Shown here: positions 1 to 59,632 of the stretch, one piece after another
Layout of the letters: each line of letters begins with the position of its first letter
How positions within the stretch are numbered: position 1 is the stretch's first letter
Source: an uncultured Bacilli bacterium
GTDB lineage: Bacteria > Bacillota_I > Bacilli_A > RF39 > UBA660
Assembly: GCA_904502155.1 (NCBI GenBank)
Contig: CAJGDV010000001.1
Coordinates: 1-59,632 of the forward strand
Length of the DNA stretch: 59,632 nt
Reading direction: 5' to 3'
Program-made: the position numbers and the translations under genes
Notes under the pieces: generated by a model
Databases searched by the model: none
What the model saw: the letters and a program-made list of their open reading frames with translations, nothing else
Told to the model about the DNA's origin: nothing

Positions 1-1
1 A

Positions 2-643
2 TCATCTCATAACGTATTAGAATTAGTTAATCATTATAATCATATTTATGGAACAATAGGTATTCATCCTAGTGAAGTAAAAAAATATAAATTAGAAGAT
101 TTAAAAGAAATAGAACAAATGTTAGATAATAAGAAAATTGTCGGTATTGGCGAAATTGGTCTTGATTATTATTGGGATAAAAATAATAAAGAACAACAAA
201 GATTATTTTTCATAGATCAAATTAAATTAGCACAAAAATATAATTTACCAATAGTTATTCATTCAAGAGAAGCAACAGAAGAAACATATGAAATTTTAAA
301 AGAATATTTAAAAGATACTAAAGCTGTTTTACATTGTTATAGTGGTTCTTATGAAATGGCTTTAAAATTTAAAAAATTAGGTGTGAAATTTGGAATAGGT
401 GGAGTAGTAACATTTAAAAATTCTCAAAAACTAAAAGAAGTTGTTGAGAAAATGGAATTAACAGATTTTGTTATTGAAACAGATAGCCCATATTTAACAC
501 CAGAACCTTTTAGAGGAAAAAGAAATGAACCATCTAATGTTAAATATGTTATAAAAGAAATAGCAAAAATCAAAAATTTAGATGAAAAAGAAGTGGAAAA
601 AATTACCACTCAAACTGCAAAAAAATTATTTGACTTAAAGTAA
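2..643 (+). CDS. tatD: TatD-family metal-dependent hydrolase (YabD-like), N-terminus cut by window edge
   Basis: Frame is open from nt 2 (..GTIGIHPSE..). Motifs GEIGLDYYW, VIHSREA, LHCYSGS, ETDSPYLTP. Followed by yabE-like gene and rsmA, as in Bacillus. Confidence 0.9.
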   Translation, partial: SSHNVLELVNHYNHIYGTIGIHPSEVKKYKLEDLKEIEQMLDNKKIVGIGEIGLDYYWDKNNKEQQRLFFIDQIKLAQKYNLPIVIHSREATEETYEILKEYLKDTKAVLHCYSGSYEMALKFKKLGVKFGIGGVVTFKNSQKLKEVVEKMELTDFVIETDSPYLTPEPFRGKRNEPSNVKYVIKEIAKIKNLDEKEVEKITTQTAKKLFDLK

Positions 644-683
644 TATTATGTGTACAATTTAATTGTAAACATGAGGTGTTAAA

Positions 684-1382
684 ATGAATACTATTATCAT
701 AAATTGTTTTGGTAAATTAATAACAATAATAACTGTATTTATTTTATCATTAACTAATTTAGTTAATTTAGATGAATTTAGAGCAGATATAAGAAATAAT
801 GATAAAAATAAAATTTTAAAAGATAAAGAAAAACCTTTAAAATATGAAACAATTAAGGAATACAGTGATAAAGTTCCAAAAGGTATTGAAAACATTAAAA
901 TTAAAGGTGTAAATGGAGTTCTTGTTTTAGATGAAACAGGTGAATATAAAGTTTTTAAAGATAAGATTGATGAAGTTATTGTAATAGGAACAGGTAAAGA
1001 AGGAATATATACTGGTATGATTACTGGATATGGTCCTGATTGTAAAACTTGTGATGGAAGAGGATATGTGAATTGTCCGCTACTTGATGGAACATGGTTT
1101 AGTTTAAGTAATAATGGAATATATTATAATGATTCACAATTTGGTGATGTTCGAATTTTAGCAGCTGATCATAGAGAGTTTCCTTGTGGGACAATAATTG
1201 AAGTTAGTAATGAAAATATTACTGATCCTATAATTGGAATTGTACTTGATACTGGATCGGCAATGAAAAAAGCATACAATAATGGAACAATACATATTGA
1301 TTTAGCTTTTGAAACAGAACAAGGTTTAAAATTTGCAACAAATAAAAATACAAGTTTTGTTGTTCGTCGATGGGGATGGTAA
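684..1382 (+). CDS. 3D-domain (double-psi beta-barrel, YabE/YuiC-like) cell-wall protein with N-terminal membrane anchor
   Basis: GAGGTG RBS. N-terminal hydrophobic helix. C-terminal ILAADHREFPCGTIIEV..GIVLDTGSAM..IDLAFE resembles the 3D domain. Position between tatD and rsmA fits. Confidence 0.75.
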   Translation: MNTIIINCFGKLITIITVFILSLTNLVNLDEFRADIRNNDKNKILKDKEKPLKYETIKEYSDKVPKGIENIKIKGVNGVLVLDETGEYKVFKDKIDEVIVIGTGKEGIYTGMITGYGPDCKTCDGRGYVNCPLLDGTWFSLSNNGIYYNDSQFGDVRILAADHREFPCGTIIEVSNENITDPIIGIVLDTGSAMKKAYNNGTIHIDLAFETEQGLKFATNKNTSFVVRRWGW

Positions 1383-1426
1383 TATCTCCGTTTTTTGTGT
1401 ATAATATAAGTTGATGAGGTGATTAC

Positions 1427-2254
1427 ATGGAATATTCTCCAAAGAAAATGCAAGAAAAAATGAATGAAAATAATTTTGGATTCAAGAAAAAATTTGGTCA
1501 AAATTTTATTATAGATGAAAACATTATTAATGGTATAGTAACAAAAGCAGAGATAGATGATGAAACTTTAGTAATTGAAATAGGCCCAGGAGCAGGTTCG
1601 TTAACTAATGGAATTGCAAAAAAAGCAAAAAATGTATTATGCTATGAAATTGATACTACTCTTGAAAATATGCTTAAAGATAATTTAAAAGAGTATAACA
1701 ATATCGAAATAATTTTTGGGGATTTCTTAAATGCTAATGTTATTGAAGATATAAAAAAATATTCATATAAAAAACTATATGTTGTTGCTAATCTTCCATA
1801 CTATATAACAACACCTATTATTTTAAAATTAATAGAAGATAAAATAATGCCTGACAAAATTGTTGTTATGGTACAAAAAGAAGTGGGAGATAGATTTAAA
1901 GCTAAACCAGGTACAAAAGATTATAGTTCATTATCAGTATATTTAAATTATTATTTCTCAATTACAAAATTAATGGATATTAGTCGTAATGTATTTATGC
2001 CTAGACCAAACGTAGATAGTATTGTTGTTGAATTTAAGAAAATCAATAATAATATCGAACTAAAGGATAAAGATGTATTTTTTAAATTAGTTCGTGATAG
2101 TTTTGTTCAAAAAAGAAAAACATTAAGAAATAATTTAAAAAATTATGATCTTAATAAAATAGAAGAAGTATTAAAAAAACATAATTTTGATTTATCTGTT
2201 CGTGCTGAACAACTTTCAATTGAAATTTTTGCTGAAATATCAAATAATTTATGA
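1427..2254 (+). CDS. rsmA: 16S rRNA (adenine1518/1519-N6)-dimethyltransferase
   Basis: FGQNFI, EIGPGAGSLT SAM motif, ANLPYYITTPI. Confidence 0.95.
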   Translation: MEYSPKKMQEKMNENNFGFKKKFGQNFIIDENIINGIVTKAEIDDETLVIEIGPGAGSLTNGIAKKAKNVLCYEIDTTLENMLKDNLKEYNNIEIIFGDFLNANVIEDIKKYSYKKLYVVANLPYYITTPIILKLIEDKIMPDKIVVMVQKEVGDRFKAKPGTKDYSSLSVYLNYYFSITKLMDISRNVFMPRPNVDSIVVEFKKINNNIELKDKDVFFKLVRDSFVQKRKTLRNNLKNYDLNKIEEVLKKHNFDLSVRAEQLSIEIFAEISNNL

Positions 2255-2904
2255 TAATCACAAAAAAATGGGATGAAATTTTAAAAGCAGAAATAGAAAA
2301 AGATTATTTTCTAAAGATGCTTAAACAGCTAGAAATAGAATATCAAAATAATATAGTTTTTCCACAAAAAGAAGAAATTTTTAATGCCTTTCGTCTTACA
2401 GATTATGATAATTTAAAAGTTGTTATTTTAGGTCAAGATCCGTATCATGGAGAAGGTGAAGCAGAAGGATTAGCTTTTTCGGTTAAAGAAAATATAAAAA
2501 GACCACCATCATTAAGAAATATCTTTAAAGAAATTAAAAACGATTTAAATATTGATAGAGAAAATAATTCTTTAAAAGATTGGGCATCACAAGGTGTTTT
2601 ATTACTTAATGCTATTTTAACAGTACAAAAAGATACACCATTAAGTCATAAACATTTAGGATGGGAATTGTTTACTGATGAAGTTATTAAAACAATAGAT
2701 AAAAAAGATACGCCTGTAGTATTTATATTATGGGGAAATTATGCTAAATCTAAAAAAGCATTAATTACAAATAAAAAACATTATATAATTGAAGGATCAC
2801 ATCCTTCTCCATTTTCAGCTAATAGGGGATTCTTTGGTACAAAACCATTTTCAAAAACCAATGAGTTTTTAGAAAAAAATAATATAGAAGGAATTAGGTG
2901 GTAA
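2251..2904 (+). CDS. ung: uracil-DNA glycosylase
   Basis: GQDPYH catalytic motif and HPSPFSA near the C-terminus. ATGA overlap with rsmA stop. Confidence 0.95.
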   Translation: MIITKKWDEILKAEIEKDYFLKMLKQLEIEYQNNIVFPQKEEIFNAFRLTDYDNLKVVILGQDPYHGEGEAEGLAFSVKENIKRPPSLRNIFKEIKNDLNIDRENNSLKDWASQGVLLLNAILTVQKDTPLSHKHLGWELFTDEVIKTIDKKDTPVVFILWGNYAKSKKALITNKKHYIIEGSHPSPFSANRGFFGTKPFSKTNEFLEKNNIEGIRW

Positions 2905-2905
2905 T

Positions 2906-4234
2906 ATGGAAGAAGCATATCAATATTTATTAAATAATATAAGAATAAAATATGGTGATGCAGTAGTTGTAGGAGTGTCAGGTGGACCAGATTCAATGGC
3001 TTTACTTCATATTGTTTCTAGATTGAAAAAAGCGCTTGATATTGAAGTTATTTGTGCTCATGTAAATCATAATACAGGTAGACCAGGTCAATATGAAGAA
3101 CAAAAATTTGTAGAATCTTATTGTAAAAAAAATAAAATTATTTTTGAAACAATGACAATTGATGATTATGGAGATGATAATTTTCATAATGAGGCTCATA
3201 GTAAAAGATATAGATTTTTCGGTGATTTAGTTAAACAACATAATGCAGCATATTTATTAACAGCTCATCATGGTGATGATTTAATGGAAACTATATTAAT
3301 GAGAATTGTACGTGGTTCAACATTAAGAGGATATAGTGGTTTTTCAAAAGTTATTGATAAAGGTAGTTATAAAATTATAAGACCTCTTATTGAAATTACA
3401 AAAGATGAAATTTTAGAATATAATAAAAAACATAAAATAAAATATGCTTTAGATAGTTCAAATACTAAAGATGTATATACAAGAAATAGATTTAGAAAGT
3501 ATATAGTTCCGCAATTTAAAAAAGAGGAACCTAATGTTCATCAAAAATTTTATAAATTTAGTAAAACTTTATTAGAATACAATAATTATATTGATAAAGT
3601 TGTTGAAACTAAAATTAATTCAATATATCCACAAGATGTGTTAAATATAGAAAAGTTTTTAAAAGAAGATAAAGTTATACAAATGAAAATTATATACTAT
3701 ATTTTAGAAAAAAATTATCAAGATGATTTAATGCTTGTTAGCGATAAACATGCTGAAATACTTTTAGATGTAATTCATTCTAAGAGAGCTAATGTTATAG
3801 TTCATTTACCTAATAATATGCAAGCTGTAAAAACTTATAACAATTTAGTTATTGGGGCACTTGATAAAAAGAAAAATGATTATAATATTGAACTTAATAA
3901 ATTTATAAATTTACCAAATGGAAAAAATATAGAAGTAGTAACTGATTCTGATTTAAATAATAATTTCGTATGTCGTTTAAATTCAAAAGAAATTAAATTA
4001 CCACTTCATGTTCGAACAAGACTAGATGGTGATAAAATTAGCATTAAAGGCATGATTGGAAGAAAAAAAATAAAGGATATATTTATAGATGAAAAAATTT
4101 CAATTTATGAAAGAGAACTTTGGCCTATCGTTACAGATAGCGAGGGTACTATTATTTGGCTTCCAGGTCTTAAAAAATCTAAATTTGATAAAACAAAAGA
4201 CGAAAATTATGATATAATACTAAGGTATTACTAA
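2906..4234 (+). CDS. tilS: tRNA(Ile)-lysidine synthase
   Basis: PP-loop GVSGGPDS. Length and C-terminal domain are typical. Immediately upstream of ftsH. Confidence 0.9.
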   Translation: MEEAYQYLLNNIRIKYGDAVVVGVSGGPDSMALLHIVSRLKKALDIEVICAHVNHNTGRPGQYEEQKFVESYCKKNKIIFETMTIDDYGDDNFHNEAHSKRYRFFGDLVKQHNAAYLLTAHHGDDLMETILMRIVRGSTLRGYSGFSKVIDKGSYKIIRPLIEITKDEILEYNKKHKIKYALDSSNTKDVYTRNRFRKYIVPQFKKEEPNVHQKFYKFSKTLLEYNNYIDKVVETKINSIYPQDVLNIEKFLKEDKVIQMKIIYYILEKNYQDDLMLVSDKHAEILLDVIHSKRANVIVHLPNNMQAVKTYNNLVIGALDKKKNDYNIELNKFINLPNGKNIEVVTDSDLNNNFVCRLNSKEIKLPLHVRTRLDGDKISIKGMIGRKKIKDIFIDEKISIYERELWPIVTDSEGTIIWLPGLKKSKFDKTKDENYDIILRYY

Positions 4235-4248
4235 GGAGGAAGAGATAA

Positions 4249-6240
4249 ATGAATAAAAAAAATATGAAAAATGGATTTGTTCCATATCTAACACTACTAT
4301 GTGTTATGATTGGTATATTATTTTTCGTAAAAATCTTAGATAATGACACTCATGTTTTAACTTACAATGAATTTGTAAAAGCAGTTAAAAAAGGTGATGT
4401 TGAAACAGTTTATATTGCACCACAATCTAGTGCTGGTGTATATACAATAACAGGACAAATGAAAGATTATAAAGATAATGAAACTTATTATTTAAGAGTT
4501 CCATTAACTGATAAATCTATGTCATTAATTTATGATTACCAAGAAAAATATAAATTTGAATTAGACACAAGTTCTGATCCTGAATCAGGAGTATTATTAA
4601 CATTTTTAGTTAATTTCCTTCCAACAATTTTATTAGTAGCATTTGCTTTCTATTTCTTAACAAGACAAGTAAATTCTAATAAATCAATGGATTTTGGTAA
4701 AAGTAGAGCAAAACTTATGAATGGTGAAGGAAAAGTTACATTCGATGATGTTGCAGGATTAAACGAAGAAAAAGAAGAAGTAAAGGAATTAATCGATTTC
4801 TTAAAAAATCCAAAAAGATTCCAAGAAATGGGTGCTAGAATTCCAAAAGGTGTATTATTAGTTGGTCCACCAGGAACAGGTAAAACATTATTAGCTAAAT
4901 CTGTTGCAGGTGAAGCTAATGTACCATTCTACTATATAAGTGGTTCTGATTTCGTTGAATTATTCGTAGGGGTAGGTGCTTCTCGTGTAAGAGATATGTT
5001 TAAACAAGCTAAACAAACAGCCCCATGTTTAATATTTATTGATGAAATCGATGCTGTTGGTAGACAAAGAGGAACTGGTTTAGGTGGAGGACATGATGAA
5101 CGTGAACAAACATTAAACCAATTACTTACTGAAATGGATGGATTTGGAGCTAATGAAGGAATTATTATTTTAGCTGCAACAAATAGACCTGATGTTCTTG
5201 ACCCAGCATTATTAAGACCAGGAAGATTTGATAGACAAGTAACAGTTAATCTTCCAGACGTTAAAGGTAGAGAAGAAATTCTTGCTGTACATGCTAAAGG
5301 TAAAACTTTCGCAAAAGGTGTTAGTTTTAAAAATATTGCAAAACGTACAGTTGGATTAAGTGGTGCAGATCTTGAAAACTTATTAAATGAAGCTGCATTA
5401 TTATGTGTAAGAAGAAATAAAAAACAAATTACTATGGCTGAAATTGATGAAGCACATGATAGAGTATTAATGGGGCCTGCTAAAGTATCTCATAAATATA
5501 CTGAACATGAAAAACGTGTTGTTGCATATCATGAAGCAGGACATGCAGTTTTAGGTATTAAATTAGATGGTGCTAATGAAGTACAAAAAATTACTATCAT
5601 ACCTAGAGGTAATGCCGGTGGATATAATTTAATGCTTCCAAGAGAAGAAACATATTTATCAACTAAAACACAATTAACAGAAACAATTTGTGGTTTATTA
5701 GGAGGACGTTGTGCTGAAGAAATTATTTTCAACGAAGTTACAACAGGAGCTCATAATGATTTTGAAAAAGCTACAAAAATAGCACGTGCTATGGTTACTG
5801 AATATGGTATGAGTGAATTAGGACCTATTCAATTCGAACATCAAGAATCAAGTGTATTCTTAGGAAGAGATTATAACAAAAGTAAAAACTTCTCTAGTCA
5901 AGTAGCATTTGAAATTGATCAAGAAATGAGAAAAATTATTGATGAATGTTATAAAAGAACTCTTAAGACATTAAAAGATAATAAAAAATTATTAGATTTA
6001 ATTGCTGAATCATTATTAAAACATGAAACATTAACAAAAGAACAAATTGAATATCTTGTTGCTAATGGATGCATGCCAGATGATGACAATGAAATTGATG
6101 AAAGTGATTTTAAAGAAGTTTCTTTAAGTGACTTATCTATTGAAGAATTAAAAGAACTTGCAAGAGAAAAAGGTATTAAAGGAACATCTAAAATGTCTAA
6201 AGAAGAATTAGAACAAAAAATAAATGAAAAAGATGCGTAA
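4249..6240 (+). CDS. ftsH: ATP-dependent zinc metalloprotease FtsH with C-terminal Rho_N/SAP-like tail
   Basis: Two TM helices, Walker A GPPGTGKT, zinc motif HEAGHA. Extra tail [30 protein letters not shown]. Confidence 0.97.
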
Positions 6241-6257
6241 GTTAGCATCTTTTTTTC
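6229..6257 (+). terminator. intrinsic terminator after ftsH
   Basis: aaagatgc / gcatcttt stem followed by a T-run. Confidence 0.7.
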
Positions 6258-6350
6258 TATATTCATAAAATTATAGCAATAGTTTAATTTTTATGTTAAA
6301 ATATAAATGTATAATTAAGAATTTAAAATGGTAGAAAATGGTGAGACAAG

Positions 6351-7136
6351 ATGGGGAAGGTTATAGCTTTAGTTAACCAAAAAGGTGGAGTTGGAAAAAC
6401 AACATCTAGTATAAATTTGGCAGCTTCGTTAGGAGTTTTGAAAAGAAAGGTTTTATTAGTTGACTTAGATCCGCAAGGGAACTGTACAACTGGATTAGGT
6501 ATTTCAAAAGTTGATTATAAGAATAGTGTTTATGAATTAATGCTTGATTTAGCAACACTTGAAGAAACAATTATAAAAACTAAATTTAAAAATTTATCAA
6601 TAATTCCAGCAACAATCAATTTAGCAGGTATTGATTATGAACTTATAGAAAAAAGTAGAAATGATCCTAATTTTAATAGAGGGGCACAATTAAAAAAATA
6701 TTTAGATCAAGCTAAGGAAAAATTTGACTATATAATTATTGATTGTCCACCTAGCTTAGGTTCATTAACTACAAATGCTTTAACAGCAGCAAATTCAGTT
6801 TTAATACCAGTTCAATGTGAGTTTTTTGCACTTGAAGGAATTGCACAACTTGTAAATACAATTCTAATGGCACAAAAAAATCTTAATCCTGAGTTATCAA
6901 TAGAGGGTGTATTATTAACAATGCTTGATAGTAGAACATGTCTAGGATTAGAAGTAGTAGAAGACATTAGAAGTTATTTTAATGAAAGTGTTTATGATAC
7001 TATTATTCCAAGATTAGTAAAAATATCTGAAGCACCAAGTCATGGTAAACCAATAATTTATTATGCATCAGATCATAAAGGAGCTGAAGCATACCTAAGT
7101 TTAGCGAAGGAAGTGATTATGAGAAATGGAAAATAG
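6351..7136 (+). CDS. soj: ParA/Soj chromosome partitioning ATPase
   Basis: Deviant Walker A NQKGGVGKTT. Followed by parB. Confidence 0.93.
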   Translation: MGKVIALVNQKGGVGKTTSSINLAASLGVLKRKVLLVDLDPQGNCTTGLGISKVDYKNSVYELMLDLATLEETIIKTKFKNLSIIPATINLAGIDYELIEKSRNDPNFNRGAQLKKYLDQAKEKFDYIIIDCPPSLGSLTTNALTAANSVLIPVQCEFFALEGIAQLVNTILMAQKNLNPELSIEGVLLTMLDSRTCLGLEVVEDIRSYFNESVYDTIIPRLVKISEAPSHGKPIIYYASDHKGAEAYLSLAKEVIMRNGK

Positions 7137-8022
7137 AAATATGGATTCAAGAAAAAGAGCATTAGGTAGAGGATTAGAACAATTATTTAATACTGAAAAT
7201 TTAGATATGAATAATTTCGAAAAACAAATCTATGATACTGCAACTAATGAAGAAATAATTAATATTAATTTAAATGAGTTAAGAGTAAATCCTTATCAAC
7301 CTAGAAAAAATTTTGATGAAGAAGCATTACAAGAATTATCAAACTCAATTAAAGAACATGGTGTTTTTCAACCAATTATTGTTAAAAAAAGTATAAAAGG
7401 TTATGAAATTATTGCTGGGGAAAGAAGATTTAGAGCATCTAAATTAGCAGGTAAAGAAACTATTCCAGCAATTGTAAGAGCGTTTACTGATGAACAAATG
7501 ATGGAAATAGCACTACTTGAAAATTTACAAAGAGAAAATTTAAGTGCTATTGAAGAAGCTATTGCTTACAAATCAATGATTGAAAAATTAAATTTAACAC
7601 AAGAAGAACTTTCAAAAAAAGTTGGAAAGAGTAGAAGTCATATTACAAATATTTTAGGACTTTTAAGATTGCCTACTGAAGTTCAAACAATGATTTCAAA
7701 AAAAGAAATTACAATGGGACATGCTAGAGCAATTAGTAAATTAGAATCAAGTGATGAAATGATATCACTTGCTAATCAAATAGTTGAAGGAAAAATTCCT
7801 GTAAGAGAAACTGAAAGAATTACTAATGATCAAGAAATGGTTAAAAAAGTAGTTCAAGTAAGAAAACCAAAAGAACAAAATAATAATTACAAATATGTTG
7901 AAGATTTATTAAGAGAAAAATTAGATACAAAAATTAAAATTTCTGATAAAAAAATTGAAATCAGTTTTAATAATGTAAATGATTTGAATCGTATTTTAGA
8001 AATATTAAATGTAAAGGAGTAA
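7126..8022 (+). CDS. parB: ParB/Spo0J partition protein
   Basis: LGRGL, IIAGERRFRA, HTH region. Start could instead be ATG 7141. Confidence 0.92.
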   Translation: MENRNMDSRKRALGRGLEQLFNTENLDMNNFEKQIYDTATNEEIININLNELRVNPYQPRKNFDEEALQELSNSIKEHGVFQPIIVKKSIKGYEIIAGERRFRASKLAGKETIPAIVRAFTDEQMMEIALLENLQRENLSAIEEAIAYKSMIEKLNLTQEELSKKVGKSRSHITNILGLLRLPTEVQTMISKKEITMGHARAISKLESSDEMISLANQIVEGKIPVRETERITNDQEMVKKVVQVRKPKEQNNNYKYVEDLLREKLDTKIKISDKKIEISFNNVNDLNRILEILNVKE

Positions 8023-8026
8023 TTAT

Positions 8027-8821
8027 ATGATTGAAAAAATTTTTATGAAAGAAATTATGGGACCAATTATAATTGTATTTATTGCCATAATTTCATATGC
8101 TATTTCAAAAAAAGTAATTAAAAGAATTTTTAAATTAAAAGTAAAAGGTGTAGACTTAAATAGAAAAAAAACTATTATGCTACTATTTACAAATGTTACA
8201 AAATTTTTTATAATAGCAATTGCGCTAATAACAATTTTAGAAATTTATGGTTTTGATACAAAATCATTATTAGCATCTCTAGGGGTATTCACTGCTGTTG
8301 CAGCATTAGCTCTTCAAGATTTATTAAAAGACTTTGTTGCTGGTATTTCTTTGATGTTAGAAGGACAATTTCAAATTGGAGATAATATAACTGTTGGTGG
8401 ATATAGAGGAGAAGTTATTTCATTAACTTTAAAATCTACTAGAATCAAAGCATATACAGGTGAAATCAAAATTATTGCTAACCGTGAAATTACACAAGTT
8501 ATAAATCATACATTAGATAGTTCATTAGCAATCGTTGATGTTAATGTAGCTTATGATTCAAATATTGAAAAAGTAGAAAAAGTACTTACTGATTTATGCG
8601 AAAGATTAACAAATGAATTAGAATTTTTAAGAGGAAATGTTGAATTACTAGGAATTAGTGCATTAGGAGAAAGTGCAATTACATTTAGAATGACTGCAGA
8701 AACAGAAGTAATGAAACATTATGGAATTCAAAGAAAAATTTTAAGAGAAGTAAAATTAGAATTTGATAAACACAAAATTACAATTCCATTCCCACAAGTG
8801 GTGGTGCACAATGCAAAATAA
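8027..8821 (+). CDS. small-conductance mechanosensitive channel (MscS family)
   Basis: Three N-terminal TM helices followed by an MscS beta-domain-like GDNITVGGYRGEVISLTLKSTRI. Confidence 0.85.
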   Translation: MIEKIFMKEIMGPIIIVFIAIISYAISKKVIKRIFKLKVKGVDLNRKKTIMLLFTNVTKFFIIAIALITILEIYGFDTKSLLASLGVFTAVAALALQDLLKDFVAGISLMLEGQFQIGDNITVGGYRGEVISLTLKSTRIKAYTGEIKIIANREITQVINHTLDSSLAIVDVNVAYDSNIEKVEKVLTDLCERLTNELEFLRGNVELLGISALGESAITFRMTAETEVMKHYGIQRKILREVKLEFDKHKITIPFPQVVVHNAK

Positions 8822-8999
8822 TGAATACAAATTAGGAAGCAAAGTCATCATGAAAAAACAACACCCATGTGGAACAAATGAATGGGAGATTATCCGTGTT
8901 GGTGCAGATATCAAAATTAAATGCATACACTGCGGAAGAAGTATTATGATCCCTAGAGTAGATTTTAATAAAAAACTTAAAAAAGTTATAAGTTACTAG
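8811..8999 (+). CDS. DUF951 (YyzM-like) small protein
   Basis: HPCG..W.I.R.GADIKIKC..CGR pattern. I prefer ATG 8811 over the ORF-track start 8763, which runs inside the mscS-like gene. Same position as yyzM upstream of ychF in Bacillus. Confidence 0.7.
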   Translation: MQNNEYKLGSKVIMKKQHPCGTNEWEIIRVGADIKIKCIHCGRSIMIPRVDFNKKLKKVISY

Positions 9000-9007
9000 G
9001 AGGCTTT

Positions 9008-10522
9008 ATGAGAAATAAATTTAAGAATAAAAAAATGCTCGGCCCCGTAATAACAATGATTATATTAATAGCTATCGTGATATTTCTAAGTGCCTTTTGT
9101 TCTTTAATTGAACTTGATGCAGAAAGAACAGAAATAGTTAGAGGTACATTAGAAACAAGTTTAATAACAGTAAACAATGTTCTAACTAAAGATGGTATTA
9201 GATTTGTAATAGGAAATGTTGTAACTTCATTACAAACTTTTGAACCATTATATTTATTAATTTTATCTTTAATTGCCATTAGTATTGGTGAAGCAAGTGG
9301 ATTATTTAAAGCTATCTTTACTCCATGTAATAAAATTAATCATAAGTTTTTAACATTTTTAACATTGTTATGTGGTATAGTTTCTTCGTTGATTGGAGAA
9401 TACTCATATGTATTTTTAATACCAATTGTAGCTATTATGTATAAATATGCTGGAAGAAAACCTCTTCTTGGTATATTTACAATATTTATTGGTATAACAA
9501 TGGGTTACGGAACTGGTTTTATTTATAATAATGAAGAAATCATACTTAGTGGATTAACAGAAAAAGCAGCTTCATTAGAAGTAGATAAGAATTTTACTTA
9601 TATGCTAAAATCAAATATGTATATAATGTTTGTTAGTACATTCGTACTTGCAATAATTGGAACTGGAATTATTCATGGTTTATTAGAAAAACGTGTTCCA
9701 AAAAGTAACTTGCCAGATGACGAATTAGTAATATCAAAGAAAGCATTATATTATAGTAATTTAGCATTAGTTATTATGTTAGTTGTCTTAATATATATGT
9801 TAATACCAGGATTAAAAGGTTCAGGATTTTTATTAGGTGAAGGTTCATCATATGTAGAAAAATTATTTGGTGAAACATCAACATTTAATTCTGGATTAAC
9901 AATAATAATCCTTGGAATATTAATGGTATGTGGATACATATATGGTAAGATATCAGGGAATATAAAAAATAGTACAGATTATAGTGTTGGACTATCAAAA
10001 AACTTTGAAGATTTAGGATATGTATTTGTATTACTATTCTTTACTTCACAATTAATATCAATATTTGAATGGACTAATCTAGGACAAGTATTATGTAGTA
10101 AATTAATTTCATTAATTACAGTATTACCTTTCTCAGGTATACCATTATTAATAACTTTCTTTATTAGCATAATATTTATGACATTATTAATTCCATCTGC
10201 AATTACTAAATGGGAATTAGCATCACCATTATTAGTACCACTATTAATGAGATCTAATATGACACCTAATTTCACACAATTCATTTTTAGAGCAGCTGAT
10301 GGTATTGGTAAATGTTTTACTCCATTATTTGCATATTATGCTGTACTATTAGGATTTTTAGAAAAATATAACACAAAAGAAAATAATAAAATAACTGTGT
10401 TTGGTACATTAAGACTTTTAATGCCTACATTATTATCTTTTGTACTAGTATGGTTTGTTATTATATTAGGTTGGTTTATTTTAGGTCTTCCTTTAGGTCC
10501 TGAAGTACTTTCAACATACTAA
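9008..10522 (+). CDS. AbgT-family (aminobenzoyl-glutamate-type) transporter
   Basis: About 500 aa and polytopic. The N-terminal pattern (..DGIRFVIGNVVTSLQTFEPLYLLILSLIAISIGEASGL) resembles the AbgT family. Confidence 0.7.
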   Translation: MRNKFKNKKMLGPVITMIILIAIVIFLSAFCSLIELDAERTEIVRGTLETSLITVNNVLTKDGIRFVIGNVVTSLQTFEPLYLLILSLIAISIGEASGLFKAIFTPCNKINHKFLTFLTLLCGIVSSLIGEYSYVFLIPIVAIMYKYAGRKPLLGIFTIFIGITMGYGTGFIYNNEEIILSGLTEKAASLEVDKNFTYMLKSNMYIMFVSTFVLAIIGTGIIHGLLEKRVPKSNLPDDELVISKKALYYSNLALVIMLVVLIYMLIPGLKGSGFLLGEGSSYVEKLFGETSTFNSGLTIIILGILMVCGYIYGKISGNIKNSTDYSVGLSKNFEDLGYVFVLLFFTSQLISIFEWTNLGQVLCSKLISLITVLPFSGIPLLITFFISIIFMTLLIPSAITKWELASPLLVPLLMRSNMTPNFTQFIFRAADGIGKCFTPLFAYYAVLLGFLEKYNTKENNKITVFGTLRLLMPTLLSFVLVWFVIILGWFILGLPLGPEVLSTY

Positions 10523-10547
10523 AAGATGATTATTCATCTTTTTCTTT
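10523..10547 (+). terminator. intrinsic terminator after transporter gene
   Basis: aagatga-ttat-tcatctt hairpin followed by Ts. Confidence 0.65.
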
Positions 10548-10596
10548 GCATTTTTTTAATTAATTATGTATAATAAAAACGAAATGAGGAATGATT

Positions 10597-11697
10597 ATGA
10601 GTTTAACAGCAGGAATTGTTGGATTACCAAATGTAGGTAAATCAACATTATTTAATGCAATTACAAAGAAAAATATATTAGCGGCAAATTATCCATTTGC
10701 AACAATAGATCCAAATGTTGGAGTTGTTACAGTACCTGATAAGAGACTTGAATTTTTACAAGATTTATATCAAACTGAAAGTGTTGTACCAACAACTTAT
10801 GAATTTACAGATATTGCCGGATTAGTTAAAGGTGCTTCAGCAGGTGAAGGATTAGGAAACAAATTCTTATCACATATAAGAGAAGTTGATGCTATTGTTG
10901 AAGTAGTTAGATGTTTTGAAGACAAAAATATTATTCATGTTGAAAATGAAGTAGATCCAATAAGAGATATAGAAATCATTAATGTTGAATTAATGTTAGC
11001 TGATCTTGAAGTAGTAGAAAATAGAATTAACAGAATTGGAAAAAAAGCTGCTATGTCAAAAGATAAAGAAGTAGTAAAAGAAGTTACTATTTTAAATAAA
11101 CTTAAAGAATGTTTAGAGGCTAATAAACCAATAAGAAGTTTAGAATTTGATGTAGAAGAATTAAAATATGTCAATGCTTTCAATTTCTTAACACATAAAC
11201 CAATTATCTATATGGCTAATATTAGTGAAGAAGATTTAATTAGTGATGGAAATCAATATGTAGATAAAGTACGTGAATATGCTGCTGCAGAAAATTCGTC
11301 TGTTATTACAGTATGTGCTAAAATCGAATCTGAATTATGTGAATTAAATGATGAAGATAAAATTGAATTCTTAAAAGAATTAGGAATTAATAATAGTGGT
11401 TTAGATAAATTAATTTATGCTACTTATGATTTATTAGGTCTTGCGACATATTTTACAGCTGGTGTTCAAGAATGTAGAGCATGGACTTTCAAGAAAGGTA
11501 TGAAAGCACCAGAATGTGCTGGTATTATTCATAGTGACTTTGAAAGAGGATTCATTAGAGCAGAAGTAATGAGTTATGATGACTTAGTTGAATGTGGAAA
11601 TGAAAAGAATGTTAAAGATGCTGGAAAAATGAGACTTGAAGGAAAAGAATATGTTATGAAAGATGGAGACATTTGTCACTTCAGATTTAATGTATAA
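10597..11697 (+). CDS. ychF: ribosome-binding ATPase YchF
   Basis: [13 protein letters not shown]-loop and a conserved C-terminal TGS-like end. ATG 10597 has proper spacing to GAGGA; the ORF-track ATG 10591 does not. Confidence 0.95.
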
Positions 11698-11722
11698 AAG
11701 TATGATTTATCATGCTTTTTTT
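11697..11722 (+). terminator. intrinsic terminator after ychF
   Basis: agtatgat / atcatgct stem (one G-U pair) followed by a T-run. Confidence 0.6.
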
Positions 11723-11737
11723 GTTTTAAAAAAGTTA

Positions 11738-11766
11738 TTTACAAATAGTTTTCTTCATGTTATAAT
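11738..11766 (+). promoter_or_regulatory. sigma-A-type promoter of rpsF-ssb-rpsR
   Basis: TTTACA, 17 nt spacer, TGtTATAAT (extended -10). Confidence 0.6.
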
Positions 11767-11833
11767 ACACTCGAGTATTAATTTACTCCTTGCTTCGTAA
11801 TGAAGCCGAAAGACCATAAGGAGGTGCAAGAGA
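11767..11833 (+). promoter_or_regulatory. rpsF 5' leader with hairpin, possible S6:S18 autoregulatory leader
   Basis: gcttc-gtaat-gaagc hairpin (11792-11806) followed by CCG, just before the RBS. The link to the described Firmicute rpsF leader is from memory only. Confidence 0.35.
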
Positions 11834-12124
11834 ATGAAAAATTATGAAATTATGTTTATTGTTAGACCAACATTAACAGAAGATGAAATTAAGAATGTTG
11901 CAAAAAAATTCGAAACAATCTTAACTGATAATGGTGCAAAAGTTACTAACACTAAAGACATGGGTCAAAGAGAATTAGCTTATGAAATCAAAAAATTCAA
12001 AAATGGTTATTATTTCTTAATCAATTTAGAATCTAACGATGATAAAGCTATTAAAGAATTTGATCGTATGGCTGGAATTAGTAGCGATGTTATTCGTCAC
12101 TTAATTACAAAGTTAGAAGACTAA
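11834..12124 (+). CDS. rpsF: 30S ribosomal protein S6
   Basis: MKNYEIMFIVRP.. typical bS6. rpsF-ssb-rpsR synteny. Confidence 0.96.
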   Translation: MKNYEIMFIVRPTLTEDEIKNVAKKFETILTDNGAKVTNTKDMGQRELAYEIKKFKNGYYFLINLESNDDKAIKEFDRMAGISSDVIRHLITKLED

Positions 12125-12134
12125 GAGGTGCATT

Positions 12135-12611
12135 ATGAATAGAGTATGTTTAATCGGAAGATTAACAAATAAACCAGAATTAAGACAAACCAATAGTAAT
12201 TTAGCTGTGACAAGATTTACTTTAGCTGTAAACCGCAATTTTAGCAATAGCCAAGGTCAAAGAGAAGCAGATTTTATTACAATAGTTGCTTGGAGAAAAC
12301 AAGCTGAAAATATTTGTCGATACTTAGACAAAGGTAGTTTAATATCAGTTGAAGGAAGAATTCAAACAGGAAGTTTCGATGGACAAGACGGACAAAGACG
12401 TTATACAACTGAAGTTGTTGCAGATCAAGTTAATTTCTTAGAAACAAGAAGTCAAAGTCAAGCACGTTCAAATAATAGCTATGTTCCAATGAATGAACCA
12501 TCATTCGATAGTTATAATGAACCACCAGTTCAAAATAATGTAGATATCGATAATGATCCATTCTCATCATTTGGAGATAGCGTTTCATTAGATGATAACT
12601 TCCTAGATTAA
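12135..12611 (+). CDS. ssb: single-stranded DNA-binding protein
   Basis: OB-fold N-terminus ([15 protein letters not shown]), Q/N/S-rich linker, acidic C-terminus. Confidence 0.95.
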
Positions 12612-12627
12612 TAAGGAGGAAACAATA

Positions 12628-12846
12628 ATGGCAGAATTTTATAGAAAAAAGAAAAAAGTATGTCAAATGTGTGCTGGTAAATCAGTAGATTACAAAGATG
12701 CTGATATCATGAAAAAATACATCAGTGCTGATAAAGGTAAAATCTTACCAAGAAGAATCACTGGTGCATGTTCAAAACACCAAAGACATATTGCTAACGA
12801 AGTTAAAAAAGCTCGTTTTATGGCTATAATTCCATTCGTTAAATAA
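12628..12846 (+). CDS. rpsR: 30S ribosomal protein S18
   Basis: VDYKD...[14 protein letters not shown] typical bS18. Confidence 0.96.
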
Positions 12847-12858
12847 TAAATTAAACTT

Positions 12859-12885
12859 AAAAGCAGATTACTCTGCTTTTTTTTG
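12859..12885 (+). terminator. intrinsic terminator after rpsR
   Basis: agcaga-ttac-tctgct stem with flanking A and T runs. Confidence 0.7.
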
Positions 12886-12890
12886 TTTTA

Positions 12891-12919
12891 TTGACAATAA
12901 TATAATAATTTGTTACTAT
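12891..12919 (+). promoter_or_regulatory. sigma-A-type promoter of coiled-coil cassette A
   Basis: TTGACA, 17 nt spacer, TGtTACTAT. Confidence 0.55.
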
Positions 12920-12948
12920 TATCTTAGAATAGATAATAGGAGGATAAA

Positions 12949-15009
12949 ATGAGTAAGGATGAATTAATTAAAATACTAACTGAATTAAAAAACAGTAGTA
13001 TGAATGACGAAAATGTAATTTCTCAAATTAATGATATTGAAAAAATCATTGAACTTAAAAATGCTAAAGAAGAAGAAATGTTAAAATTTAAAGAAATGAT
13101 GGAAGAAGATTTTGAGATAAGAGATGAAAGATTAATAAATCTTGAAGAATTAGTTGCTAATGCTAGAATTTTAGTTGAAGAAAACAAAGAAGCATTAGAT
13201 AGAAATGAATTAATTGTACATCATATTAATTTAGATACTAATATCATGAAAAGAGAAATTGAATTAATCAATTTAAGAAATGAAGAAATCAAAAAAAATA
13301 TGTCTTCAGTTTCTAATGAAAAATATCAAGCGCAATTTAATGAAGAACTTAATAATAATATGAACAAAATATCTGAACTAAACAACAAAATTGATAACAA
13401 TAATAATTTAGCTAATAGATATAATGAATATATTGTTCAATTAAAAGAACAAGATACTTTTTTAAATAATCAATTAAATACATATATGAGTAATTTAGAT
13501 GAGTATAAACAAGAACTTGAAAAAACAAATAAAAAAGAAGAACAAATGAATAATGCAGTTCAAGTATATAATAGTTTTGATTTAGTACAAAATAATTTAA
13601 TGTTTAATAATTATTTTAATAATTTAGAAAATAAGATTAACAATAATAATATGGATGAAAATTCATTAGATGAAATGAATAAATATAAAAACAATGTATC
13701 TGATATTCTATTATTAAATGCTCCGGAAAAAAGAAATGAAGAAATTATTAAAAATACAATGGCTAAAAATTATTATGAAACAAAAAATGGCTTTGTAAGT
13801 AGTTCACAAAAAGATATAGATTCAAATAAAGAAGATATTAATATTGCAAAAATTAATTTAAAAATTAAAGAAAATGAAACACAACTAGTAAAACTTGATA
13901 ATACTTATAATCAAGCTATAAATTCAAATGAAAATTTAAATAAAGAAGCTAATAAAATAAATTTAGAAAATAAAATTTTAAGAAAAAGAATAAAAAATAA
14001 AAATATTGATAATGAACTAAAAATCCAATTACAAAATAATTTATCAGAAAACGAAAAAAAATTAATAGAAATAAAAGCAGAAATCAAAAATAATGAAATT
14101 GTTATTAATGAAAATGAACAAGCTAAATTAAATTGCCAAAATAAAATTGATAGATATAAAGTATTATTGGATAATAAAGAACATAGAAAACAAAATGAGC
14201 AAAATACTGAAGTATTACAAAAAGAAGAAAAAATTAATAATAATTTAATTATTCATGCATTAAATACAAAAGAAAGAATGCTTAATAGTGAAATACCTAT
14301 GTTACTTGGAAATTTAAAAGACCAAACTAAATACAATGCACCATTAATTGAAAACGACCCTAATGTTATTGAAGGAGAATTTAAAGTTCTTAATGATGAT
14401 GTTGAAGAAAATAAAGTAGATGAAGTTGTTGAAAAAGAAGAAATAGTTAAAGAACCAGAACAATTTGAAATATTATCTGTAAAAAGACCTTTAAAAGAAA
14501 AAATGAAAGCTAAGATTAAAAAAGTTTCAGCAGCAATAGTTGCAAGTATGTTGATTATAGCATCAGCAGTTCCAACAATGGTTCCTAATCAAAATAACAT
14601 GGAAGAAGTAAATACTAGAATTATTGAAAATATTGAAGAAGAAAAATTAACTGGTAATGAAACAGTTGAAGAAATAGCAGAAAAAATAGGTATAAATGAT
14701 ACAATTACTGTTAAAGAAGATGCTTCAATTTATTACACTCAATATGATGCAACAGAAAAAACAAATGCATTAGATCCTGTTCATGAAAGAGAAATGGAAA
14801 GAAATGTTATAGGTGCAACTGTTAAAATGCCTGATGGATCATTACAATTTACACAAAATAATGAGATGTTAGATTCATTAGTAAATAACGGTGGAGAAAT
14901 AACTTCATATTTAACAGGAAATGAACATGAAGCAGAAGGTTTCTGGAATGTTAATGATATAAACAAAGTTAATCAAATGAATCAAGAAATGGGAGGTATG
15001 ACACGATGA
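12949..15009 (+). CDS. hypothetical bitopic coiled-coil protein: ~520-aa cytoplasmic N/K/E-rich coiled coil, one TM, ~140-aa extracellular tail (cassette A)
   Basis: AGGAGG RBS. Heptad-like low-complexity helical sequence. KMKAKIKK followed by hydrophobic VSAAIVASMLIIASAVPTMV. Paralogous architecture to 43698-47135. Confidence 0.8.
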   Translation: MSKDELIKILTELKNSSMNDENVISQINDIEKIIELKNAKEEEMLKFKEMMEEDFEIRDERLINLEELVANARILVEENKEALDRNELIVHHINLDTNIMKREIELINLRNEEIKKNMSSVSNEKYQAQFNEELNNNMNKISELNNKIDNNNNLANRYNEYIVQLKEQDTFLNNQLNTYMSNLDEYKQELEKTNKKEEQMNNAVQVYNSFDLVQNNLMFNNYFNNLENKINNNNMDENSLDEMNKYKNNVSDILLLNAPEKRNEEIIKNTMAKNYYETKNGFVSSSQKDIDSNKEDINIAKINLKIKENETQLVKLDNTYNQAINSNENLNKEANKINLENKILRKRIKNKNIDNELKIQLQNNLSENEKKLIEIKAEIKNNEIVINENEQAKLNCQNKIDRYKVLLDNKEHRKQNEQNTEVLQKEEKINNNLIIHALNTKERMLNSEIPMLLGNLKDQTKYNAPLIENDPNVIEGEFKVLNDDVEENKVDEVVEKEEIVKEPEQFEILSVKRPLKEKMKAKIKKVSAAIVASMLIIASAVPTMVPNQNNMEEVNTRIIENIEEEKLTGNETVEEIAEKIGINDTITVKEDASIYYTQYDATEKTNALDPVHEREMERNVIGATVKMPDGSLQFTQNNEMLDSLVNNGGEITSYLTGNEHEAEGFWNVNDINKVNQMNQEMGGMTR

Positions 15010-15272
15010 GTTTTTTACAAAAATTAGATATGGTAAAATTAAGTGATAATCAAACATATGTTCTTGCTGAAATGATTAATGAAAATAATATTGATTATTT
15101 AATGTTAATAAAAGCAGATGAAAATGGAGAAATGACTGAAGAAGTTGTTTATGGAAAAATAGTTGTTTTACCTACTAGAAAATATGGAATTGAAACAATT
15201 GAAGATAAAGAGTTAAAAGCACATTTAGCTGAAATATTTCTTCCAATGTTTAAAGAAGATTATGAACAATAA
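15006..15272 (+). CDS. DUF1292-like small acidic protein, translationally coupled to the coiled-coil gene
   Basis: ATGA start/stop overlap, GGAGGT RBS. Pattern (short beta N-terminus, Y.L, acidic loop, acidic C-terminus) resembles DUF1292/UPF0473. Counterpart at 47152-47397. Confidence 0.7.
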   Translation: MSFLQKLDMVKLSDNQTYVLAEMINENNIDYLMLIKADENGEMTEEVVYGKIVVLPTRKYGIETIEDKELKAHLAEIFLPMFKEDYEQ

Positions 15273-15307
15273 AAAGTAATTAACTTATTAGTTATTCATA
15301 TATATAT

Positions 15308-15336
15308 AAAACTAACACGCGCGTGTTAGTTTTTTT
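15308..15336 (+). terminator. intrinsic terminator of cassette A
   Basis: Perfect palindrome aaaactaacacgc/gcgtgttagtttt followed by a T-run. Confidence 0.8.
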
Positions 15337-15354
15337 ATAAAATTAATAATATAT

Positions 15355-15384
15355 AAAAAAACAGTTCATTGAACTGTTTTATTG
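15355..15384 (-). terminator. intrinsic terminator of gpsA (reads on - strand)
   Basis: aacagtt / aactgtt stem flanked by A and T runs. Overlaps the gpsA stop codon. Confidence 0.65.
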
Positions 15385-16356
15385 TTTTTTAATTAAGAAT
15401 TTTTTTAATTCTTCAGGATCTTCATTATTAAATACAATATCATAAACTAAATCTACAATTGGAATATCCACCTTTTTATTTTTAATTAGTTTATGAATTG
15501 ATTTTAATGTATATAATCCTTCTATTGTAGTATTAGCAATATAATTATCTATTTCATTTTTTGGTCTTTTTTCTCCAATTATTTTACCAAATGTAAAATT
15601 TCTACTTTTTGTACTAGTACATGTTAATAATAAATCTCCAAATCCAGCAAATGATAATACAGTTTTTCCATCTCCACCTAAGGCTTTAATTAATTCCTTA
15701 ATATCATGCAATGATTCTGTAATAAACATAGCTTGTGTTGATTCTGGTAAACCCATACCATCTAACATACCTGATGCAATTGCCATTACATTTTTAATAG
15801 AACCACAAATTTCTGTTCCAATCATATCATCTGTTTCTCTTAATTTAAGAGTATCGTTTTCTAATCCTTTTTTTACAACTTTAATAGTTTTTTTACATTT
15901 AGAAGCAATTGTTAATCCTATTGGAACATATTTGGCAATATCTACTGCAAATGATGGTCCAGATATTACTGCAATTTTTTTTGATTTAATATATTTTCTT
16001 ACAACATCGTCTACAAATAAACATGTATCTTGTTCAATACCTTTACTTGCAATACATATATGTTGTTCTTTTGAAACTATATCTTTTATTTTTAATGTAA
16101 CTTCATCTACAAATCCGGCTGGAATTGCTATTACAATTAATTCACTACCAACGATACTATCTTCTAAGTCAGTTGTTATTTTAATATTATCTGGTATTTT
16201 AACACCTGGTAAAACTTGTTTGTTTTCTCTATGTTTAATAATATCTTTTGCTTTATCTTCAAATCTTTCCCATATAGTAATATCACAATTGTTTTTATTG
16301 AACATAAGTGCTAATGCAATACCATATGCACCTGATCCTAAAATTGTTACTTTCAT
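15379..16356 (-). CDS. gpsA: NAD(P)H-dependent glycerol-3-phosphate dehydrogenase
   Basis: ILGSGAYG Rossmann motif. GPSFA and NRNFTFG-type motifs. Confidence 0.93.
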   Translation of the reverse strand: MKVTILGSGAYGIALALMFNKNNCDITIWERFEDKAKDIIKHRENKQVLPGVKIPDNIKITTDLEDSIVGSELIVIAIPAGFVDEVTLKIKDIVSKEQHICIASKGIEQDTCLFVDDVVRKYIKSKKIAVISGPSFAVDIAKYVPIGLTIASKCKKTIKVVKKGLENDTLKLRETDDMIGTEICGSIKNVMAIASGMLDGMGLPESTQAMFITESLHDIKELIKALGGDGKTVLSFAGFGDLLLTCTSTKSRNFTFGKIIGEKRPKNEIDNYIANTTIEGLYTLKSIHKLIKNKKVDIPIVDLVYDIVFNNEDPEELKKFLIKKQ

Positions 16357-16443
16357 TCTATTCCTCTTTCCAAATTGAATTCATCTTTATTTTATCATAT
16401 TTATAATACAAACACAAAATATTAAAAAAAATCAAAAAAGTGC

Positions 16444-16472
16444 TTGATTTTATTTTGTTTTTTTAGTATACT
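16444..16472 (+). promoter_or_regulatory. sigma-A-type promoter of the S10 operon
   Basis: TTGATT, 17 nt spacer, TATACT. Confidence 0.55.
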
Positions 16473-16606
16473 TTTGTATGTGTGGCATGCATAGATGTGT
16501 AAGGTTGCCGAAACGCCAGGTTAAGTTGTGAACTAAAATTTAATCTAAATCGGGTTTTTACACGGAGCAAGTTTATACTGGATATAAACGAAAGGAGGAT
16601 ACCATT
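16473..16606 (+). promoter_or_regulatory. long 5' UTR of rpsJ
   Basis: About 130 nt lie between the predicted promoter and the rpsJ RBS, relatively GC-rich for this window. No specific fold assigned. Confidence 0.3.
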
Positions 16607-16915
16607 ATGTCTAAAACTAAAGTTCGTATCAAATTAAAAGCTTTTGAACACAAAAGTTTAGATAAAGCGTGTGCGAAAATTGTTGAAACAGTTAAAAGAA
16701 CTGGTGGTGTTGTTAGTGGTCCTGTACCTCTACCAACTGAAGTTGAAAAAATCACTATCTTAAGAGCTGTTCACAAATATAAAGATTCACGTGAACAATT
16801 TGAAAAAAGAACACATAAAAGACTTATTGATATCACTAACCCAAGTAAGGAAACTATAGATGCATTAACTCATCTAGAAATTCCAAGTGGTGTTGATATT
16901 CAAATCAAATACTAA
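16607..16915 (+). CDS. rpsJ: 30S ribosomal protein S10
   Basis: [13 protein letters not shown] typical uS10. First gene of the cluster. Confidence 0.98.
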
Positions 16916-16931
16916 TTAGGAGGAAAAAATT

Positions 16932-17660
16932 ATGGTAAAAGGAATCTTAGGTCGTAAAATTGGAATGACTCAAGTATTCACTAAATCAGGAAAATTAGTT
17001 CCAGTTACAGTAATTGAAGTTGGAACTAACGTTGTAACTCAAATCAAAACTGTTGAAAAAGATGGTTACGATGCTATTCAATTAGGATTTAGTGACAAAA
17101 AAGAAAAAGCAGCTACTAAAGCTTCTATTGGACATACTAATAAAGCTAATACTGCACCTAAGCGCTTCTTTAAAGAAATCAGAGGTGTAGAAGTTGCTAA
17201 TTACACATTAGGACAAGAATTACATGCTGATGTTTTCGAAGCCGGAGAAATGATTGACGTTACTGGAATTACTAAAGGTAAAGGATTCCAAGGTGTTATT
17301 AAACGTCATGGACAAAGTCGTGGTCCTATGGGTCACGGATCACATTATCATAGAAGACCAGGTTCAATGGGAACTATGAGACCAATGCGTGTTTTTAAAG
17401 GTAAAAAGTTACCAGGTCATATGGGAACTTTAACAGTTACAATTCAAAACTTAGAAGTTGTAGCTACAGATTTAGAAAATGGAGTTATCTTAGTTAAAGG
17501 TAATGTACCAGGACCTAAAAAATCATTAGTTATGATCAGAACAGCTGTAAAAAATTGTGGAAAAGTAAATGAAGCTGAAGAATTAGTTTCTTATGAAACT
17601 GTTGTAGCTCCTGAAGAAACACCAGTTGAAACTACTGAAACAGTAGAAGAAAACAACTAA
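16932..17660 (+). CDS. rplC: 50S ribosomal protein L3 (with ~30-aa acidic C-terminal extension)
   Basis: [22 protein letters not shown]. Confidence 0.98.
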
Positions 17661-17679
17661 TAATAAGGAGGATATTTTA

Positions 17680-18300
17680 ATGAATAAATTATCTGTATTA
17701 AATATTAAAGGTGAAAAAGTAGGGGACATTACTTTAAACGAAAATGTTTGGGGAATTGAACCAAACGACGCTGTTTTATATGATGCATTAACATTAGCAC
17801 GCAATAATGCTAGACAAGGAACTGCTGACACTAAAACTCGTTCAGAAGTTAGTGGTGGAGGAAGAAAACCTTGGAAACAAAAAGGAACTGGACGTGCACG
17901 TCAAGGTAGTACGAGAGCTCCACATTGGATTAAAGGTGGTATCGTATTTGGACCACATCCAAGAAGTTTTGCTAAAAAGATGAACAGAAAAGAAAGAAGA
18001 TTAGCTTTAAAATCTGCTTTATCTTACAAAGTAATTGAAAGCGAAATGATTGTTGTTGATAACTTCGATGTAGAAGCAAAAACAAAATCAGCTATCGCTG
18101 CATTAAAAAACTTAAATGCAAATAAAAAAGTATTATTAGTAGTAGATGAATTAAACGATAACGTTATTTTAGCTACTAGAAATATAAAAGAAGTAGTATT
18201 ATTAGAAGCTAGCGAAATCAATACTTATGATGTAGTTGCTGCTGATAACATGATTATTACTGAAAAAGCTGTTAAAGCTATTGAGGAGGTGCTTGTTTAA
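17680..18300 (+). CDS. rplD: 50S ribosomal protein L4
   Basis: [19 protein letters not shown]. Confidence 0.98.
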
Positions 18301-18578
18301 TGAATAACTATAGAGATATTATTAAAGCGCCAATCATCACTGAAAAAACTGCTGATGCAGCTCAAAACAACAGAACTTATGTATTCAGTGTTGATACAAA
18401 AGCTAATAAAACTCAAATCAAACAAGCTATTGAAGCTATTTTCAATGTAAAAGTTGAAAACGTAAATACTGTTAACGTTAAACCAAAGAAAAAAAGAGTT
18501 GGACGTTATGTAGGTAAAACAAATAAAGTTAAAAAAGCATATGTTAAATTACAAGAAGGAAGTTCAATTGAACTATAA
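18300..18578 (+). CDS. rplW: 50S ribosomal protein L23
   Basis: Typical uL23 sequence and operon position. Confidence 0.97.
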
Positions 18579-18599
18579 GAATTGTTAGGAGGATAAATC

Positions 18600-19430
18600 A
18601 TGGCAATAAAAACATATAAGCCAATGACTAATGGTCAACGTAACATGTCTACTTTAGTTAATACAGAAATTACTAAAAGTACACCTGAAAAATCATTAGT
18701 TGTTACATTAAAAAAGAATGGTGGACGTAATAATCAAGGTAGAATTACTGTTAGACACCGTGGTGGTGGAGCTAAAAGAAAATACCGTGTTATTGACTTC
18801 AGAAGAGTTAAAGACGGAGTTCAAGCTACAGTAACTGCTATTGAATACGATCCAAACAGAACTGCTAACATTGCTTTAATTAGTTATACAGATGGTGTAA
18901 AAGCATACATCATTGCTCCAAAAGGATTAAAAGTTGGAGATAAAGTTGAAAGTGGAGAAAATGCAGATATCAAAGTTGGTAACTGTCTACCATTAGCAAA
19001 CATTCCTGAAGGTACTATGGTTCACAATGTTGAATTAAAAGCTGGAAAAGGTGGTCAAATGGCTCGTTCAGCTGGTTCAAGTGTTCAAATCTTAGGACGT
19101 GAAGGTAAATATACATTACTTCGTTTAGCAAGTGGTGAAGTAAGAAAAGTTTTAAGTACTTGCAGAGCAACTATCGGAGAAGTAGGAAATGCTGATCACG
19201 AATTAGTTAAAATAGGAAAAGCTGGTCGTAAAAGACATATGGGTATTAGACCTACAGTTCGTGGATCTGTTATGAACCCTAACGATCACCCACACGGTGG
19301 TGGTGAAGGACGTACACCAATCGGACGTAAAGGGCCTGTTACTCCATGGGGTAAACCAGCACTTGGTGCCAAAACTCGTAAAAATAATAAAGCTTCAGAC
19401 AAGTTAATTGTCCGTCGTCGTAAAAAATAG
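18600..19430 (+). CDS. rplB: 50S ribosomal protein L2
   Basis: [27 protein letters not shown]. Confidence 0.98.
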
Positions 19431-19449
19431 TTGAAAGGATGATATTCAA

Positions 19450-19722
19450 ATGGCAAGAAGTTTAAAAAAAGGACCTTTTATTGATGAACACTTAGCTAAA
19501 AAAGTTGAAGTTGTTGCTTCATCAGCAAAAAAGGAAGTTATTAAAACATGGTCTCGTCGTTCTACAATTTATCCTAACTTTATAGGACTTACATTTGCTG
19601 TTCATAATGGAAAAGATTTTATTCCTGTATATGTAACAGAAGATATGGTTGGACATAAATTAGGTGAATTCGTTCCAACTCGTAAGTTCGGAGGACACGG
19701 CGAAGATAAGAAGAAAAAATAG
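19450..19722 (+). CDS. rpsS: 30S ribosomal protein S19
   Basis: SLKKGPF.D.HL, VHNGK.F.PV. Confidence 0.98.
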
Positions 19723-19747
19723 TTAGTTACCAGGGAGGAGGACTAAA

Positions 19748-20080
19748 ATGGAAGCAAGAGCAATTGCAAAAACAGTTAGAATCGCGCCTCGTAAAGCACG
19801 CTTAGTTGTTGATTTAGTTCGTAACAAAAGCGTAATCGAAGCAGATAGAATATTAGCAAACCTAAACAAGGAAGCTGCTAGAATAACTAGAAAAGTATTA
19901 ACTTCAGCAGTAGCTAACGCAGAAAACAATTTAGGTTTAAATAAAAACAATTTATTCGTAAAAGAAATTTACGTTAACGAAGGTCAAACAATGAAAAGAG
20001 CTAGAATGGGATCTCGTGGTCACGTTGATCCAATCAAAAAAAGAACTAGTCATATTACAGTTGTTGTTGGCGAAAAATAA
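19748..20080 (+). CDS. rplV: 50S ribosomal protein L22
   Basis: RIAPRKARLV.DL.R typical uL22. Confidence 0.98.
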   Translation: MEARAIAKTVRIAPRKARLVVDLVRNKSVIEADRILANLNKEAARITRKVLTSAVANAENNLGLNKNNLFVKEIYVNEGQTMKRARMGSRGHVDPIKKRTSHITVVVGEK

Positions 20081-20104
20081 TAATAAAGCAAAGGAGGTAA
20101 ACTG

Positions 20105-20785
20105 ATGGGTCAAAAAGTTAGTCCAGTAGGACTTAGAATCGGAATCAATAGAGATTGGGAATCAAAATGGTATGCAGGAAACAAAGATTTCGCTAAATAC
20201 TTAAATAACGATGTTCAAATCCGTAAATTTTTAGAAAAAAAATTAAAAGACGCAGCAGTTTCAAGTATTCTTATTGAAAGAAACACTGAAAAGACTAATG
20301 TTATTATTAACACAGCTAAACCAGGTGTTGTTATGGGACACAATGGTAGCGAAGTTGAAAAATTAACTAAACAATTAGCAAAATTAGTAAAAGAAAATAT
20401 TCAAATTTCTATTATGGAAGTTAAAAACCCAGATATCGATGCTGCATTAGTAGCAGAAAATATTGCTCACCAAATCGAAAATCGTGTTTCATTCAGAATT
20501 GCACAAAAAAGAGCAATCAGAAATGCAATGAAAGCTGGAGCAAAAGGTATCAAAACAGCTGTTTCAGGACGTTTAGGTGGTGCTGATATGGCTAGAACTG
20601 AGGGGTATTCAGAAGGAAATACTCCATTACATACTTTAAGAGCTGATATTGATTATGCTCACAAAGAAGCTGATACTACTTATGGTAAAATCGGTGTAAA
20701 AGTATGGATTTATAAAGGTGAAATTCTTCCTGAAAAGAAAAACAAGGGAGGTAAAAACGATGGCAGTAATTCCAAAAAGAACTAA
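20105..20785 (+). CDS. rpsC: 30S ribosomal protein S3
   Basis: [14 protein letters not shown] domain, GRLGGA. Confidence 0.98.
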
Positions 20786-21188
20786 ATACCGTCGTCCACA
20801 CCGTTTACGTTATGATGGTGTATCAAAAGGTAATACAGAATTACATTTTGGTTCATACGGATTAATGGCTATGGAAGGTGCATGGATAACTCAAAATCAA
20901 ATTGAGTCTGCTCGTGTTGCTATGACTCGTTATATGAAACGTGGAGGAAAAGTATGGATTAATATTTTCCCACATTTATCATTAACTAAAATTCCTTTAG
21001 AAACTCGTATGGGTAAAGGGAAAGGTCAACCTGAAAAATGGGTTGCAGTTGTTAAAAAAGGTAAAATTATGTTCGAAATCGATGGTGTTGATGAAGCAGT
21101 AGCTCGTGAAGCACTAAGATTAGCTATGCATAAATTACCTATCAAATGTAAATTTGTAAAAAAAGAAAGTGGTGAAGCTTGTGAATAA
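20760..21188 (+). CDS. rplP: 50S ribosomal protein L16
   Basis: [11 protein letters not shown] 20760 preferred; ORF-track start 20718 lies inside rpsC. Confidence 0.96.
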
Positions 21189-21375
21189 TAAAGAAATCAG
21201 AGATTTAACAAACGAAGAAATCACCAAAAAAATTGAAGAATATAAAGAAGAATTATTTAATTTACGTTTTAGTCAAGCTACAGGAAATTTAGAAAATCCT
21301 GCTCGTATTAGAGAATTAAGAAAACTAGTTGCTCGTATGAAAACTATCTTACGTGAAAGAGAATTAAATAACTAG
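21169..21375 (+). CDS. rpmC: 50S ribosomal protein L29
   Basis: EIRDLT..E..K.....[10 protein letters not shown] typical uL29. Start is ambiguous among GTG 21169, 21172 and 21181. Confidence 0.93.
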
Positions 21376-21386
21376 GAGGAATTAAC

Positions 21387-21641
21387 ATGGAAAGAAAACA
21401 AGAATTTGTAGGTAAAGTTGTTAGTGCTTCAAATGATAAAACTATTACAGTTTTAGTTGAAACACATAAAAAAGACAAATTATATGGTAAACGTATTAAA
21501 TATTCTAAAAAATATGCTGCTCATGATGAAAAAAACATCGCTAAAGTAGGAGACAAAGTGCGTATAGTTGAAACTAGACCATTATCAAAAACAAAACATT
21601 TCCGTTTAGTTGAAGTAGTAGAAGAAGCAATAATTTTATAA
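21387..21641 (+). CDS. rpsQ: 30S ribosomal protein S17
   Basis: GKVVS.KMDKT..V typical uS17. Confidence 0.97.
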
Positions 21642-21707
21642 TTGCAAGCTTATTAAATAAAAAAAGCTTAAAAAAAGCTTATTAAAGCTGATAAGGAGGA
21701 TTAATAT

Positions 21708-22076
21708 ATGATTCAACAAGAAAGCCGTTTAAAAGTAGCAGACAATTCAGGTGCTCGTGAACTTTCAGTTATTAGAGTACTTGGAGGAAGTAAAGTTAAA
21801 ACTGGTAATATTGGTGATATAGTTGTTGGAACTATTAAAAAAGCAACTCCTAATGGTACTGTAGGTAAAGGTAAAGTTGTTAAAGCTGTAATAGTTCGTA
21901 GCAAATTTGGTCTTAGAAGAGAAGATGGATCTTATATTAAGTTTGATGATAATGCTTGCGTTATTATTAAAGATGATAAGAGTCCAATTGGAACTCGTGT
22001 ATTCGGACCAATCGCACGTGAATTACGTGAAAAAGATTTTATGAAAATTATATCACTTGCAAAAGAAGTGTTATAG
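21708..22076 (+). CDS. rplN: 50S ribosomal protein L14
   Basis: [16 protein letters not shown]. Confidence 0.98.
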
Positions 22077-22091
22077 TTGGGAGGTAAGTTT

Positions 22092-22400
22092 ATGAACTTT
22101 AAAACTGGAGATAAAGTTGTAGTAATTGCTGGAAAAGACAAAGGTAAAGAAGGTAAAATTACTAAAGTTCTTCGTAACGAAAATAGAATCGTTATCGAAG
22201 GTGTTAACGTTGTAAAAAAACATGTTAAAGGTAATGGACAAGCTGCAGGAAGTATCGTAGAAATGGAAGCCCCAATTAATGCTTCTAATGCTATGATAGT
22301 AGATCCAAAAACTGGAAAACCAAGCAGAATTGGACATACAATAGATAAAAATGGTAAAAAAGTAAGAGTTGCTAAAAAATCTAACTCTACTATTGATTAA
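22092..22400 (+). CDS. rplX: 50S ribosomal protein L24
   Basis: [17 protein letters not shown] motif. ATG 22092 with GGAGG RBS preferred over TTG 22077. Confidence 0.96.
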
Positions 22401-22417
22401 TTGGAAGGAGGGTAATT

Positions 22418-22957
22418 ATGAACCGCCTAAAAGAAAAATATAATAATGAAATTGTACCAAGTTTAAGAGAAAAATATAACTACGCTAGTGTTATGGAAGT
22501 TCCAAAATTAGAAAAAATAGTTGTAAATATGGGTGTTGGTGATGCAACAACTAATTCTAAATTATTAGATGCAGCTATGAAAGACTTAGAAACTATTACT
22601 GGACAAAAAGCTGTAGCTACTAAAGCTAAAAAAGCTATCGCTGGATTCAAAGTAAGAGAAGGACAAGCAATCGGATGTAAAGTTACATTACGTGGTGAAA
22701 ATATGTACAACTTCTTAGATAAATTAATTAGTATTACATTACCTCGTGTAAGAGACTTCCGTGGTGTTTCAAATAAATCATTCGATGGAAGAGGAAACTA
22801 CACATTAGGTTTAAATGAACAATTAATTTTCTCAGAAATAGTATATGATGATGTTGTTAAAGTACGTGGTATGGATATCGTTATGGTAACTACTGCTAAA
22901 ACAAATGAAGAAGCGTACGATCTTTTAAAAGGTTTTGGTATGCCATTTAAAAAATAA
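22418..22957 (+). CDS. rplE: 50S ribosomal protein L5
   Basis: Typical uL5 sequence and position. Confidence 0.98.
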
Positions 22958-22988
22958 TATTTAAATTAAATTAATAGGAGGAAATATT

Positions 22989-23174
22989 ATGGCTAAAAAA
23001 AGTATGATAGCAAAAGCTAATCGTAAACCAAAGTTTAAAGTACGTGAATACACTCGTTGTCAAAGATGTGGAAGACCACATGCTGTACTTAAAAAATATG
23101 GAATTTGCCGTATTTGTTTTAGAGAATTAGCTTATAAAGGACAAATACCAGGTGTTAGAAAATCTAGCTGGTAA
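22989..23174 (+). CDS. rpsN: 30S ribosomal protein S14, short zinc-ribbon (type Z) form
   Basis: 61 aa with CQRCGR...CRIC, i.e. four Cys. Confidence 0.97.
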
Positions 23175-23193
23175 TTGAAGGGAGGACAAAAAT

Positions 23194-23592
23194 ATGGTAG
23201 TAACTGACCCAATCGCAGATATGCTTACAAGAATTCGTAATGCTAATCAAATGCGATATAAAGAAGTTGAAGTGCCTGCTTCAAAAATGAAGTTAGAAAT
23301 CGCTAGAATCTTAAAAGATGAAGGATTTATAGTTGATTTCAAAGTTAAGAAAAATGACGTTCAAAATATCATCGTATTAACTTTAAAATACGGAGAAAAG
23401 AAAGAACGTGTTATTACAGGTTTGAAAAGAATTTCAAAACCAGGTTTACGTGTATATGCAAAAGCTGAAGAAATTCCATCTGTACTTAATGGTTTAGGTA
23501 TCGCTATCGTGTCTACATCAAAAGGTGTTATGACAGGTAAAGAAGCTAAAAAACAATCATTAGGTGGAGAAGTATTAGCTTACATATGGTAA
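23194..23592 (+). CDS. rpsH: 30S ribosomal protein S8
   Basis: [13 protein letters not shown]. Confidence 0.98.
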
Positions 23593-23621
23593 TAATGTAG
23601 AAAGAAAATAGGAGGATTAAT

Positions 23622-24155
23622 ATGAGTCGTATTGGAAATAGAATTATTACAATACCTGAAAATGTTACAGTATCTGTTGATGGTAATATTGTTAAAGTAA
23701 GTGGTCCTAAAGGTGAACTTTCTACTGAAATCAATAAAGACATCACAGTAAACGTAAATGGAAATGAATTAACATTAACTCGTAAAGATGATTCAGTTAA
23801 AAATTTCCATGGAACTGCTAATGCTAACATCAAAAATATGATTGTTGGTGTAACAGAAGGTTATGAAAAAAGATTAGAATCAATCGGTGTAGGGTACCGT
23901 TTCGCATTAAAAGATGGAAAATTAGTAGTAACAGCTGGTTACTCACATCCAGTTAATGTTGAAATTCCTGCAGGATTAAGTTTAGAAGTTCCAAGTAACA
24001 CAGAATTAGTTGTAAAAGGAATCGATAAATGTTTAGTAGGAGAATTTTCTGCTAACGTAAGAAAAATAAGAGAACCAGAACCTTACAAAGGTAAAGGTAT
24101 TCGTTATAAAGATGAAGTTATCCGTCGTAAAGAAGGAAAAAAAGCATCTAAATAA
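23622..24155 (+). CDS. rplF: 50S ribosomal protein L6
   Basis: MSRIGN..I.IP..V typical uL6. Confidence 0.98.
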   Translation: MSRIGNRIITIPENVTVSVDGNIVKVSGPKGELSTEINKDITVNVNGNELTLTRKDDSVKNFHGTANANIKNMIVGVTEGYEKRLESIGVGYRFALKDGKLVVTAGYSHPVNVEIPAGLSLEVPSNTELVVKGIDKCLVGEFSANVRKIREPEPYKGKGIRYKDEVIRRKEGKKASK

Positions 24156-24180
24156 TAAAAAGTAAAGGAGAGTAATACTT

Positions 24181-24543
24181 ATGATTAAAAAAGTAGCTCG
24201 TAACGAAATGCGTAAAGCTAGACATGCTCGTATCAGAGAAAAAGTTACAGGTACTACAAATGTACCAAGACTTAATGTGTTTAGATCAAACAATAATATT
24301 TTTGCTCAAATCATTGATGATGAAAAAGCTGTAACTTTAGTAAGTGCCTCTTCAATTGATAAAGAATTAAAAATTGAAAATGGTGGAAATATTGAAGCTG
24401 CTACAAAAGTAGGAGAATTAATTGCTAAAAGAGCTAAAAAAGCAAAAATTGAAAAAGTAACTTTCGATAGAGGTGGATACCTATATCATGGACGTGTTAA
24501 AGCTTTAGCTGAAGCTGCACGTGCAAATGGATTAGAATTCTAA
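24181..24543 (+). CDS. rplR: 50S ribosomal protein L18
   Basis: [30 protein letters not shown]. Confidence 0.98.
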
Positions 24544-24557
24544 GAGGAGGAATCTAG

Positions 24558-25070
24558 ATGGAAAAGGAAACTAGAAGAAGAGAACCAAGACCAAAAATGT
24601 TCGAAACTGAAATCATTAACATTGGTCGTGTTACAAAAGTAACAAAAGGTGGTCGTCATTTCCGTTTCTCTGCTACAGTAGCTGTTGGAGATAGAAAAGG
24701 TCAAGTTGGTATTGGAACTGGTAAAGCAAATGAAGTACCAGATGCAATTAAAAAGGCTGAACAAGCTGCAACAAAAAATGTAGTTAGAGTATCAATCGTT
24801 GATAATAGAACAATCCCACACGAAGCAATCGGTGTTAGAGGAGCAAGTAAAGTTATGTTAAAACCTGCTGCTCAAGGTACAGGAGTTAAAGCTGGTGGAC
24901 CAGTTCGTGCTGTACTTGAATTAGCTGGTGTAAAAGATATCTTATCAAAATCACTTGGATCAAATACAAAAATTAATATGGCATTCGCAACATTAGAAGC
25001 TTTAAAAGTTCAAAAAACTGTAGAAGAAGTTGCAAAATTACGTGGTAAGAAAGTTGAGGATTTAATCTAA
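24558..25070 (+). CDS. rpsE: 30S ribosomal protein S5
   Basis: [23 protein letters not shown]. Confidence 0.98.
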
Positions 25071-25513
25071 TGAAATTACATACAATGTATCCTGCTGAAG
25101 GTGCTACAAAAACTCGTAAAAGAGTTGGACGTGGTGTTGGATCAGGTTTAGGTAAAACAAGTGGTAGAGGAGAAAACGGGCAAAAATCAAGAAGTGGTTA
25201 TAGCCACAAAGCTGGATTCGAAGGTGGACAATTACCTTTATTCAGAAGATTACCAAAAAGAGGTTTCTCTAACGCTAAATTCAAAACTGAATATGCTGTA
25301 ATTAATTTAAGTGATTTAAATAAATTTGATAATGATGCTGTAGTTACTCCAGAATTATTAAAAGAAATGGGATTAGTAAAAAATCAATTAGATGGTATTA
25401 AAGTACTAGGAAATGGTAAATTAGAAAAAAAATTAACAGTAAAAGCTCACAAATTCTCAGGTGAAGCTAAAACTCAAATAGAAAAATTAGGTGGAAAAGC
25501 AGAGGTGATCTAA
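25070..25513 (+). CDS. rplO: 50S ribosomal protein L15
   Basis: KRVGRG.GSG.GKT.GRG..GQK.R. The start shares one base with the rpsE stop, so there is no room for rpmD. Confidence 0.98.
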
Positions 25514-25514
25514 A

Positions 25515-26786
25515 ATGTTTGCAACAGTAAAGCAAATATTTAATCGCAAGAATAAAGATCTTCAAAAGAAAATTTTATTTACTTTTGCTGCTTTATTTAT
25601 CTTCAAATTAGGAACTGCAATTATTGTTCCTGGAATTGATAAAAATTCACTAACTGGTAATTTAGGATTTTTAGAATTAATGAATGCTATGGGTGGTGGA
25701 GCAATGGAGAGATTCTCAATATTTGCTCTTGGTGTTATGCCATATATTACTGCATCAATCATTATTCAATTGTTATCAATGGATATTATTCCATATTTAT
25801 CCGAATTATCAAAACAAGGTGCAACAGGTAGAAACAAGATGAATCAAATTACAAGAATTGCTGGAATTGTATTAGCATTTATTCAAGGATATATTTATTC
25901 ATTTACATATGTAAGTGGTAATACTCCTATTGAATATATTGAATTCGCATTAATTCTTACAGCTGGAACTTCATTCCTATTATGGCTTGGAGATCAAATA
26001 ACTGCAAAAGGTATTGGTAATGGTATCTCATTAATAATTATGGCTGGTATTATTGCTAACTTACCTACAATGTTTGTTACAGCATGGGATAATTTAGTTG
26101 ACTTAAGTGGTACAACTCAATCTATTTCATTAGGTGTTACAATGTTTGTGTTATTCATAGCAGTATATATTGCAATCGTTTTAGGAATTATATATGAAGA
26201 AACAGCAGAAAGAAGAATTCCAATTCAATATGCTAACAAAACTACAAGTAGTTATGGTGGACAACAAAGTTACATTCCATTCAGATTAAATTCTGCAGGA
26301 GTGGTACCTGTTATCTTTGCATCAGCACTTATTTCAATTCCATCAATTATTGCTTCATTTCTAAAAAATGATGCGATGACAATGTTTTTAAATAAATGGA
26401 TAGTAATGACTACTCCAACTGGATTAATATTATATGTAGTATGTATATTTGCATTCTCATACTTTTATACATTCATACAATTAAAACCAGAAGAATTAGC
26501 TGATAACTTAAATAAAAATGGTGGATTTATTCCAGGTGTTAGACCAGGAGAAGAAACTGTTTCATATATATCAAAAATAATTAAAAGAATCACTTTTGTA
26601 GGTGCTTTAGCACTTGCTGTAATAGCTGCACTTCCAGTACTATTTGGGATGTTCTCAAATATGCCAACAAGTGTTACAATCGGTGGTACTGGATTATTAA
26701 TCGTTGTTGGTGTAGCTTTAGAAACGTATAAATTTATAGAAAGTCAACTTATGAGTCGAACAACTAGAAGGGGCAGAAGAAAATAA
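25515..26786 (+). CDS. secY: preprotein translocase subunit SecY
   Basis: Ten-TM protein with typical SecY motifs (GVMPYITASII, GGFIPG.RPG). Confidence 0.98.
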   Translation: MFATVKQIFNRKNKDLQKKILFTFAALFIFKLGTAIIVPGIDKNSLTGNLGFLELMNAMGGGAMERFSIFALGVMPYITASIIIQLLSMDIIPYLSELSKQGATGRNKMNQITRIAGIVLAFIQGYIYSFTYVSGNTPIEYIEFALILTAGTSFLLWLGDQITAKGIGNGISLIIMAGIIANLPTMFVTAWDNLVDLSGTTQSISLGVTMFVLFIAVYIAIVLGIIYEETAERRIPIQYANKTTSSYGGQQSYIPFRLNSAGVVPVIFASALISIPSIIASFLKNDAMTMFLNKWIVMTTPTGLILYVVCIFAFSYFYTFIQLKPEELADNLNKNGGFIPGVRPGEETVSYISKIIKRITFVGALALAVIAALPVLFGMFSNMPTSVTIGGTGLLIVVGVALETYKFIESQLMSRTTRRGRRK

Positions 26787-27445
26787 TGAAAAACATTATA
26801 TTCATTGCTCCTCCAGCGGCTGGTAAGGGGACTCAAGCTGTTATGGTTAGTTCAAAATATAATGTTCCTCATATTTCAACTGGCGACATTTTAAGAAATG
26901 CTGCTACTGAAGATTCAGAAAGAGGAAGATACATTGCTAATGAAATATCTAATGGACGTTTTGTTAGTAGTGACATTATGCTTGAACTAATAACAGAAAG
27001 ATTACAACGAAGTGATTGTAATAATGGTTATATTTTAGATGGTTTTCCACGTAGTTTAGAACAAGCTGAACAATATGAAGAAATTCTTAAAAAATTAAAT
27101 AAAGAAATTGGCTACGTCATTGTAATGGATGTAGACAAAGAGGTTGCTAAAAATCGTATTGTTGGAAGAATATCTTGTCCTAAATGTGGAAGCGTATTCA
27201 ATGAAAATATTGAAGTATCAAAACCTAAAATTGAAGGAGTTTGTGACAGATGTCAAACAACTTTAGTTAAAAGAAGTGATGATAACGCTGAAACTTTTGA
27301 TGGAAGATTTCAAACTTATCTAGAAAAAACAAAACCACTAATAGACTATTATGAAAAACAAAATGTCCTATATCATGTTAATAGTGATTTAGGAAAAGAA
27401 AATACTTTTGAACAAATAGAAAATATTATAGCAAGCTCACTATAA
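26786..27445 (+). CDS. adk: adenylate kinase (zinc-lid type)
   Basis: PPAAGKGTQ P-loop, lid CPKCG...CDRC. Confidence 0.96.
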   Translation: MKNIIFIAPPAAGKGTQAVMVSSKYNVPHISTGDILRNAATEDSERGRYIANEISNGRFVSSDIMLELITERLQRSDCNNGYILDGFPRSLEQAEQYEEILKKLNKEIGYVIVMDVDKEVAKNRIVGRISCPKCGSVFNENIEVSKPKIEGVCDRCQTTLVKRSDDNAETFDGRFQTYLEKTKPLIDYYEKQNVLYHVNSDLGKENTFEQIENIIASSL

Positions 27446-27550
27446 TAGCATCAATTATTCCAGCATTTATGGAATATAGGGGCGATACTTTACTTGATTA
27501 TATTTACTAGTTAGATCGCTTACTAAGACATTATTGTAAATGCATTTCAT

Positions 27551-27590
27551 GGTTAAAGAATTCCAATTTTATTATTGGAATTCGATAACC
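27551..27590 (+). other. strong stem-loop in the adk-infA spacer, no U-tract
   Basis: Perfect 10-bp stem gaattccaat / attggaattc extended by ggtta / taacc, loop tttatt. Confidence 0.6.
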
Positions 27591-27708
27591 ACATTTATAA
27601 AAATCATGATATAATGTCTATAGATATGTTACATTAATTTAATTTTATCAAGTTTTCTATTTTTGAGAGAAATGTAACTATGCTAAAAATAAAAAAAGAG
27701 GTGATTTT

Positions 27709-27924
27709 ATGGCTAAAACAGATACAATCGAAGTTCAAGGAAAAGTTATTGAGGTAAAGCCTGGAGGTATTTTCAAGGTAGAATTAGAAAATAAACATAC
27801 TGTAGAAGCTCACGTTTCTGGTAAAATCCGAATGAATTATATTCGCATCTTACCAGGTGATACAGTAACTGTGGAACTTTCACCATATGATTTAACACGT
27901 GGGCGCATAACTTACCGAAAATAA
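27709..27924 (+). CDS. infA: translation initiation factor IF-1
   Basis: S1-like; [35 protein letters not shown]. Confidence 0.97.
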
Positions 27925-27941
27925 TAGTAGGAGGAATAGAT

Positions 27942-28055
27942 ATGAAAGTAAGAGCATCAGTTAAAAAAATGTGCGACAAATGTAAAATAATAAGACGTAA
28001 TGGAAGAATAGAAGTTAGATGTGTTAATCCAAAACATAATCAAAGACAAGGTTAA
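27942..28055 (+). CDS. rpmJ: 50S ribosomal protein L36 (not in the ORF track because it is only 37 aa)
   Basis: Hand translation: [45 protein letters not shown]. Confidence 0.93.
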
Positions 28056-28069
28056 TAGGAGGTGTTTGA

Positions 28070-28435
28070 ATGGCACGTATTAAAGGTGTAGATATACCTA
28101 ATAATAAAAGAGTTGAAATCGCTTTAACTTATATTTACGGGATCGGAAGAAGTTTATCTCAAACTATCTTAAAAGATGCAAAAGTTGATTTCAATAAAAA
28201 AGCTGGAGAACTTGATAATGATGAATTAGCAAGAATCCGTGATGAAGTTAATAAATACTTAACAGAAGGTGACTTACGCCGTGAAGTAAGTATGAACATC
28301 AAAACTAAAATGGAAATTAATTCTTACCAAGGAACTAGACATAAAAAAGGACTTCCTGTAAGAGGTCAAAGAACAAATAGAAATGCTAGAACTCGTAAAG
28401 GTAAAGGAAAAGTAGTTGCTAATAAGAAAAAATAA
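28070..28435 (+). CDS. rpsM: 30S ribosomal protein S13
   Basis: [20 protein letters not shown]. Confidence 0.98.
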
Positions 28436-28466
28436 TTGTAACTAAATTATAAGGAGGTTATATAAT

Positions 28467-28850
28467 ATGGCTTATAAACCAAGAAAACGTAAAGTTAAAA
28501 AGAATGTGCCAGAAGGTAAAGCATTTATCCATTCAACTTTTAACAATACTATTGTTACTATAAGTGATAACGATGGTAATGCTATCAGTTGGGCTTCTGC
28601 TGGTACTTTAGGATTTAAAGGAAGTAAAAAATCAACTCCATTCGCAGCTGGTATGTCAGCTGAAGCTGCTGGAAAAGCTGCAGTAGATATGGGTATGAAA
28701 AAAGTTGAAGTATTTGTAAAAGGTTTAGGTTCAGGACGTGAAACAGCTATCCGTTCTTTACAAACTGCAGGTTTAGAAATTACTTCAATTTCTGATGTAA
28801 CGCCTATCCCACATAATGGATGTCGTCCACCAAAACGTCCACGTGGATAA
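28467..28850 (+). CDS. rpsK: 30S ribosomal protein S11
   Basis: [20 protein letters not shown]. Confidence 0.98.
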
Positions 28851-28871
28851 TATGAAAAGGAGTGAAGAATA

Positions 28872-29822
28872 GTGTTAAACTTTGAAAAACCAGTATTTAA
28901 GATTACTGATTATGTTGAAAATAATAATTATGGAAAATTTGAATTAGAACCTTTAGAAAGAGGTTTTGGTACAACTATAGGTAACGCTCTTAGAAGAGTA
29001 ATGTTATCAAATATGCCGGGTAGTGCTATAGTAGCAGTAAGAATTGATGGAGTTATGCATGAATTCCAAACTATCGATGGTGTAGTAGAAGATGTAACAA
29101 CTATTGTTTTAAACTTAAAAAGCGTAGTGATCAAGAAAAATGTTGAAGAAACAAAAACTGTTCGCTTATTCGCTGATAAAGAAGGAGTAGTAACTGCTGG
29201 AGACATCAAATGTGATGCTGACGTAGAAGTTATTAATCCAGATCAAGTAATCGCAACATTAGCAAAAGGTGGTAAACTTGATATGGAATTAATCGTTGCT
29301 AATGGCCGCGGTTATGTTCCAGCTAATGAAAACAAAAAATATATTGAAAATGCTAAAATTGGTTTCATTCCAATAGATGCGTTATATTCACCAATTGAAA
29401 GAATTAGCTATGAAGTTGAATCAGCTCGTGTAGGGCAAGATTCTAACTATGATAAATTAATTATGAACGTTTATACAAACGGTTCATTAAAACCTGAAGA
29501 TGCTATGAAAAAAGGTTCAGAAATTTTAATTGAACACTTTAAAATTATAGCTAAAGTAGATGATATCGAAGATATTACTGGTGTAATGTCAGCTAAACAA
29601 GAAGATAGCAAACTTAAGAAATTAGAAACATCAATTGATGACTTAGATTTCTCAGTTCGTGCTTATAACTGTTTAAAAAGAGCTAATATCAATACATTAG
29701 GTGACTTAGTAGAAAAATCAGAACTTGAAATGATGAAAATACGTAATTTAGGTAAAAAATCTTTAAAAGAAGTTATAGACAAAATTAAAGATATGGGACT
29801 TAAATTCCGTGATGAAGACTAG
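28872..29822 (+). CDS. rpoA: DNA-directed RNA polymerase alpha subunit
   Basis: GTT.GNALRR.MLS. C-terminal domain [19 protein letters not shown] start. Confidence 0.97.
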
Positions 29823-29839
29823 TAGTTAGGAGGAATATT

Positions 29840-30196
29840 ATGGCTTATAGAAAATTAGGACGTACTAATAAACATAGAAGAAGTATGCTTGCTAATCTAA
29901 CTAAAGATCTAATCATGAATGAAAGAATTGAAACAACTGAAACAAGAGCTAAAGAAGTTCGTAAATTTGTTGATAAAATGATCACTTATGGTAAAGATGG
30001 TTCTTTAGTAGCTCGTAGAAAAGCTTTAGCTTTCTTACAAAACGATAATACTGCTGTTCAAAAAGTTTTCAATGACTTAGCAGTTCGTTTCGCAAATAGA
30101 AATGGTGGCTACACAAGAATTTTAAAATTAACTGAACGTCGTGGAGATGACGCTTTAATGGTTATTTTAGAATTAGTTGAGGAAGATGCTAAATAA
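29840..30196 (+). CDS. rplQ: 50S ribosomal protein L17
   Basis: YRKLGR...HR..MLANL typical bL17. Confidence 0.98.
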
Positions 30197-30210
30197 GCAT
30201 CTTTTTATTT
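30183..30210 (+). terminator. intrinsic terminator after rplQ
   Basis: aagatgct-aaata-agcatctt followed by Ts. Confidence 0.7.
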
Positions 30211-30254
30211 TAAATAAAAATTAAATATGTTATAATATTGGTGGAGGTACTATT

Positions 30255-31403
30255 ATGGCAAAAATTGATTTTAATAATATTGATGAAAAAACAAAAGGAT
30301 ATATAAAAATAGGAATTATCATACTAGGTTTATTAGTTGGCTTTTTAATAATTTTATTAGTTGTAAAACTTTTTATTGGGTCAGTTGTACCATTTGATAA
30401 AATAGAAAATATAATGGTTAGAGCAGCAGACCAATATATGACTAAACATGAAGATAAATTTAATAAAAGCGAACCATATGAAACAATTGAATTAAATGTA
30501 AGTGATTTAGTTGTTGAAGGATATATGAAAGACTTTAGTAAATATACAGAAAAAAATGTTATGTGTAACGGTAAAGTTCTTGTAATTAGAAATGATGAAA
30601 ATGTAAGTTATATTCCAAAATTAGATTGTGGAGATGCATACAAATATAAAGAACTAGTTGAAACAATTATTGCACCAGAAAATATTGTTACAGCTGATTC
30701 TGGCTTATATAAAATCGAAACAGAAACTCCATATTACATGTTTAGAGGTGAGTATCCAGACAATTATGTAAGTTATGCCGGTTCTACATGGAGAATAATG
30801 AAAATTAATGAACAAGGAAATATACAACTTATTTCAGATGATCATAAAGTTAATAGTCCATGGGATAATAGATATAATGTTGATAAAAAAGGTATCGATG
30901 GTATTAATGAATTTGAAGGAACACAAGCATGTAGATTAAAAGATAATATTATTGGATTATATAATGATGAAGAATATATTACAAAAGAAAATAAATCTTT
31001 ATTAATTCCACAACAACTATGTATTGAAAAACGTTCATCAAAAGAATTTGATAATACTGGAAATAAAGAGTGTTCTAAAAAATCAGAATTAATGGGATTA
31101 GGTTCAATATATTTATCTGAATTTATTCAATCATCATTAGATTCTAATTGTTTAAATGCTGGTTCATGGGCATGTGCTAATTATAATTATTTAACAAAAT
31201 ATAAATATGCTTTCTGGACAATTACAGCTAATAGTGATAACTCTTATCAAGCTTATTTTGTTGATAATTTTGCTAAAGTTGGTACAACATCAAGAGGAGC
31301 ATATATTAGACTAACAGCAGTAATTAATGGTAAAATAAATTATAAATCTGGAACTGGAACTGAAACAGATCCATATATTATTGAACCAATTACAGTTAAA
31401 TAA
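30255..31403 (+). CDS. hypothetical membrane-anchored extracellular protein (7 Cys); N-terminal ectodomain paralogous to that of 42302-43687
   Basis: GGAGG RBS, one N-terminal TM helix. Shared pattern after the TM with the 461-aa protein. Ends GTGTETDPYIIEP. Confidence 0.7.
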   Translation: MAKIDFNNIDEKTKGYIKIGIIILGLLVGFLIILLVVKLFIGSVVPFDKIENIMVRAADQYMTKHEDKFNKSEPYETIELNVSDLVVEGYMKDFSKYTEKNVMCNGKVLVIRNDENVSYIPKLDCGDAYKYKELVETIIAPENIVTADSGLYKIETETPYYMFRGEYPDNYVSYAGSTWRIMKINEQGNIQLISDDHKVNSPWDNRYNVDKKGIDGINEFEGTQACRLKDNIIGLYNDEEYITKENKSLLIPQQLCIEKRSSKEFDNTGNKECSKKSELMGLGSIYLSEFIQSSLDSNCLNAGSWACANYNYLTKYKYAFWTITANSDNSYQAYFVDNFAKVGTTSRGAYIRLTAVINGKINYKSGTGTETDPYIIEPITVK

Positions 31404-31428
31404 ACCTAAAATTTTTTAGGTTTATTTT
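31402..31428 (+). terminator. intrinsic terminator
   Basis: aaacctaaa / tttaggttt stem followed by T-rich sequence. Confidence 0.65.
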
Positions 31429-31474
31429 ATTGTGTATTTAATTCATTTATTATATAATCATAATAGGTGATAGT

Positions 31475-32227
31475 ATGAAGGCAATAATAACAGGTGCAAG
31501 TTCAGGATTAGGAAAAGAATTTGCAATACAATTAAGCAAAATGGGTTATGATTTAGTATTAGTAGCTCGTAGAAAAGATAAACTAAAAGAAATTAAACAG
31601 CAACTTGAAACAAATGTAGAAATAGTCTGTCTAGATTTATCATTTCCTACAAACTGTGTTAAATTATTTAAAAAATATAGAAAAGATAATATTGATATAT
31701 TAATTAATAATGCTGGATTTGGTGTGTTTGGTACTTTTGATAAAACACCACTAGATAAAGAATTAGAAATGATAGATACAAATATTGTTGCTGTACACAC
31801 ATTAACTAAATTGTTTTTACAAAAATTTAAAAAAGATGATGCTGGTTATATAATGAATGTAGCTTCAGCAGCTGCTTTCCAACCAGGCCCTTTAATGGCC
31901 TCATATTATGCATCAAAATCTTATGTTTATAATTTAAGCGCTGCAATATGGCAAGAATTAAAAAAAGAAAAAAGTAATGTCAAAATCAGTGTATTATGTC
32001 CTGGTCCAGTTAATACTGAGTTTAATGATGTTGCTGGTGTTAAATTTGGTGTTAAAGCGCAAGAATCTAATGATGTCGTTAAATATGCTTTAAATCAAAT
32101 GTTTAAAAATAAATTAAGAATAATACCAGGATTTTATATGAGACTATTACTATTTTTAGAAAAATTTGTATCATATAAATCATTATTGAAAATTACATAC
32201 AATATACAAAAAAGCAAGGTGAAATAA
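31475..32227 (+). CDS. short-chain dehydrogenase/reductase (SDR)
   Basis: TGASSGLG cofactor motif, NNAG, YxxxK (YYASK). Confidence 0.88.
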   Translation: MKAIITGASSGLGKEFAIQLSKMGYDLVLVARRKDKLKEIKQQLETNVEIVCLDLSFPTNCVKLFKKYRKDNIDILINNAGFGVFGTFDKTPLDKELEMIDTNIVAVHTLTKLFLQKFKKDDAGYIMNVASAAAFQPGPLMASYYASKSYVYNLSAAIWQELKKEKSNVKISVLCPGPVNTEFNDVAGVKFGVKAQESNDVVKYALNQMFKNKLRIIPGFYMRLLLFLEKFVSYKSLLKITYNIQKSKVK

Positions 32228-32823
32228 TGAAAGATAAATTTATAGAAGAAAATGTTGTTATTGAAGATGGAGTTGTAATTGAGCCTTTTGTAAAATTATT
32301 AGGTAATACTGTAATTAAAAAGGGAGCAATTATAAAATCTTTTACAGAAATTAATAACTCTATAATAGGAGAAAATACAATTGTTCATTCTTCAACAGTA
32401 TTAGACTCTAAGATTGGAAATAATAATAATATAGGACCTAGAGCATATATAAGAAATAATACAGAAACTAAAGAAAATGCCAAAGTTGGATTTTCAGTTG
32501 AAGTTAAAAACTCAATAATTGGTAGCAATACTAAAGTAAGTCACTTATCATATATAGGAGATTCTATTTTAGGAGATAACATCAATATCGGTGCTGGAAC
32601 AATTACAGCAAATTATGATGGAATTAATAAAAATAAAACAGTTATTGAAGATAATTGTTTTATTGGAAGCAATACAGTATTGATAGCTCCTATTAAAATA
32701 GGAAAAGGTTCTAAAGTTGCTGCAGGTTCAACATTAAATCAAGATGTGAAACCTGATTCATTAGCAATTGCAAGAACAAGACAAATTACAAAAGAAAATT
32801 ACTATAAAAATGAGATAATTTAA
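32227..32823 (+). CDS. stand-alone left-handed beta-helix acetyltransferase resembling the C-terminal half of GlmU
   Basis: SHLSYIGDS.LG.NINIGAGTITANYDG.NK.KTVIED..FIGSNT.L.AP..IGKG...AAGS closely follows the GlmU acetyltransferase domain. There is no N-terminal uridylyltransferase domain. ATGA overlap with the SDR gene. Confidence 0.8.
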   Translation: MKDKFIEENVVIEDGVVIEPFVKLLGNTVIKKGAIIKSFTEINNSIIGENTIVHSSTVLDSKIGNNNNIGPRAYIRNNTETKENAKVGFSVEVKNSIIGSNTKVSHLSYIGDSILGDNINIGAGTITANYDGINKNKTVIEDNCFIGSNTVLIAPIKIGKGSKVAAGSTLNQDVKPDSLAIARTRQITKENYYKNEII

Positions 32824-32838
32824 TGTATCTCTTTTTTT
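32812..32838 (+). terminator. intrinsic terminator
   Basis: gagata-atttaatg-tatctc followed by 7 Ts. Confidence 0.6.
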
Positions 32839-32874
32839 ATGTTATAATATAATTGTTAGATTTTAGGTGATGTT

Positions 32875-33684
32875 ATGAAAAATATTATAGAATTAAAAAA
32901 TGTCAATTTTAAATACGGTAATAAAGAGTTATTTAAAAATTTAAATTTACAAATTGAAAGAGGAACATTTACAACTATTATTGGAACTAATGGTAGTGGG
33001 AAGAGTACTTTAATAAGAATTATTCTAGGATTATTAGTTGCAGATGGTGAAATTAAAATTAATAATTTAGAATTAAATCATAAAAACCTTAAAAAAATAA
33101 TTAGTAAAATAGGTGTTGTTTTAGAAAATCCTGATGATCAATTTGTTGCTGAAACTGTTATGGATGATATTGCGTTTTCTCTTGAAAATATGAATGTTGA
33201 TAAAAAAGAAATTAAATCTAGGGTCAATAAAATAGCAAAATTTATTGGTATTGAAGATATATTAGAAAGAGAACCTCATAGTTTAAGTGGAGGTCAAAAA
33301 CAACTAGTAGCATTAGCTTCTGCTCTTGTAACAGATCCAGATATATTGATTTTAGATGAAGCTTTAACTATGATTGATCTTGACGTTCGTGATAAAATAT
33401 ATAAAATTTTAGAACAAGTTAATAAAATTAATAAAATTACAATTATAAATGTTACACATGATATGGATGAAATATTATATGGTGATAATCTAATTGTTAT
33501 AGATAATGGTAATATTGTTTTAAACGGACCAAAAGAATATGTACTACTAGAAGAAAAAACGTTTAATAAATTATCATTAAAATTACCATTTGTTGTAGAA
33601 TTATCTACAAAGTTACAATATTATGGCTTAACTGACCATTTAATATTTGATATGGAAGAGTTGGTGGATATTATATGGAAATAA
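32875..33684 (+). CDS. ecfA1: ECF transporter ATPase component A1
   Basis: GTNGSGKST Walker A, LSGGQKQ signature. ecfA-ecfA'-ecfT-truA synteny. Confidence 0.9.
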   Translation: MKNIIELKNVNFKYGNKELFKNLNLQIERGTFTTIIGTNGSGKSTLIRIILGLLVADGEIKINNLELNHKNLKKIISKIGVVLENPDDQFVAETVMDDIAFSLENMNVDKKEIKSRVNKIAKFIGIEDILEREPHSLSGGQKQLVALASALVTDPDILILDEALTMIDLDVRDKIYKILEQVNKINKITIINVTHDMDEILYGDNLIVIDNGNIVLNGPKEYVLLEEKTFNKLSLKLPFVVELSTKLQYYGLTDHLIFDMEELVDIIWK

Positions 33685-34529
33685 AATTTAATAATGTATC
33701 TTTTTCTTATAATGTTAAATCACCATTAGAAAAAGAAGTTTTAAAAGATATTAATATAGAAATTGAAAATGGTAAAATAACAGGTTTAATTGGTAAAAGT
33801 GGTAGTGGTAAAAGTACTATGGTGCAATTAATTAATGCATTAAATTTTCCGACAAAAGGTAATTTAGAAGTTGGTACTTTTATAATAGATTCTAAAAAAA
33901 GAAAAATAAAAAAAGTAAATGACTTAAGAGTTAATATTGGATTAATTTTTCAATTTCCAGAAGAACAATTTTTTAATATGACAGTTTTTGATGAAATATC
34001 TTTTGGAATGAAATATTTTAAATTTAAAACTGCCGATATTGAAAAAAGGGTTGTTAATGCACTTAAAATGGTTGGATTAAATAAAGATTACTTATATAGA
34101 AATCCTTTTACACTTTCAAGTGGAGAAAAAAGAAAAGTTGCAATAGCTTCAATACTAGCATATAATCCTTCAATAATAATTTTAGATGAACCAACAATAG
34201 GTTTGGATAGTATAAGTAAGAAAAAACTTGTAGAACTTATAAGAACGCTTAAAAATAGATATAAGAAAACCATTATTTTAGTAAGTCATGATGTTGATTT
34301 AATACACCAAATATCTGATAAAATCATTGTGATTAATGATGGTAAAGTTGTATTAGATGGTAATAAATATGATGTATTTAAACATGAAGCTGAACTAAAA
34401 AAATATGGAATTAAACTTCCTAAAGCAATTGAGTTTTCTAACTTAGTATATAAAAAAACCGGCAAAAAAATTGGATATCGTGATGATATTAATGATATTT
34501 TAAAGGATGTGTATAGAAATGCTAGATAA
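33675..34529 (+). CDS. ecfA2: ECF transporter ATPase component A2
   Basis: GKSGSGKST Walker A, LSSGEKRK signature. Confidence 0.9.
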   Translation: MEIKFNNVSFSYNVKSPLEKEVLKDINIEIENGKITGLIGKSGSGKSTMVQLINALNFPTKGNLEVGTFIIDSKKRKIKKVNDLRVNIGLIFQFPEEQFFNMTVFDEISFGMKYFKFKTADIEKRVVNALKMVGLNKDYLYRNPFTLSSGEKRKVAIASILAYNPSIIILDEPTIGLDSISKKKLVELIRTLKNRYKKTIILVSHDVDLIHQISDKIIVINDGKVVLDGNKYDVFKHEAELKKYGIKLPKAIEFSNLVYKKTGKKIGYRDDINDILKDVYRNAR

Positions 34530-35271
34530 TGTTGTATTTGGTAGTTATTACCCAATAGATTCAAAGGTTCATACTATGAATCCTATATCTAAAATTATAT
34601 GTACTTTATTATTTGTATTTATGATTTTTTTATCAAACGATATCAAAATTGTTAGTCTTGTGTTTATATTATCTATTTTATTATGTGAAATGGCACATAT
34701 ACCAAAAAGGATATATGGAAAAACAATTAAAAGTTTAAAAGTTATAATTTTATTTGTTATATTAATTTATTATTTTACAGGTTTAGGTATTGATAATATT
34801 TTAATGACAATAATGAGATTAATTGGCATTGTTTTATATACAACTGTTATTACATTAACTACACCACCAACAGAAATTACATATGGACTTCAAAAAGTAT
34901 TTTCACCATTAAATTTAATTGGATTACCAGTTAATAAAATCTCACTTTCTATTTCATTAGCATTAAGATTTATTCCAACAATTATTGATCAAGGAAATAA
35001 AATTTTAAAATCTCAAGCCAGTCGTGGAGTTGATTATAGTAACTCAAATATAATTGGAAAATTTACTGCTCTTAAGTCTATGCTTATTCCAATGTTTATT
35101 TTAACTATTAGAAGAGCTGATACTCTTGCTGAATCAATGCAAATTAGAATGTATAATATTAATGCTAAAAGAACAAATTATAGACTTAATAAATGGGGTA
35201 TTTTTGATACATTTTTATTTATGTTACATTTTATTGTATTTGGTCTTATGATTACAAGGATGGTGATTTAA
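34519..35271 (+). CDS. ecfT: ECF transporter transmembrane component T
   Basis: Polytopic, with the ARG-type motif region (SQASRGVD). ATG 34519 preferred over 34507 on RBS spacing. Confidence 0.88.
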   Translation: MLDNVVFGSYYPIDSKVHTMNPISKIICTLLFVFMIFLSNDIKIVSLVFILSILLCEMAHIPKRIYGKTIKSLKVIILFVILIYYFTGLGIDNILMTIMRLIGIVLYTTVITLTTPPTEITYGLQKVFSPLNLIGLPVNKISLSISLALRFIPTIIDQGNKILKSQASRGVDYSNSNIIGKFTALKSMLIPMFILTIRRADTLAESMQIRMYNINAKRTNYRLNKWGIFDTFLFMLHFIVFGLMITRMVI

Positions 35272-36006
35272 ATGAAATATTTAATTACATTTTCTTATGA
35301 TGGTTCTAAATATTTTGGTTATCAAAAACAACCAAATAAACCAACTGTTCAACAAGAAATTGAAAATGTATTAACACAATTAAATTCAAATAAACCTGTT
35401 ATTATTAGTGCATCAGGTCGTACTGATAGTGGTGTTCACGCCTTAAACCAAAAAGCACATTTTGTTCTAGATAAAGAATATGATGAAAGTAAATTACAAT
35501 ATTCAATGAATAAAATGTTATCTACAAGTATATATATTAAAAACGTAGAAAAGAAAGAAGATAATTTTCATGCAAGATTTGATGTAAAAAAGAAAAAATA
35601 TACATACAAAATTAATGTTGGAGAATACAACCCTTTAGAATATAATTATATCTTTCAATATAACAAAGAACTTAATATTGAAGAAATGAAAAAAGCAATA
35701 AAATATTTTGAAGGTCTTCATAATTTTAAATCATTTACAAAAATAGATGAAGAAAAAGAAACATATGAGCGTGAAATATTTGAAACTAATATTATAAAAG
35801 AAAAAAATATAATTTCTATTACTTTTGTTGGTACAGGTTTTATGAGATATATGGTTAGAAATATGGTTGGATTATTAGTTGAAATAGGATCAGGTAAAAA
35901 AGATTCTAATTGTGTAAAAGATGTTTTATTAGCTGAAGATAGAACAAAAGCAGGAATAACAATTGATCCTAATGGATTATATTTAGAGGATGTATATTAT
36001 GAATAG
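35272..36006 (+). CDS. truA: tRNA pseudouridine38-40 synthase
   Basis: YDGS.Y.G.Q.Q, GRTDSGVHA catalytic Asp motif. Confidence 0.95.
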   Translation: MKYLITFSYDGSKYFGYQKQPNKPTVQQEIENVLTQLNSNKPVIISASGRTDSGVHALNQKAHFVLDKEYDESKLQYSMNKMLSTSIYIKNVEKKEDNFHARFDVKKKKYTYKINVGEYNPLEYNYIFQYNKELNIEEMKKAIKYFEGLHNFKSFTKIDEEKETYEREIFETNIIKEKNIISITFVGTGFMRYMVRNMVGLLVEIGSGKKDSNCVKDVLLAEDRTKAGITIDPNGLYLEDVYYE

Positions 36007-36718
36007 AAGAGTATTAATTGTTTTCTTAATTTTGGTATTATCTTTTATATATAGTGCAATATTTATTAATTATTATAAATCAATAAATAATGTTAATAAA
36101 TCATTAAATATTAAAAATGATATTATGACAATTGATAAAATATATAATTTTATTTCTGAAACAAGTTTGGATAAAATTGAATATTTAAAATTTGATTTTA
36201 ATGATATTAAAGAAATTAATAATCAATCTAAGCTAAATTTAGCATTTTATCACTTAAATAAAAATTTAGATTTTAAAAAAGGTGTAAGTTCAAAACTATT
36301 TGAAGAATACTTAACAAAAGTATTTGGACCTAATGTGACAGTTAAACATGAAACTATAAAATTAACCAATAATGATAATGAAATAAAATATGATAACAAA
36401 AATGATATATATATTTCAAATAAGGATATTATAGAAGATGAAATTAACGTTTATAACAAGTTAATAAATTTTGATTATAAAAATAATAAATATTATTTAG
36501 AACAATATAAATTTTATATTAATGATAATAATGTATTTAAATCATATGGAGATTATGTTAGTAACGTTGATGTTTTAATGACTGTAAAAAATACTGATAA
36601 TTTAGAAAATGAAATCAATAAAAATATATCTAAATTTGAAAAAGATTTATATATTTATACATATGTTTTCTCTAAAAAAAATGGCAATATAATTTTAGAA
36701 AAATATTACAAAAATTAA
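35999..36718 (+). CDS. hypothetical N-terminally membrane-anchored N/K-rich protein
   Basis: One TM helix (VLIVFLILVLSFIYSAIFI). No recognisable domain. ATG 35999 preferred on RBS spacing. Confidence 0.55.
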   Translation: MNRRVLIVFLILVLSFIYSAIFINYYKSINNVNKSLNIKNDIMTIDKIYNFISETSLDKIEYLKFDFNDIKEINNQSKLNLAFYHLNKNLDFKKGVSSKLFEEYLTKVFGPNVTVKHETIKLTNNDNEIKYDNKNDIYISNKDIIEDEINVYNKLINFDYKNNKYYLEQYKFYINDNNVFKSYGDYVSNVDVLMTVKNTDNLENEINKNISKFEKDLYIYTYVFSKKNGNIILEKYYKN

Positions 36719-36752
36719 ATTAATGTTTTTTTTGAAAAAAGTATTGTTTTAC

Positions 36753-36781
36753 TTGACTTTTATTGCATTTTTTAGTAATAT
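36753..36781 (+). promoter_or_regulatory. sigma-A-type promoter of rplM-rpsI
   Basis: TTGACT, 17 nt spacer, TAATAT, followed by an ~85-nt leader. Confidence 0.55.
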
Positions 36782-36868
36782 TTTAGTTGGTACATTTTAT
36801 AAATCCCAATTTAGTTAGATCTGGGAAATCTAGCTTAAATTAATTTAAATTAAGGAAGGGAAAAAAAT

Positions 36869-37303
36869 ATGAAAAATACTTACATGCAAAAAAAAGAAGA
36901 AGTAGTACGTAACTGGTATGTAGTAGATGCTGAAGGATTAACTTTAGGTCGTTTAGCTACTAAAGTTGCACATGTATTACGTGGTAAGCATAAAGTTACT
37001 TACACTCCACATGTTGATTGCGGAGATTTTGTAATCGTAGTTAATGCTGACAAAGTAGTTCTTACTGGTGACAAACTAGATAAGAAAGTTTACTATGATC
37101 ACAGTGGATACACTGGTGGTTTAAGAGAAAGAACAGCTCGTGTTATGAAAGAACAATATCCTGTTGAAATGGTTGAAAGAGCCGTTAAAGGAATGTTACC
37201 TAATGGAAGATTAGGACGTCAAATGTATAAAAAATTATTTGTATATGCTGGAGAAACTCATCCACATGCAGCTCAACAACCAGTTGAGTTAAAAGTTAAA
37301 TAA
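36869..37303 (+). CDS. rplM: 50S ribosomal protein L13
   Basis: W.VVDA.G..LGRLA..VA..LRGKHK..YTPH.D.GD. Confidence 0.98.
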
Positions 37304-37316
37304 GGAGGTTTAATCT

Positions 37317-37727
37317 ATGAGTAAAGTATTTATTGGAACAGGAAGAAGAAAATCTTCTATCGCTCAAGTTAAAATGGTTCCAGGAACTGGAAAAATTACT
37401 GTAAACGGTAGAGATGTTAGAGATTTCTTCCCATATGAAACTAATGTTATGGATTTAAAACAACCTTTAGTTGCTACAAATAATGAAGAAACATTTGATA
37501 TTGAAGTAAAAGTTAATGGTGGAGGATTTACTGGACAAACTGGTGCAATCCGTTTAGGTATTGCTAGAGCTTTATGTGAATACGACAAAGCTAATGTTGA
37601 AAATGAAGATAGCTATAGAAAAACTTTAAAAAGAGCTGGATTCGTTACAAGAGATGCTAGAAGTAAAGAACGTAAAAAACCAGGTTTAAAAGCAGCACGT
37701 CGTGCACCACAATTCTCAAAACGTTAA
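37317..37727 (+). CDS. rpsI: 30S ribosomal protein S9
   Basis: GTGRRK.S.A.V, C-terminal [18 protein letters not shown]. Confidence 0.98.
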
Positions 37728-37747
37728 GATTCTTTCAAATATGTCTG

Positions 37748-37777
37748 GAAGTATAATCATCGATTATACTTCTTTTT
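37748..37777 (+). terminator. intrinsic terminator after rpsI
   Basis: Perfect 11-bp stem gaagtataatc / gattatacttc followed by Ts. Confidence 0.8.
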
Positions 37778-37796
37778 CTATGTTAGGAGGTTTAAA

Positions 37797-38501
37797 ATGT
37801 CATACACTACATTCTTAATAAGAATAGCAATTTGTTTTATTTTAAGTTTTTTTATTGGTTTAGAGAGATTATCTGGAAGACATGCAACAGGATTAAGAAC
37901 AAACGTATTAGTATGTATAGGAGCATTTTTGTTTTCTTCATATGCATTCAGTGTTGATGCAACTGATAAAACTAGAATGGCTGCTCAAGTTGTTTCTGGA
38001 ATTGGTTTTCTAGGTGCTGGAGTAATAATGAAAGACGGCACAAATATTAAAGGATTAACTACCGCTGCAACTTTATGGTGTAATGCTGCCATAGGTATTT
38101 TATGTTCTGCTGGTTTATTAAAAGAAGCAATTACAGGATGCATATTTATTCTGTTCTCTAATATATTTTTGAAATATTTAAATTATAAAATATCTAACAA
38201 TTACAATCAAAAAGAAACATATGTATTTAAAATTCGATGTGAACAAGAAAGAGAAAATAAAATTAGAAATCAAATAACAAAAGCAACAAAAAATGAAAAT
38301 ATAAAATTGACAAATATTGAAGTAAAAACATTAGAAAATGGGAATTCAAAAATTTATGCAACAATATCATCTAATCTTGATTTTAATTATTTAATAGATA
38401 AATTAATGAATACTATTGCTAGTGAGAAAGGTATTTTATCAGTTGGATGGAATAAACTGGATAAATTAGATGATGACACGGAAGATATCAACGAAATATA
38501 A
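37797..38501 (+). CDS. mgtC: MgtC/SapB family membrane protein
   Basis: Four or five N-terminal TM helices with GLER..GR.AGLRT and VSGIGFLGAG motifs. Soluble C-terminal domain. Confidence 0.85.
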   Translation: MSYTTFLIRIAICFILSFFIGLERLSGRHATGLRTNVLVCIGAFLFSSYAFSVDATDKTRMAAQVVSGIGFLGAGVIMKDGTNIKGLTTAATLWCNAAIGILCSAGLLKEAITGCIFILFSNIFLKYLNYKISNNYNQKETYVFKIRCEQERENKIRNQITKATKNENIKLTNIEVKTLENGNSKIYATISSNLDFNYLIDKLMNTIASEKGILSVGWNKLDKLDDDTEDINEI

Positions 38502-38537
38502 ATTTTATGCTATAATATAAAAAAAAGGAGTAATTAT

Positions 38538-39407
38538 ATGAGAGTAAGTAATGAATGGAAAGACTATGAATGTATTGATGCTGGAAACGGCGAAAAATTA
38601 GAAAGATGGGGAGACGTTATTTTTAGAAGACCAGATCCTCAAGCAATGTGGAATGTTAATTATAATGAAAACTGGAAAAATGTAGATGGACATTATTTTA
38701 GAAGTGTAAAAGGTGGCGGAGAATGGAAATTTAACAAAAAATTAAAAGACCACTGGACAATTGATTATAAACATTTAACATTTAAGGTTAGTCCTACAAA
38801 TTTTAAACATACAGGATTATTTCCAGAGCAAGCTACTAATTGGGACTTTATGATGGATATAATAAAAAAACAAGATAAAAAAATTAAAGTTTTAAATTTA
38901 TTTGCATATACTGGTGGTGCTACAATGGCATGTTCATCAGCAGGAGCAGATGTAGTACATGTTGATGCTTCAAAAGGTATGACTGAATGGGCTAAAGAAA
39001 ATATGAGATTATCAGGATTAGAAAATAATTTTATTAGATTTATTGTAGATGATTGTTTAAAATTTGTTGAAAGAGAATATAGACGTGGAAACAAATATGA
39101 TGCTATTGTAATGGATCCTCCAAGTTATGGTAGAGGACCAAATGGCGAAGTATGGAAATTTGAAGAGAGTTTATATAAATTAATAGATGCATGTATGAAA
39201 ATATTAAGTGATGAACCTGTTTTCTTCTTAGTAAATTCATATACTACAGGAATTTCAAGTATAGTTTTAGAAAACATTTTAAAAACTACAATGTTAAAAA
39301 AATATCCTGAAGGTGTTGTAGATGCTGGTGATGTAGGGTTACCTATTACAAGAGATAATTTAGTTCTTCCATGTGGTATTTATGGAAGATGGAGTAAAAA
39401 TGATTAA
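38538..39407 (+). CDS. class I SAM-dependent methyltransferase (RlmI/YwbD-type catalytic domain, no PUA)
   Basis: VLNLFAYTGG SAM motif, DPPSYG catalytic motif. Confidence 0.75.
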   Translation: MRVSNEWKDYECIDAGNGEKLERWGDVIFRRPDPQAMWNVNYNENWKNVDGHYFRSVKGGGEWKFNKKLKDHWTIDYKHLTFKVSPTNFKHTGLFPEQATNWDFMMDIIKKQDKKIKVLNLFAYTGGATMACSSAGADVVHVDASKGMTEWAKENMRLSGLENNFIRFIVDDCLKFVEREYRRGNKYDAIVMDPPSYGRGPNGEVWKFEESLYKLIDACMKILSDEPVFFLVNSYTTGISSIVLENILKTTMLKKYPEGVVDAGDVGLPITRDNLVLPCGIYGRWSKND

Positions 39408-40044
39408 TATTTTGTATGAAGATAATCATATTATAGTAGTTGAAAAAAAACCAAATATCCCTGTTTGTGAAGATGAAAGTAAAGATAAAGACTTATTAAA
39501 TATGATTAAAGATTATATAAAAGAAAAATATAATAAACCTGGAAATGTTTATTTAGGATTAGTTCATAGATTAGATAGACCAGTTGGTGGCATTATGGTT
39601 TTTGCAAAAACAAGCAAGGCTGCTAGTAGATTAAGTGAACAAGTTAGAACACATAAACTTAATAAGGTTTATTATGCCGTTGTTGATGGTGATGTAAAGA
39701 ATGAAGATCGATTAGTTGATAAATTATTAAAAGATCATAAAACAAATATTACAAAAGTATCAAAAGATGGAAAAGAATCAATATTAGAGTATAAAAAAAT
39801 TGGATATAAAGATAATTTTAGTTTGATAAAAATTAATCTTATTACTGGTAGATCTCATCAAATAAGAGTACAATTTAGTAGTAGGAATCATGCTTTATAT
39901 GGTGATCAAAAATATAATAAAAATACCAAAAAAGATAATATTGCTTTATTTGCAAAGCAATTATCATTTTACCATCCTACTACAAAAGAATTTTTAACTT
40001 TTGAACTAGATTTACCTAATAGATACCCATTTAATATTTTTTAA
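39400..40044 (+). CDS. RluA-family pseudouridine synthase
   Basis: HRLDRPVGG catalytic motif, GRSHQIR. ATG 39400 (GGAG RBS) preferred over 39373. Confidence 0.88.
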   Translation: MINILYEDNHIIVVEKKPNIPVCEDESKDKDLLNMIKDYIKEKYNKPGNVYLGLVHRLDRPVGGIMVFAKTSKAASRLSEQVRTHKLNKVYYAVVDGDVKNEDRLVDKLLKDHKTNITKVSKDGKESILEYKKIGYKDNFSLIKINLITGRSHQIRVQFSSRNHALYGDQKYNKNTKKDNIALFAKQLSFYHPTTKEFLTFELDLPNRYPFNIF

Positions 40045-40052
40045 AAAATATA

Positions 40053-40081
40053 TTGCGTAAGATAAAAAAATATGTTAATAT
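40053..40081 (+). promoter_or_regulatory. candidate promoter of the uracil permease leader
   Basis: TTGCGT, 17 nt spacer, TAATAT. Confidence 0.4.
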
Positions 40082-40101
40082 TATTTTGGGTGTATACTAT
40101 G

Positions 40102-40166
40102 AAAAAGGAATTAACAAAAACAAAATTTAGTAATAACTTAAATAATGTTTTTGTTGTTCCTTTTTT
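40102..40166 (+). terminator. long terminator-like hairpin inside the permease leader (possible attenuator)
   Basis: aaaaaggaattaacaaaaaca pairs with tgtttttgttgttcctttttt (one bulge) and ends in a T-run, about 70 nt before the permease start. Confidence 0.5.
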
Positions 40167-40234
40167 AGTCCCTCATTTTCACTAAAATTTTTGTAATTTT
40201 AGTGTTTTTTTTTGAAGTTAGGAGGAGAGATTTT

Positions 40235-41518
40235 ATGAAAAAGAAAAATGGTCTAATATTAGACGTCGATGAAAAACCATCTATGGGTAAATGGATAGTT
40301 TTATCATTACAGCATGTATTTGCAATGTTTGGGGCAACTATTTTAGTGCCTATATTAGTTAACAATGCAGCAGGCGAAGAAGTTTTATCAATTCCTGTTA
40401 CATTAGTAGCATCAGGAATTGGAACACTACTATATCAATTATGTACAAAAAGTAAATCACCAGTTTATTTAGGAAGTTCATTTGCCTTTATTACACCTAT
40501 GATTCTTGCTTTTGCAAAAGGTGGAAAGGGAGGCGTTTTTACAGGTATAATGGCAGTTGGTTTAGCTTATATTCTAATTGCTTTAATTATAAAAATTGTA
40601 GGAACAAAATGGCTTGAAAAATTATTACCACCTATTATTATAGGACCTATGATTATGATTATAGGGTTAGGTTTAGCACCTACTGCAATTAGTAGTATTG
40701 GAATTGAAGCAGGGGCAAAATTTGTATGGCAAAATGTTCTAGTTGCATTAATTACATTTTTAACAACAGCTTTTGTTGCAACAAGAGCAAAAGGCTTTTT
40801 TAAGGTTATTCCATTTTTAATTGGAATTGTTGCAGGATATGTTTCATCATGTGTATTAGGTCTTGTTGACTTTACACCAATTAAAGAAGCATCATTCTTT
40901 AGTATTCCAGCATTTCAATTTCCATTCGTAAATTATGATTTGGATTTTAGTTCATTAGTTATTATGGTTCCTATTGTTTTAGTAACAATATCTGAACATA
41001 TTGGGGATCACACTGTACTAGGTACTATTATTGGAAAAGATTTAATTAAAGACCCAGGATTAGCGAGAACATTATTAGGTGATGGGTTAGCAACATTTGT
41101 AGCTGGTTTTATTGGTGGACCTTCAAATACTACATATGGTGAAAATACATCTGTTGTTGGAATGAGTAAAATAGCATCAATATGGGTTTTACGTTTAGCT
41201 GCTATATTTGCAATTATATTAGCATTCCTTGGTAAATTCACTGCATTAGCTAGTACTATACCTAATCCAGTTTTAGGAGGAGTATCATTACTTCTTTATG
41301 GATTTATATCTGTTAATGGATTAAAAGTTTTAGTAGAAAATCAAGTTGATTTTAGTAAAAATAAAAACGTAATTGTTTCTGCCGCTATGCTTGTAATAGG
41401 TCTTGGAGGAGCAACAATATCAATTAGTAGCGGTGACTTTTCATTATCAATTAGTGGAATGGCTTTAGCTGCAATTGTTGGTATAGTATTAAATTTAGTT
41501 TTAAAAGAAGATAATTAA
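40235..41518 (+). CDS. uraA: uracil/xanthine permease (NCS2 family)
   Basis: LSLQHVFAMFGATILVP and further NCS2-like TM motifs. ATG 40235 after AGGAGG preferred over GTG 40202. Confidence 0.85.
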   Translation: MKKKNGLILDVDEKPSMGKWIVLSLQHVFAMFGATILVPILVNNAAGEEVLSIPVTLVASGIGTLLYQLCTKSKSPVYLGSSFAFITPMILAFAKGGKGGVFTGIMAVGLAYILIALIIKIVGTKWLEKLLPPIIIGPMIMIIGLGLAPTAISSIGIEAGAKFVWQNVLVALITFLTTAFVATRAKGFFKVIPFLIGIVAGYVSSCVLGLVDFTPIKEASFFSIPAFQFPFVNYDLDFSSLVIMVPIVLVTISEHIGDHTVLGTIIGKDLIKDPGLARTLLGDGLATFVAGFIGGPSNTTYGENTSVVGMSKIASIWVLRLAAIFAIILAFLGKFTALASTIPNPVLGGVSLLLYGFISVNGLKVLVENQVDFSKNKNVIVSAAMLVIGLGGATISISSGDFSLSISGMALAAIVGIVLNLVLKEDN

Positions 41519-41551
41519 AATAAAAAAGACATATATTTAAGTGGTGATATT

Positions 41552-42181
41552 ATGAAACACAAAATATATGTTCTTTTTTTATTCTTTTTTTTTCTAATTA
41601 CAAATGTTAATTCTAAATCGTTGCCATTAAAAGATAAAATAATTGTTTTAGATCCTGGTCATGGTGGTGTTGATAAAGGTGCATCATATTATAATGAAAA
41701 TGAATCTGATTTAGTTCTTAATATATCAACAATACTAAAAGAAGAACTTGAAAAAAAAGGAGCCATCGTTTATCAAACGAGAAAAGGTAATTATGATTTA
41801 TCAAGTCCTAATACTAAAAGAAGAAAAAAAAGTGATTTTGATAATAGAATTAAGTTTATTAATGAAATTAATCCGACATTAATAATCTCAATACATTTAA
41901 ATGCCAGCAATAATAATAATTATAATGGAATTCAGATATTTTATAAAAATAATAATGAATTAGCACAATCTATTTCAAATGCCTTAAATTTAAGAAGAAA
42001 ACCAGTTAAAAGAAATAATATATATTTATTAAATAATCTAAAATATGATGCTTTTCTAATAGAATGGGGTTTCATTTCAAATTATAATGATCTAAGAAAA
42101 ATTAAGGATAAAAACAATATTAGACAAACATCATTAAAACTAATAAATGGTTTATTAAAATTTTATAATGTTTCAACTTGA
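41552..42181 (+). CDS. cwlD: N-acetylmuramoyl-L-alanine amidase (Amidase_3), CwlD-like
   Basis: Signal/anchor followed by LDPGHGGVDKGA and SIHLNA motifs. Lies downstream of rplM-rpsI, as cwlD does in Bacillus. Confidence 0.75.
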   Translation: MKHKIYVLFLFFFFLITNVNSKSLPLKDKIIVLDPGHGGVDKGASYYNENESDLVLNISTILKEELEKKGAIVYQTRKGNYDLSSPNTKRRKKSDFDNRIKFINEINPTLIISIHLNASNNNNYNGIQIFYKNNNELAQSISNALNLRRKPVKRNNIYLLNNLKYDAFLIEWGFISNYNDLRKIKDKNNIRQTSLKLINGLLKFYNVST

Positions 42182-42240
42182 CAAGAATGTATATATATAG
42201 TATATTAATCTAATTTCTTTTTGGAAATTAATATCAAAAG

Positions 42241-42269
42241 TTGTAAATGGACTTTTTATATGTTATAAT
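42241..42269 (+). promoter_or_regulatory. sigma-A-type promoter of cassette B
   Basis: TTGTAA, 17 nt spacer, TGtTATAAT. Confidence 0.55.
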
Positions 42270-42301
42270 TTATATGATATTTAATAAAATAGGAGGTTTG
42301 T

Positions 42302-43687
42302 ATGGATGAGAAAATTACCCATGGAACGTATGAGGAAAAAAAGCTAAAATTTAAGCATTTTAAGGCTTTTGTAATTATACTTTTAATTATACTACTTGTT
42401 ATACTAATTTTATGTATAAGATCATGTAGTATGGGGAATAAAGAAAAAAATCTATTAAATGCGGCTAAACAATATTATCAAAACGATTCATCAGCACTAC
42501 CTAAAAATCCTGGAGAATGTTCAAGATTAGGAGTAAATGATTTAATTTCTAAACAATTAATCAAAGATGCTAGTTCATATAGTCAATGTAATCGTGATGA
42601 AACTTATATTAAAGTTTGTATGTTAGAAAGTGGAAATTATCAATATACTCCACATATAAAATGTAATACTGAAGATGATACTAATTTTACTGATTATGTA
42701 GAAGGAAAAGAAACAGATTTAATTGCTGATAAATCAGATGTTAGATTTTTATATTTACCTGAAATTTATAGCAATAAAGTTAAGTTATATTATCCTAATA
42801 ATGTAAAAGTAGTTGACGAAGTAATTGAATATTATAAAGAGGTTCCTAGTGAAGGTTATACATATAAAAATAAAAATGAAGCAACGGGATATAAATGGTA
42901 CATTGAAGAAACAGGTACTACATATTGGAATAATGGTGGTTATTCTTCTACACAACCTGATGGATATCCAACAAAAGGTGATGAAGGAAATGCTGCTGTC
43001 AATATTAGTTTAACTGAACCAGAAGCAAAAGAATATAGAACAGTAAACAAGCAAACAGTATATAGAAGTAGAGCAGCTGTAGTTGCTAAAGTTTTAAGTT
43101 ATGTATGTTCTGATCCAAAATTATCAGGATATATTGCTTCACCAACACAATGTGAAAAAAGAAATGCATCATCACATAAAGTAACAGCATATACTAAATA
43201 TACATGTGATGGTAAAACTGAAGTTAGCAAAGGTAAAATATGTTCATATGGTTCATGGTCTAATTGGACTGCTAATGTATGTACAAAATCAGATACTGTT
43301 GATTGTGAATCAAAAGAAGGATATGTATACAAAGATAGAGTATGGAAATGGTATTTAGAAGGTACTCATCGTAAATATTATCCAAGTAATAGTGCAACTG
43401 CTGACGAAGAAAAAACATATTATGTATCACAACCTAAGGAAGGTTACATAAAAGATGAAAATACAAAAGCAAAAGTTTATAAATATTATAAATTAACTGA
43501 TGAAGAAAACACTGAAACTACAAATGATGGAGACTGGATTCAAGTTGGCGATGAATATTTATCAGAAGAAGAATTGATTTTAGCATTCCAAACATTAAAC
43601 TATGAAGTTAACAGTCTTGCAGATATAAATAACAAAAAAGATATGATAAGATATCAATTAAAACTAGAATATAGAAATAGAAGATAG
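42302..43687 (+). CDS. hypothetical membrane-anchored, Cys-rich extracellular protein (about 10 ectodomain Cys)
   Basis: AGGAGG RBS, one TM helix. The ectodomain starts like that of 30255-31403. Contains a WSNWT..C element and Y/W-rich repeats. Confidence 0.75.
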   Translation: MDEKITHGTYEEKKLKFKHFKAFVIILLIILLVILILCIRSCSMGNKEKNLLNAAKQYYQNDSSALPKNPGECSRLGVNDLISKQLIKDASSYSQCNRDETYIKVCMLESGNYQYTPHIKCNTEDDTNFTDYVEGKETDLIADKSDVRFLYLPEIYSNKVKLYYPNNVKVVDEVIEYYKEVPSEGYTYKNKNEATGYKWYIEETGTTYWNNGGYSSTQPDGYPTKGDEGNAAVNISLTEPEAKEYRTVNKQTVYRSRAAVVAKVLSYVCSDPKLSGYIASPTQCEKRNASSHKVTAYTKYTCDGKTEVSKGKICSYGSWSNWTANVCTKSDTVDCESKEGYVYKDRVWKWYLEGTHRKYYPSNSATADEEKTYYVSQPKEGYIKDENTKAKVYKYYKLTDEENTETTNDGDWIQVGDEYLSEEELILAFQTLNYEVNSLADINNKKDMIRYQLKLEYRNRR

Positions 43688-43697
43688 GAGAGATAGT

Positions 43698-46600
43698 ATG
43701 AATAAAGAAGAAATGTTACAATCCTTAAAAGATTTAAAATTCAATATTAACGGCGGATTAGTTGATAACGAAACGAAAGAAAAATTAGAAAATTTAGAAA
43801 TCGATTTAAATTTATTAGATGATGAAATTTTTGAACTTTCTAATAAAATTCAAGATGATACTAATTATCCAACATTCTTTGCACTATATGATGAAGCAGA
43901 AGTAAGTAATGCAAAAAGAGAATTAAATATTGCTAAGGCTGGATTAGAATCAACTAAATTAACTATAGCGCAAGTTGAAGAGTATATTGCATATATCAAA
44001 CGTGAAATTGAAGAAAACAATAAAAAAATGGCAGAATTAAATAGAGAAAATTTAGAACAAGGAGCACGCTTAAGAGAATTAGGTATAACTCCAAATCCTG
44101 AAGAAGAAAATTTAATTCGTGAAACTTTAAATGTAAATAGAAATGAAATTTCAAAATTAAATATTAAAAATGATAGAGCAAAACAAATTTTAGTTGAAAA
44201 TGAAAATCAATTAACAGGATTATTAAATAATAAATCTGATTTTGAAAATAAAATGAATAATGCTCAAATCAACTTAAACAATGCTGAAAGTTTACAAGCA
44301 AGTCGTCCACTTGTTAATGAAGCAAAAAGAAATATAGATAAAGAAGAATTAGATGATTTAAAATATATTAAATCTACTATGGAAAATGAAAAATCAGCTT
44401 TATCTATAAATTTAGCAGATGAAGTTGAAAAAATTATTAACGATTTACAAGCTGATGTAATAACAGTTAATGATGTAAACAACAGATTAGAAGATTTAAA
44501 AAGAAATATGCCAGCAGGATATTTTAATGCTGATGTTGAAGATAGAAATAACGAATTAGTTCAAAATAGAAAAGTTCAAGTTGAACTAGAAGATAAAATT
44601 AATAATTTAACAGCAAAAGTTAATAATGTTGATAATTATAGATATTCTGATGCTGAATTAGCTCGTGAAGAAGAAAAAGTCAAAATTCTTGCTGTTAAAG
44701 TTCAAAATTCAAATTTAAAAATTGTTGAATTTGAAAAAGCAAAACAACAATTAGAAAGTGATTTAATTGAACAAAATAAAAAAGTTGAATCACGTGAAGT
44801 AGAAAATAGAATTATTGGTTTAAAAGCACAATTAAGAAGAGCAAAAACTAATGAACAAAGAGAACAAATTAACAAAGAAATAGAAGCATCACAAAAAGAA
44901 GCATGGAATGATTTAAACGAATTAACAGATAAAAAAGCTGAATTAGAATTAGTTAATTCATCATTAGTTGCTGAAGAATCAAATCTTGAAAGATATGTTA
45001 AGTTACATGAAAATGCTGTTAATAGAAAAGAAGATATTGACAGACGTTTAAAAAATAACGAAGTTCAAAATTCATATCAAAAAAGATTAGATGAAATGGA
45101 ATTAGCTAAATCTAAAGCTTCATTAGAAGCATTAAAAAATAGAGCTCAATTTATTTCATTACCAGTTTTAGAACAAGTAAATAATTTAATCAATAATAAT
45201 GTTAAAGTTGAAGAAAACAAAGAACCAGTATTTAAAGGTAAAAATGGAGAAGAAATTAAAGTTGGAGCTCCACTTCCATTTGATAATGATTTAGGTGTTA
45301 AAGATTCATCATTCGATGAAAAAACAAATCAAATTTTTATGGATGAACCAAAATCAAATTCATTAGAAGAAAATATTTTAAATACTTTAAATAATGATCC
45401 TAAATTAGGTGGATTAAAATTCTCTTTCCCAGATCAAAATGAAGAAGAAAAAGAAAATGAAGAAATTAATCCAATATTTAATCCTGAAATTAATTTAGAT
45501 GAACAAGAATTAAATAATGAGGAACAACAATTAAATAATGAAGAACAAGAATTAAATGTTGAAAATAATGAAGAAGTTGTTGAAGAAGAAAAAGAAGAAG
45601 AAAAAGAAGAAACAAAAGTGGTTCCAGTTGTTGGAAAAATGAAAGCTAAATTTAAAGAAGCTTCAGATAAATTAAAAAATAAAGCTAAAGATTTAAATTT
45701 CAGAGCAAAACTTAAAAAATGGGCTAAAGTTATTGCTGTAGTTGCTGCATCTGCAGTATTATTAGTAGCAAGTGGTAAATTACCTCAAAAAACTTTAGAA
45801 GATTTACAAGATCCACAAGTTATTGAACAAATTGATAATGAAGAATTAGATCCAAACGAAATAATCGAAGAGGATGTAAAAGAAGAAGAAAACAAAGAAG
45901 AAGTTGTTGAAGAAGAAAAAGAAGATGTTGTTGAAGAAAATAATAATAATAATGTTGTTGAAGATAAAAAAGAAAATGAAAATCAAAATCAAGTAGGTGG
46001 AAATCCAAATCCATCAAATAATAATAACAACAACAGTAATAATAATAATAGCAACAATAACAACAACAATAATAACAACAATAACAACGGTTCAAACCCT
46101 GTTGATGATCATGATAATTCTGATGAAATAACTGTTCCAGAAGAAAATAATAATAATCAAGATGATATTACAATAGATGAAGATACACCAGTAGAAGAAA
46201 TTGTTGATGATGCAGTTATTGAAGATGATAATAATGATGCAGTTATTGAAGACGATAATAATGATGCAGTTATTGAAGATGATGAAAACAATGACGCAGT
46301 TATTGATGATGAAAATAATGATGCAGTTATTGATGATGAAAATGAAGAAGTTTTCGATAATGAAGATCAATTTGGTAACGAAGATGAATTCGAAAATGGT
46401 GAAAATAATGACGGTGTTATTGAAGACGATCAAGAAAATGTTTTTGATAACGAAGACCAATTTGGTAATGAAGATGAATTCGAAAATGGAGAAAACAATG
46501 ATGGTGTTGTTGAAGACGATCAAGAAAATGTTTTCGACAATGAAGATCAATTTGATAATAATGAAAATGAAAATAATAATGATCAAAATACTGAACAAGA

Positions 46601-47135
46601 AGATGTTTATGACAATGAAGATCAATTTGACAACAATCAAAATGACAATAGTACAAATGATGAACCAGTTGTTGAAGAAGATGTTTATGACAATGAAGAT
46701 CAATTTGATAACAGCCAAAATGATAGTAGTACAAATGATGAACCAGTTGTTGAAGAAGAAGTTTATGACAACTTAGAAGATACTAATAACAATGTAGAAG
46801 ATAATACTCAAGAAGAAGTATACGACAATGTAGAAGATAATAATGTTCAAGATAACAATCAAACTACTGATCAAATCGAAGTTTTACCAGGAGAAACTTA
46901 TTTAAATGATCAACAAGAAGAAGTTTATACAAATGGTGGAAATGTTGATGATGCAATTGAAAAAGAACCAAATATCGAATCAATTGAACAAGGCGAAGAT
47001 AAAGACATATTAAATGTTTATACTAATGAAGAACAAATTAGTTACAACTCAGAAATTGAACAATTAAAACAACTTAGAGAATATTACGCTAATAACACAA
47101 TTGAAGAAGAAAATTCTATGACAAGATCATTATAA
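43698..47135 (+). CDS. hypothetical 1145-aa bitopic protein: ~650-aa cytoplasmic coiled coil, one TM, ~450-aa extracellular poly-Asn and hyper-acidic repeat tail (cassette B)
   Basis: RBS GGAGAG. The N-terminal 14-mer and the KMKAK-plus-TM segment resemble 12949-15009. The tail has repeated V[FY]DNEDQF motifs. Confidence 0.85.
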   Translation: MNKEEMLQSLKDLKFNINGGLVDNETKEKLENLEIDLNLLDDEIFELSNKIQDDTNYPTFFALYDEAEVSNAKRELNIAKAGLESTKLTIAQVEEYIAYIKREIEENNKKMAELNRENLEQGARLRELGITPNPEEENLIRETLNVNRNEISKLNIKNDRAKQILVENENQLTGLLNNKSDFENKMNNAQINLNNAESLQASRPLVNEAKRNIDKEELDDLKYIKSTMENEKSALSINLADEVEKIINDLQADVITVNDVNNRLEDLKRNMPAGYFNADVEDRNNELVQNRKVQVELEDKINNLTAKVNNVDNYRYSDAELAREEEKVKILAVKVQNSNLKIVEFEKAKQQLESDLIEQNKKVESREVENRIIGLKAQLRRAKTNEQREQINKEIEASQKEAWNDLNELTDKKAELELVNSSLVAEESNLERYVKLHENAVNRKEDIDRRLKNNEVQNSYQKRLDEMELAKSKASLEALKNRAQFISLPVLEQVNNLINNNVKVEENKEPVFKGKNGEEIKVGAPLPFDNDLGVKDSSFDEKTNQIFMDEPKSNSLEENILNTLNNDPKLGGLKFSFPDQNEEEKENEEINPIFNPEINLDEQELNNEEQQLNNEEQELNVENNEEVVEEEKEEEKEETKVVPVVGKMKAKFKEASDKLKNKAKDLNFRAKLKKWAKVIAVVAASAVLLVASGKLPQKTLEDLQDPQVIEQIDNEELDPNEIIEEDVKEEENKEEVVEEEKEDVVEENNNNNVVEDKKENENQNQVGGNPNPSNNNNNNSNNNNSNNNNNNNNNNNNGSNPVDDHDNSDEITVPEENNNNQDDITIDEDTPVEEIVDDAVIEDDNNDAVIEDDNNDAVIEDDENNDAVIDDENNDAVIDDENEEVFDNEDQFGNEDEFENGENNDGVIEDDQENVFDNEDQFGNEDEFENGENNDGVVEDDQENVFDNEDQFDNNENENNNDQNTEQEDVYDNEDQFDNNQNDNSTNDEPVVEEDVYDNEDQFDNSQNDSSTNDEPVVEEEVYDNLEDTNNNVEDNTQEEVYDNVEDNNVQDNNQTTDQIEVLPGETYLNDQQEEVYTNGGNVDDAIEKEPNIESIEQGEDKDILNVYTNEEQISYNSEIEQLKQLREYYANNTIEEENSMTRSL
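46017..46088 (+). repeat. AAT/AAC codon run encoding N6-S-N4-S-N12
   Basis: Counted codon by codon. A simple trinucleotide-like tract inside the CDS. Confidence 0.9.
46209..46343 (+). repeat. five tandem 24-30-nt units encoding DAVI(E/D)D(E)NN
   Basis: The unit gatgcagttattgaagatgataataat recurs with minor variation. Confidence 0.9.
46344..46523 (+). repeat. two tandem 90-nt units encoding E(E/N)VFDNEDQFGNEDEFENGENNDGV(I/V)EDDQ
   Basis: Copies at 46344-46433 and 46434-46523 are nearly identical at protein level, with synonymous differences. A third, degenerate copy follows. Confidence 0.9.
46602..46757 (+). repeat. two tandem 78-nt units encoding DVYDNEDQFDN(N/S)QND(N/S)STNDEPVVEE
   Basis: Copies at 46602-46679 and 46680-46757. 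Confidence 0.9.
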
Positions 47136-47151
47136 TAGGAGGGTAAAAAAG

Positions 47152-47397
47152 ATGGAAAACAGAATAAATCAAGTTGTTGAACTAGAAAATGGTAAGGAAT
47201 ATTATATTCTTAAACAAGCTGTTTATGGTGGAGACAATTATTTTGTTGCAGCTGAGGTTAGTGAAGACGGTGAAGATTTAAAAGACAAATTTATAATCTT
47301 ACACGAAACAAAAGAAAATGGAGAATCATATATTGAATTTGAAAATGATTCTAAAATAATACAAATTTTATTAAAGCATTTACATATAGAAGGATAA
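47152..47397 (+). CDS. DUF1292-like small acidic protein (partner of cassette B)
   Basis: AGGAGGG RBS 16 nt after the large gene. Same size and pattern as 15006-15272. Confidence 0.7.
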   Translation: MENRINQVVELENGKEYYILKQAVYGGDNYFVAAEVSEDGEDLKDKFIILHETKENGESYIEFENDSKIIQILLKHLHIEG

Positions 47398-47418
47398 GTT
47401 TTTACTTATCCTTTTTTA
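47391..47418 (+). terminator. intrinsic terminator of cassette B
   Basis: aggataagt-tttt-acttatcct followed by a T-run. Confidence 0.8.
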
Positions 47419-47483
47419 TATAAATTCTTGAAAAAAACACATTTAAAATAAATTTATATGATATAATTATAGTAGGTGGTAAC

Positions 47484-48422
47484 ATGTCAAACAATAACAA
47501 AATATTTAAAAACTTAGATGAACAAATTCAAATTCTTCTTGATAAAGGATTAATAATTAATGATGTTGATCATGCTAAGGAAATTTTATTAAAGGAAAAC
47601 TATTTTTTTATAAGTGGATATAGACACTTATTTATGAAATCAAAAAAACAAACTTCATTTATTGAAGGAACAACATTTGATGAATTGTATGCAATGCTTA
47701 TTTTTGATAGAAAAATGAGAAACATTTTTTTTAAATGGATTTTAGTAATAGAAAATAATATTAAATCAATTTTAAGTTATCAATTGTCAAAAAAATATGG
47801 TTTTAAAGAAAAAGATTATTTAAATCCTAAAAACTTCACTGTTGATAACATGAAAACAAGACAAGTTCATGATATTTTGAATAAAGTAAAAAGACAAATT
47901 AGAGTTAATGGTAATCAACATGCTGCAACATATCATTATATAGCAAATTATGGATATGTTCCTATGTGGATACTTGTTAAGGTTCTTTCTTTTGGATTAA
48001 TTTCAGAATTTTATGGAATTTTAAAAACTGAAGATCAATTAAAAATAGCTGAATTATATAATTTAGATATTGAAACATTATCATGCTATTTAACAATATT
48101 AGCAAATTATCGTAATATTTGTGCTCATGAAGAAGTTTTATATGAGCATAGAACACAACGTTCTATACCAGATACAAAATATCATCGTAATTTAAATATT
48201 GACTTAATAGATGATGAATATGCATATGGAAAAAATGATATATATGCTGTAATTATAATAATGAAACAACTATTATTAGATACTGAATTTAGAGATCTTA
48301 TTAATGAAGTTTCTTATGAAGTTGATATATTAAATGGAAAAGTAAGTTCTGTTCCATTAAATAATATCTTAAATAGATGTGGTTTCCCTGACAATTGGAA
48401 AGATATTTCAGACTTAGACTAA
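47484..48422 (+). CDS. Abi_2 family (AbiD/AbiF-like) abortive-infection protein
   Basis: FDRKMRNIFFKWILVIENNIKS, VPMWILVKVLSFGLISEFY and LANYRNICAHEE match the conserved blocks of the Abi_2 family as I recall them. Confidence 0.85.
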   Translation: MSNNNKIFKNLDEQIQILLDKGLIINDVDHAKEILLKENYFFISGYRHLFMKSKKQTSFIEGTTFDELYAMLIFDRKMRNIFFKWILVIENNIKSILSYQLSKKYGFKEKDYLNPKNFTVDNMKTRQVHDILNKVKRQIRVNGNQHAATYHYIANYGYVPMWILVKVLSFGLISEFYGILKTEDQLKIAELYNLDIETLSCYLTILANYRNICAHEEVLYEHRTQRSIPDTKYHRNLNIDLIDDEYAYGKNDIYAVIIIMKQLLLDTEFRDLINEVSYEVDILNGKVSSVPLNNILNRCGFPDNWKDISDLD

Positions 48423-48432
48423 GGAGGACATA

Positions 48433-49530
48433 ATGAAAAAAAATACAAAAGTCGTAGTAAATGCATCATATGTTATAAGCATATTAATTGCATTATTTAC
48501 AGGAATAATTGGAACAATTTGTGTTTATAAATTTATTCCAAACAAGACAATAACAACAAAACAAGAAAGTAAAATAACATTAACAGAACAAGATACAATT
48601 AGTTCTGCAATAGGAAAAGTAAACGATGCTGTTGTATATATAGAATCATATCAAAGAAATGTAGCTGCTGGTAGTGGTACAGGATTCTTTTATAAAACAG
48701 ATGAACAGTATGGTTATATTATTACAAATAATCATGTTGTAGAAGATGCTCAAAAAGTTGAGGTTACTGTTACAAATGGTTCACAATATGAAGCTAAAAT
48801 ATTAGGAACAGATGAATATTCAGATATTGCAGTATTACAAGTTCCAAAAGAAGCAGCAATAGCAGTTACAACAATTGGAGAAAGTGCTGAATCAAAAGTA
48901 GGAGATACAATCTTTACAGTAGGATCACCTTTAGGTATTGAATATATGAATTCAGTTACAAAAGGTATTATCTCAGGAAAAGATAGAACAATTGAGGTTA
49001 CATTATCAAATGGTGATTACTTAATGGAAGTAATTCAATTAGATGCTGCAATAAATCCAGGAAATAGTGGAGGACCATTATGTAACATTAATGGTGAAGT
49101 AATTGGTGTTAATTCATTAAAACTTGTAAAAAATGAAGTTGAAGGAATGGGATTTGCTATTCCAATTGAATATGTAATGACACTAGTTCCACAATTAGAA
49201 ACTGGTGAAAAAGTTAAAAAACCTCTAATTGGAGTTGAAATGTTAAGTATTGGAGATACATGGCAATTATATAGAAATGGTATCATGATTAGTGAAGATA
49301 TTGAATATGGTGTTGTAATTGTAAATGTATCAAAAGGTAAACCAGCTGATAAAGCAGGACTTAAAAAAGGCGATGTAATTGTAGAATTTGCCGGTAAAGA
49401 AGTAAAAAGCATGGCTTATTTTAGATATTTATTATATAAACAAGCTGTTGGTGATACAGTAAAAATTAAATATTTTAGAGATGGTAAAGTAAAAGAAGCA
49501 TCTATAGTTTTAACAGAAAGTTCAAATTAA
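48433..49530 (+). CDS. htrA: HtrA/DegP-type membrane-anchored serine protease with PDZ domain
   Basis: N-terminal TM. Catalytic His (TNNHVV), Asp (DIAVLQ) and Ser (GNSGGPL). PDZ element GLKKGDVIVEFAG. Confidence 0.92.
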   Translation: MKKNTKVVVNASYVISILIALFTGIIGTICVYKFIPNKTITTKQESKITLTEQDTISSAIGKVNDAVVYIESYQRNVAAGSGTGFFYKTDEQYGYIITNNHVVEDAQKVEVTVTNGSQYEAKILGTDEYSDIAVLQVPKEAAIAVTTIGESAESKVGDTIFTVGSPLGIEYMNSVTKGIISGKDRTIEVTLSNGDYLMEVIQLDAAINPGNSGGPLCNINGEVIGVNSLKLVKNEVEGMGFAIPIEYVMTLVPQLETGEKVKKPLIGVEMLSIGDTWQLYRNGIMISEDIEYGVVIVNVSKGKPADKAGLKKGDVIVEFAGKEVKSMAYFRYLLYKQAVGDTVKIKYFRDGKVKEASIVLTESSN

Positions 49531-50073
49531 ATGGAATTTAATCAAGTAGTAAAAAATAGAAGAAGTATAAGAAATTTTAAACAAGAACAAATAGACAAAA
49601 AAGTAATTGAAAAAATTTTAAATGATGCTTTATTATCACCATCAGCACATAATAAACAACCATGGACTTATTATGTATTGACACTAGACAAAAAAAATGA
49701 AATTGAGAATTTAATTACCGAAAAAATTACTAATAAGGTTGAACTTACTTACTATGAAAAAATAATGCGTAAATGTATGTCATTTGTAAAAGAAGCTCCA
49801 GTATTAATATTGGCTTATACAAATAAAGAAGATGTAATGCCTAATGATATATTATCAATGGGTGCATCTATTGAACATATATTGTTAAGTGCAACAAATG
49901 AAGGTTTAGGTTCATTATGGTTAGGAGTTATAACAGAGTTTGAAAAAGAAATAAATGAAAATTTATCTATAAATGATAAAACATTAGTTTCAGGAATAGT
50001 ATTAGGCTATTCAAATGAAGAACCAAAGTTAATTCCTAGAAAAGATTTTAATGATGTTATTAAATTTTATTGA
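49531..50073 (+). CDS. nitroreductase family protein
   Basis: RRSIRNF and P.SAHN.QPW motifs. Confidence 0.85.
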   Translation: MEFNQVVKNRRSIRNFKQEQIDKKVIEKILNDALLSPSAHNKQPWTYYVLTLDKKNEIENLITEKITNKVELTYYEKIMRKCMSFVKEAPVLILAYTNKEDVMPNDILSMGASIEHILLSATNEGLGSLWLGVITEFEKEINENLSINDKTLVSGIVLGYSNEEPKLIPRKDFNDVIKFY

Positions 50074-50128
50074 TAAATTATTTAAATATATAGTATAATT
50101 ATAATGTTACAAATAGGAGGTATGACAG

Positions 50129-50659
50129 ATGAAAAAAATAAAAACATTATTACTAATATTATCATTATTATTATTAGGTTGCGGAATTGGAAAAGTAAAA
50201 GCGGCTGAAAAAGTAAAAGTTTATTTATTTTATGGAGATGGTTGTCCATATTGTGAAAATGCAATGACATTTTTTGATAATTTAGATAGCAAATACAAAG
50301 ATAAAATTGAATTAGTAAAATATGAAGTATGGAATGATCAAAAAAATTCTGAATTAATGACTAATGTTGCTTCAGTATTAGGTGAAGAAGTTTCAGGTGT
50401 TCCATTCATCGTTGTTGGGGAAACTTCATTTGGTGGTTATAGTGAAGAATATGATAAATCTATTTTAGATGCTATTGATTCTGAACTTGCTAAAGAAGAA
50501 CCTTATGATGTATTAGATCATGTTGAAAGTAGTGGAAATACTAATAATGCTAAAGCTAGTAACTCATCATCAAATGATTTAGTTGTATATTTATCATTAG
50601 CAATTATCTTAATTGGTGTTGTTGGTTTAATTGTATATGCTAAAAAATCTGTAAACTAA
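50129..50659 (+). CDS. extracytoplasmic thioredoxin/glutaredoxin-fold protein (CPYC) with N-terminal lipobox-like signal and C-terminal TM anchor
   Basis: LLLGC lipobox-like signal, VYLFYGDGCPYC active site, VPFIVVG cis-Pro-like region, C-terminal hydrophobic LVVYLSLAIILIGVVGLIVY. Confidence 0.75.
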   Translation: MKKIKTLLLILSLLLLGCGIGKVKAAEKVKVYLFYGDGCPYCENAMTFFDNLDSKYKDKIELVKYEVWNDQKNSELMTNVASVLGEEVSGVPFIVVGETSFGGYSEEYDKSILDAIDSELAKEEPYDVLDHVESSGNTNNAKASNSSSNDLVVYLSLAIILIGVVGLIVYAKKSVN

Positions 50660-50683
50660 GAATGATTATTTCATTCTTTTTTT
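50658..50683 (+). terminator. intrinsic terminator
   Basis: aagaatga / tcattctt stem followed by a T-run. Confidence 0.7.
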
Positions 50684-50715
50684 AGTAAACAAATGTATAT
50701 TTTTTTATTAAATAA

Positions 50716-50743
50716 TTGACATAACTATTTTAAATGTTATACT
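50716..50743 (+). promoter_or_regulatory. sigma-A-type promoter
   Basis: TTGACA, 16 nt spacer, TGtTATACT. Confidence 0.55.
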
Positions 50744-50889
50744 TAAAATAGGGGATATATTCCTTTTAAATGCCCATAGGAATATTCCACAAAAAAGTAT
50801 ATAAATTATCCAGCACAGGGTTGGTTAATGGAAATGCTAGGATAGACTAGAAAAGCCGATATGCTTTATAAATGTAGGGAGGAAAAAAT
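50744..50889 (+). promoter_or_regulatory. unassigned ~145-nt structured leader
   Basis: Hairpin atattcct / aggaatat (50757-50785) plus further short stems (agca..tgct, ctag..ctag). I recognise no known riboswitch consensus. Confidence 0.35.
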
Positions 50890-52329
50890 ATGCAAGATGA
50901 TATTAGAAGAACTGTATTATTTTTAGTAAATGGTTTTGGTGTTGATAAAAGAGATATTTATGATATCTGTAATGATGCAATAATTCCTAATATAAATAAA
51001 TTAGCTAGTGAAAATATTTATAGTGCGATTGGGAATCTTTCTACTAATTATAAAAATGGATTTCGAATTTTTAGTACAAGTGATAAACAATTGCCAGGAT
51101 ATAGAACAGTTGCTCAAGATATAATTGACAACTATGATCACCATGAAAAATTTAATCAAATAGCTGAAAAGTTAGTTCAAGAAAATAAAAAATTGCATAT
51201 TTTTTGCTATCTTGACAATGATACAACTATTGATCATGCTAAAAATATAGTTAGATGTTTTAAAAATAAAAATGTAAGTAATATTTTTATACATGTTATA
51301 TTTAGAACATTTAAAGAACAAAATTATAAAATTATTGAAAAAAATATTAATAATATTAAATTAATTTCAACACAATATCCTGATGTTAAATTTGGAATGT
51401 TTTTTGGAAATGAACTTTTAGAAGATATTCAACAAACAAAAGATTTATATCAAATGTTAATTACTGAAGTAGGAGAAAGATGGCCTGATTTTGTACGTAA
51501 AATCGAAATATTAAGAGATAAAAATACAAAACCAGGTACTATTAAACCATTCTTTATTACAGGTGGATTTAAAGTAGAAGAAGGAGATTCAATATTATTC
51601 TTAAACTATGAATATGTAGATTATAGTAATTTTATTGAAATGTTATTAAATCCTAAATTACATTTTTCTTTATCAAAACTACCATTAAACGTAAAAGTTT
51701 ATTCATTATTTCCAATAAAGGCAAAAGTAGCTATTGAATCAGTATATGGCAATCAAGTATCAGAAAATTATTTAGTAAAATATTTAGATAAAATCAATGC
51801 TAAAGCATTAGTAATAACTAAAAAAGAAAAATTAACGTTTATAAATAATTTCCTAAATGGTATGCAAAATACTAAATCAGATAGATTGGATTTTATGATT
51901 ATTGACGATAATTTGCCAATAGCAAATATTGTTACTAATCCAAATTATCAACTTTATATTTTTGACTATGATATTGGTGACGTAAATAATATGGAGGAAT
52001 TAAAAAATCAACTTCATAAAGCTGATGCAATGCTTGGAAATGTTGCTCATCAATGTAAATTATATGATTATAGCTTATTTGTATCATCACTATATGGTAT
52101 TGAAAAAGAATGGAAGCGTGAAAATAATTTAGTATATATTATAAATTATGCTGTTCAAGTTCCTTTAATAGTTGTTGATAGATTAACAATTAAAGGGAAA
52201 CATTTTATTAACAACGGTAGTAATCAATACTTATTACCAACAGTTATTAAAAATATGAAAAAGGATTTAAATGTCCATTCAATGATTTCTGAAAAATCAC
52301 AAGGATTATTTTCATCATTTAAACTTTAA
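50890..52329 (+). CDS. degenerate homologue of cofactor-independent phosphoglycerate mutase (iPGM-like pseudoenzyme candidate)
   Basis: Collinear blocks against iPGM: LVNGFG vs ILDGFG, LHIFCYLDNDTTIDH vs LHLFGLLSDGGVHSH, NIFIHVIFRTF vs RVYIHGFLDGRD, DSILFLNYEYVD vs DAIIFYNFRPDR, VSSLYGI vs ITADHGN. Metal and catalytic residues are mostly replaced. Confidence 0.65.
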   Translation: MQDDIRRTVLFLVNGFGVDKRDIYDICNDAIIPNINKLASENIYSAIGNLSTNYKNGFRIFSTSDKQLPGYRTVAQDIIDNYDHHEKFNQIAEKLVQENKKLHIFCYLDNDTTIDHAKNIVRCFKNKNVSNIFIHVIFRTFKEQNYKIIEKNINNIKLISTQYPDVKFGMFFGNELLEDIQQTKDLYQMLITEVGERWPDFVRKIEILRDKNTKPGTIKPFFITGGFKVEEGDSILFLNYEYVDYSNFIEMLLNPKLHFSLSKLPLNVKVYSLFPIKAKVAIESVYGNQVSENYLVKYLDKINAKALVITKKEKLTFINNFLNGMQNTKSDRLDFMIIDDNLPIANIVTNPNYQLYIFDYDIGDVNNMEELKNQLHKADAMLGNVAHQCKLYDYSLFVSSLYGIEKEWKRENNLVYIINYAVQVPLIVVDRLTIKGKHFINNGSNQYLLPTVIKNMKKDLNVHSMISEKSQGLFSSFKL

Positions 52330-52410
52330 AAGAAGATGTCAAATTTTCTTTTTTTTTGTCAAATTTAAAAAAATTATATTGTAGTAGATTAAAATAAGTG
52401 ATAACATTGT

Positions 52411-52441
52411 TATAGTAGTATAGGGAAATTATACTACTATA
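52411..52441 (+). promoter_or_regulatory. perfect 12-bp inverted repeat (operator-like or 5' hairpin) upstream of the WXG-like gene array
   Basis: tatagtagtata-gggaaat-tatactactata. The left arm overlaps a TGtTATAGT extended -10-like box. Confidence 0.6.
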
Positions 52442-52452
52442 GAAAGTAGGTA

Positions 52453-52791
52453 GTGAGTATGGCTAATAATGTAATAGGTATAAATGAGGAAAATTTAAGT
52501 GCCCTAATTAATGAACTCAACAATTATATCGAAGACATCTCTAAGACTTTCAATGATATGGATGATATTATTGAAGGTACTAATGCTACATTTCAAGGTG
52601 AAGCTGGAGATGCTCTTAGAAATAAATATGACTACATTAAGTTAAACTTTCCAAGAATTTTAAATAACCTAGAAAGTTATACGAAAGATTTGGTTAAAAT
52701 TAGAAATAATTATGTTTCTTTTGAATCAAGTTTCACATTACCTGATTTTGAACTTGAGGGAGGAAATAAACAATGGGAAAAAGCGGATTAA
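52453..52791 (+). CDS. small helical T7SS-associated protein (WXG100/LXG-N-like with F-Q-G in place of W-x-G)
   Basis: 112 aa. FQGEAGDALRNKY at the centre. The start may be ATG 52459. Confidence 0.6.
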   Translation: MSMANNVIGINEENLSALINELNNYIEDISKTFNDMDDIIEGTNATFQGEAGDALRNKYDYIKLNFPRILNNLESYTKDLVKIRNNYVSFESSFTLPDFELEGGNKQWEKAD

Positions 52792-53090
52792 GCATAGATG
52801 CTATTACTCATGGTGTGTCATCTGAAGGTGTAGAAGCTTTATTAAGAGAAATACATTTAGAGATGATAATTAATGCAAAAACAAATCTTGAAAAAACACA
52901 AGATTTTGAAGCAGCAGTAAATGCTGGTTGGGAAGGACCAGACAAAGAAGTTTTTTTAAAAAACTGTGAAAAAATGAAAAATGAAATAAGTGAAGCGTTA
53001 CAAGGTTATTATGATCAAATAGAAGCTGAATTTAATGCAGTTATAAGTCATTGGGAAGAATTCCAAGCTTCAAACGTAAGTGCGCAATAA
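52773..53090 (+). CDS. WXG100-family protein
   Basis: 105 aa. W53-E-G (nt 52929-52937) lies centrally. GAGGGAGG RBS. 19-nt overlap with the preceding gene. Confidence 0.7.
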   Translation: MGKSGLSIDAITHGVSSEGVEALLREIHLEMIINAKTNLEKTQDFEAAVNAGWEGPDKEVFLKNCEKMKNEISEALQGYYDQIEAEFNAVISHWEEFQASNVSAQ

Positions 53091-53107
53091 AATAGGAGGA
53101 AGTTTAA

Positions 53108-53476
53108 ATGGCAATTAATAATATAGGTACTGTTGGGATTATCGAAGGCGAAATCGATAACATGAAAGCAGCGTTAAAAGTATATAAAGAAGGTATAGAT
53201 GAACCATTAGCTCAATTATCGAGTATGGTTGACTATGCACAAGCATTTAAAGGTTCTAATATTGCGGATAGCGTTAAAGGTTATTTAGAAAAAGCAATAG
53301 CTGAAATTAAAAAAATGACTGATTACTTATTAGAATTTGATACTGCTCTTGATACTGTTAGAGCTAATTATGAAGCTGAAGCATCAGCTGTTTCTCAAAA
53401 AGTTGGCGGAGACACAGACTCTGTTACTACTACTCAAATTAATACCAAAACTGGGGTAAACCCATTTGGTGGATAA
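53108..53476 (+). CDS. small helical T7SS-associated protein (WXG100-like with F-K-G)
   Basis: 122 aa. AFKGSNIADSVKGY lies centrally. AGGAGG RBS. Confidence 0.55.
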   Translation: MAINNIGTVGIIEGEIDNMKAALKVYKEGIDEPLAQLSSMVDYAQAFKGSNIADSVKGYLEKAIAEIKKMTDYLLEFDTALDTVRANYEAEASAVSQKVGGDTDSVTTTQINTKTGVNPFGG

Positions 53477-53490
53477 TAGGGTGATATAAA

Positions 53491-53847
53491 ATGATTTCAT
53501 CGAGTGAGTTAATACAAAGAAAAAATAATTATATTCAGTTACAAAATGATTTAGAGGGATTATCATCTAGTATGAAAAATAGTATGGATTCTTTAACGTT
53601 TGCAGTTAAGGGAATTAATAATTCATATTTGATAGATGGTGAACCAGCTGATTATAACAAAATTAGTGATGTTAATAGACGTAATAATGAATTATATAAT
53701 GAATTAGGAAAATGTAGAAATGCAATTAGTGCTAAAATTAGAGAATTAGAATCTCAAATAAAAAGTGCTTTATCATATGAAGCAGAGCAAAGACGTCTTC
53801 GTGAAGAAGAACTTGCTAGACAAAGAGAAGAGGCTAATAATGGCTAA
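53491..53847 (+). CDS. small helical protein, possibly YwqH/DUF5082-like T7SS helper
   Basis: 118 aa, predicted helical. The AISAKIRELESQIKS block and charged C-terminal tail suggest the family, but this is from memory only. Confidence 0.45.
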   Translation: MISSSELIQRKNNYIQLQNDLEGLSSSMKNSMDSLTFAVKGINNSYLIDGEPADYNKISDVNRRNNELYNELGKCRNAISAKIRELESQIKSALSYEAEQRRLREEELARQREEANNG

Positions 53848-54130
53848 TATAGAATTAGATACAATGAAAACTCAAAATATAGCGAGTAAGTTTAATGATA
53901 AAATAAACGTATATAATAATACAATGACTAATTTTTTTACAAAATTATGTTCAATTGGTGGAGCTGAAGGTGCTTGGACGGGTGATGATAGTATGAAGTT
54001 CGTCACTCGTGCACTTGAAGAAAAAAAAGTATACGAAGATTTCTCAGTTATATTAACAGAGTTTGCAAAAACTATTGATGAAAGTTGCGATGAAATAGCT
54101 ACTGCAGTAGCTAGATCAAGGATAAATTAA
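53840..54130 (+). CDS. WXG100-family protein (EsxA-like size)
   Basis: 96 aa from ATG 53840. W46-T-G (nt 53975-53983). The ORF-track start 53765 lies inside the previous gene. Confidence 0.7.
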   Translation: MANIELDTMKTQNIASKFNDKINVYNNTMTNFFTKLCSIGGAEGAWTGDDSMKFVTRALEEKKVYEDFSVILTEFAKTIDESCDEIATAVARSRIN

Positions 54131-54462
54131 TGGGAAATGTAAAAATGGCTAAATTATATTATAAGAGTGATTCTATTAAAGAATCTGTTCTTCCAAATAT
54201 TGTTGAAGCAAAAAACCATTTAAATGTATCTTTTTCAAAAGCAAATTCATTATCAGTTCCTAATGATTTTGGATATAGATCGTTCTTATTAAATTTACCT
54301 AATGAAATTAAAAAACTCGAAAACTCATGTGAAAACATACAAGTTTGGGCTAATAAAAGCATGCAAGCTGTAGATATGGCTTCTAGTGAGGTTGAAACAA
54401 AATTTAGTGGTATCGAGGTTGAGGAAATACCATTAAGAAGTGAATCAATTATATCGAAATAA
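54130..54462 (+). CDS. small helical protein, possibly YwqI/DUF5344-like T7SS helper
   Basis: 110 aa. The start shares one base with the previous stop. Weak pattern similarity only. Confidence 0.45.
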   Translation: MGNVKMAKLYYKSDSIKESVLPNIVEAKNHLNVSFSKANSLSVPNDFGYRSFLLNLPNEIKKLENSCENIQVWANKSMQAVDMASSEVETKFSGIEVEEIPLRSESIISK

Positions 54463-54492
54463 AAAAAGATGTGTTTCAATCACATCTTTTTT
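54463..54492. terminator. bidirectional intrinsic terminator between the convergent T7SS units
   Basis: aaaaagatgtg-tttcaat-cacatcttttt, with A-run and T-run flanks serving both strands. Confidence 0.8.
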
Positions 54493-54747
54493 TTACATTA
54501 ATATAAGATTACAACCTTGTTTTATTGTGCTTTCCTTAACAAGCTGATTAGGTTGATAAATTTCATTTGTTTCTCTATTATATAGACAAGCATTATTTGA
54601 AATAATATCTTCATTATTATTTAGTTCTCTTATAGACTTACATAACAATAGGATTACATTTCCTATTTTTTTGTTTAAAGGTATAAAAATTGTATACGTT
54701 TTTTCAATATCTGGAACAATAAGTTCAACAAGTATTTTACTATTCAT
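54493..54747 (-). CDS. esaB: YukD/EsaB-like ubiquitin-fold T7SS protein
   Basis: 84 aa. Pattern ..YTIFIP....IG.VI..L...I........I.......YN..T...Y.......ES.I..G..LIL is typical. 8-nt overlap with the essC stop. Confidence 0.75.
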   Translation of the reverse strand: MNSKILVELIVPDIEKTYTIFIPLNKKIGNVILLLCKSIRELNNNEDIISNNACLYNRETNEIYQPNQLVKESTIKQGCNLILM

Positions 54748-57700
54748 CTAAATTTCTCTCCTTATCAACAACATATTTAATTAGTGTATGTTTTCCTTTG
54801 TTAAGTACAAATGCCATGTAACGGAAATCAATTTTTCTTTCATCTAAAGATAAATTGTTGAATTTTAAAGACATTTGATTTGCTACATTACTTCCAAGCC
54901 ATATACCAGTAGTCATATCAACATTAGATCTAAACCACATTTCAGATTCAATATCTTTAAATTGTGTATAATTATCCATTATAATGAATTTGTTATTATT
55001 TTTTTCTGCAATTTTACTAAATACTTCATTGTAAATATTTTTTACATCTAAACTCAATAATTGTTTAAATTTAGATATTCCAAGGAAAATAAATACATTT
55101 TTTCCTGTCTTTGTTTCATCATTATTAAGTTCAATTGCAATTTTTTGAATTAAATCATCAAAGTCATTTTTGAAACAAGTAGCTTTAGAACAATTTGTAT
55201 CAAAAATATCTAATAAATCTATAACCCTAACTGTGACATTAGGAATATCTAATAAACTATCAATTAAACCATAAACGAATCCAATCTCATTTTCAATTGT
55301 TGAAGCAATTATAGGTGTAACAATATTTTTTTCAAAATCAAAATGGCATGTATTAACTTTTGATTTTCTTATACCAATTGAAACATTTTCTAAACTAATA
55401 GATTTATCTAAATCTTGTTTTTTAACAACTGATGGTAAAACAACAATCTTAGGTGCTTTAACATTAGGATATTTTTCATTAAATTTAGTTTCAAGATTAA
55501 TAATTGCTTTGTTCATTTCATCTTGTTTTGCAAACATTGCAGTTTGGAATTCATATGAGAAATCATCAATTTTTACAACTCCTCGACCAAACTTGTGTGC
55601 AGGAACAACTCCTCTATCAGTATTAAGTAAGTTTCTATAATCCATATCATTTGGAAGTTGTAAGGCTATACGATTTGGGAATATTTGAGTAATTCTTAAT
55701 CTTATACCTGAAGCAACTGATGATGTTATAAGGAAGTGAATACCGAATTTAGAACCATCTCTAAATAAAGCTGATAATTGGTCTTCTAATCTTGCATAAT
55801 TTTCAGCAAGAACTTCATATGAATTAATAATTACAGAAATCATTGGAATTTGTTGCCCAGATTCTTTAATATATGAATCATAAGAACCACCAAATTCACT
55901 AAATAAATCTTTTCTTCTTTCGATTTCCATTTGAAGTGTCATAATTAAATTATGTATTTTTTCACTTTCATCAATAAATACAACATCACCGACATGAGGA
56001 TATTTATTATATTTTTTTAGAGTTTCTGATCCAAAATCTAAAATATAAAAATTAATTTCACTTGGAGAATGATATAAAACAATTGAATTTATATAAGTTG
56101 ATATAAAGTTTTCTTTACCACTTCCAGGCATACCATATAAAACAATGTTTGCTTTTTTATTTAAATTAATTTTAAATAAACCTTGTGTTTGATTAGAAGG
56201 ATCATCATATTCTCCGATAATAGCATCTATTTCATATGGTTTTTGTGTTACGGCATATTTAATAATTAAATTATTAATTAATATTTCATCACTTAAGCTG
56301 TCTAGCCATAATTTTTTAGTTTTAATATTATTTTTATTTGCAAGTAGAGATAAATATTTAACAATATTTGTTAATTGTTCACCATGATCTTCTATATTTT
56401 CTCTTCTAATAACGTCATTAATAGATTTTATTATTTCGCCAGTGTTATTTATAAAATTAATTGAAGTATCAACTTTCTTGATAACTTTTTCTGTTGGTAC
56501 ATATTTAGCCCCAGCCCATGCTGATTGTCCTAATTCAAATAATTCATCATAACCAACTTGTAAATAAAATCTACCAGCTTCTTTAATACTAGCTGCTTCT
56601 GGACGTTTTAGCATTTCCATACTATCAGATCTTGTTGCAACTTTTAAACATATTTTAAATTTAGAGTTTGACCAAATTTGATCATTAACAACTCCACTTG
56701 GTTTTTGTGTTGCTAAAATTAAATGTACACCTAATGAACGACCAATTCTTGCTGTTTGAACAAGTTGACTCATAAATTCAGGTTGTTGACTTTTTAATTC
56801 GGCAAATTCGTCTGATACGATAAATAAATGTGCTATTGGTTCTGTAATAACACCTTCTCGATAAAGTTTTTGATATTTATAAATATCAATAGTACTTTCT
56901 CCAAGGTTATCACGAACATCATTAAATAATTTTTGTCTTCTTTTAAGTTCACTTTGAATTGATACTAATGAACGATTAATTTCATTTGTATCAAGGTTTG
57001 TAATAGTACCAATTAGATGTGGAACTCTAACACCAGTTTCCTTATTTTCAAAAGCACCTGCTAAACCTCCACCCTTATAATCTATTAATACAAATTGTAC
57101 TTCATCAGGACTATAATTTATACACATAGATAAAATATATGTAATTATAAATTCAGATTTACCACTACCTGTTGAACCAGCGATTAAACCATGAGGTCCA
57201 TGATGTTTTTCGTGTAAATCCAATTTAAATGTTTCACCTTGTTCGTTAACTCCAATTGGAGTAGATAAAGATACAATTGGATTACTAATTTTCCATCTAT
57301 GGGCAATATTTAATTGCTCGATTTTTCCTACATTAAACATTTCCAAGAAAGATACTAAAGATGGTAGTTGTTGAATACCTTTAATAGGTGCAACAGGAAT
57401 ATTAGCTAATTCACTAACCATTCTTTGCATATCTATAAGTGGATTATAATCTGGTATGAAATTTTTTTGTTTATTACTTGCAAGTTCTTTTTCAAATACA
57501 CAACTTGTTTTTTTAACAACATAGGCATATGTTGTACAGTCATTTGGAATATTTTTCATAAGATTTTCAAATAAGCATAAAGAAAATCCAAAATTTGTAG
57601 GATGATTTAAAAGATTTGTAATAAATTTATTAGATTTAATATTTATATAATTATCTGTAATAATTAAATAATATGGTAAATAATTTTTAAATGCTTCTTG

Positions 57701-59320
57701 ACCATTAAATTCTTGGTCTAACATTTTTGTATTTCCAGCTATTTGTTCAAATCTTTCATTGAATTGGTGTTCTAAATATTGTAATACTTTTTTTGCTTCT
57801 TCATTAGTTGATGCAAAAAATCTTACACTTTTATCATCACTAAATAAATGTGGTAATGTTTTTAAATATTCCCATTTATATTCGTTTTCTTTATCAGTTA
57901 GAAAAACTAATTTTAAATCATTAGGACTATGAAAAGTCATTAATTGTAATAATAATCCATTTAAAAAATCTTGTTCGAATGGGCAGTTACATACTACAGC
58001 CATTATTTTATTTTTAATAAAATCTATTGTAACTGGCACATTATTTAAACTTGTATATTTATCTTTTAAATTAAGAACACTTTCTAATAAATTATCATCT
58101 TCCATTGTAAAATGTTCTTCTGGAGCTTTTATAGATATTGATAATGGAGCATTACCAAGTCCTACTCGAACATTTAAAAAATCATTATCATTTATTTCAC
58201 GATTCCATACTTTATCTTTGTTATTTACAATTATTTCTGCACATTCTGCTAAAGTAATATTATTTTCATGTAATATTTGAGAATGTTGTTTCATAATTAT
58301 ATTAATTTGATTTTCCTTATTATTAAGATATTCTGTATATCTTTTTTGTCTTTTTTCTTCCATTTTATGCATCATTTTCTTTTGATATGCTTTTAATAAT
58401 CTAGGCATAACAATTGAACCTATTACCATAGTTACACATAATATTAAATTTGGAATAACTTGACCAAAAGTTTTATTTCCGCTTGATACATCATTGTAAG
58501 CGTTATAAGCTGAAATACCTGAAAAAGCTATCATTGTTAAACTAGAACCCATTGATAACAAGAATGGGATATCTTCTTTTAAATAAGAAGCTGGTGGAGC
58601 CTCAATAACAATTTCTTTTTCTTCTATAACTGTTCTAAGTCTTGGTTTATGAAAAAAATAATCTTCCTCATTAATAACAATTTCTTCATCTGGATTAGAA
58701 GGAGTATATTGTGTATTATCTTCTCTTGGTCCTTGTTCCATAAGTTGTAATTTAGCACTTGTCATAACTCTATTACCAGGATTATTTATTTTCATAAAAT
58801 TACCCATCCATATAATTTTTAATCCACCAATAAAAATTATATCTCCAGTTTTTAATTTCTTATTTATAACTCTTTGATGATTAACATAAACTCTAAAGTT
58901 ATCTTCAGCATTGCTATCCAAAATATACCAATGATTATCTTTGTAAACAATTGATGCTTCAAAAACAGATATTAAATTTGATGATAAACTAATATCTGAA
59001 TTCATATCATTACCTATAGAAATACTATTAATTCCATTAAAAGAAACATAACGGTGATTTTCTTCAATTTTTGGTGCGACATGAAGATAAATTAATTCCT
59101 TATTATTTTTTATTGCTAATTGATAACTACAATAAGGTCTTAATTCAACTTTGGGTTCAGAATTAACACTTACAGTATTATCATTTACTAAATACCATGA
59201 TCCATTTTCTGCAACAATATTTAAATATATTTTCTTATATTTAAATAGTACATTTTCATCAATGATGTCGGGCAAATCATAAGAAACTAGTCTATTACTA
59301 CTTTCTACATATAGTCTCAT
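54740..59320 (-). CDS. essC: T7SS FtsK/SpoIIIE-family ATPase EssC/YukB
   Basis: 1526 aa. Tandem N-terminal FHA-like domains, two TM helices, Walker A GSTGSGKS (module 1) and GMPGSGKE (module 2). I find no clear P-loop in module 3. Confidence 0.92.
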   Translation of the reverse strand: MRLYVESSNRLVSYDLPDIIDENVLFKYKKIYLNIVAENGSWYLVNDNTVSVNSEPKVELRPYCSYQLAIKNNKELIYLHVAPKIEENHRYVSFNGINSISIGNDMNSDISLSSNLISVFEASIVYKDNHWYILDSNAEDNFRVYVNHQRVINKKLKTGDIIFIGGLKIIWMGNFMKINNPGNRVMTSAKLQLMEQGPREDNTQYTPSNPDEEIVINEEDYFFHKPRLRTVIEEKEIVIEAPPASYLKEDIPFLLSMGSSLTMIAFSGISAYNAYNDVSSGNKTFGQVIPNLILCVTMVIGSIVMPRLLKAYQKKMMHKMEEKRQKRYTEYLNNKENQINIIMKQHSQILHENNITLAECAEIIVNNKDKVWNREINDNDFLNVRVGLGNAPLSISIKAPEEHFTMEDDNLLESVLNLKDKYTSLNNVPVTIDFIKNKIMAVVCNCPFEQDFLNGLLLQLMTFHSPNDLKLVFLTDKENEYKWEYLKTLPHLFSDDKSVRFFASTNEEAKKVLQYLEHQFNERFEQIAGNTKMLDQEFNGQEAFKNYLPYYLIITDNYINIKSNKFITNLLNHPTNFGFSLCLFENLMKNIPNDCTTYAYVVKKTSCVFEKELASNKQKNFIPDYNPLIDMQRMVSELANIPVAPIKGIQQLPSLVSFLEMFNVGKIEQLNIAHRWKISNPIVSLSTPIGVNEQGETFKLDLHEKHHGPHGLIAGSTGSGKSEFIITYILSMCINYSPDEVQFVLIDYKGGGLAGAFENKETGVRVPHLIGTITNLDTNEINRSLVSIQSELKRRQKLFNDVRDNLGESTIDIYKYQKLYREGVITEPIAHLFIVSDEFAELKSQQPEFMSQLVQTARIGRSLGVHLILATQKPSGVVNDQIWSNSKFKICLKVATRSDSMEMLKRPEAASIKEAGRFYLQVGYDELFELGQSAWAGAKYVPTEKVIKKVDTSINFINNTGEIIKSINDVIRRENIEDHGEQLTNIVKYLSLLANKNNIKTKKLWLDSLSDEILINNLIIKYAVTQKPYEIDAIIGEYDDPSNQTQGLFKINLNKKANIVLYGMPGSGKENFISTYINSIVLYHSPSEINFYILDFGSETLKKYNKYPHVGDVVFIDESEKIHNLIMTLQMEIERRKDLFSEFGGSYDSYIKESGQQIPMISVIINSYEVLAENYARLEDQLSALFRDGSKFGIHFLITSSVASGIRLRITQIFPNRIALQLPNDMDYRNLLNTDRGVVPAHKFGRGVVKIDDFSYEFQTAMFAKQDEMNKAIINLETKFNEKYPNVKAPKIVVLPSVVKKQDLDKSISLENVSIGIRKSKVNTCHFDFEKNIVTPIIASTIENEIGFVYGLIDSLLDIPNVTVRVIDLLDIFDTNCSKATCFKNDFDDLIQKIAIELNNDETKTGKNVFIFLGISKFKQLLSLDVKNIYNEVFSKIAEKNNNKFIIMDNYTQFKDIESEMWFRSNVDMTTGIWLGSNVANQMSLKFNNLSLDERKIDFRYMAFVLNKGKHTLIKYVVDKERNLDE

Positions 59321-59379
59321 AATTACCTCCTATTATACTATAACAATTATACCATATAAAAAAGATAATTACATTAGCA

Positions 59380-59631
59380 TTATCTTATTTTTTTAGATTT
59401 GAAACAGTGAGCATAAAAACCTAAACAATTAATATGTTCCTTAGGTTTTTTATATTCATATATTTCAAGATCATTAGGATTATAATTTTTATATTTTACA
59501 ATATCTGGAAATTCTAAAATTACTTTATCTAATAATTCATCTAAATTATCAAATTCATAAACACCTTTTAATTTATCCCAAGAATGTTCAAACCAATAAT
59601 ATTTATTATTTTCTTCATAAACTAAAAATGT
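59380..59631 (-). CDS. 3' end of an unidentified ORF upstream of essC (83 codons visible, start beyond window)
   Basis: Hand translation of the - strand: ..YYWFEHSWDKLKGVYEFDNLDELLDKVILEFPDIVKY...CFKSKKIR, stop at 59380-59382. An 83-codon open frame is unlikely by chance in AT-rich DNA. Confidence 0.5.
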   Translation of the reverse strand, partial: TFLVYEENNKYYWFEHSWDKLKGVYEFDNLDELLDKVILEFPDIVKYKNYNPNDLEIYEYKKPKEHINCLGFYAHCFKSKKIR

Positions 59632-59632
59632 A

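Follow-up and report, generated by a model that had tools for sequence, protein, structure and literature searches.

A conserved three-gene operon of gut Bacilli that may encode a cytoplasm-to-wall tether

Three adjacent genes on a 59,632-nucleotide stretch of DNA from an uncultured Bacilli bacterium (contig CAJGDV010000001.1; the whole stretch is referred to here as the window) constitute one operon. In our judgement it stands an even chance of encoding a complex that acts as tether or scaffold between cytoplasm and wall in a lineage of gut Bacilli with small genomes and the capacity to form spores. A membrane-spanning scaffold joining cytoplasm and surface had been proposed in a preliminary description of the window, and gains support from a CW_7 wall-binding repeat lying after the single transmembrane (TM) helix in 14/53 representatives of the family of the large protein. 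That description had also held that no function could be assigned to the single operon of three genes, and this was borne out: no significant match was found in Pfam, NCBIfam, the PDB or by Foldseek, and none of the three proteins reached a curated family threshold of Pfam or NCBIfam.

Organisation of the operon

The three open reading frames (ORFs) lie where they had been placed, are co-directional and are separated by 10 nt (gene 1/gene 2) and 16 nt (gene 2/gene 3), with a GGAG-type ribosome-binding site upstream of each start. The features of the operon are as follows.

42178-42206, forward strand: candidate sigma-70-type promoter 1, TTGACA-17-TATATT, 11/12 match in a consensus scan
42241-42269, forward strand: candidate sigma-70-type promoter 2, TTGTAA-17-TGtTATAAT, 10/12 match, extended TG
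42302-43687, forward strand: gene 1, 461 aa, ORF call
43698-47135, forward strand: gene 2, 1145 aa, ORF call
47152-47397, forward strand: gene 3, 81 aa, ORF call
47388..47420, forward strand: intrinsic terminator, 12-bp core stem, 4-nt loop, U-run

The single terminator proposed after gene 3 corresponds to a strong hairpin at approximately 47388-47415, followed by a U-run, which on folding gave -15 kcal/mol (z = -6.1 against shuffles) and was not picked up by a simple terminator scan. The promoter previously assigned to 42241-42269 does exist as a site, but 42178-42206 scores better. Since promoter-like sites are no commoner in this 27% GC DNA than in shuffles (45 versus 41.5 +/- 6.8), both candidates upstream of gene 1 are regarded as unproven.

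The large membrane protein and its duplicated cytoplasmic region

Gene 2 belongs to an unnamed family of ~75 colinear clusters (at 50% identity) that is confined to this order. Its protein matched no Pfam or NCBIfam family at E <= 1, and models of division scaffolds (MapZ, EzrA, DivIVA, GpsB) matched neither the protein nor any of 25 + 53 relatives. The following parts were distinguished.

43785..44483 (residues 30-262), forward strand: helical unit 1, predicted cytoplasmic, from alignments
44550..45212 (residues 285-505), forward strand: helical unit 2, predicted cytoplasmic, from hhalign
45213..45728, forward strand: acidic Pro/Gly-containing linker (506-646), then basic patch (647-677; KMKAK...KLKKWAK), from the translation and heptad profile
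45729..45785 (residues 678-696), forward strand: single TM helix, Kyte-Doolittle window score 2.02
45786..47135, forward strand: tail of 449 aa, hyper-acidic, Asn-rich and repetitive, predicted extracytoplasmic

Unit 1, characterised by the motifs K(I/L)xDDxNY and IDxxKKxxDxxxL...L..D...EL..II, was aligned with unit 2 by hhalign at 99.7% (E = 2.9e-25), and most family representatives match as two stretches; judged by this alignment, unit 2 is shown to be an internal duplicate of unit 1, each being ~230 aa long. The motifs listed in the preliminary description were all recovered (KLKKWAK at residue 671, KMKAK at 647, EEVVE at 624 and 733), as were the one TM helix and the tail of ~450 aa (449). 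Its ~650 aa of coiled coil, however, proved to be overstated, because residues ~506-646 form the Pro/Gly-containing acidic linker; a crude heptad score covers only ~290 of the first 650 aa, which still exceeds the shuffle mean of 113. Basic residues cluster just before the TM helix and the acidic tail comes after it, and the protein is predicted to be bitopic, N-in/C-out.

Wall-binding repeats and variation in the tail

The tail of the window protein contains 156 D+E, 11 K+R and 100 N, and between strains it ranges from 410 to 497 aa with the TM helix at an identical position. Each of the 14/53 family representatives with CW_7, among which are orthologs syntenic with the window gene, carries one full-length repeat, scoring 46-70 bits against a cut-off of 25 and situated 60-100 aa after the TM helix. 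Other orthologs carry (EP)n or Pro-rich spacers at the equivalent region; in that of genome G131 the TM helix is followed by ~100 EP repeats, an (EP)n spacer. The ligand of CW_7 is GMDP, a muropeptide of peptidoglycan (PMC5705596). The place of the repeat just after the TM helix in relatives supports an N-in/C-out, wall-directed topology for the family. The gene 2 protein of the window has neither CW_7 (PF08230, 25-bit cut-off) nor any other recognisable wall-binding module, so that wall contact by this protein is an extrapolation from its relatives.

Alternatively, the main function might lie in the exposed, rapidly changing tail together with the ectoprotein, as a variable surface display or shield concerned, for example, with adhesion, cation binding, or escape from recognition by phage or host, for which the cytoplasmic part would serve solely as an anchor. 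Besides the differences in tail length, the tail class changes with genus (acidic/Asn, (EP)n, Pro-rich or CW_7), the modules are multi-copy, and orthologs within a genus are only 28-33% identical, as was seen for the 686-aa paralog described below. Nevertheless, the two units and the small partner, all of them predicted to be cytoplasmic, are the best conserved elements, and paralogs without a TM helix exist. An anchor role would leave 500 aa of conserved cytoplasmic sequence and a dedicated cytoplasmic partner unexplained, and we consider this explanation rather unlikely.

The small DUF1292-like partner

The gene 3 protein (81 aa) is acidic, without a signal peptide or TM helix, and its AF2 model (pLDDT 83) comprises five beta-strands and a C-terminal helix. 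The model had no significant match in the PDB or BFVD (HEX-1 appeared at E = 0.2), and the family profile had none among PDB sequences. The earlier term DUF1292-like can be kept for a resemblance but must be qualified, as the protein is divergent: it scored 20.2 bits (E = 0.0011) against Pfam DUF1292 (PF06949), below the gathering threshold of 24, and 4/7 of its orthologs gave DUF1292 matches, all sub-threshold. With DUF1292 / UPF0473 proteins of the B. subtilis YrzB type it shares a length of ~80-95 aa, an acidic composition and the same alternating-strand pattern, while it differs in its sub-threshold score, in lying outside the ruvX-DUF1292-mltG context and in always following a large gene. 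A separate canonical DUF1292 copy (G000:C39:6774-7061, 43 bits) occupies the ruvX-DUF1292-mltG context in this genome, and jackhmmer found no link between it and the gene 3 partner family.

The gene 3 family is present in 57/87 genera, and the small gene lay directly 3' of its large partner gene in 20/20 fetched loci, confirming outside this genome the adjacency that had been described within it. For some small partners the adjacent large protein has no homology to the gene 2 family that could be detected; the small protein may therefore be a more general factor. DUF1292-type small proteins are near-universal in Firmicutes, and we know of no function for them; the mentions of DUF1292-like proteins found in the literature searched were passing annotations only.

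The Tyr/Cys-rich ectoprotein

The product of gene 1 (461 aa) had been described as a Cys-rich exported protein. It does contain 12 Cys, 10 of them in the ectodomain, but these are exceeded by 43 Tyr, and an N-terminal TM helix anchors the protein, which is thus not simply exported. In the AF2 model (pLDDT 89) a short cytoplasmic stub precedes a TM-plus-stalk helix (residues 20-61). Alignment and model show that residues ~62-125 make up a small alpha/beta module, in which four Cys are conserved, and the remainder is an all-beta ectodomain with six further Cys and YKWY / WSxW motifs. No Pfam domain was found in any of the homologs (0/34), and the model had no fold match in the PDB or BFVD.

The base of the protein recalls type IV pilins (ComGC, PilA, modular pilins), in that a long N-terminal helix, hydrophobic in its first half, leads into a small module of beta-sheet in which pairs of Cys are conserved. 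The order of secondary structure (helix 20-61, strands 73-118, four conserved Cys) is in line with the pilin plan, in which helix alpha-1 packs on an antiparallel beta-sheet with a disulfide-bonded region. Foldseek matches to the minor pilin CofB were weak and non-significant (E = 0.11), and the profile of the cysteine module had no match among PDB sequences. In contrast to pilins, there is no N_methyl Pfam match, and the G/FxxxE prepilin cleavage motif of class III signal peptides is absent from the gene 1 sequence MDEKITHGTYEEKKLKFKHFKAFVIILL. Thrombospondin type 1 and Sushi/CCP modules were also considered for the middle of the protein and rejected, as neither gave a significant match or a Pfam match; the stretch YTCDG...C..W..C matched a factor H CCP at only E = 0.37.

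Conservation and genomic context

Related MAGs of gut Bacilli carry the gene 1-2-3 triple at 15 loci or more and in three different genomic contexts, so it moves as a unit. The common locus has the order Amidase_3 - gene 1 - gene 2 - gene 3 - Abi_2 - HtrA (at least 12 loci); in G044 and G081 the triple lies between sigE and sigG, and in G057 after smpB. Two findings had been named beforehand as arguing against a novel conserved system, namely a match to a characterised scaffold family and a gene adjacency not conserved elsewhere. Both were looked for, and neither was seen.

The conserved adjacency falls largely within a block of general synteny, however, and in locus L115 the large-small pair occurs without gene 1. 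Three functionally unrelated genes might accordingly be held together only by frozen gene order in small genomes, the whole Amidase_3-to-HtrA block being syntenic. Set against this, the triple is intact in three unrelated contexts, the genes overlap or sit within 20 nt of one another, and the small gene follows the large one without exception in the fetched loci, making mere frozen order quite improbable.

The position of the triple also bears on a sporulation-specific apparatus of the mother cell or forespore, by which a cytoplasmic layer, of coat or engulfment machinery, would be tethered across a forespore membrane to peptidoglycan of the cortex or of the intermembrane space. Two genera have the triple placed between spoIIGA-sigE and sigG; the common locus has upstream a gene for an ~218-aa Amidase_3 protein, which from its size and its place after rplM-rpsI we take to be CwlD-like; and in several loci a NodB deacetylase gene precedes the amidase. 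The host lineage is largely sporulating, with SpoIIGA in 129/151 genomes and sigE and SleB in this genome. All of the sampled genomes with the full triple (5/5) also encode SpoIIGA, but at 85% prevalence this is expected by chance, and the large-plus-small module also occurs in SpoIIGA-negative genomes such as G128. Furthermore, the other contexts of the module are housekeeping genes (tsaE, rplQ, rpmF, rpsR, cysS), the third context of the triple, after smpB, has no sporulation connection, and promoters of the sigma-E, sigma-G or sigma-K type did not come to light. We therefore treat a role specific to sporulation as unlikely.

In the window, as in locus L002, the cassette lies ~5 kb from essC, and its products could be imagined as supplying the membrane components missing from the pared-down type VII secretion locus close by (52.4-59.4 kb). 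We give this hardly any credence: none of them resembles EssB, EsaA or EssA by Pfam or NCBIfam, five unrelated genes separate the cassette from the secretion locus, and T7SS-like genes were evident neither in the stretch of ~5 kb fetched on the downstream side in G131 nor in the ORFs that flank the cassette in G044, G081 and G057.

A paralogous pair in the same window

A second large-small pair at 12949-15272 had been proposed as a paralog of genes 2 and 3.

12949..15009, forward strand: paralogous large protein, 686 aa, two-unit N-terminal region, from hhalign
15006..15272, forward strand: paralogous small partner, 88 aa, overlapping the large gene by ATGA

The 686-aa protein has one TM helix (526-544) and a short tail ending in a conserved ~110-aa domain. 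Paralogy could be upheld for the large proteins at the profile level only (hhalign 98.1%, E = 8.4e-14, colinear over 300 columns) and is invisible to BLASTP, which found no significant similarity between the two pairs (E = 0.03 and 1.3). The small proteins are related only transitively: jackhmmer, started from either side, ties the 88-aa and the 81-aa types together by way of intermediates, direct hhalign between the two was not significant, and the 88-aa protein had no DUF1292 match at E <= 1. The shared C-terminal MTR, formerly read as a protein motif, overlaps the ribosome-binding site of the small gene; because on inspection the two coincide in most family members, a G-G/MTR-type ending is probably no protein motif. 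A subfamily without a TM helix, X, retains both cytoplasmic units (96%, E about 1e-9) as well as the small partner.

A model for the operon

Gene order and coupling, the conserved triple, family membership, the internal duplication, CW_7 in orthologs and the polymorphic tail are established by the observations above. The arrangement we infer, with its topology, physical interactions and tethering role for the three proteins, would be as follows. The large protein would be a membrane protein whose first 677 aa lie on the cytoplasmic side, as two helical units, partly coiled coil, and then the acidic linker; its C-terminal tail would lie outside the membrane and extend into the peptidoglycan or beyond it. 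The CW_7 repeat of many orthologs would bind the wall directly; in the window protein its place is taken by the 449-aa poly-acidic, poly-Asn repetitive spacer. The DUF1292-like protein would be made in step with the large protein and would bind its two-unit region, since this is the only part common to the TM-less paralogs, which also keep the small partner. The Tyr/Cys-rich ectoprotein, held in that membrane through the helix at its N-terminus, would be the extracytoplasmic partner. Division-site or envelope organisation, sporulation and surface variation are candidates for the process served.

Certain observations count against a tether. It would be unusual for a tail of 449 aa, its net charge about -145, to be exported without a signal peptide, much of the conserved adjacency is general synteny, with L115 lacking gene 1, and small partners also pair with large proteins outside the detectable gene 2 family.

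A bolder reading would make DUF1292-type proteins the dedicated cytoplasmic adaptors of envelope-spanning, wall-anchored scaffolds, and the operon a complete instance of a hitherto undescribed three-part trans-envelope apparatus of cytoplasmic adaptor, duplicated peptidoglycan-binding helical scaffold and membrane-anchored beta-rich ectoprotein, most plausibly at the sporulation septum/forespore membrane or the division site. Taken as a whole, this is speculative and unlikely to hold.

The operon brings together three unnamed families without a Pfam model, solved structure or literature, as a unit that is conserved across a large branch of gut Bacilli, as yet uncultured. CW_7 in the orthologs offers a first clue that experiments could address, namely binding to peptidoglycan outside the membrane, and the obligatory small partner gives DUF1292-like proteins a recurring genetic context. 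If correct, the tether would add a new architecture to the few bacterial proteins that physically couple cytoplasm to wall, and would provide a handle on envelope organisation in organisms not yet growable in culture.

Comparison with known envelope-spanning systems

Bitopic wall-binding scaffolds are represented by MapZ/LocZ of streptococci, FtsN (SPOR) and RodZ. The predicted architecture of the gene 2 family resembles theirs: an N-terminal domain in the cytoplasm and a single TM helix, then a flexible linker outside the cell that ends in a part binding peptidoglycan. It differs in showing no sequence or profile similarity to them (no Pfam match at E <= 1), in a far longer, duplicated cytoplasmic part, and in an operon with dedicated small cytoplasmic and membrane-anchored extracytoplasmic partners.

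In TonB the periplasm-spanning segment contains an (EP)n rigid spacer, and the spacer of the G131 ortholog is alike; in contrast to TonB/TolA-type spanners, the host is monoderm, and both homology and an ExbBD or TolQR partner are lacking.

Whereas proteins of the Cpl-7 endolysin type (PMC5705596) have three CW_7 repeats, the gene 2 orthologs are bitopic helical proteins without a hydrolase domain and with one repeat; common to both is the CW_7 wall-binding module itself, present in the tails of those 14/53 family representatives.

Organisation of cassette B

Cassette B encodes an ectoprotein (gene 1), a large protein (gene 2) and a small protein (gene 3), with two promoter-like sites upstream of gene 1.

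42178-42206, + strand, promoter-like site
42241-42269, + strand, promoter-like site
42302-43687, + strand, gene 1, 461-aa ORF
43698-47135, + strand, gene 2, 1145-aa ORF
47152-47397, + strand, gene 3, 81-aa ORF

The ORF coordinates agreed with the preliminary description of three closely spaced, co-directional genes, the intergenic gaps being 10 and 16 nt, and a GGAG-type ribosome-binding site was present 5' of each gene. The single terminator proposed after the third gene was also confirmed, as a hairpin of -15 kcal/mol (z = -6.1 against shuffles) followed by a U-run lies right behind the gene 3 stop; it was overlooked by a simple terminator scan and found by folding. The promoter placed at 42241-42269 could be located, but such sites are equally frequent in the 27% GC window and in shuffled sequence, and thus it is plausible as a candidate only, as is the second site at 42178-42206.

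The large protein and its predicted wall-directed tail

The N-terminal profile of the large protein, searched against 1.84 billion representative proteins, yielded 87 clusters with E <= 1e-10; some 75 were colinear from residue 1 and 560-1170 aa long, and weaker matches were segments of giant coiled-coil proteins and were regarded as noise. The same profile returned coiled-coil noise only from a class-level sample of 300 genomes, with nothing credible outside the order, and no family member could be traced to a cultured organism. Residues 30-262 aligned with residues 285-505 (hhalign 99.7%, E = 2.9e-25), and the predicted cytoplasmic region is an internal duplication of two helical units, with a K(L/I)xDDxNY motif close to the start of each and an IDxxKKxxDxxxL...L..D...EL..II block at its end. 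The coiled coil of ~650 aa originally attributed to this protein was overstated in extent, with strong heptad periodicity over ~290 of the first 650 residues (shuffles average 113), and residues ~506-646 form an acidic linker containing Pro and Gly.

A basic patch precedes the TM helix and an acidic tail follows it. In the window protein this tail comprises 449 aa, with 156 D+E, 100 N and 11 K+R, and among strains of the same species its length ranges from 410 to 497 aa at a constant TM position (P0002-P0030; window 45786-47135), which points to repeat copy-number variation. The tail of one ortholog (G131) is an (EP)n spacer of ~100 repeats, and those of other orthologs are Pro-rich. In three MAG loci (L113, L125 and L126) the large gene contains N runs or is apparently split (two ORFs of, for example, 760 + 187 aa); the repetitive tail may have been misassembled there, or may hold frameshifts. 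Variable surface display would account for the polymorphic tails; it leaves the conserved cytoplasmic half and paralogs devoid of a TM helix unexplained, and we regard it as rather improbable.

Pfam analysis of 53 family representatives revealed one full-length copy of the peptidoglycan-binding repeat CW_7 in 14 of them (46-70 bits, cut-off 25), invariably 60-100 residues past the TM helix. CW_7, which serves the pneumococcal phage lysozyme Cpl-7 as its wall-binding repeat, recognises the muropeptide GlcNAc-MurNAc-L-Ala-D-isoGln (PMC5705596). The window large protein itself does not contain CW_7. Three CW_7-bearing members that were looked up lie in a locus encoding Amidase_3, a protein of ~455 aa, the large protein, a protein of ~81 aa and Abi_2; this is exactly the gene order of the window, and they are orthologs of gene 2. 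The location of CW_7 on the C-terminal side of the TM helix in orthologs supports the predicted N-in/C-out topology, and shows the putative outer end of the family to be directed at peptidoglycan. The earlier suggestion of a membrane-spanning scaffold thus gains support from CW_7 just past the TM helix, syntenic orthologs included.

The small protein and its large partners

The third protein had been termed DUF1292-like; it does resemble Pfam DUF1292, but at 20.2 bits falls under the threshold of 24. Since a canonical DUF1292 gene is already present elsewhere in the source genome, in the classical ruvX-DUF1292-mltG position, the partner small proteins constitute a separate, divergent branch. 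The gene 3 model contains five strands and a C-terminal helix (pLDDT 83). Foldseek against the PDB returned non-significant small-barrel matches only, a PDB sequence profile gave nothing significant, and the literature found on DUF1292 consisted of annotations in passing.

A small-protein profile detected relatives in 92 of 151 genomes, representing 57 of 87 genera, and many of these genomes hold more than one copy. The adjacency of the pair is kept outside this genome, as in all 20 fetched loci a large ORF (285-1260 aa) on the same strand immediately precedes the small gene, with a gap of -74 to +19 nt. Genomic contexts were varied and mainly housekeeping, and the pair is a widespread module.

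A second pair in the window (12949-15272), consisting of a 686-aa large protein and an 88-aa small partner, had been described as paralogous to cassette B. BLASTP between the two pairs gave nothing significant. Syntenic orthologs of the 686-aa protein occur in both other genomes of the genus, in the order rpsF-ssb-rpsR, large, small, and are just 28-33% identical. When hhalign was used to compare the three-ortholog alignment with large proteins of the cassette-B type over their N-terminal 330 aa, the two were colinear over ~300 columns (98.1%, E = 8.4e-14), and thus the large proteins are true paralogs. For the small proteins the relationship held through intermediates only: direct hhalign comparison of the 81-aa and 88-aa profiles failed and an HMM of six small-protein orthologs did not find the 88-aa paralog, but jackhmmer on the collected set joined both types in both directions. 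Conservation in the 686-aa paralog is highest in a ~110-aa extracytoplasmic domain at its C-terminus (window 14500-15006; L093, L094), without a Pfam match and with the consensus ITV..DA.IY...DA...N...P...E...IG.T..MPDG...F.Q......L...GG.I...LTG.....EG.WN..D.

A TM-less subfamily of 550-725 aa contains both units (96%, E ~1e-9) and retains the small partner. Large partners in rpmF and tsaE contexts displayed no detectable similarity to the units, which rules out a single family of large partners; the small proteins thus have partners of at least two kinds. A DUF1292-like small gene is also paired with a 394-aa membrane protein bearing an N-terminal DnaJ (J) domain (L091 3228-4409; A2), and another large partner carries EF-hands, so that unrelated large proteins are served by the small ones. 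These were the lone cases when Pfam and NCBIfam were run on five window proteins, 25 large partners and five isolated tails, and no common domain emerged. An accessory role in a T7SS was ruled out as highly improbable, there being neither similarity in these databases nor, among the neighbouring ORFs inspected in four genomes (G131, G044, G081, G057), any linkage.

The gene 1 ectoprotein

The first protein had been described as Cys-rich and exported. It does contain 12 Cys, but also 43 Tyr, and an N-terminal TM helix anchors it, so that it is not simply exported. Its AlphaFold model (pLDDT 89, pTM 0.58, 37-sequence alignment) begins with a helix of 42 residues that comprises the TM segment and a stalk. 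Next come a small alpha/beta module, in which four Cys are conserved, and a long all-beta region that contains a further six Cys and several repeats of the unit K.YYP...YY..P..GY...YKWY. Foldseek found no PDB or BFVD match to the model (best E = 0.035 and 0.002, respectively; TM-scores ~0.06). A PDB sequence profile of the whole protein gave just a non-significant CCP/Sushi-like match, and one of the N-terminal module nothing significant.

The TM helix and four-Cys module (~90 aa) together form a multi-copy anchor present in 75 genomes (of 151) and 47 genera (of 87), with up to 8 copies per genome fused to differing C-terminal parts of 130-1600 aa (loci L008-L035). The window holds two copies of this module, the second in a 382-aa protein (30255-31403).

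42359-42691, anchor module of gene 1
30327-30656, anchor module of the 382-aa protein

A pilin-derived origin of this module is conceivable: its order of secondary structures fits a type IV pilin, with weak matches to the minor pilin CofB, but it has no cleavage motif, N_methyl match or PDB sequence match.

Conservation and genomic contexts of the triple

A word-based protein search with the large protein retrieved only its own species (96-99% identity) and one sister species (67%), in which the entire neighbourhood is syntenic with the window, and whole-genome searches gave a direct match in just one other genus of 87, at 25% identity. The large protein thus evolves very fast. Gene 1 was traced more readily, with full-length homologs across several genera. 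The intact triple was found in three contexts, namely between Amidase_3 and Abi_2-HtrA (G131, L095-L097, L102, L106, L119, L133-L135), between spoIIGA-sigE and sigG in two genera (L036 = G044:C9; L037 = G081:C1), and behind rnr-smpB (G057). Its movement as a whole among these contexts, with genes that overlap or nearly abut, is good evidence for a functional unit beyond frozen synteny, coincidental synteny of the three genes being unlikely; one locus (L115) has the large and small pair without gene 1.

Downstream of the cassette, Abi_2 and htrA (window 47484-49530) lie within chromosomal synteny conserved in at least nine loci, and therefore Abi_2 is an old resident and not a recently acquired defence island. 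A mobile or defence-island origin of the cassette was discounted in view of this neighbour and the matching base composition (26.5% GC, against 27.2% for the window). Upstream, Amidase_3 (window 41552-42181, ~210-229 aa) is likewise in conserved synteny (L005 4208-6275; L106, L119), preceded in several relatives by a NodB-type deacetylase gene, a pairing that we read as CwlD/PdaA-like spore-cortex lactam genes. The cwlD gene of B. subtilis is also situated just behind rplM-rpsI.

The source assembly (1.25 Mb, 84% complete) has relatives derived from human and animal gut. Most of the lineage is spore-forming, SpoIIGA having been detected in 129 of the 151 genomes sampled from the order. The source genome carries ftsA-ftsZ-spoIIGA-sigE plus a SleB homolog. 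Its SpoIIGA ORF (G000:C25:6498-7073, outside the window; 191 aa) matches Pfam positions 144-284 only (E = 7e-11), relatives giving full-length matches at ~1e-40, and may be truncated or degenerating. A sporulation-specific role for the triple would fit two of its three contexts, that with sigE and sigG and that with the putative CwlD-like Amidase_3 and, in several loci, NodB upstream. Co-occurrence with SpoIIGA, however, gave no information on the triple and spoke against a link for the wider large and small module, which is present also in genomes without SpoIIGA. We thus consider such a role doubtful, if less so than surface display.

A putative cytoplasm-to-wall scaffold

Our preferred reading, held with middling confidence, is that cassette B encodes a cytoplasm-to-wall tether or scaffold, of which we infer the interactions and the process served. 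The large protein would span the membrane, its duplicated helical region and the co-translated small protein bound to it would form a cytoplasmic platform, and its tail would reach the wall, in many orthologs directly via CW_7, with the membrane-anchored ectoprotein as its partner outside. For the three families we found no curated model, solved relative or literature. As the function is inferential, we assign cassette B to the envelope-spanning, wall-anchored scaffold type and do not class it as categorically new. MapZ, FtsN and RodZ are bitopic wall-binding scaffolds and TonB is an (EP)n spanner; no profile link joins the large protein to any of the four, and the likeness is one of logic, bitopic and wall-binding as in the first three, and spanning by (EP)n as in TonB.

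Follow-up and report, generated by a model that had tools for sequence, protein, structure and literature searches.

Can a type VII secretion system (T7SS) do without the membrane partners of its EssC ATPase? The question is raised by a locus at 52453-59320 of the window (the whole 59,632-nt stretch of uncultured Bacilli DNA analysed here), where six small plus-strand genes for helical proteins converge on a minus-strand ubiquitin-like gene and essC. Studies of S. aureus and B. subtilis report that EssB, EsaA and EssA, whose roles are poorly understood, are essential (PMC4949537; PMC12637312), and it is an open matter in the field what builds the T7SS channel and which of the accessory proteins are indispensable. 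A sequence-only reading had described the locus as a stripped-down T7SSb-like system, and all eight ORFs that it called were found at the coordinates that it gave. We compared the window with 160 related loci from MAGs and metagenomes of uncultured gut Bacilli, covering about 10 kb on either side of essC. On balance, the locus is probably a pared-down T7SS variant made of EssC, a YukD/EsaB-like protein and a six-gene cassette, with EssB, EsaA and EssA absent from the vicinity. Since the three textbook membrane partners are missing from the vicinity of the module in the window and in its 160 relatives, the system looks minimal and appears not to have been described before.

Table 1. Coordinates of the features at the locus (positions are those of the window).
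Feature	Position	Strand	Length	Remarks
Cassette 5' intergenic region, putative promoter	52330..52452	+		promoter-like hexamers
s1, WXG100/LXG-like	52453..52791	+	112 aa from GTG start	PF06013, PF04740; first cassette gene
s2, WXG100-like	52773..53090	+	105 aa	W-x-G motif GWEG; HMM matches to EsxA
s3, WXG100-superfamily helical protein	53108..53476	+	122 aa	~158 aa in most relatives
s4, second helical family (with s6)	53491..53847	+	118 aa	
s5, most EsxA-like	53840..54130	+	96 aa (likely start)	W-x-G motif AWTG
s6, two-helix hairpin (modelled)	54130..54462	+	110 aa	conserved 'P-x-D-F' loop
Bidirectional intrinsic-terminator-like hairpin	54463..54492			between the convergent units; AAAAAAAGATGTG-TTTCAAT-CACATCTTTTTTTT
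Ubiquitin-like, EsaB/YukD-type (TsxB) by predicted fold	54493..54747	-	84 aa	overlaps the essC stop by 8 nt; adjoins essC
EssC-type T7SS ATPase	54740..59320	-	1526 aa	FHA1-FHA2, TM stalk, DUF/D0, D1, D2, D3
essC 5' region	59321..59380	-		promoter-like site and strong ribosome-binding site
'TGL', transglutaminase/cysteine-protease-like	59381..59632	-	C-terminal part of ~190 aa	cut by window end; TGL family HMM E = 1e-25

The large protein passes the NCBI curated model TIGR03928 (T7_EssCb_Firm) with 961.9 bits against a cutoff of 778.4 and carries PF01580 (FtsK_SpoIIIE) in three stretches, which agrees with its earlier description as an EssC-type ATPase with three FtsK/SpoIIIE modules; its best relative of solved structure is YukB (9qks, E = 3.8e-119). 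Walker A motifs had been read in modules 1 and 2 only, and this pattern was borne out: D1 has GSTGSGKS, invariant across 83 homologues, D2 has GMPGSGKE (GxxGxGKE), a P-loop with Glu in the usual place of Ser/Thr, and motif inspection of D3 revealed no Walker A or P-loop. Between the window EssC and its relatives, D1 is 76% and D3 28% identical. Of the two FHA-like domains claimed for the N-terminus, FHA2 (residues 100-165) stands, passing the Pfam FHA model (PF00498) with 26.4 bits against a cutoff of 20.7, whereas FHA1 is weakly supported, by a match of the N-terminal family profile (positions 49-217, E = 0.005) to 1wv3, which we take to be the S. aureus EssC tandem-FHA fragment. The same profile matches bona fide FHA domains (E = 1e-6). 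The phosphothreonine-binding residues GR, SxxH and NG are not conserved in the FHA region of the clade, and neither BLAST nor phmmer aligned this region with canonical EssC. FHA2 has invariant positions across the clade. The FHA domains of B. subtilis EssC (FHA2) bind EssB (PMC12637312), and the retained tandem FHA region with its invariant FHA2 positions could hint at a surviving EssB-like partner. In a tree with few references, none of them from T7SSc-j, the EssC clade is monophyletic in 200/200 bootstraps and forms a separate long-branched lineage, 27-32% identical to canonical reference EssCs.

The gene following essC had been taken for yukD/esaB and its 8-nt overlap with essC is as claimed; the identity was upheld by fold, although the match in sequence is sub-threshold. 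The protein itself has no Pfam or NCBIfam match, and 9/30 members of its family show a sub-threshold match to YukD (PF08817). Its AlphaFold2 model has a beta-grasp (ubiquitin) fold (pLDDT 92.2), for which Foldseek returned the ubiquitin-like domain of EccD5 as top match (TM 0.70-0.77) and ubiquitin-like folds for all others. The family HMM matches an annotated EsaB/YukD of Agathobacter rectalis DFI.5.28 (E = 3e-4). Judged by the modelled fold, the product belongs with the T7SS ubiquitin-like proteins of the EsaB/YukD type; its C-terminus (...NLILM) has no Gly-Gly.

The six genes of about 100 aa, read earlier as helical, encode conserved families. By family HMMs, s5, s2 and s1 match canonical EsxA (overall E = 1e-8 to 4e-4), and on sequence these three are classified as EsxA/WXG100 homologues. 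The first protein passes PF06013 (WXG100, 28.9 bits, cutoff 27.3) and PF04740 (LXG, 26.6 bits, cutoff 26.5, aligned to LXG positions 10-90), and no toxin domain was found in its 112 aa; with the ATG at 52459 as its start, which is the choice of the gene call in the near relative L163, it has 110 aa. For s2, whose family consensus retains 'gW.G', the HMM matches canonical EsxA of L. fermentum (E = 1e-6) and Listeria (5e-6), and for s5 it matches canonical WXG100 proteins with E = 1e-8 to 2e-5. The start of s5 is likely the one in Table 1 rather than the ORF-finder GTG at 53765, as suggested by homologues with a median of 97 aa and the N-terminus 'MA.I..DT' and by the independent 96-aa gene call in L163. 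Profile comparison by hhalign relates s1 to s2 (probability 84%) and to s3 (97%), the latter also having marginal matches to EsxB/CFP-10 (E = 0.03) and to an LXG domain, and it relates s4 to s6 (89%). PDB matches of s4 are of coiled-coil type only, and 2/25 of its members have a weak YwqH-like match (PF16888). The s6 model is a hairpin with helices at 2-39 and 50-92 (pLDDT 73.7) that gave no significant match in the fold search (nominal best EsxA:EsxB, E = 0.56), and one of 25 s6 members matches LXG (E = 7e-4). The cassette is composed of four EsxA/WXG100-like proteins (s1, s2, s3, s5) and two helical proteins of a second family (s4, s6). No YxxxD/E or FxxxD export motif was recognisable on inspecting the s1-s6 family consensus sequences.

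The module ORFs are all intact and tightly packed with coupled starts and stops, and its interior leaves no intergenic space for an extra gene. Ahead of the cassette, promoter-like hexamers lie at 52389-52416 (with an extended -10 TG) and 52407-52435, as consensus matches only, at a frequency no higher than in shuffled sequence. The essC gene has a promoter-like site (TTTATA-17-TATAAT, 59360-59332) and a ribosome-binding site (AGGAGG) 6 nt ahead of its ATG. The bidirectional terminator proposed between the two units coincides with a predicted hairpin, A7-GATGTG-loop-CACATC-T8 (dG -14.9 kcal/mol, z -4.89), which none of 200 shuffles equalled in folding; it is absent from the listing of a simple pattern scanner. 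Further genes in the neighbourhood encode iPGM-like, thioredoxin-like, nitroreductase, HtrA and Abi_2 proteins. The truncated TGL protein, with a weak DUF553 match (PF04473, E = 0.0097), appears to be an accessory neighbour, a full-length homologue lying directly upstream of essC in 13/161 loci.

Across the comparison set, the ubiquitin-like gene follows essC in 141/148 judgeable loci. All six small-protein families are present in 50 loci, and the order s1 to s6 is kept in 50/53 cassettes, of which 23 are convergent with essC-yukD, 23 co-directional downstream and 7 co-directional upstream. The earlier remark that a yukD placed after essC and convergent substrates depart from the textbook order is correct, but neither trait is peculiar to the window, convergence being one of three common layouts. 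Small-protein divergence tracks that of EssC (Mantel r = 0.79; 0/2000 permutations), and in L163 the organisation is identical, with s6 89% identical. Recurrent neighbours in the relatives are only DUF4176 (48 loci), an HExxH lipoprotein and TGL. More distant relatives have 300-1400-aa proteins of unassigned function beside the small genes, and in at least 50 loci the cassette has no adjoining large substrate or immunity gene.

The absence of EssB, EsaA and EssA from view, reported by the sequence-only reading, held throughout the window by Pfam, tblastn and EssB HMM, with no toxin domain found there either. An EssB HMM built from 117 sequences scored the controls, four canonical loci, at 1e-56 to 1e-201, and when 17,186 six-frame segments from the window and 160 loci were searched, its best non-control match had E = 0.49. 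With canonical queries, tblastn found EsaA, EssA or EssB in 0/161 loci (for EsaA, at E < 1e-3), compared to EssC in 161/161. EsaA and EssA were each searched with two seed sequences; for EssA, with no match near essC, this is a weak test, given the small size and low conservation of the protein. When all ORFs up to 10 kb from essC were clustered, the sole membrane protein to recur was a lipoprotein, present in 26 loci but not at the window, and no conserved polytopic protein adjoins essC, ten large or TM candidates being devoid of a relevant Pfam match. Very divergent partners could escape sequence probes, as the yukD-like gene of the clade escaped tblastn with canonical EsaB; if co-located, they would be expected to show as conserved clusters. 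Two options had been left, a reduced apparatus or partners past nt 59632, canonical essB/essA/esaA upstream of the partial ORF being taken as the mark of an ordinary T7SSb. In the relatives that share the window's upstream ORF (L005 and L062, also L002-L004, L015 and L017), housekeeping genes lie beyond it (a divergent P-type ATPase gene, a pgm-like gene, rpiB and spoIID) and no essB, essA or esaA. These syntenic relatives, together with the 160 loci devoid of EssB, support the reduced option within the 10-kb scope.

A pared-down system has to be weighed against an ordinary T7SSb that is split rather than reduced, with EssB, EsaA and EssA encoded by an operon of their own at another chromosomal site. 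The searches covered about 10 kb around essC, and EssC, which passes the NCBI cutoff for T7SSb-type EssC, retains a tandem FHA region whose B. subtilis counterpart binds EssB, while the T7SSb-associated DUF4176 occurs in 48 related loci, all of which would fit such a split. We nevertheless consider it unlikely, since in the four canonical loci (L161, L162, L166 and L167; order esxA-esaA-essA-esaB-essB-essC) essB, esaA and essA immediately adjoin essC, since none of the 160 related loci, in many genomic contexts, has the partners within 10 kb, and since EssC of this clade sits apart on a long branch and has an FHA region that BLAST and phmmer could not align to canonical EssC. Still less probable is a role for s1-s6 as EsxA and Lap-like targeting adaptors that serve a large toxin with its gene at another site, the window being an antibacterial T7SS delivery kit. 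The threshold LXG-like signature of s1, the YwqH-like and LXG matches of s4 and s6 members and the large proteins beside the small genes of more distant relatives are in line with it, and in other T7SS subtypes toxins as a rule have Laps, small WXG-related partners, at their side (PMC11217815). However, Laps are normally encoded beside their own toxin, in at least 50 loci the cassette has no neighbouring gene for a large substrate or for immunity, and the fixed gene order and co-divergence with EssC contrast with the variability of T7SSb toxin modules. A decaying T7SSb remnant that lost its membrane genes and secretion is highly improbable: the local lack of three components that are reported as essential in S. 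aureus and B. subtilis would fit it, but none of the eight ORFs is disrupted and their starts and stops are coupled, the module is kept in 160 loci, D1 is 76% identical and its Walker A invariant, and L163 is organised identically. FtsK_SpoIIIE P-loop modules and weak FtsK and TraB model matches might point to a conjugative coupling protein or to a DNA translocase of the FtsK/SpoIIIE type, the latter an outcome that the sequence-only reading had named as fatal to its own view, but either assignment of the 1526-aa protein is almost certainly wrong, given 61.5 bits against a cutoff of 1566 for the FtsK model NF007615 (over the P-loop region 695-916 only), the EssC model passed, YukB as best solved relative, the FHA-TM-DUF-D1-D2-D3 architecture and linkage to WXG100 genes and the ubiquitin-like gene in 141/148 loci.

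[quoted passage not shown] The EssC stalk and DUF may oligomerise into a membrane channel, the ubiquitin-like protein would clamp the tandem non-phosphopeptide FHA domains to DUF/D1, and D1, the sole module with a canonical invariant P-loop, would drive transport. The fast-evolving D3 might bind the C-terminal tails of the small proteins, and s1-s6 would be exported as hetero-oligomeric helical bundles, either as main cargo or as co-secreted core factors. In the window, the cassette and essC-yukD would form two convergent transcription units with a common bidirectional terminator. A bolder version, which we put forward tentatively and which may well not hold, is that EssC and the ubiquitin-like protein form a self-sufficient translocon and that the six co-evolving proteins are an obligate hetero-oligomer (e.g., three EsxAB-like pairs), acting as an extracellular or envelope-spanning part or as a membrane-active complex, and that they take over the function of EsaA, EssB and EssA in these gut Bacilli with small genomes. 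If the pared-down reading is true, a widely conserved natural minimal system would be available as a model for structural and reconstitution work and for a direct test of EssC alone building the translocon, the T7SSa-j catalogue would gain an extra subtype, and a secretion system with six likely secreted proteins would be assigned to abundant uncultured Bacilli of the human and animal gut.

Among known systems, the T7SSb of S. aureus, B. subtilis and Listeria has in common with the window an EssC with tandem FHA domains devoid of phosphothreonine-binding residues, two TM helices, a DUF and three modules of the P-loop type, scoring above the T7_EssCb_Firm cutoff, as well as a separate EsaB/YukD ubiquitin-like protein, EsxA-type WXG100 proteins and, in the window's relatives, DUF4176. 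In contrast to T7SSb, EssB/YukC, EsaA/YueB and EssA/YueC are found neither in the window nor within 10 kb of essC in the 160 relatives, the ubiquitin-like gene stands after essC instead of before essB, six conserved small helical genes replace the single esxA, there is no toxin-immunity region, and EssC, at 27-32% identity, forms its own clade. The EsxA-EsxB heterodimers of T7SSa and the LXG-Lap complexes of T7SSb are likewise encoded by adjacent genes for hairpins of about 100 aa and leave the cell as hetero-oligomeric bundles that the terminal ATPase module recognises; s1, s2, s3 and s5 resemble EsxA, and s4 and s6 bear a weak likeness to the YwqH/LXG families, whereas the window has six distinct members in fixed order rather than a pair, and no LXG toxin domain or recognisable export motif. 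An LXG polymorphic toxin system was considered and rejected, s1 being a 112-aa protein devoid of a toxin domain; the earlier statement that toxin and immunity genes are lacking holds for the locus, where no such family occurs, except that s1 bears the threshold LXG-like signature. The annotated, uncharacterised T7SS of Agathobacter rectalis DFI.5.28 (NZ_CP143948.1) also has an EsaB/YukD gene, an FHA-bearing essC and WXG100 genes, with no esaA, essA or essB annotated within 9 kb and a negative EssB HMM. It differs in that yukD precedes essC, essC is apparently split into FHA and ATPase parts, Imm59 immunity genes are present and a WXG100 match is found in place of the six-gene cassette; its EssC is 30% identical and joins the window clade in 48/200 bootstraps, i.e., it is not grouped with it. 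The simplest catalogued subtype, T7SSg of Acetivibrio/Paenibacillus (Garrett, Higginson & Palmer 2024, PMC11217815), has a similarly short component list of TsxA paralogues, ubiquitin-like TsxB and ATPase TsxC. However, TsgC has no FHA domains, unlike the window EssC, two WXG100 proteins stand against the six-gene cassette, and the beta-propeller TsgL and neighbouring Tad pilus genes of T7SSg are missing here from both the recurrent neighbour clusters and the Pfam-scanned neighbours. The accessories of T7SSc-j comprise the Ser/Thr kinase TsxD, the PPM phosphatase TsxF, the DUF6382-FHA protein TsxJ, the vWA protein TscE, the EspG-like TsxG, the beta-propeller TsgL, the AAA+ protein TsfV and the Ig-like TsxI (PMC11217815), and none of these was found among the neighbours in the window or the recurrent ones of its relatives. 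Judged by the published descriptions (PMC11217815), the window clade fits none of T7SSa-j, a catalogue drawn from RefSeq, where uncultured lineages are poorly represented. The broad T7SS core is defined there as TsxA, TsxB and TsxC, and the locus, with its WXG100 protein, ubiquitin-like protein and EccC/EssC-type ATPase, contains all three.

[quoted passage not shown] The ORFs reported by the sequence-only reading are all present, tightly packed in low-GC DNA (~26%), with a strand switch of coding at ~54.4 kb. For s5 the likely start is the ATG at 53840, which would give a 96-aa protein, because it agrees with the homologues and with the gene as called independently in a near relative. The gap between the two convergent units has the sequence AAAAAAAGATGTG-TTTCAAT-CACATCTTTTTTTT, and its predicted hairpin (-14.9 kcal/mol, z = -4.9) was equalled by none of 200 shuffles. 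As the hairpin is bordered by A and T runs, it may terminate transcription in both directions, and folding backs the bidirectional terminator suggested earlier; a consensus-pattern terminator scanner did not report it, though folding clearly supports the hairpin. An AGGAGG ribosome-binding site precedes essC, and a promoter-like TTTATA-17-TATAAT lies immediately 5' of the gene. Rfam gave no family at gathering score over window 1-59632. By its ORF pattern, a long series of small ORFs in one direction (~16.6-30.2 kb) resembles a ribosomal-protein operon.

Features of the T7SS module and of neighbouring genes in the window
Feature	Position	Strand	Remarks
1145-aa ORF	43698-47135	+	
Abi_2 abortive-infection-like gene plus HtrA protease gene	47484-49530	+	HtrA directly after Abi_2
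iPGM-like gene, 479 aa	50890-52329	+	degenerate
s1	52453-52791	+	ORF
s2	52773-53090	+	ORF
s3	53108-53476	+	ORF
s4	53491-53847	+	ORF
s5	(53765/53840)-54130	+	ORF, two candidate starts
s6	54130-54462	+	ORF
Intergenic gap, s6 / 84-aa ORF	30 nt		hairpin
84-aa ubiquitin-like ORF	54493-54747	-	overlaps stop of 1526-aa ORF by 8 nt
essC, 1526 aa	54740-59320	-	ORF
Partial ORF (transglutaminase-like C-terminus)	59381-59632	-	cut by window end

The 1526-aa protein reached 961.9 bits on the NCBI equivalog TIGR03928 'T7_EssCb_Firm' (cutoff 778.4) over residues 222-1515, in keeping with its first assignment as an EssC-type ATPase, and Pfam detected FtsK_SpoIIIE in three stretches and FHA at residues 100-165. 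That it is a DNA translocase is refuted by the FtsK model, on which it scores 61.5 bits against a cutoff of 1566, and by its closest solved structure, B. subtilis YukB (9qks, E = 3.8e-119), with EccC structures next. An exact-sequence look-up returned no record of the protein. Walker A motifs had been read in the first two ATPase modules and none in the third; indeed D1 harbors GSTGSGKS, invariant in 83 homologues, D2 harbors GMPGSGKE, and D3 has no P-loop. With a family profile spanning residues 1-230, matches were obtained to true FHA domains (Rv1747 and GarA, E down to 1e-6) and to 1wv3 (E = 0.005, positions 49-217), labelled in the database 'similar to DNA segregation ATPase', which is the tandem-FHA fragment of S. 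aureus EssC. The phosphothreonine-binding GR, SxxH and NG residues are unconserved in this region of the clade, as is likewise reported for the FHA domains of T7SSb EssC (PMC11217815).

The 84-aa protein has no Pfam or NCBIfam match, the profile of its family has none among PDB sequences, and YukD is matched below threshold in nine of 30 members (best E = 0.0065). Its AlphaFold2 model (15-sequence input, pLDDT 92.2, pTM 0.80) adopts a beta-beta-alpha-beta-beta arrangement, whose top Foldseek match is the EccD5 ubiquitin-like domain (mycobacterial ESX-5 machine; TM 0.70-0.77), all remaining matches being ubiquitin, SUMO or ISG15 folds. The C-terminus is NLILM, with no Gly-Gly, and the family HMM matches the annotated EsaB/YukD of Agathobacter rectalis (E = 3e-4). 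Modelled fold and genomic context agree in supporting the proposed YukD/EsaB-like identity, although the sequences of this family have diverged strongly.

Of the six cassette products, s1 exceeds the gathering score for WXG100 (28.9 bits vs 27.3) and barely reaches LXG (26.6 bits vs 26.5). In family alignments made from 26 complete cassettes the W-x-G is kept in s2 and s5, and profile-profile comparison separates {s1, s2, s3, s5} (s1~s3 97%, s1~s5 89%, s1~s2 84%) from {s4, s6} (89%). The HMMs of s5, s2 and s1 match canonical EsxA of Listeria, B. mycoides, L. fermentum and an Enterococcus plasmid (E = 1e-8 to 4e-4), and s3 has marginal matches to EsxB/CFP-10. Profile searches with s4 and s6 returned generic coiled-coil-type matches only, with faint links to YwqH-like proteins (2/25 members) and LXG (1/25). 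The AlphaFold2 model of s6 (pLDDT 73.7) presents a two-helix hairpin, with the invariant Pro of the family in the loop, followed by a disordered tail; Foldseek found no significant structural neighbour for it. None of the six proteins has a TM segment, and inspection of the family consensus sequences revealed no convincing YxxxD/E or FxxxD export motif.

Scans of one-genome-per-species contigs and of metagenomes yielded 160 related loci, whose EssC shares 40-53% identity with that of the window; every one comes from a gut metagenome contig or from a MAG of uncultured gut 'Bacilli', 'Tenericutes' or 'Mycoplasmatota'. Since no metagenome relative exceeds 53% identity, what lies past nt 59632 is inferred from syntenic relatives only. 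Counted with family HMMs, the ubiquitin-like gene lies directly downstream of essC on the same strand in 141 of the 148 loci whose sequence is long enough for the call; two or more small families occur in 106/161 loci and all six in 50/161. The s1-to-s6 order is kept in 50 of the 53 loci having at least five families, and in these 53 the cassette converges on essC-yukD from downstream in 23, the arrangement of the window, follows it in the same direction in another 23 and precedes it in the same direction in seven. A near relative (L163, s6 89% identical) is organised exactly as the window. The layout had been read as unusual, with yukD after essC and a convergent cassette; both features are real, but on these counts and the match with L163 they are norms of the clade and not peculiarities of the window. 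Three loci (L021, L028, L068) hold two essC copies, and in L021 and L028 two essC-yukD pairs stand either side of one cassette.

The three membrane partners of canonical T7SSb were sought with loci of Listeria, B. mycoides, L. fermentum and an Enterococcus plasmid as controls, all ordered esxA-esaA-essA-esaB-essB-essC. Canonical EsaA, EssA and EssB sequences matched none of the 161 loci (2.86 Mb) at E < 1e-3, while the matching search with canonical EssC found 161/161. Because such single-sequence queries also overlooked the ubiquitin-like gene, an EssB HMM was constructed from 117 PF10140 proteins; it recovered the four controls (1e-201, 1e-176, 3e-76 and 1e-56), and in 17,186 six-frame segments from the window and its relatives it scored no better than 0.49. 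Beyond the partial upstream ORF, where canonical essB, essA or esaA might have followed, the syntenic L005 carries a divergent P-type ATPase, a pgm-like gene, an RDD protein, rpiB and spoIID, and gene-order mapping gave the same layout in L062. Clustering of all ORFs from 81 loci found no recurrent membrane protein near essC except a HExxH lipoprotein, and Pfam matched no T7SS family in ten large or TM proteins encoded next to distant modules. For 125 TM-containing neighbour ORFs an NCBIfam scan, listed for the 25 most frequent families (ABC transporters and similar), was uninformative on this point. By these searches EssB, EsaA and EssA are absent around essC in the window and its relatives, which bears out the sequence-only reading and supports its 'reduced apparatus' at the level of essC loci. 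The main alternative, a split locus with the membrane genes encoded elsewhere and hence outside these loci, is in our judgement rather unlikely.

The module of the window is neighbored by iPGM-like, thioredoxin-like, nitroreductase, HtrA and Abi_2 genes. The iPGM-like protein (TIGR01307, 57.7 bits vs cutoff 330) accompanies the module in L005, L062, L068, L078 and L163, and the Abi_2-HtrA pair is syntenic beside it in L005, L034, L062 and L063. The partial upstream ORF encodes the C-terminal end of a ~190-208-aa transglutaminase/cysteine-protease-like protein (full length e.g. L005 9333-9959) with GICWET...CHS motifs and a weak DUF553 match; its gene precedes essC by 30-60 nt in the same direction in 13/161 loci including the window, and may encode an accessory factor. 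The 1145-aa ORF was rejected as an EsaA analogue: it has no Pfam match, is unconserved beside essC and encodes a protein with one TM helix, a long coiled coil at the N-terminus and a C-terminal half that is repetitive ('DNEDQF...'), very acidic and rich in Asn, Asp and Glu. The HExxH lipoprotein (~580 aa, range ~500-600 aa; weak Peptidase_M78 match; L041 14871-16421, L009 14890-16677 and 24 further loci, 26/161 in all) is encoded after the cassette or else in the space separating it from the ubiquitin-like gene; with a lipoprotein signal, no pseudokinase domain and no copy in the window, it was dismissed as a hidden EssB. DUF4176 proteins end the cassette in 48/161 loci (e.g. L010 10650-11558, L041 18520-19338); tandem 'KFDENGxVV' repeats at their C-termini set them apart from canonical Listeria T7SSb, whose DUF4176 is short. 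In the distant clade members L058 (15450-19610), L071 (7618-11850) and L079 (14737-18744), proteins of 1300-1400 aa without Pfam match are encoded just 3' of the small genes and are possible large substrates.

The EssC clade of the window is monophyletic in 200/200 bootstraps of a neighbour-joining tree (1157 columns), as are the four canonical T7SSb EssCs, and the window EssC shares 27-32% identity with every reference EssC. Within the clade, EssC identity to the window falls from D1 (76%) through D2 (44%), DUF (39%), FHA2 (37%) and D3 (28%) to FHA1 (24%). Median pairwise identity is ~23% for the small proteins vs 46% for EssC, and the two diverge in parallel (Mantel r = 0.79, reached by 0/2000 permutations). 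A motor and substrates inherited vertically together, with a recognition module that evolves fast, fit this pattern; neither decay nor swappable toxin cargo does. Drawing on the core complex solved for B. subtilis, where YukD touches the FHA domains, the DUF domain and a D1 hairpin of YukB and thereby stabilises the FHA domains (PMC12637312), and on EccC biochemistry, we propose that an EssC oligomer would form the channel via its stalk and DUF domains, with the ubiquitin-like protein holding the FHA domains in place. D1 would hydrolyse ATP, D2 (GKE) and D3 (no P-loop) would serve regulation and substrate binding, and the small proteins would be exported as hetero-oligomeric helical bundles. 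We regard this reading as a whole as reasonably probable; that the six small proteins are instead adaptors for a toxin encoded elsewhere seems quite improbable.

Garrett, Higginson and Palmer (PMC11217815) distinguish ten subtypes, T7SSa-j, on the basis of EssC phylogeny and neighbouring genes. All have TsxA (WXG100) and TsxC (EssC-type ATPase), usually TsxB (ubiquitin-like), and, depending on the subtype, a kinase, phosphatase, FHA protein, vWA, EspG-like, beta-propeller, AAA+ or Ig-like component; the survey drew on RefSeq, where uncultured lineages like that of the window are poorly represented. By these descriptions, no subtype is formed by an FHA-bearing EssC, a ubiquitin-like protein and six small helical proteins alone, and the simplest, T7SSg, has a beta-propeller and no FHA domains, whereas the window EssC has FHA. 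Literature searches turned up no T7SS for this lineage and none without EssB. An annotated, uncharacterised locus of Agathobacter rectalis (L164; NZ_CP143948.1, 4609-11854) encodes WXG100, Imm59, EsaB/YukD and an essC apparently split into a 228-aa FHA protein and a 1169-aa ATPase; no annotation of esaA, essA or essB occurs within 9 kb, and the EssB HMM gave no match. T7SS loci without EssB may exist in Lachnospiraceae as well and, because the A. rectalis locus also shows no EssB, EsaA or EssA, reduced T7SS layouts may have a wider distribution among gut anaerobes.

Follow-up and report, generated by a model that had tools for sequence, protein, structure and literature searches.

An array of six small genes (A to F) adjacent to the T7SSb motor gene essC is best classed, from the families and the neighborhood of the genes, as a T7SSb substrate or targeting set. 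The array is likely to be an all-or-none cassette which co-evolves with an EssC lineage, and the products of which would be exported as hetero-oligomers without an enzymatic cargo. It lies in a stretch of 59,632 nucleotides of DNA from an uncultured Bacilli bacterium, the whole of which is referred to as the window. Judged by profile searches of related loci, the array is not peculiar to this genome but exemplifies a fixed cassette of wide distribution.

Organization of the array

The features of the array, in window positions, are the following:

52389..52416, + strand: promoter-like site ahead of the array, with an extended -10 element (TG-TATAGT); 9 of 12 matches, with the TG, in a consensus scan
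52410..52442, + strand: perfect inverted repeat with 12-bp arms TATAGTAGTATA and TATACTACTATA 7 nt apart, lying between the promoter-like site and A
52459..52791, + strand: gene A, 110 aa, WXG100-superfamily hairpin without Trp, F-Q-G at the turn
52773..53090, + strand: gene B, 105 aa, WxG protein (W53-E-G55) with an export-signal-like C-terminal tail
53108..53476, + strand: gene C, 122 aa, WXG100-like hairpin, A-x-K-G at the turn (alignment A6)
53491..53847, + strand: gene D, 118 aa, hairpin with a short Y-x-I-D-x-x-x-A-D turn and a long charged second helix
53840..54130, + strand: gene E, 96 aa, WxG protein (W46-T-G48)
54130..54462, + strand: gene F, 110 aa, hairpin with a conserved S-x-P-x-D-F turn
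54461..54493, no strand assigned: bidirectional intrinsic terminator (A-tract, 13-bp stem including A-U pairs, U-tract)

The preliminary description of this DNA had placed an array of six open reading frames at 52453-54462, and all six are present there, co-directional and encoding 96–122 residues; the frames of B to F have the limits listed above and that of A spans 52453-52791. The overlaps are also as described, 19 nt between A and B, 8 nt between D and E and 1 nt between E and F, and the remaining junctions are gaps of 17 nt (B-C) and 14 nt (C-D). Neighboring genes are always in different reading frames, and gene E is nested in a longer open reading frame starting at 53765. Each of the six starts is preceded at 7–10 nt by a purine-rich ribosome-binding site, for example GAGGGAGGA ahead of B and AGGAGG ahead of C. 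The ATG at 52459 (110 aa) is the more likely start of gene A, rather than the GTG at 52453 (112 aa), since it is preferred both by the spacing to the ribosome-binding site and by the gene calls in six other assemblies. In gene F the Met conserved in the family corresponds to M6 of the window protein (ATG 54145, 105 aa), while the spacing favors 54130 (110 aa).

The promoter-like site is weak evidence of a promoter, because the region is no richer in such sites than shuffled sequence. A similar TTGTTATAGTA box is found 5′ of essC. The inverted repeat folds with -14.1 kcal/mol (z = -5.3 versus shuffles) and may serve as an operator or form a hairpin in the 5′ leader. The strong terminator, common to the array and the convergent yukD-like gene, has a folding energy of -13.0 kcal/mol (z = -5.85) that was equalled by none of 200 shuffles.

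By comparative criteria the six open reading frames are real genes, as they are intact in at least ten other assemblies of the same species and unbroken in every assembly examined, show low dN/dS values (0.04–0.26 for A, C and E, where substitutions suffice, with B as the exception) and each have orthologues in about 20 other species. All six products are acidic (pI 4.3–5.8), and none contains a hydrophobic or transmembrane segment, the maximum 19-residue Kyte-Doolittle mean being 0.78.

Proteins A, B, C and E

In terms of profile matches, A, B, C and E either belong to the WXG100/ESAT-6 superfamily or are clearly related to it, and we infer their hairpin fold from full-length colinear profile alignments. 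The tryptophan motifs reported earlier in B (W53-E-G) and E (W46-T-G) are present and belong to genuine WxG families. In B, W53 and G55 are invariant among 23 orthologue sequences, 17 of which match PF06013 (E≤0.01), the window protein itself being below threshold. In E, W46 and G48 are near-invariant among 35 sequences; 25 of these match PF06013 (E≤0.01, best E=5e-13), and window E is again below threshold but matches TIGR03930 (E=0.006). The E family occurs in 65 of 95 related EssC loci and is the commonest small-protein family there.

The division of the array into two true WxG proteins and four divergent partners, as first proposed, holds for B and E but does not do justice to A and C. Protein A alone among the window proteins exceeds the Pfam WXG100 (PF06013) cut-off, with 28.9 bits versus 27.3; it passes that of Pfam LXG (PF04740) marginally and for positions 10-90 only (26.6 versus 26.5 bits), and also matches TIGR03930 (E=9e-7). 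When family profiles were compared by hhalign, A aligned with E at 97.1% (score 60) and C with the A family at 97% (score 63), the highest score of the reversed-template control being 32.2. C is thus, at the profile level, a clear relative of A. It represents a short form, missing the N-terminal extension of about 50 residues found in most orthologues, and falls below the WXG100 threshold, with a weak Pfam LXG match (positions 136-186, E=0.006); three of its 23 orthologues match EspC and two match WXG100 (PF06013, E≤0.01). The F-x-G described at the equivalent spot of both proteins exists, as F-Q-G in A and F-K-G in C, and the former is not conserved at the turn among the 19 aligned orthologues of A (alignment A4).

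The C-terminus of the B family carries a conserved hydrophobic-xxx-[D/Q]-xx-L tail, which resembles the first part of the published T7 signal HxxxD/ExxhxxxH (PMC10765036). In window B itself the signal position is occupied by Q rather than D/E, and an N replaces the L of most orthologues. B also differs from its neighbors in its variability. Its amino acid identity between strains is 75–92%, versus 96–100% for the neighboring genes, its dN/dS is 1.66 in two strains, and the variation is confined to residues 26–78, around the WxG turn. From these comparisons, B is the only one of the six that is hypervariable within the species, and it is so around the WxG tip. A word-index homologue search with B returned close variants only, of at least 73% identity.

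Proteins D and F

The expectation that the array encodes helix-turn-helix hairpins agrees with the AlphaFold2 models of D and F. That of D, computed with 20 sequences, has a pLDDT of 95.8 and helices at residues 4–45 and 57–117, and that of F a pLDDT of 83, with a core above 90 and helices at 13–39 and 50–93.

The resemblance of these two proteins to YwqH/DUF5082 and YwqI/DUF5344, suggested at the outset, was not substantiated, the window proteins matching neither Pfam family at E≤1. One of 20 D orthologues matches YwqH/DUF5082 (PF16888) weakly (E=0.0043), and the 20 F orthologues are all without a match to it at E≤0.1. DUF5344 is absent from the matches of all six window proteins (E≤1) and of the 20 F orthologues (E≤0.1), and is not in the 25 most frequently matched of the 71 families for the 20 D orthologues. 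No match of D or F to the DUF3130 and DUF3958 profiles was obtained. At E≤0.1, PF06013 is absent from all 24 families matched by F orthologues and from the 25 most frequently matched of the 71 families for D orthologues.

Comparison by hhalign aligned D with E at 75% (score 32) and F with E at 88.5% (score 35). As these scores are in the range of the reversed control, they are no more than suggestive of a relationship of D and F with the WXG100 superfamily. Matches of the D and F family profiles to PDB sequences were discarded as coiled-coil noise (haemagglutinin HA2, tropomyosin). A Foldseek search with the D model returned no match with an E value under 0.1. It cannot discriminate in this case because LapA3/A4, EsxA/B and CFP-10 are mixed with unspecific hairpins, for instance Rad50 and UvsY.

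The F family is large; its profile matches 1,112 representatives at E≤1e-3, and at 50% identity the number of its representatives is above 1,000. All but two of the best 150 listed are stand-alone proteins of 96–114, typically about 103, residues. By these profile searches, D and F are two sizeable hairpin families without a Pfam model.

The secretion motor beside the array

Two genes on the opposite strand adjoin the array:

54493..54747, - strand: yukD-like gene, 84 aa, directly 3′ of essC
54740..59320, - strand: essC, 1526 aa, FHA domain at the N-terminus (E=1e-5) followed by FtsK/SpoIIIE ATPase domains (Pfam FtsK_SpoIIIE, E=1.4e-54)

The essC gene, encoding the T7SSb motor, is convergent on the array, and the adjacency of essC-yukD to the array holds in the window and in other assemblies of the same species. 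Orthologues of essC, 36–49% identical, are found in 94 other loci. The family of the 84-aa gene is located directly after essC in 88 of the 95 related loci; PF08817 YukD is matched by six of its 34 orthologues, always below threshold (best E=0.0017), and ubiquitin-like families by a few. The window copy has no Pfam match and no identical protein on record, and the family profile finds no PDB chain. The 84-aa protein is a candidate for a divergent, ubiquitin-like relative of YukD/EsaB.

In the 84%-complete genome EssB/YukC (PF10140) remained undetected at E≤1, and no candidate for EsaA or EssA is present in the essC flanks of longer assemblies of the same species. A 167-aa gene lies 5′ of essC, followed by unrelated genes; the upstream genes in this and related species are DUF553-like, NUDIX, SRP54, MurJ-like and GH3. 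Open reading frames of 400–555 residues located 5′ of essC in relatives were considered as EssB and rejected, the identifiable ones being SRP54/Ffh, MurJ-like and GH3 proteins and three having no Pfam match. With no detectable EssB and with unrelated flanks of essC, secretion by this reduced apparatus is to be regarded as putative.

Conservation of the cassette and gene fusions

The preliminary reading would have been weakened by a lack of conservation of the array next to essC, and the check did not go against it. Iterative profile searches found all six families beside essC-yukD at 20 of the 95 related EssC loci, in 20 species. The order A-B-C-D-E-F is kept in 17 of the 20, and the three permuted cases retain the BC and DEF blocks; E occurs alone at 38 of the 95 loci. 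On the EssC tree, in which 21 of 28 rows fall in the main clade, presence of the cassette requires 10 changes, versus 23.5 in shuffles, and none of 500 shuffles was as low. As far as this tree tells, the six-gene cassette tracks one EssC clade. An earlier idea that these are orphan genes, based on almost nil BLAST results against the first 15 essC flanks of the same GTDB family, was overturned by 79 loci and profile iteration.

Fusions between the genes always follow gene order. B is fused upstream of C in four other species, and E is fused to F in three (loci L066, L042 and L132), with a fourth case (L102) inferred from motifs by eye. Tails longer than 120 residues follow F or E-F in L113, L036, L132 and L102, and one such tail contains a LysM domain (E=4e-14), as in a LysM wall-binding protein.

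The bare layout, with only the six genes, is characteristic of an EssC sub-clade comprising the window and its closest relatives, L054, L055 and L058. In related loci further genes are found, encoding DUF4176 proteins (24 loci) and a HExxH lipoprotein of about 550 residues (12 loci), both of which are absent from the window genome. The 479-aa iPGM-like gene upstream was examined as a counterpart of the relatives' ~550-aa gene and shows no homology to it, the latter being the HExxH lipoprotein. In strain L137, IS-type genes follow F instead of yukD/essC.

As had been stated before, the array contains no cargo, toxin or immunity gene, and no open reading frame in it exceeds 122 residues. The search of the genome for LXG proteins was likewise negative, none scoring over the cut-off in this 84%-complete assembly of 145 contigs; elsewhere in the genome no open reading frame matches PF04740, PF06013 or, credibly, any of the six family profiles.

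Comparison with known systems

The array is similar to the EsxA/EsxB/EsxC/EsxD and EsaD genes of S. aureus, which also form a cluster for ~100-aa helix-turn-helix proteins beside essC. The true WXG100 proteins EsxA and EsxB and the motif-less EsxC and EsxD form hetero-complexes and are co-secreted (PMC10765036). Three partners there serve the LXG nuclease EsaD, together with the chaperone EsaE and the immunity protein EsaG, whereas the present array, with its six genes in constant order, lacks genes for a toxin, a chaperone and an immunity protein, and EssB is undetected. Orthology of the array proteins to EsxC or EsxD was not detected at the sequence level.

LXG domains need two or three WXG100-like partners, with which they form rod-like pre-secretion complexes, and absence of the toxin domain does not prevent the export of an LXG-Lap-Lap trimer (PMC10801868, PMC10765036). 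For the TelC-Lap1-Lap2 and TelA-Lap3(DUF5344)-Lap4(DUF5082) complexes of Streptococcus intermedius, the rod-like complex suffices for export in the absence of the toxin domain (PMC10801868). The array likewise encodes small helical partners, where E-F may correspond to a split carrier and D and A are placed like the Lap genes. Unlike in S. intermedius, the carrier would be split between two genes and has no toxin domain, and DUF4176 is found only in relatives.

The B-C pair fits the layout of M. tuberculosis ESAT-6/CFP-10 (EsxA/EsxB) and the paralogues of that pair, in which adjacent co-translated WXG100 genes give a four-helix bundle, one partner of which bears a C-terminal signal: B combines the WxG with the signal-like tail, and the two genes are fused in four species. 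The differences are that this is an FHA-EssC T7SSb rather than an ESX system, that window B has Q at the signal position, and that the pair is part of a six-gene set. The seven-protein TelE assembly of S. gallolyticus shows that export of T7SSb substrates can proceed from assemblies of several proteins whose genes form a single co-expressed run (bioRxiv 10.64898/2026.03.12.711312); it is built around an LXG pore-forming toxin, a six-TM protein and an immunity protein, and the array has none of the three.

Proposed function and alternatives

The six products are probably the exported proteins of the system, as far as gene content and protein families indicate. They would be made together in fixed ratios from one transcript and, while still in the cytoplasm, combine into hetero-oligomeric bundles of helices that include at least the B:C and E:F pairs, these pairings being suggested by the fusions in other species. 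A and D may act as extra partners of the E:F unit, in the manner of Lap proteins or EsxC/EsxD with an LXG domain. The bundles would then be recognized by the adjacent EssC ATPase and exported, B supplying a CFP-10-like C-terminal signal. E-F could be viewed as a split LXG-like carrier, which is one polypeptide in a few relatives, where F or E-F is extended by cargo. As E-F of the window ends after the hairpin, it is proposed that the complex is exported without enzymatic cargo, so that the secreted helical proteins would be the product itself and the strain-variable tip of B would meet whatever is outside the cell. A bolder version is unlikely in its entirety: the six would form one defined hetero-oligomer (e.g., B:C + A:D:E:F), the secreted end product of a pared-down T7SS that has EssC and the 84-aa helper and none of EssA/EssB/EsaA. 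In these small-genome, host-dependent Bacilli it would be a membrane-active or contact structure outside the cell, the B tip would meet a host, a competitor or a phage, and the cargo fusions would be secondary to an originally cargo-less carrier.

Improbable, by comparison with cargo-less export, is the explanation that the six are an orphan Lap-like escort set, that is, targeting factors or chaperones whose cargo is encoded at another place in the genome. The incompleteness of the fragmented assembly leaves room for such a cargo, LXG toxins are known away from the core locus (PMC10765036), and relatives have cargo tails attached to F, to E-F and to other E-like hairpins. Nonetheless, no LXG, WXG100 or credible family-profile match exists elsewhere in the genome, and the closest relatives are likewise bare. 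Cargo-less F moreover appears to be the norm, since nearly all its best-scoring representatives are stand-alone proteins of about 103 residues. It is also quite improbable that the six remain in the cell as cytoplasmic or machine parts of a reduced T7SS, either replacing EssA/EssB/EsaA or regulating EssC. The undetectable EssB/YukC, the essC flanks of this and related species, which hold only housekeeping genes, and the all-or-none inheritance with one EssC lineage would all suit such a role, but none of the six has a membrane segment and hence none can replace the membrane components. In addition, four of them belong to the WXG100 superfamily, the characterized members of which are secreted substrates or co-secreted factors (PMC10765036), and diversifying variation such as that of B between strains fits an exposed or secreted protein better than an internal part of the machine.

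A decaying, functionless remnant of a nine-gene module, made of the cassette, DUF4176 proteins and the HExxH lipoprotein, is very hard to credit. The loss of both additional components from this genome and the IS-type genes that take the place of yukD/essC in L137 are what such decay might leave. Yet the frames are intact in all assemblies examined, purifying selection on A and C–F argues against a degenerate remnant, the ribosome-binding sites and the terminator are preserved, and a whole EssC sub-clade shares the same bare layout.

Implications

The biology of T7SSb rests on few cultured Firmicutes, in which small WXG100-like proteins are mostly viewed as escorts of LXG toxins. The array described here is a fixed set of six proteins which many uncultured small-genome Bacilli of gut and rumen inherit together with one EssC lineage, usually without a toxin. 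It may thus offer a minimal natural test case for substrate recognition by EssC, for higher-order complexes of WXG100-like hairpins and for T7SS export without a toxin. The B-C, E-F and F-cargo fusions give testable predictions of binding partners, and the hypervariability of B points to a surface under pressure from outside.

Organization of the array and its flanks

The array consists of six small open-reading frames, A–F, which lie between a phosphoglycerate mutase-like (iPGM-like) gene and a convergent operon containing essC, the gene of the T7SSb motor. The coordinates and the overlaps of 19, 8 and 1 nt reported in the preliminary description are correct, and each of the six starts has a good ribosome-binding site.

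Features of the window
50890-52329, divergent iPGM-like gene (479 aa) immediately upstream of the array; TIGR01307 57.7 bits vs a 330-bit cut-off
52459/52453-52791 (+), A
52773-53090 (+), B
53108-53476 (+), C
53491-53847 (+), D
53840-54130 (+), E
54130-54462 (+), F
54493-54747 (-), yukD-like gene (84 aa)
54740-59320 (-), essC
59380-59631 (partial), 167-aa gene directly upstream of essC; complete at L047:16608-17111

A perfect 12-bp palindrome, found at the array only, is located upstream of A (-14.1 kcal/mol, z = -5.3), and F is followed by a strong A-tract/stem/U-tract terminator (-13 kcal/mol, z = -5.9), which is common to the array and the 84-aa gene closing the convergent essC operon. A–F are thus a transcription unit of their own. 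A TTGTTATAGTA box of the extended -10 type occurs both in the promoter-like region of the array (52406-52424) and upstream of essC (59335-59350), which hints at common regulation. The same layout is found in other assemblies of the species, on which gene callers place the start of A at ATG 52459; the conserved methionine of the F family corresponds to M6 of the window F.

On longer same-species contigs reaching past the window end, no EssB, EsaA or EssA is found upstream of essC; the 167-aa gene is followed there by NUDIX and unrelated genes. The 167-aa gene is also directly upstream of essC in two related loci, L054 and L055, the L055 copy showing a weak match to the transglutaminase-like DUF553 (E=3e-7), and contigs C27 and C56 of the window's genome carry paralogues of it. 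The iPGM-like gene accompanies the array in this species alone, its copy in the most divergent strain being 82% identical (dN/dS 0.16). In one strain (L137:3035-4337) F is followed not by yukD and essC, but by transposase-type genes (HTH_21, HTH_Tnp_1) and an SNase-domain gene, and the motor may have been lost or moved.

Conservation of the cassette

The array represents a conserved WXG100-like cassette of six genes, which is linked to a reduced T7SSb. EssC orthologues with 36-49% identity are present at 15 loci among the nearest 60 genomes, and a further 79 loci came from scanning GTDB species representatives with an EssC alignment, which makes 95 together with the window's own. BLAST of the small proteins against the first 15 loci returned almost nothing, while phmmer and iterated profiles, run over all ORFs of the 95 loci, gave first-round matches for each of A–F at matching positions, with E down to 1e-14. 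A census with HMMs built from the curated alignments A2-A7 shows all six families in 20 species, with the exact A-B-C-D-E-F order in 17; the other three are block permutations (BC/ADEF twice, DEF/ABC once), which keep A beside D-E-F. Most remaining loci (38) contain E-type genes only, so the cassette is inherited all-or-none. In the EssC tree the cassette loci cluster, with 10 label changes vs a shuffle mean of 23.5 (0/500 shuffles as low), and one clade comprises 21 cassette loci in 28 rows, several of its non-cassette rows being contigs that end too early to include the flank. The window EssC groups with L054, L055 and L058, where bare cassettes and short C proteins are found too. A literature search on RF39 and type VII secretion found no published description of the six-gene cassette.

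The assembly (1.25 Mb, 145 contigs, ~26% G+C), of which the window is contig C1, is 84% complete. Its EssC-found relatives, titled ‘uncultured Bacilli’, ‘Candidatus Onthousia’, ‘Candidatus Coprovivens’ or ‘Mycoplasmatota’, derive from rabbit, rumen, mouse and human gut metagenomes, with genome sizes of 0.8-1.3 Mb; we take these names to point to an RF39-type lineage. Several contigs with a Bacilli-type essC locus (L131, L060, L093, L106, L118, L123) are assigned to Saccharibacteria or Muribaculaceae MAGs, probably through mis-binning rather than transfer. Two species (L057, L086) each have two essC genes within 10 kb, so that tandem duplication of the motor can occur.

Protein families

Taken singly, only A passes the Pfam WXG100 cut-off (28.9 vs 27.3 bits), and it is just over the LXG cut-off too, across positions 10-90. 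E matches TIGR03930 weakly, C has a weak match to the distal part of LXG, and B, D and F have no relevant profile match. All six proteins are acidic and devoid of hydrophobic segments. No paralogues exist elsewhere in the genome, and the six family profiles match none of its other ORFs. W53 and G55 do not vary in the B family, of which 17/23 members match PF06013; in the E family, where W46 and G48 are near-invariant, 25/35 do. Present at 65/95 loci, E is the general WXG100 of this clade.

In profile comparisons, A-E and A-C align strongly over their full length (97%; scores 60 and 63), A-B, B-C and B-E moderately (35-38), and D-E, D-F and F-E weakly (32-35). Since the reversed-template control, mostly at 14-24, once reached 32, the relationship of D and F to WXG100-like families is suggestive only. 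AlphaFold2 models from 20-sequence alignments predict two long helices for D (4-45 and 57-117; pLDDT 95.8), and helices 13-39 and 50-93 with a conserved S-x-P-x-D-F turn for F (pLDDT 83). Foldseek of D against the PDB returned generic hairpins, including LapA3/A4, EsxA/B and CFP-10, none significant. A search of 1.84 billion proteins with the F profile gave 1,112 representatives, 424 of them at E<=1e-10, and of the best 150 matches listed all but two are free-standing and 96-114 aa long; F thus makes up a large family without a name, in which the cargo-less form is the rule.

The preliminary description had likened D and F to YwqH and YwqI, which profile searches with the proteins and their orthologues do not support. 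Its interpretation holds in part: conservation of the array beside essC, whose absence it had named as an argument against its reading, is seen in 20 species.

Variation between strains

Identity between strains is 96-100% for A, C, D, E and F, with dN/dS of 0.04-0.26 where measurable, apart from 0.73 for F in one strain with four substitutions only. B (window 52773-53090 vs L053, L133, L136, L137) is 75-92% identical, and in two strains shows 10.5 nonsynonymous vs 1.5 synonymous differences (dN/dS 1.66). All its changes lie within residues 26-78, around the WxG tip; the 25 residues at the N-terminus and the 27 at the C-terminus do not vary. Such a distribution fits an exported protein whose export or partner end is conserved and whose tip is exposed and under selection. 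dS is raised across A-B-C, which suggests a recombination tract.

Cargo, fusions and proposed assembly

In the window's genome no LXG match over cut-off and no second WXG100 was found, and the absence of cargo noted in the preliminary description stands for this genome, 16% of which is missing. Also absent are the DUF4176 gene, found with the cassette in 24 related loci, and the HExxH lipoprotein, found with it in 12. The HExxH protein has no Pfam match; the 479-aa iPGM-like gene, considered as its counterpart, is unrelated and was rejected. Two DUF4176 proteins downstream of F (L057:18901-19476 and L057:19497-20393) have C-terminal extensions with a repeated F-D-E-N-G-V-V motif.

Companion and fusion proteins in other species
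L057:14932-16596, HExxH protein (~550 aa; cluster 17, 12 loci) flanking the cassette, with a lipoprotein-type signal (…LSSGC…)
L113:4480-5670, F hairpin alone at the N-terminus, with a glycine-rich hydrophobic C-terminus (396 aa)
L036:13294-14667, F hairpin alone at the head, with LysM (E=4e-14) and a C-terminus wall-hydrolase-like by eye only (457 aa)

Natural fusions in other species keep the gene order. B-C is one ~240-aa protein in four species and E-F one 184-198-aa protein in two, which is Rosetta-stone evidence that B contacts C and that E contacts F. In L132 a long tail follows E-F, and L102 apparently has the same arrangement, with the F part called by profile and the E part read by eye only. 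Together with the L036 and L113 proteins, these tailed forms indicate that F, alone or joined to E, is able to serve as a carrier for export.

An LXG domain depends on two or three WXG100-like partners, and an LXG-Lap-Lap trimer is exported even when it lacks the toxin (PMC10801868, PMC10765036). From these partner needs, the fusions and the persistence of A beside D-E-F, E-F may be read as an LXG-like carrier split over two genes, for which A and D would be the partners. B:C would form a pair of the ESAT-6/CFP-10 type; common to the B orthologues is a C-terminal hydrophobic-xxx-[D/Q]-xx-L tail (W-E-E-F-Q-A-S-N in the window), which is similar to the start of the published HxxxD/ExxhxxxH T7 signal. 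It is along these lines that we infer the secretion, stoichiometry and function of A–F. The L036 and L113 fusions lack signal peptides and are candidates for wall-binding and membrane-active cargo exported by the T7 route.
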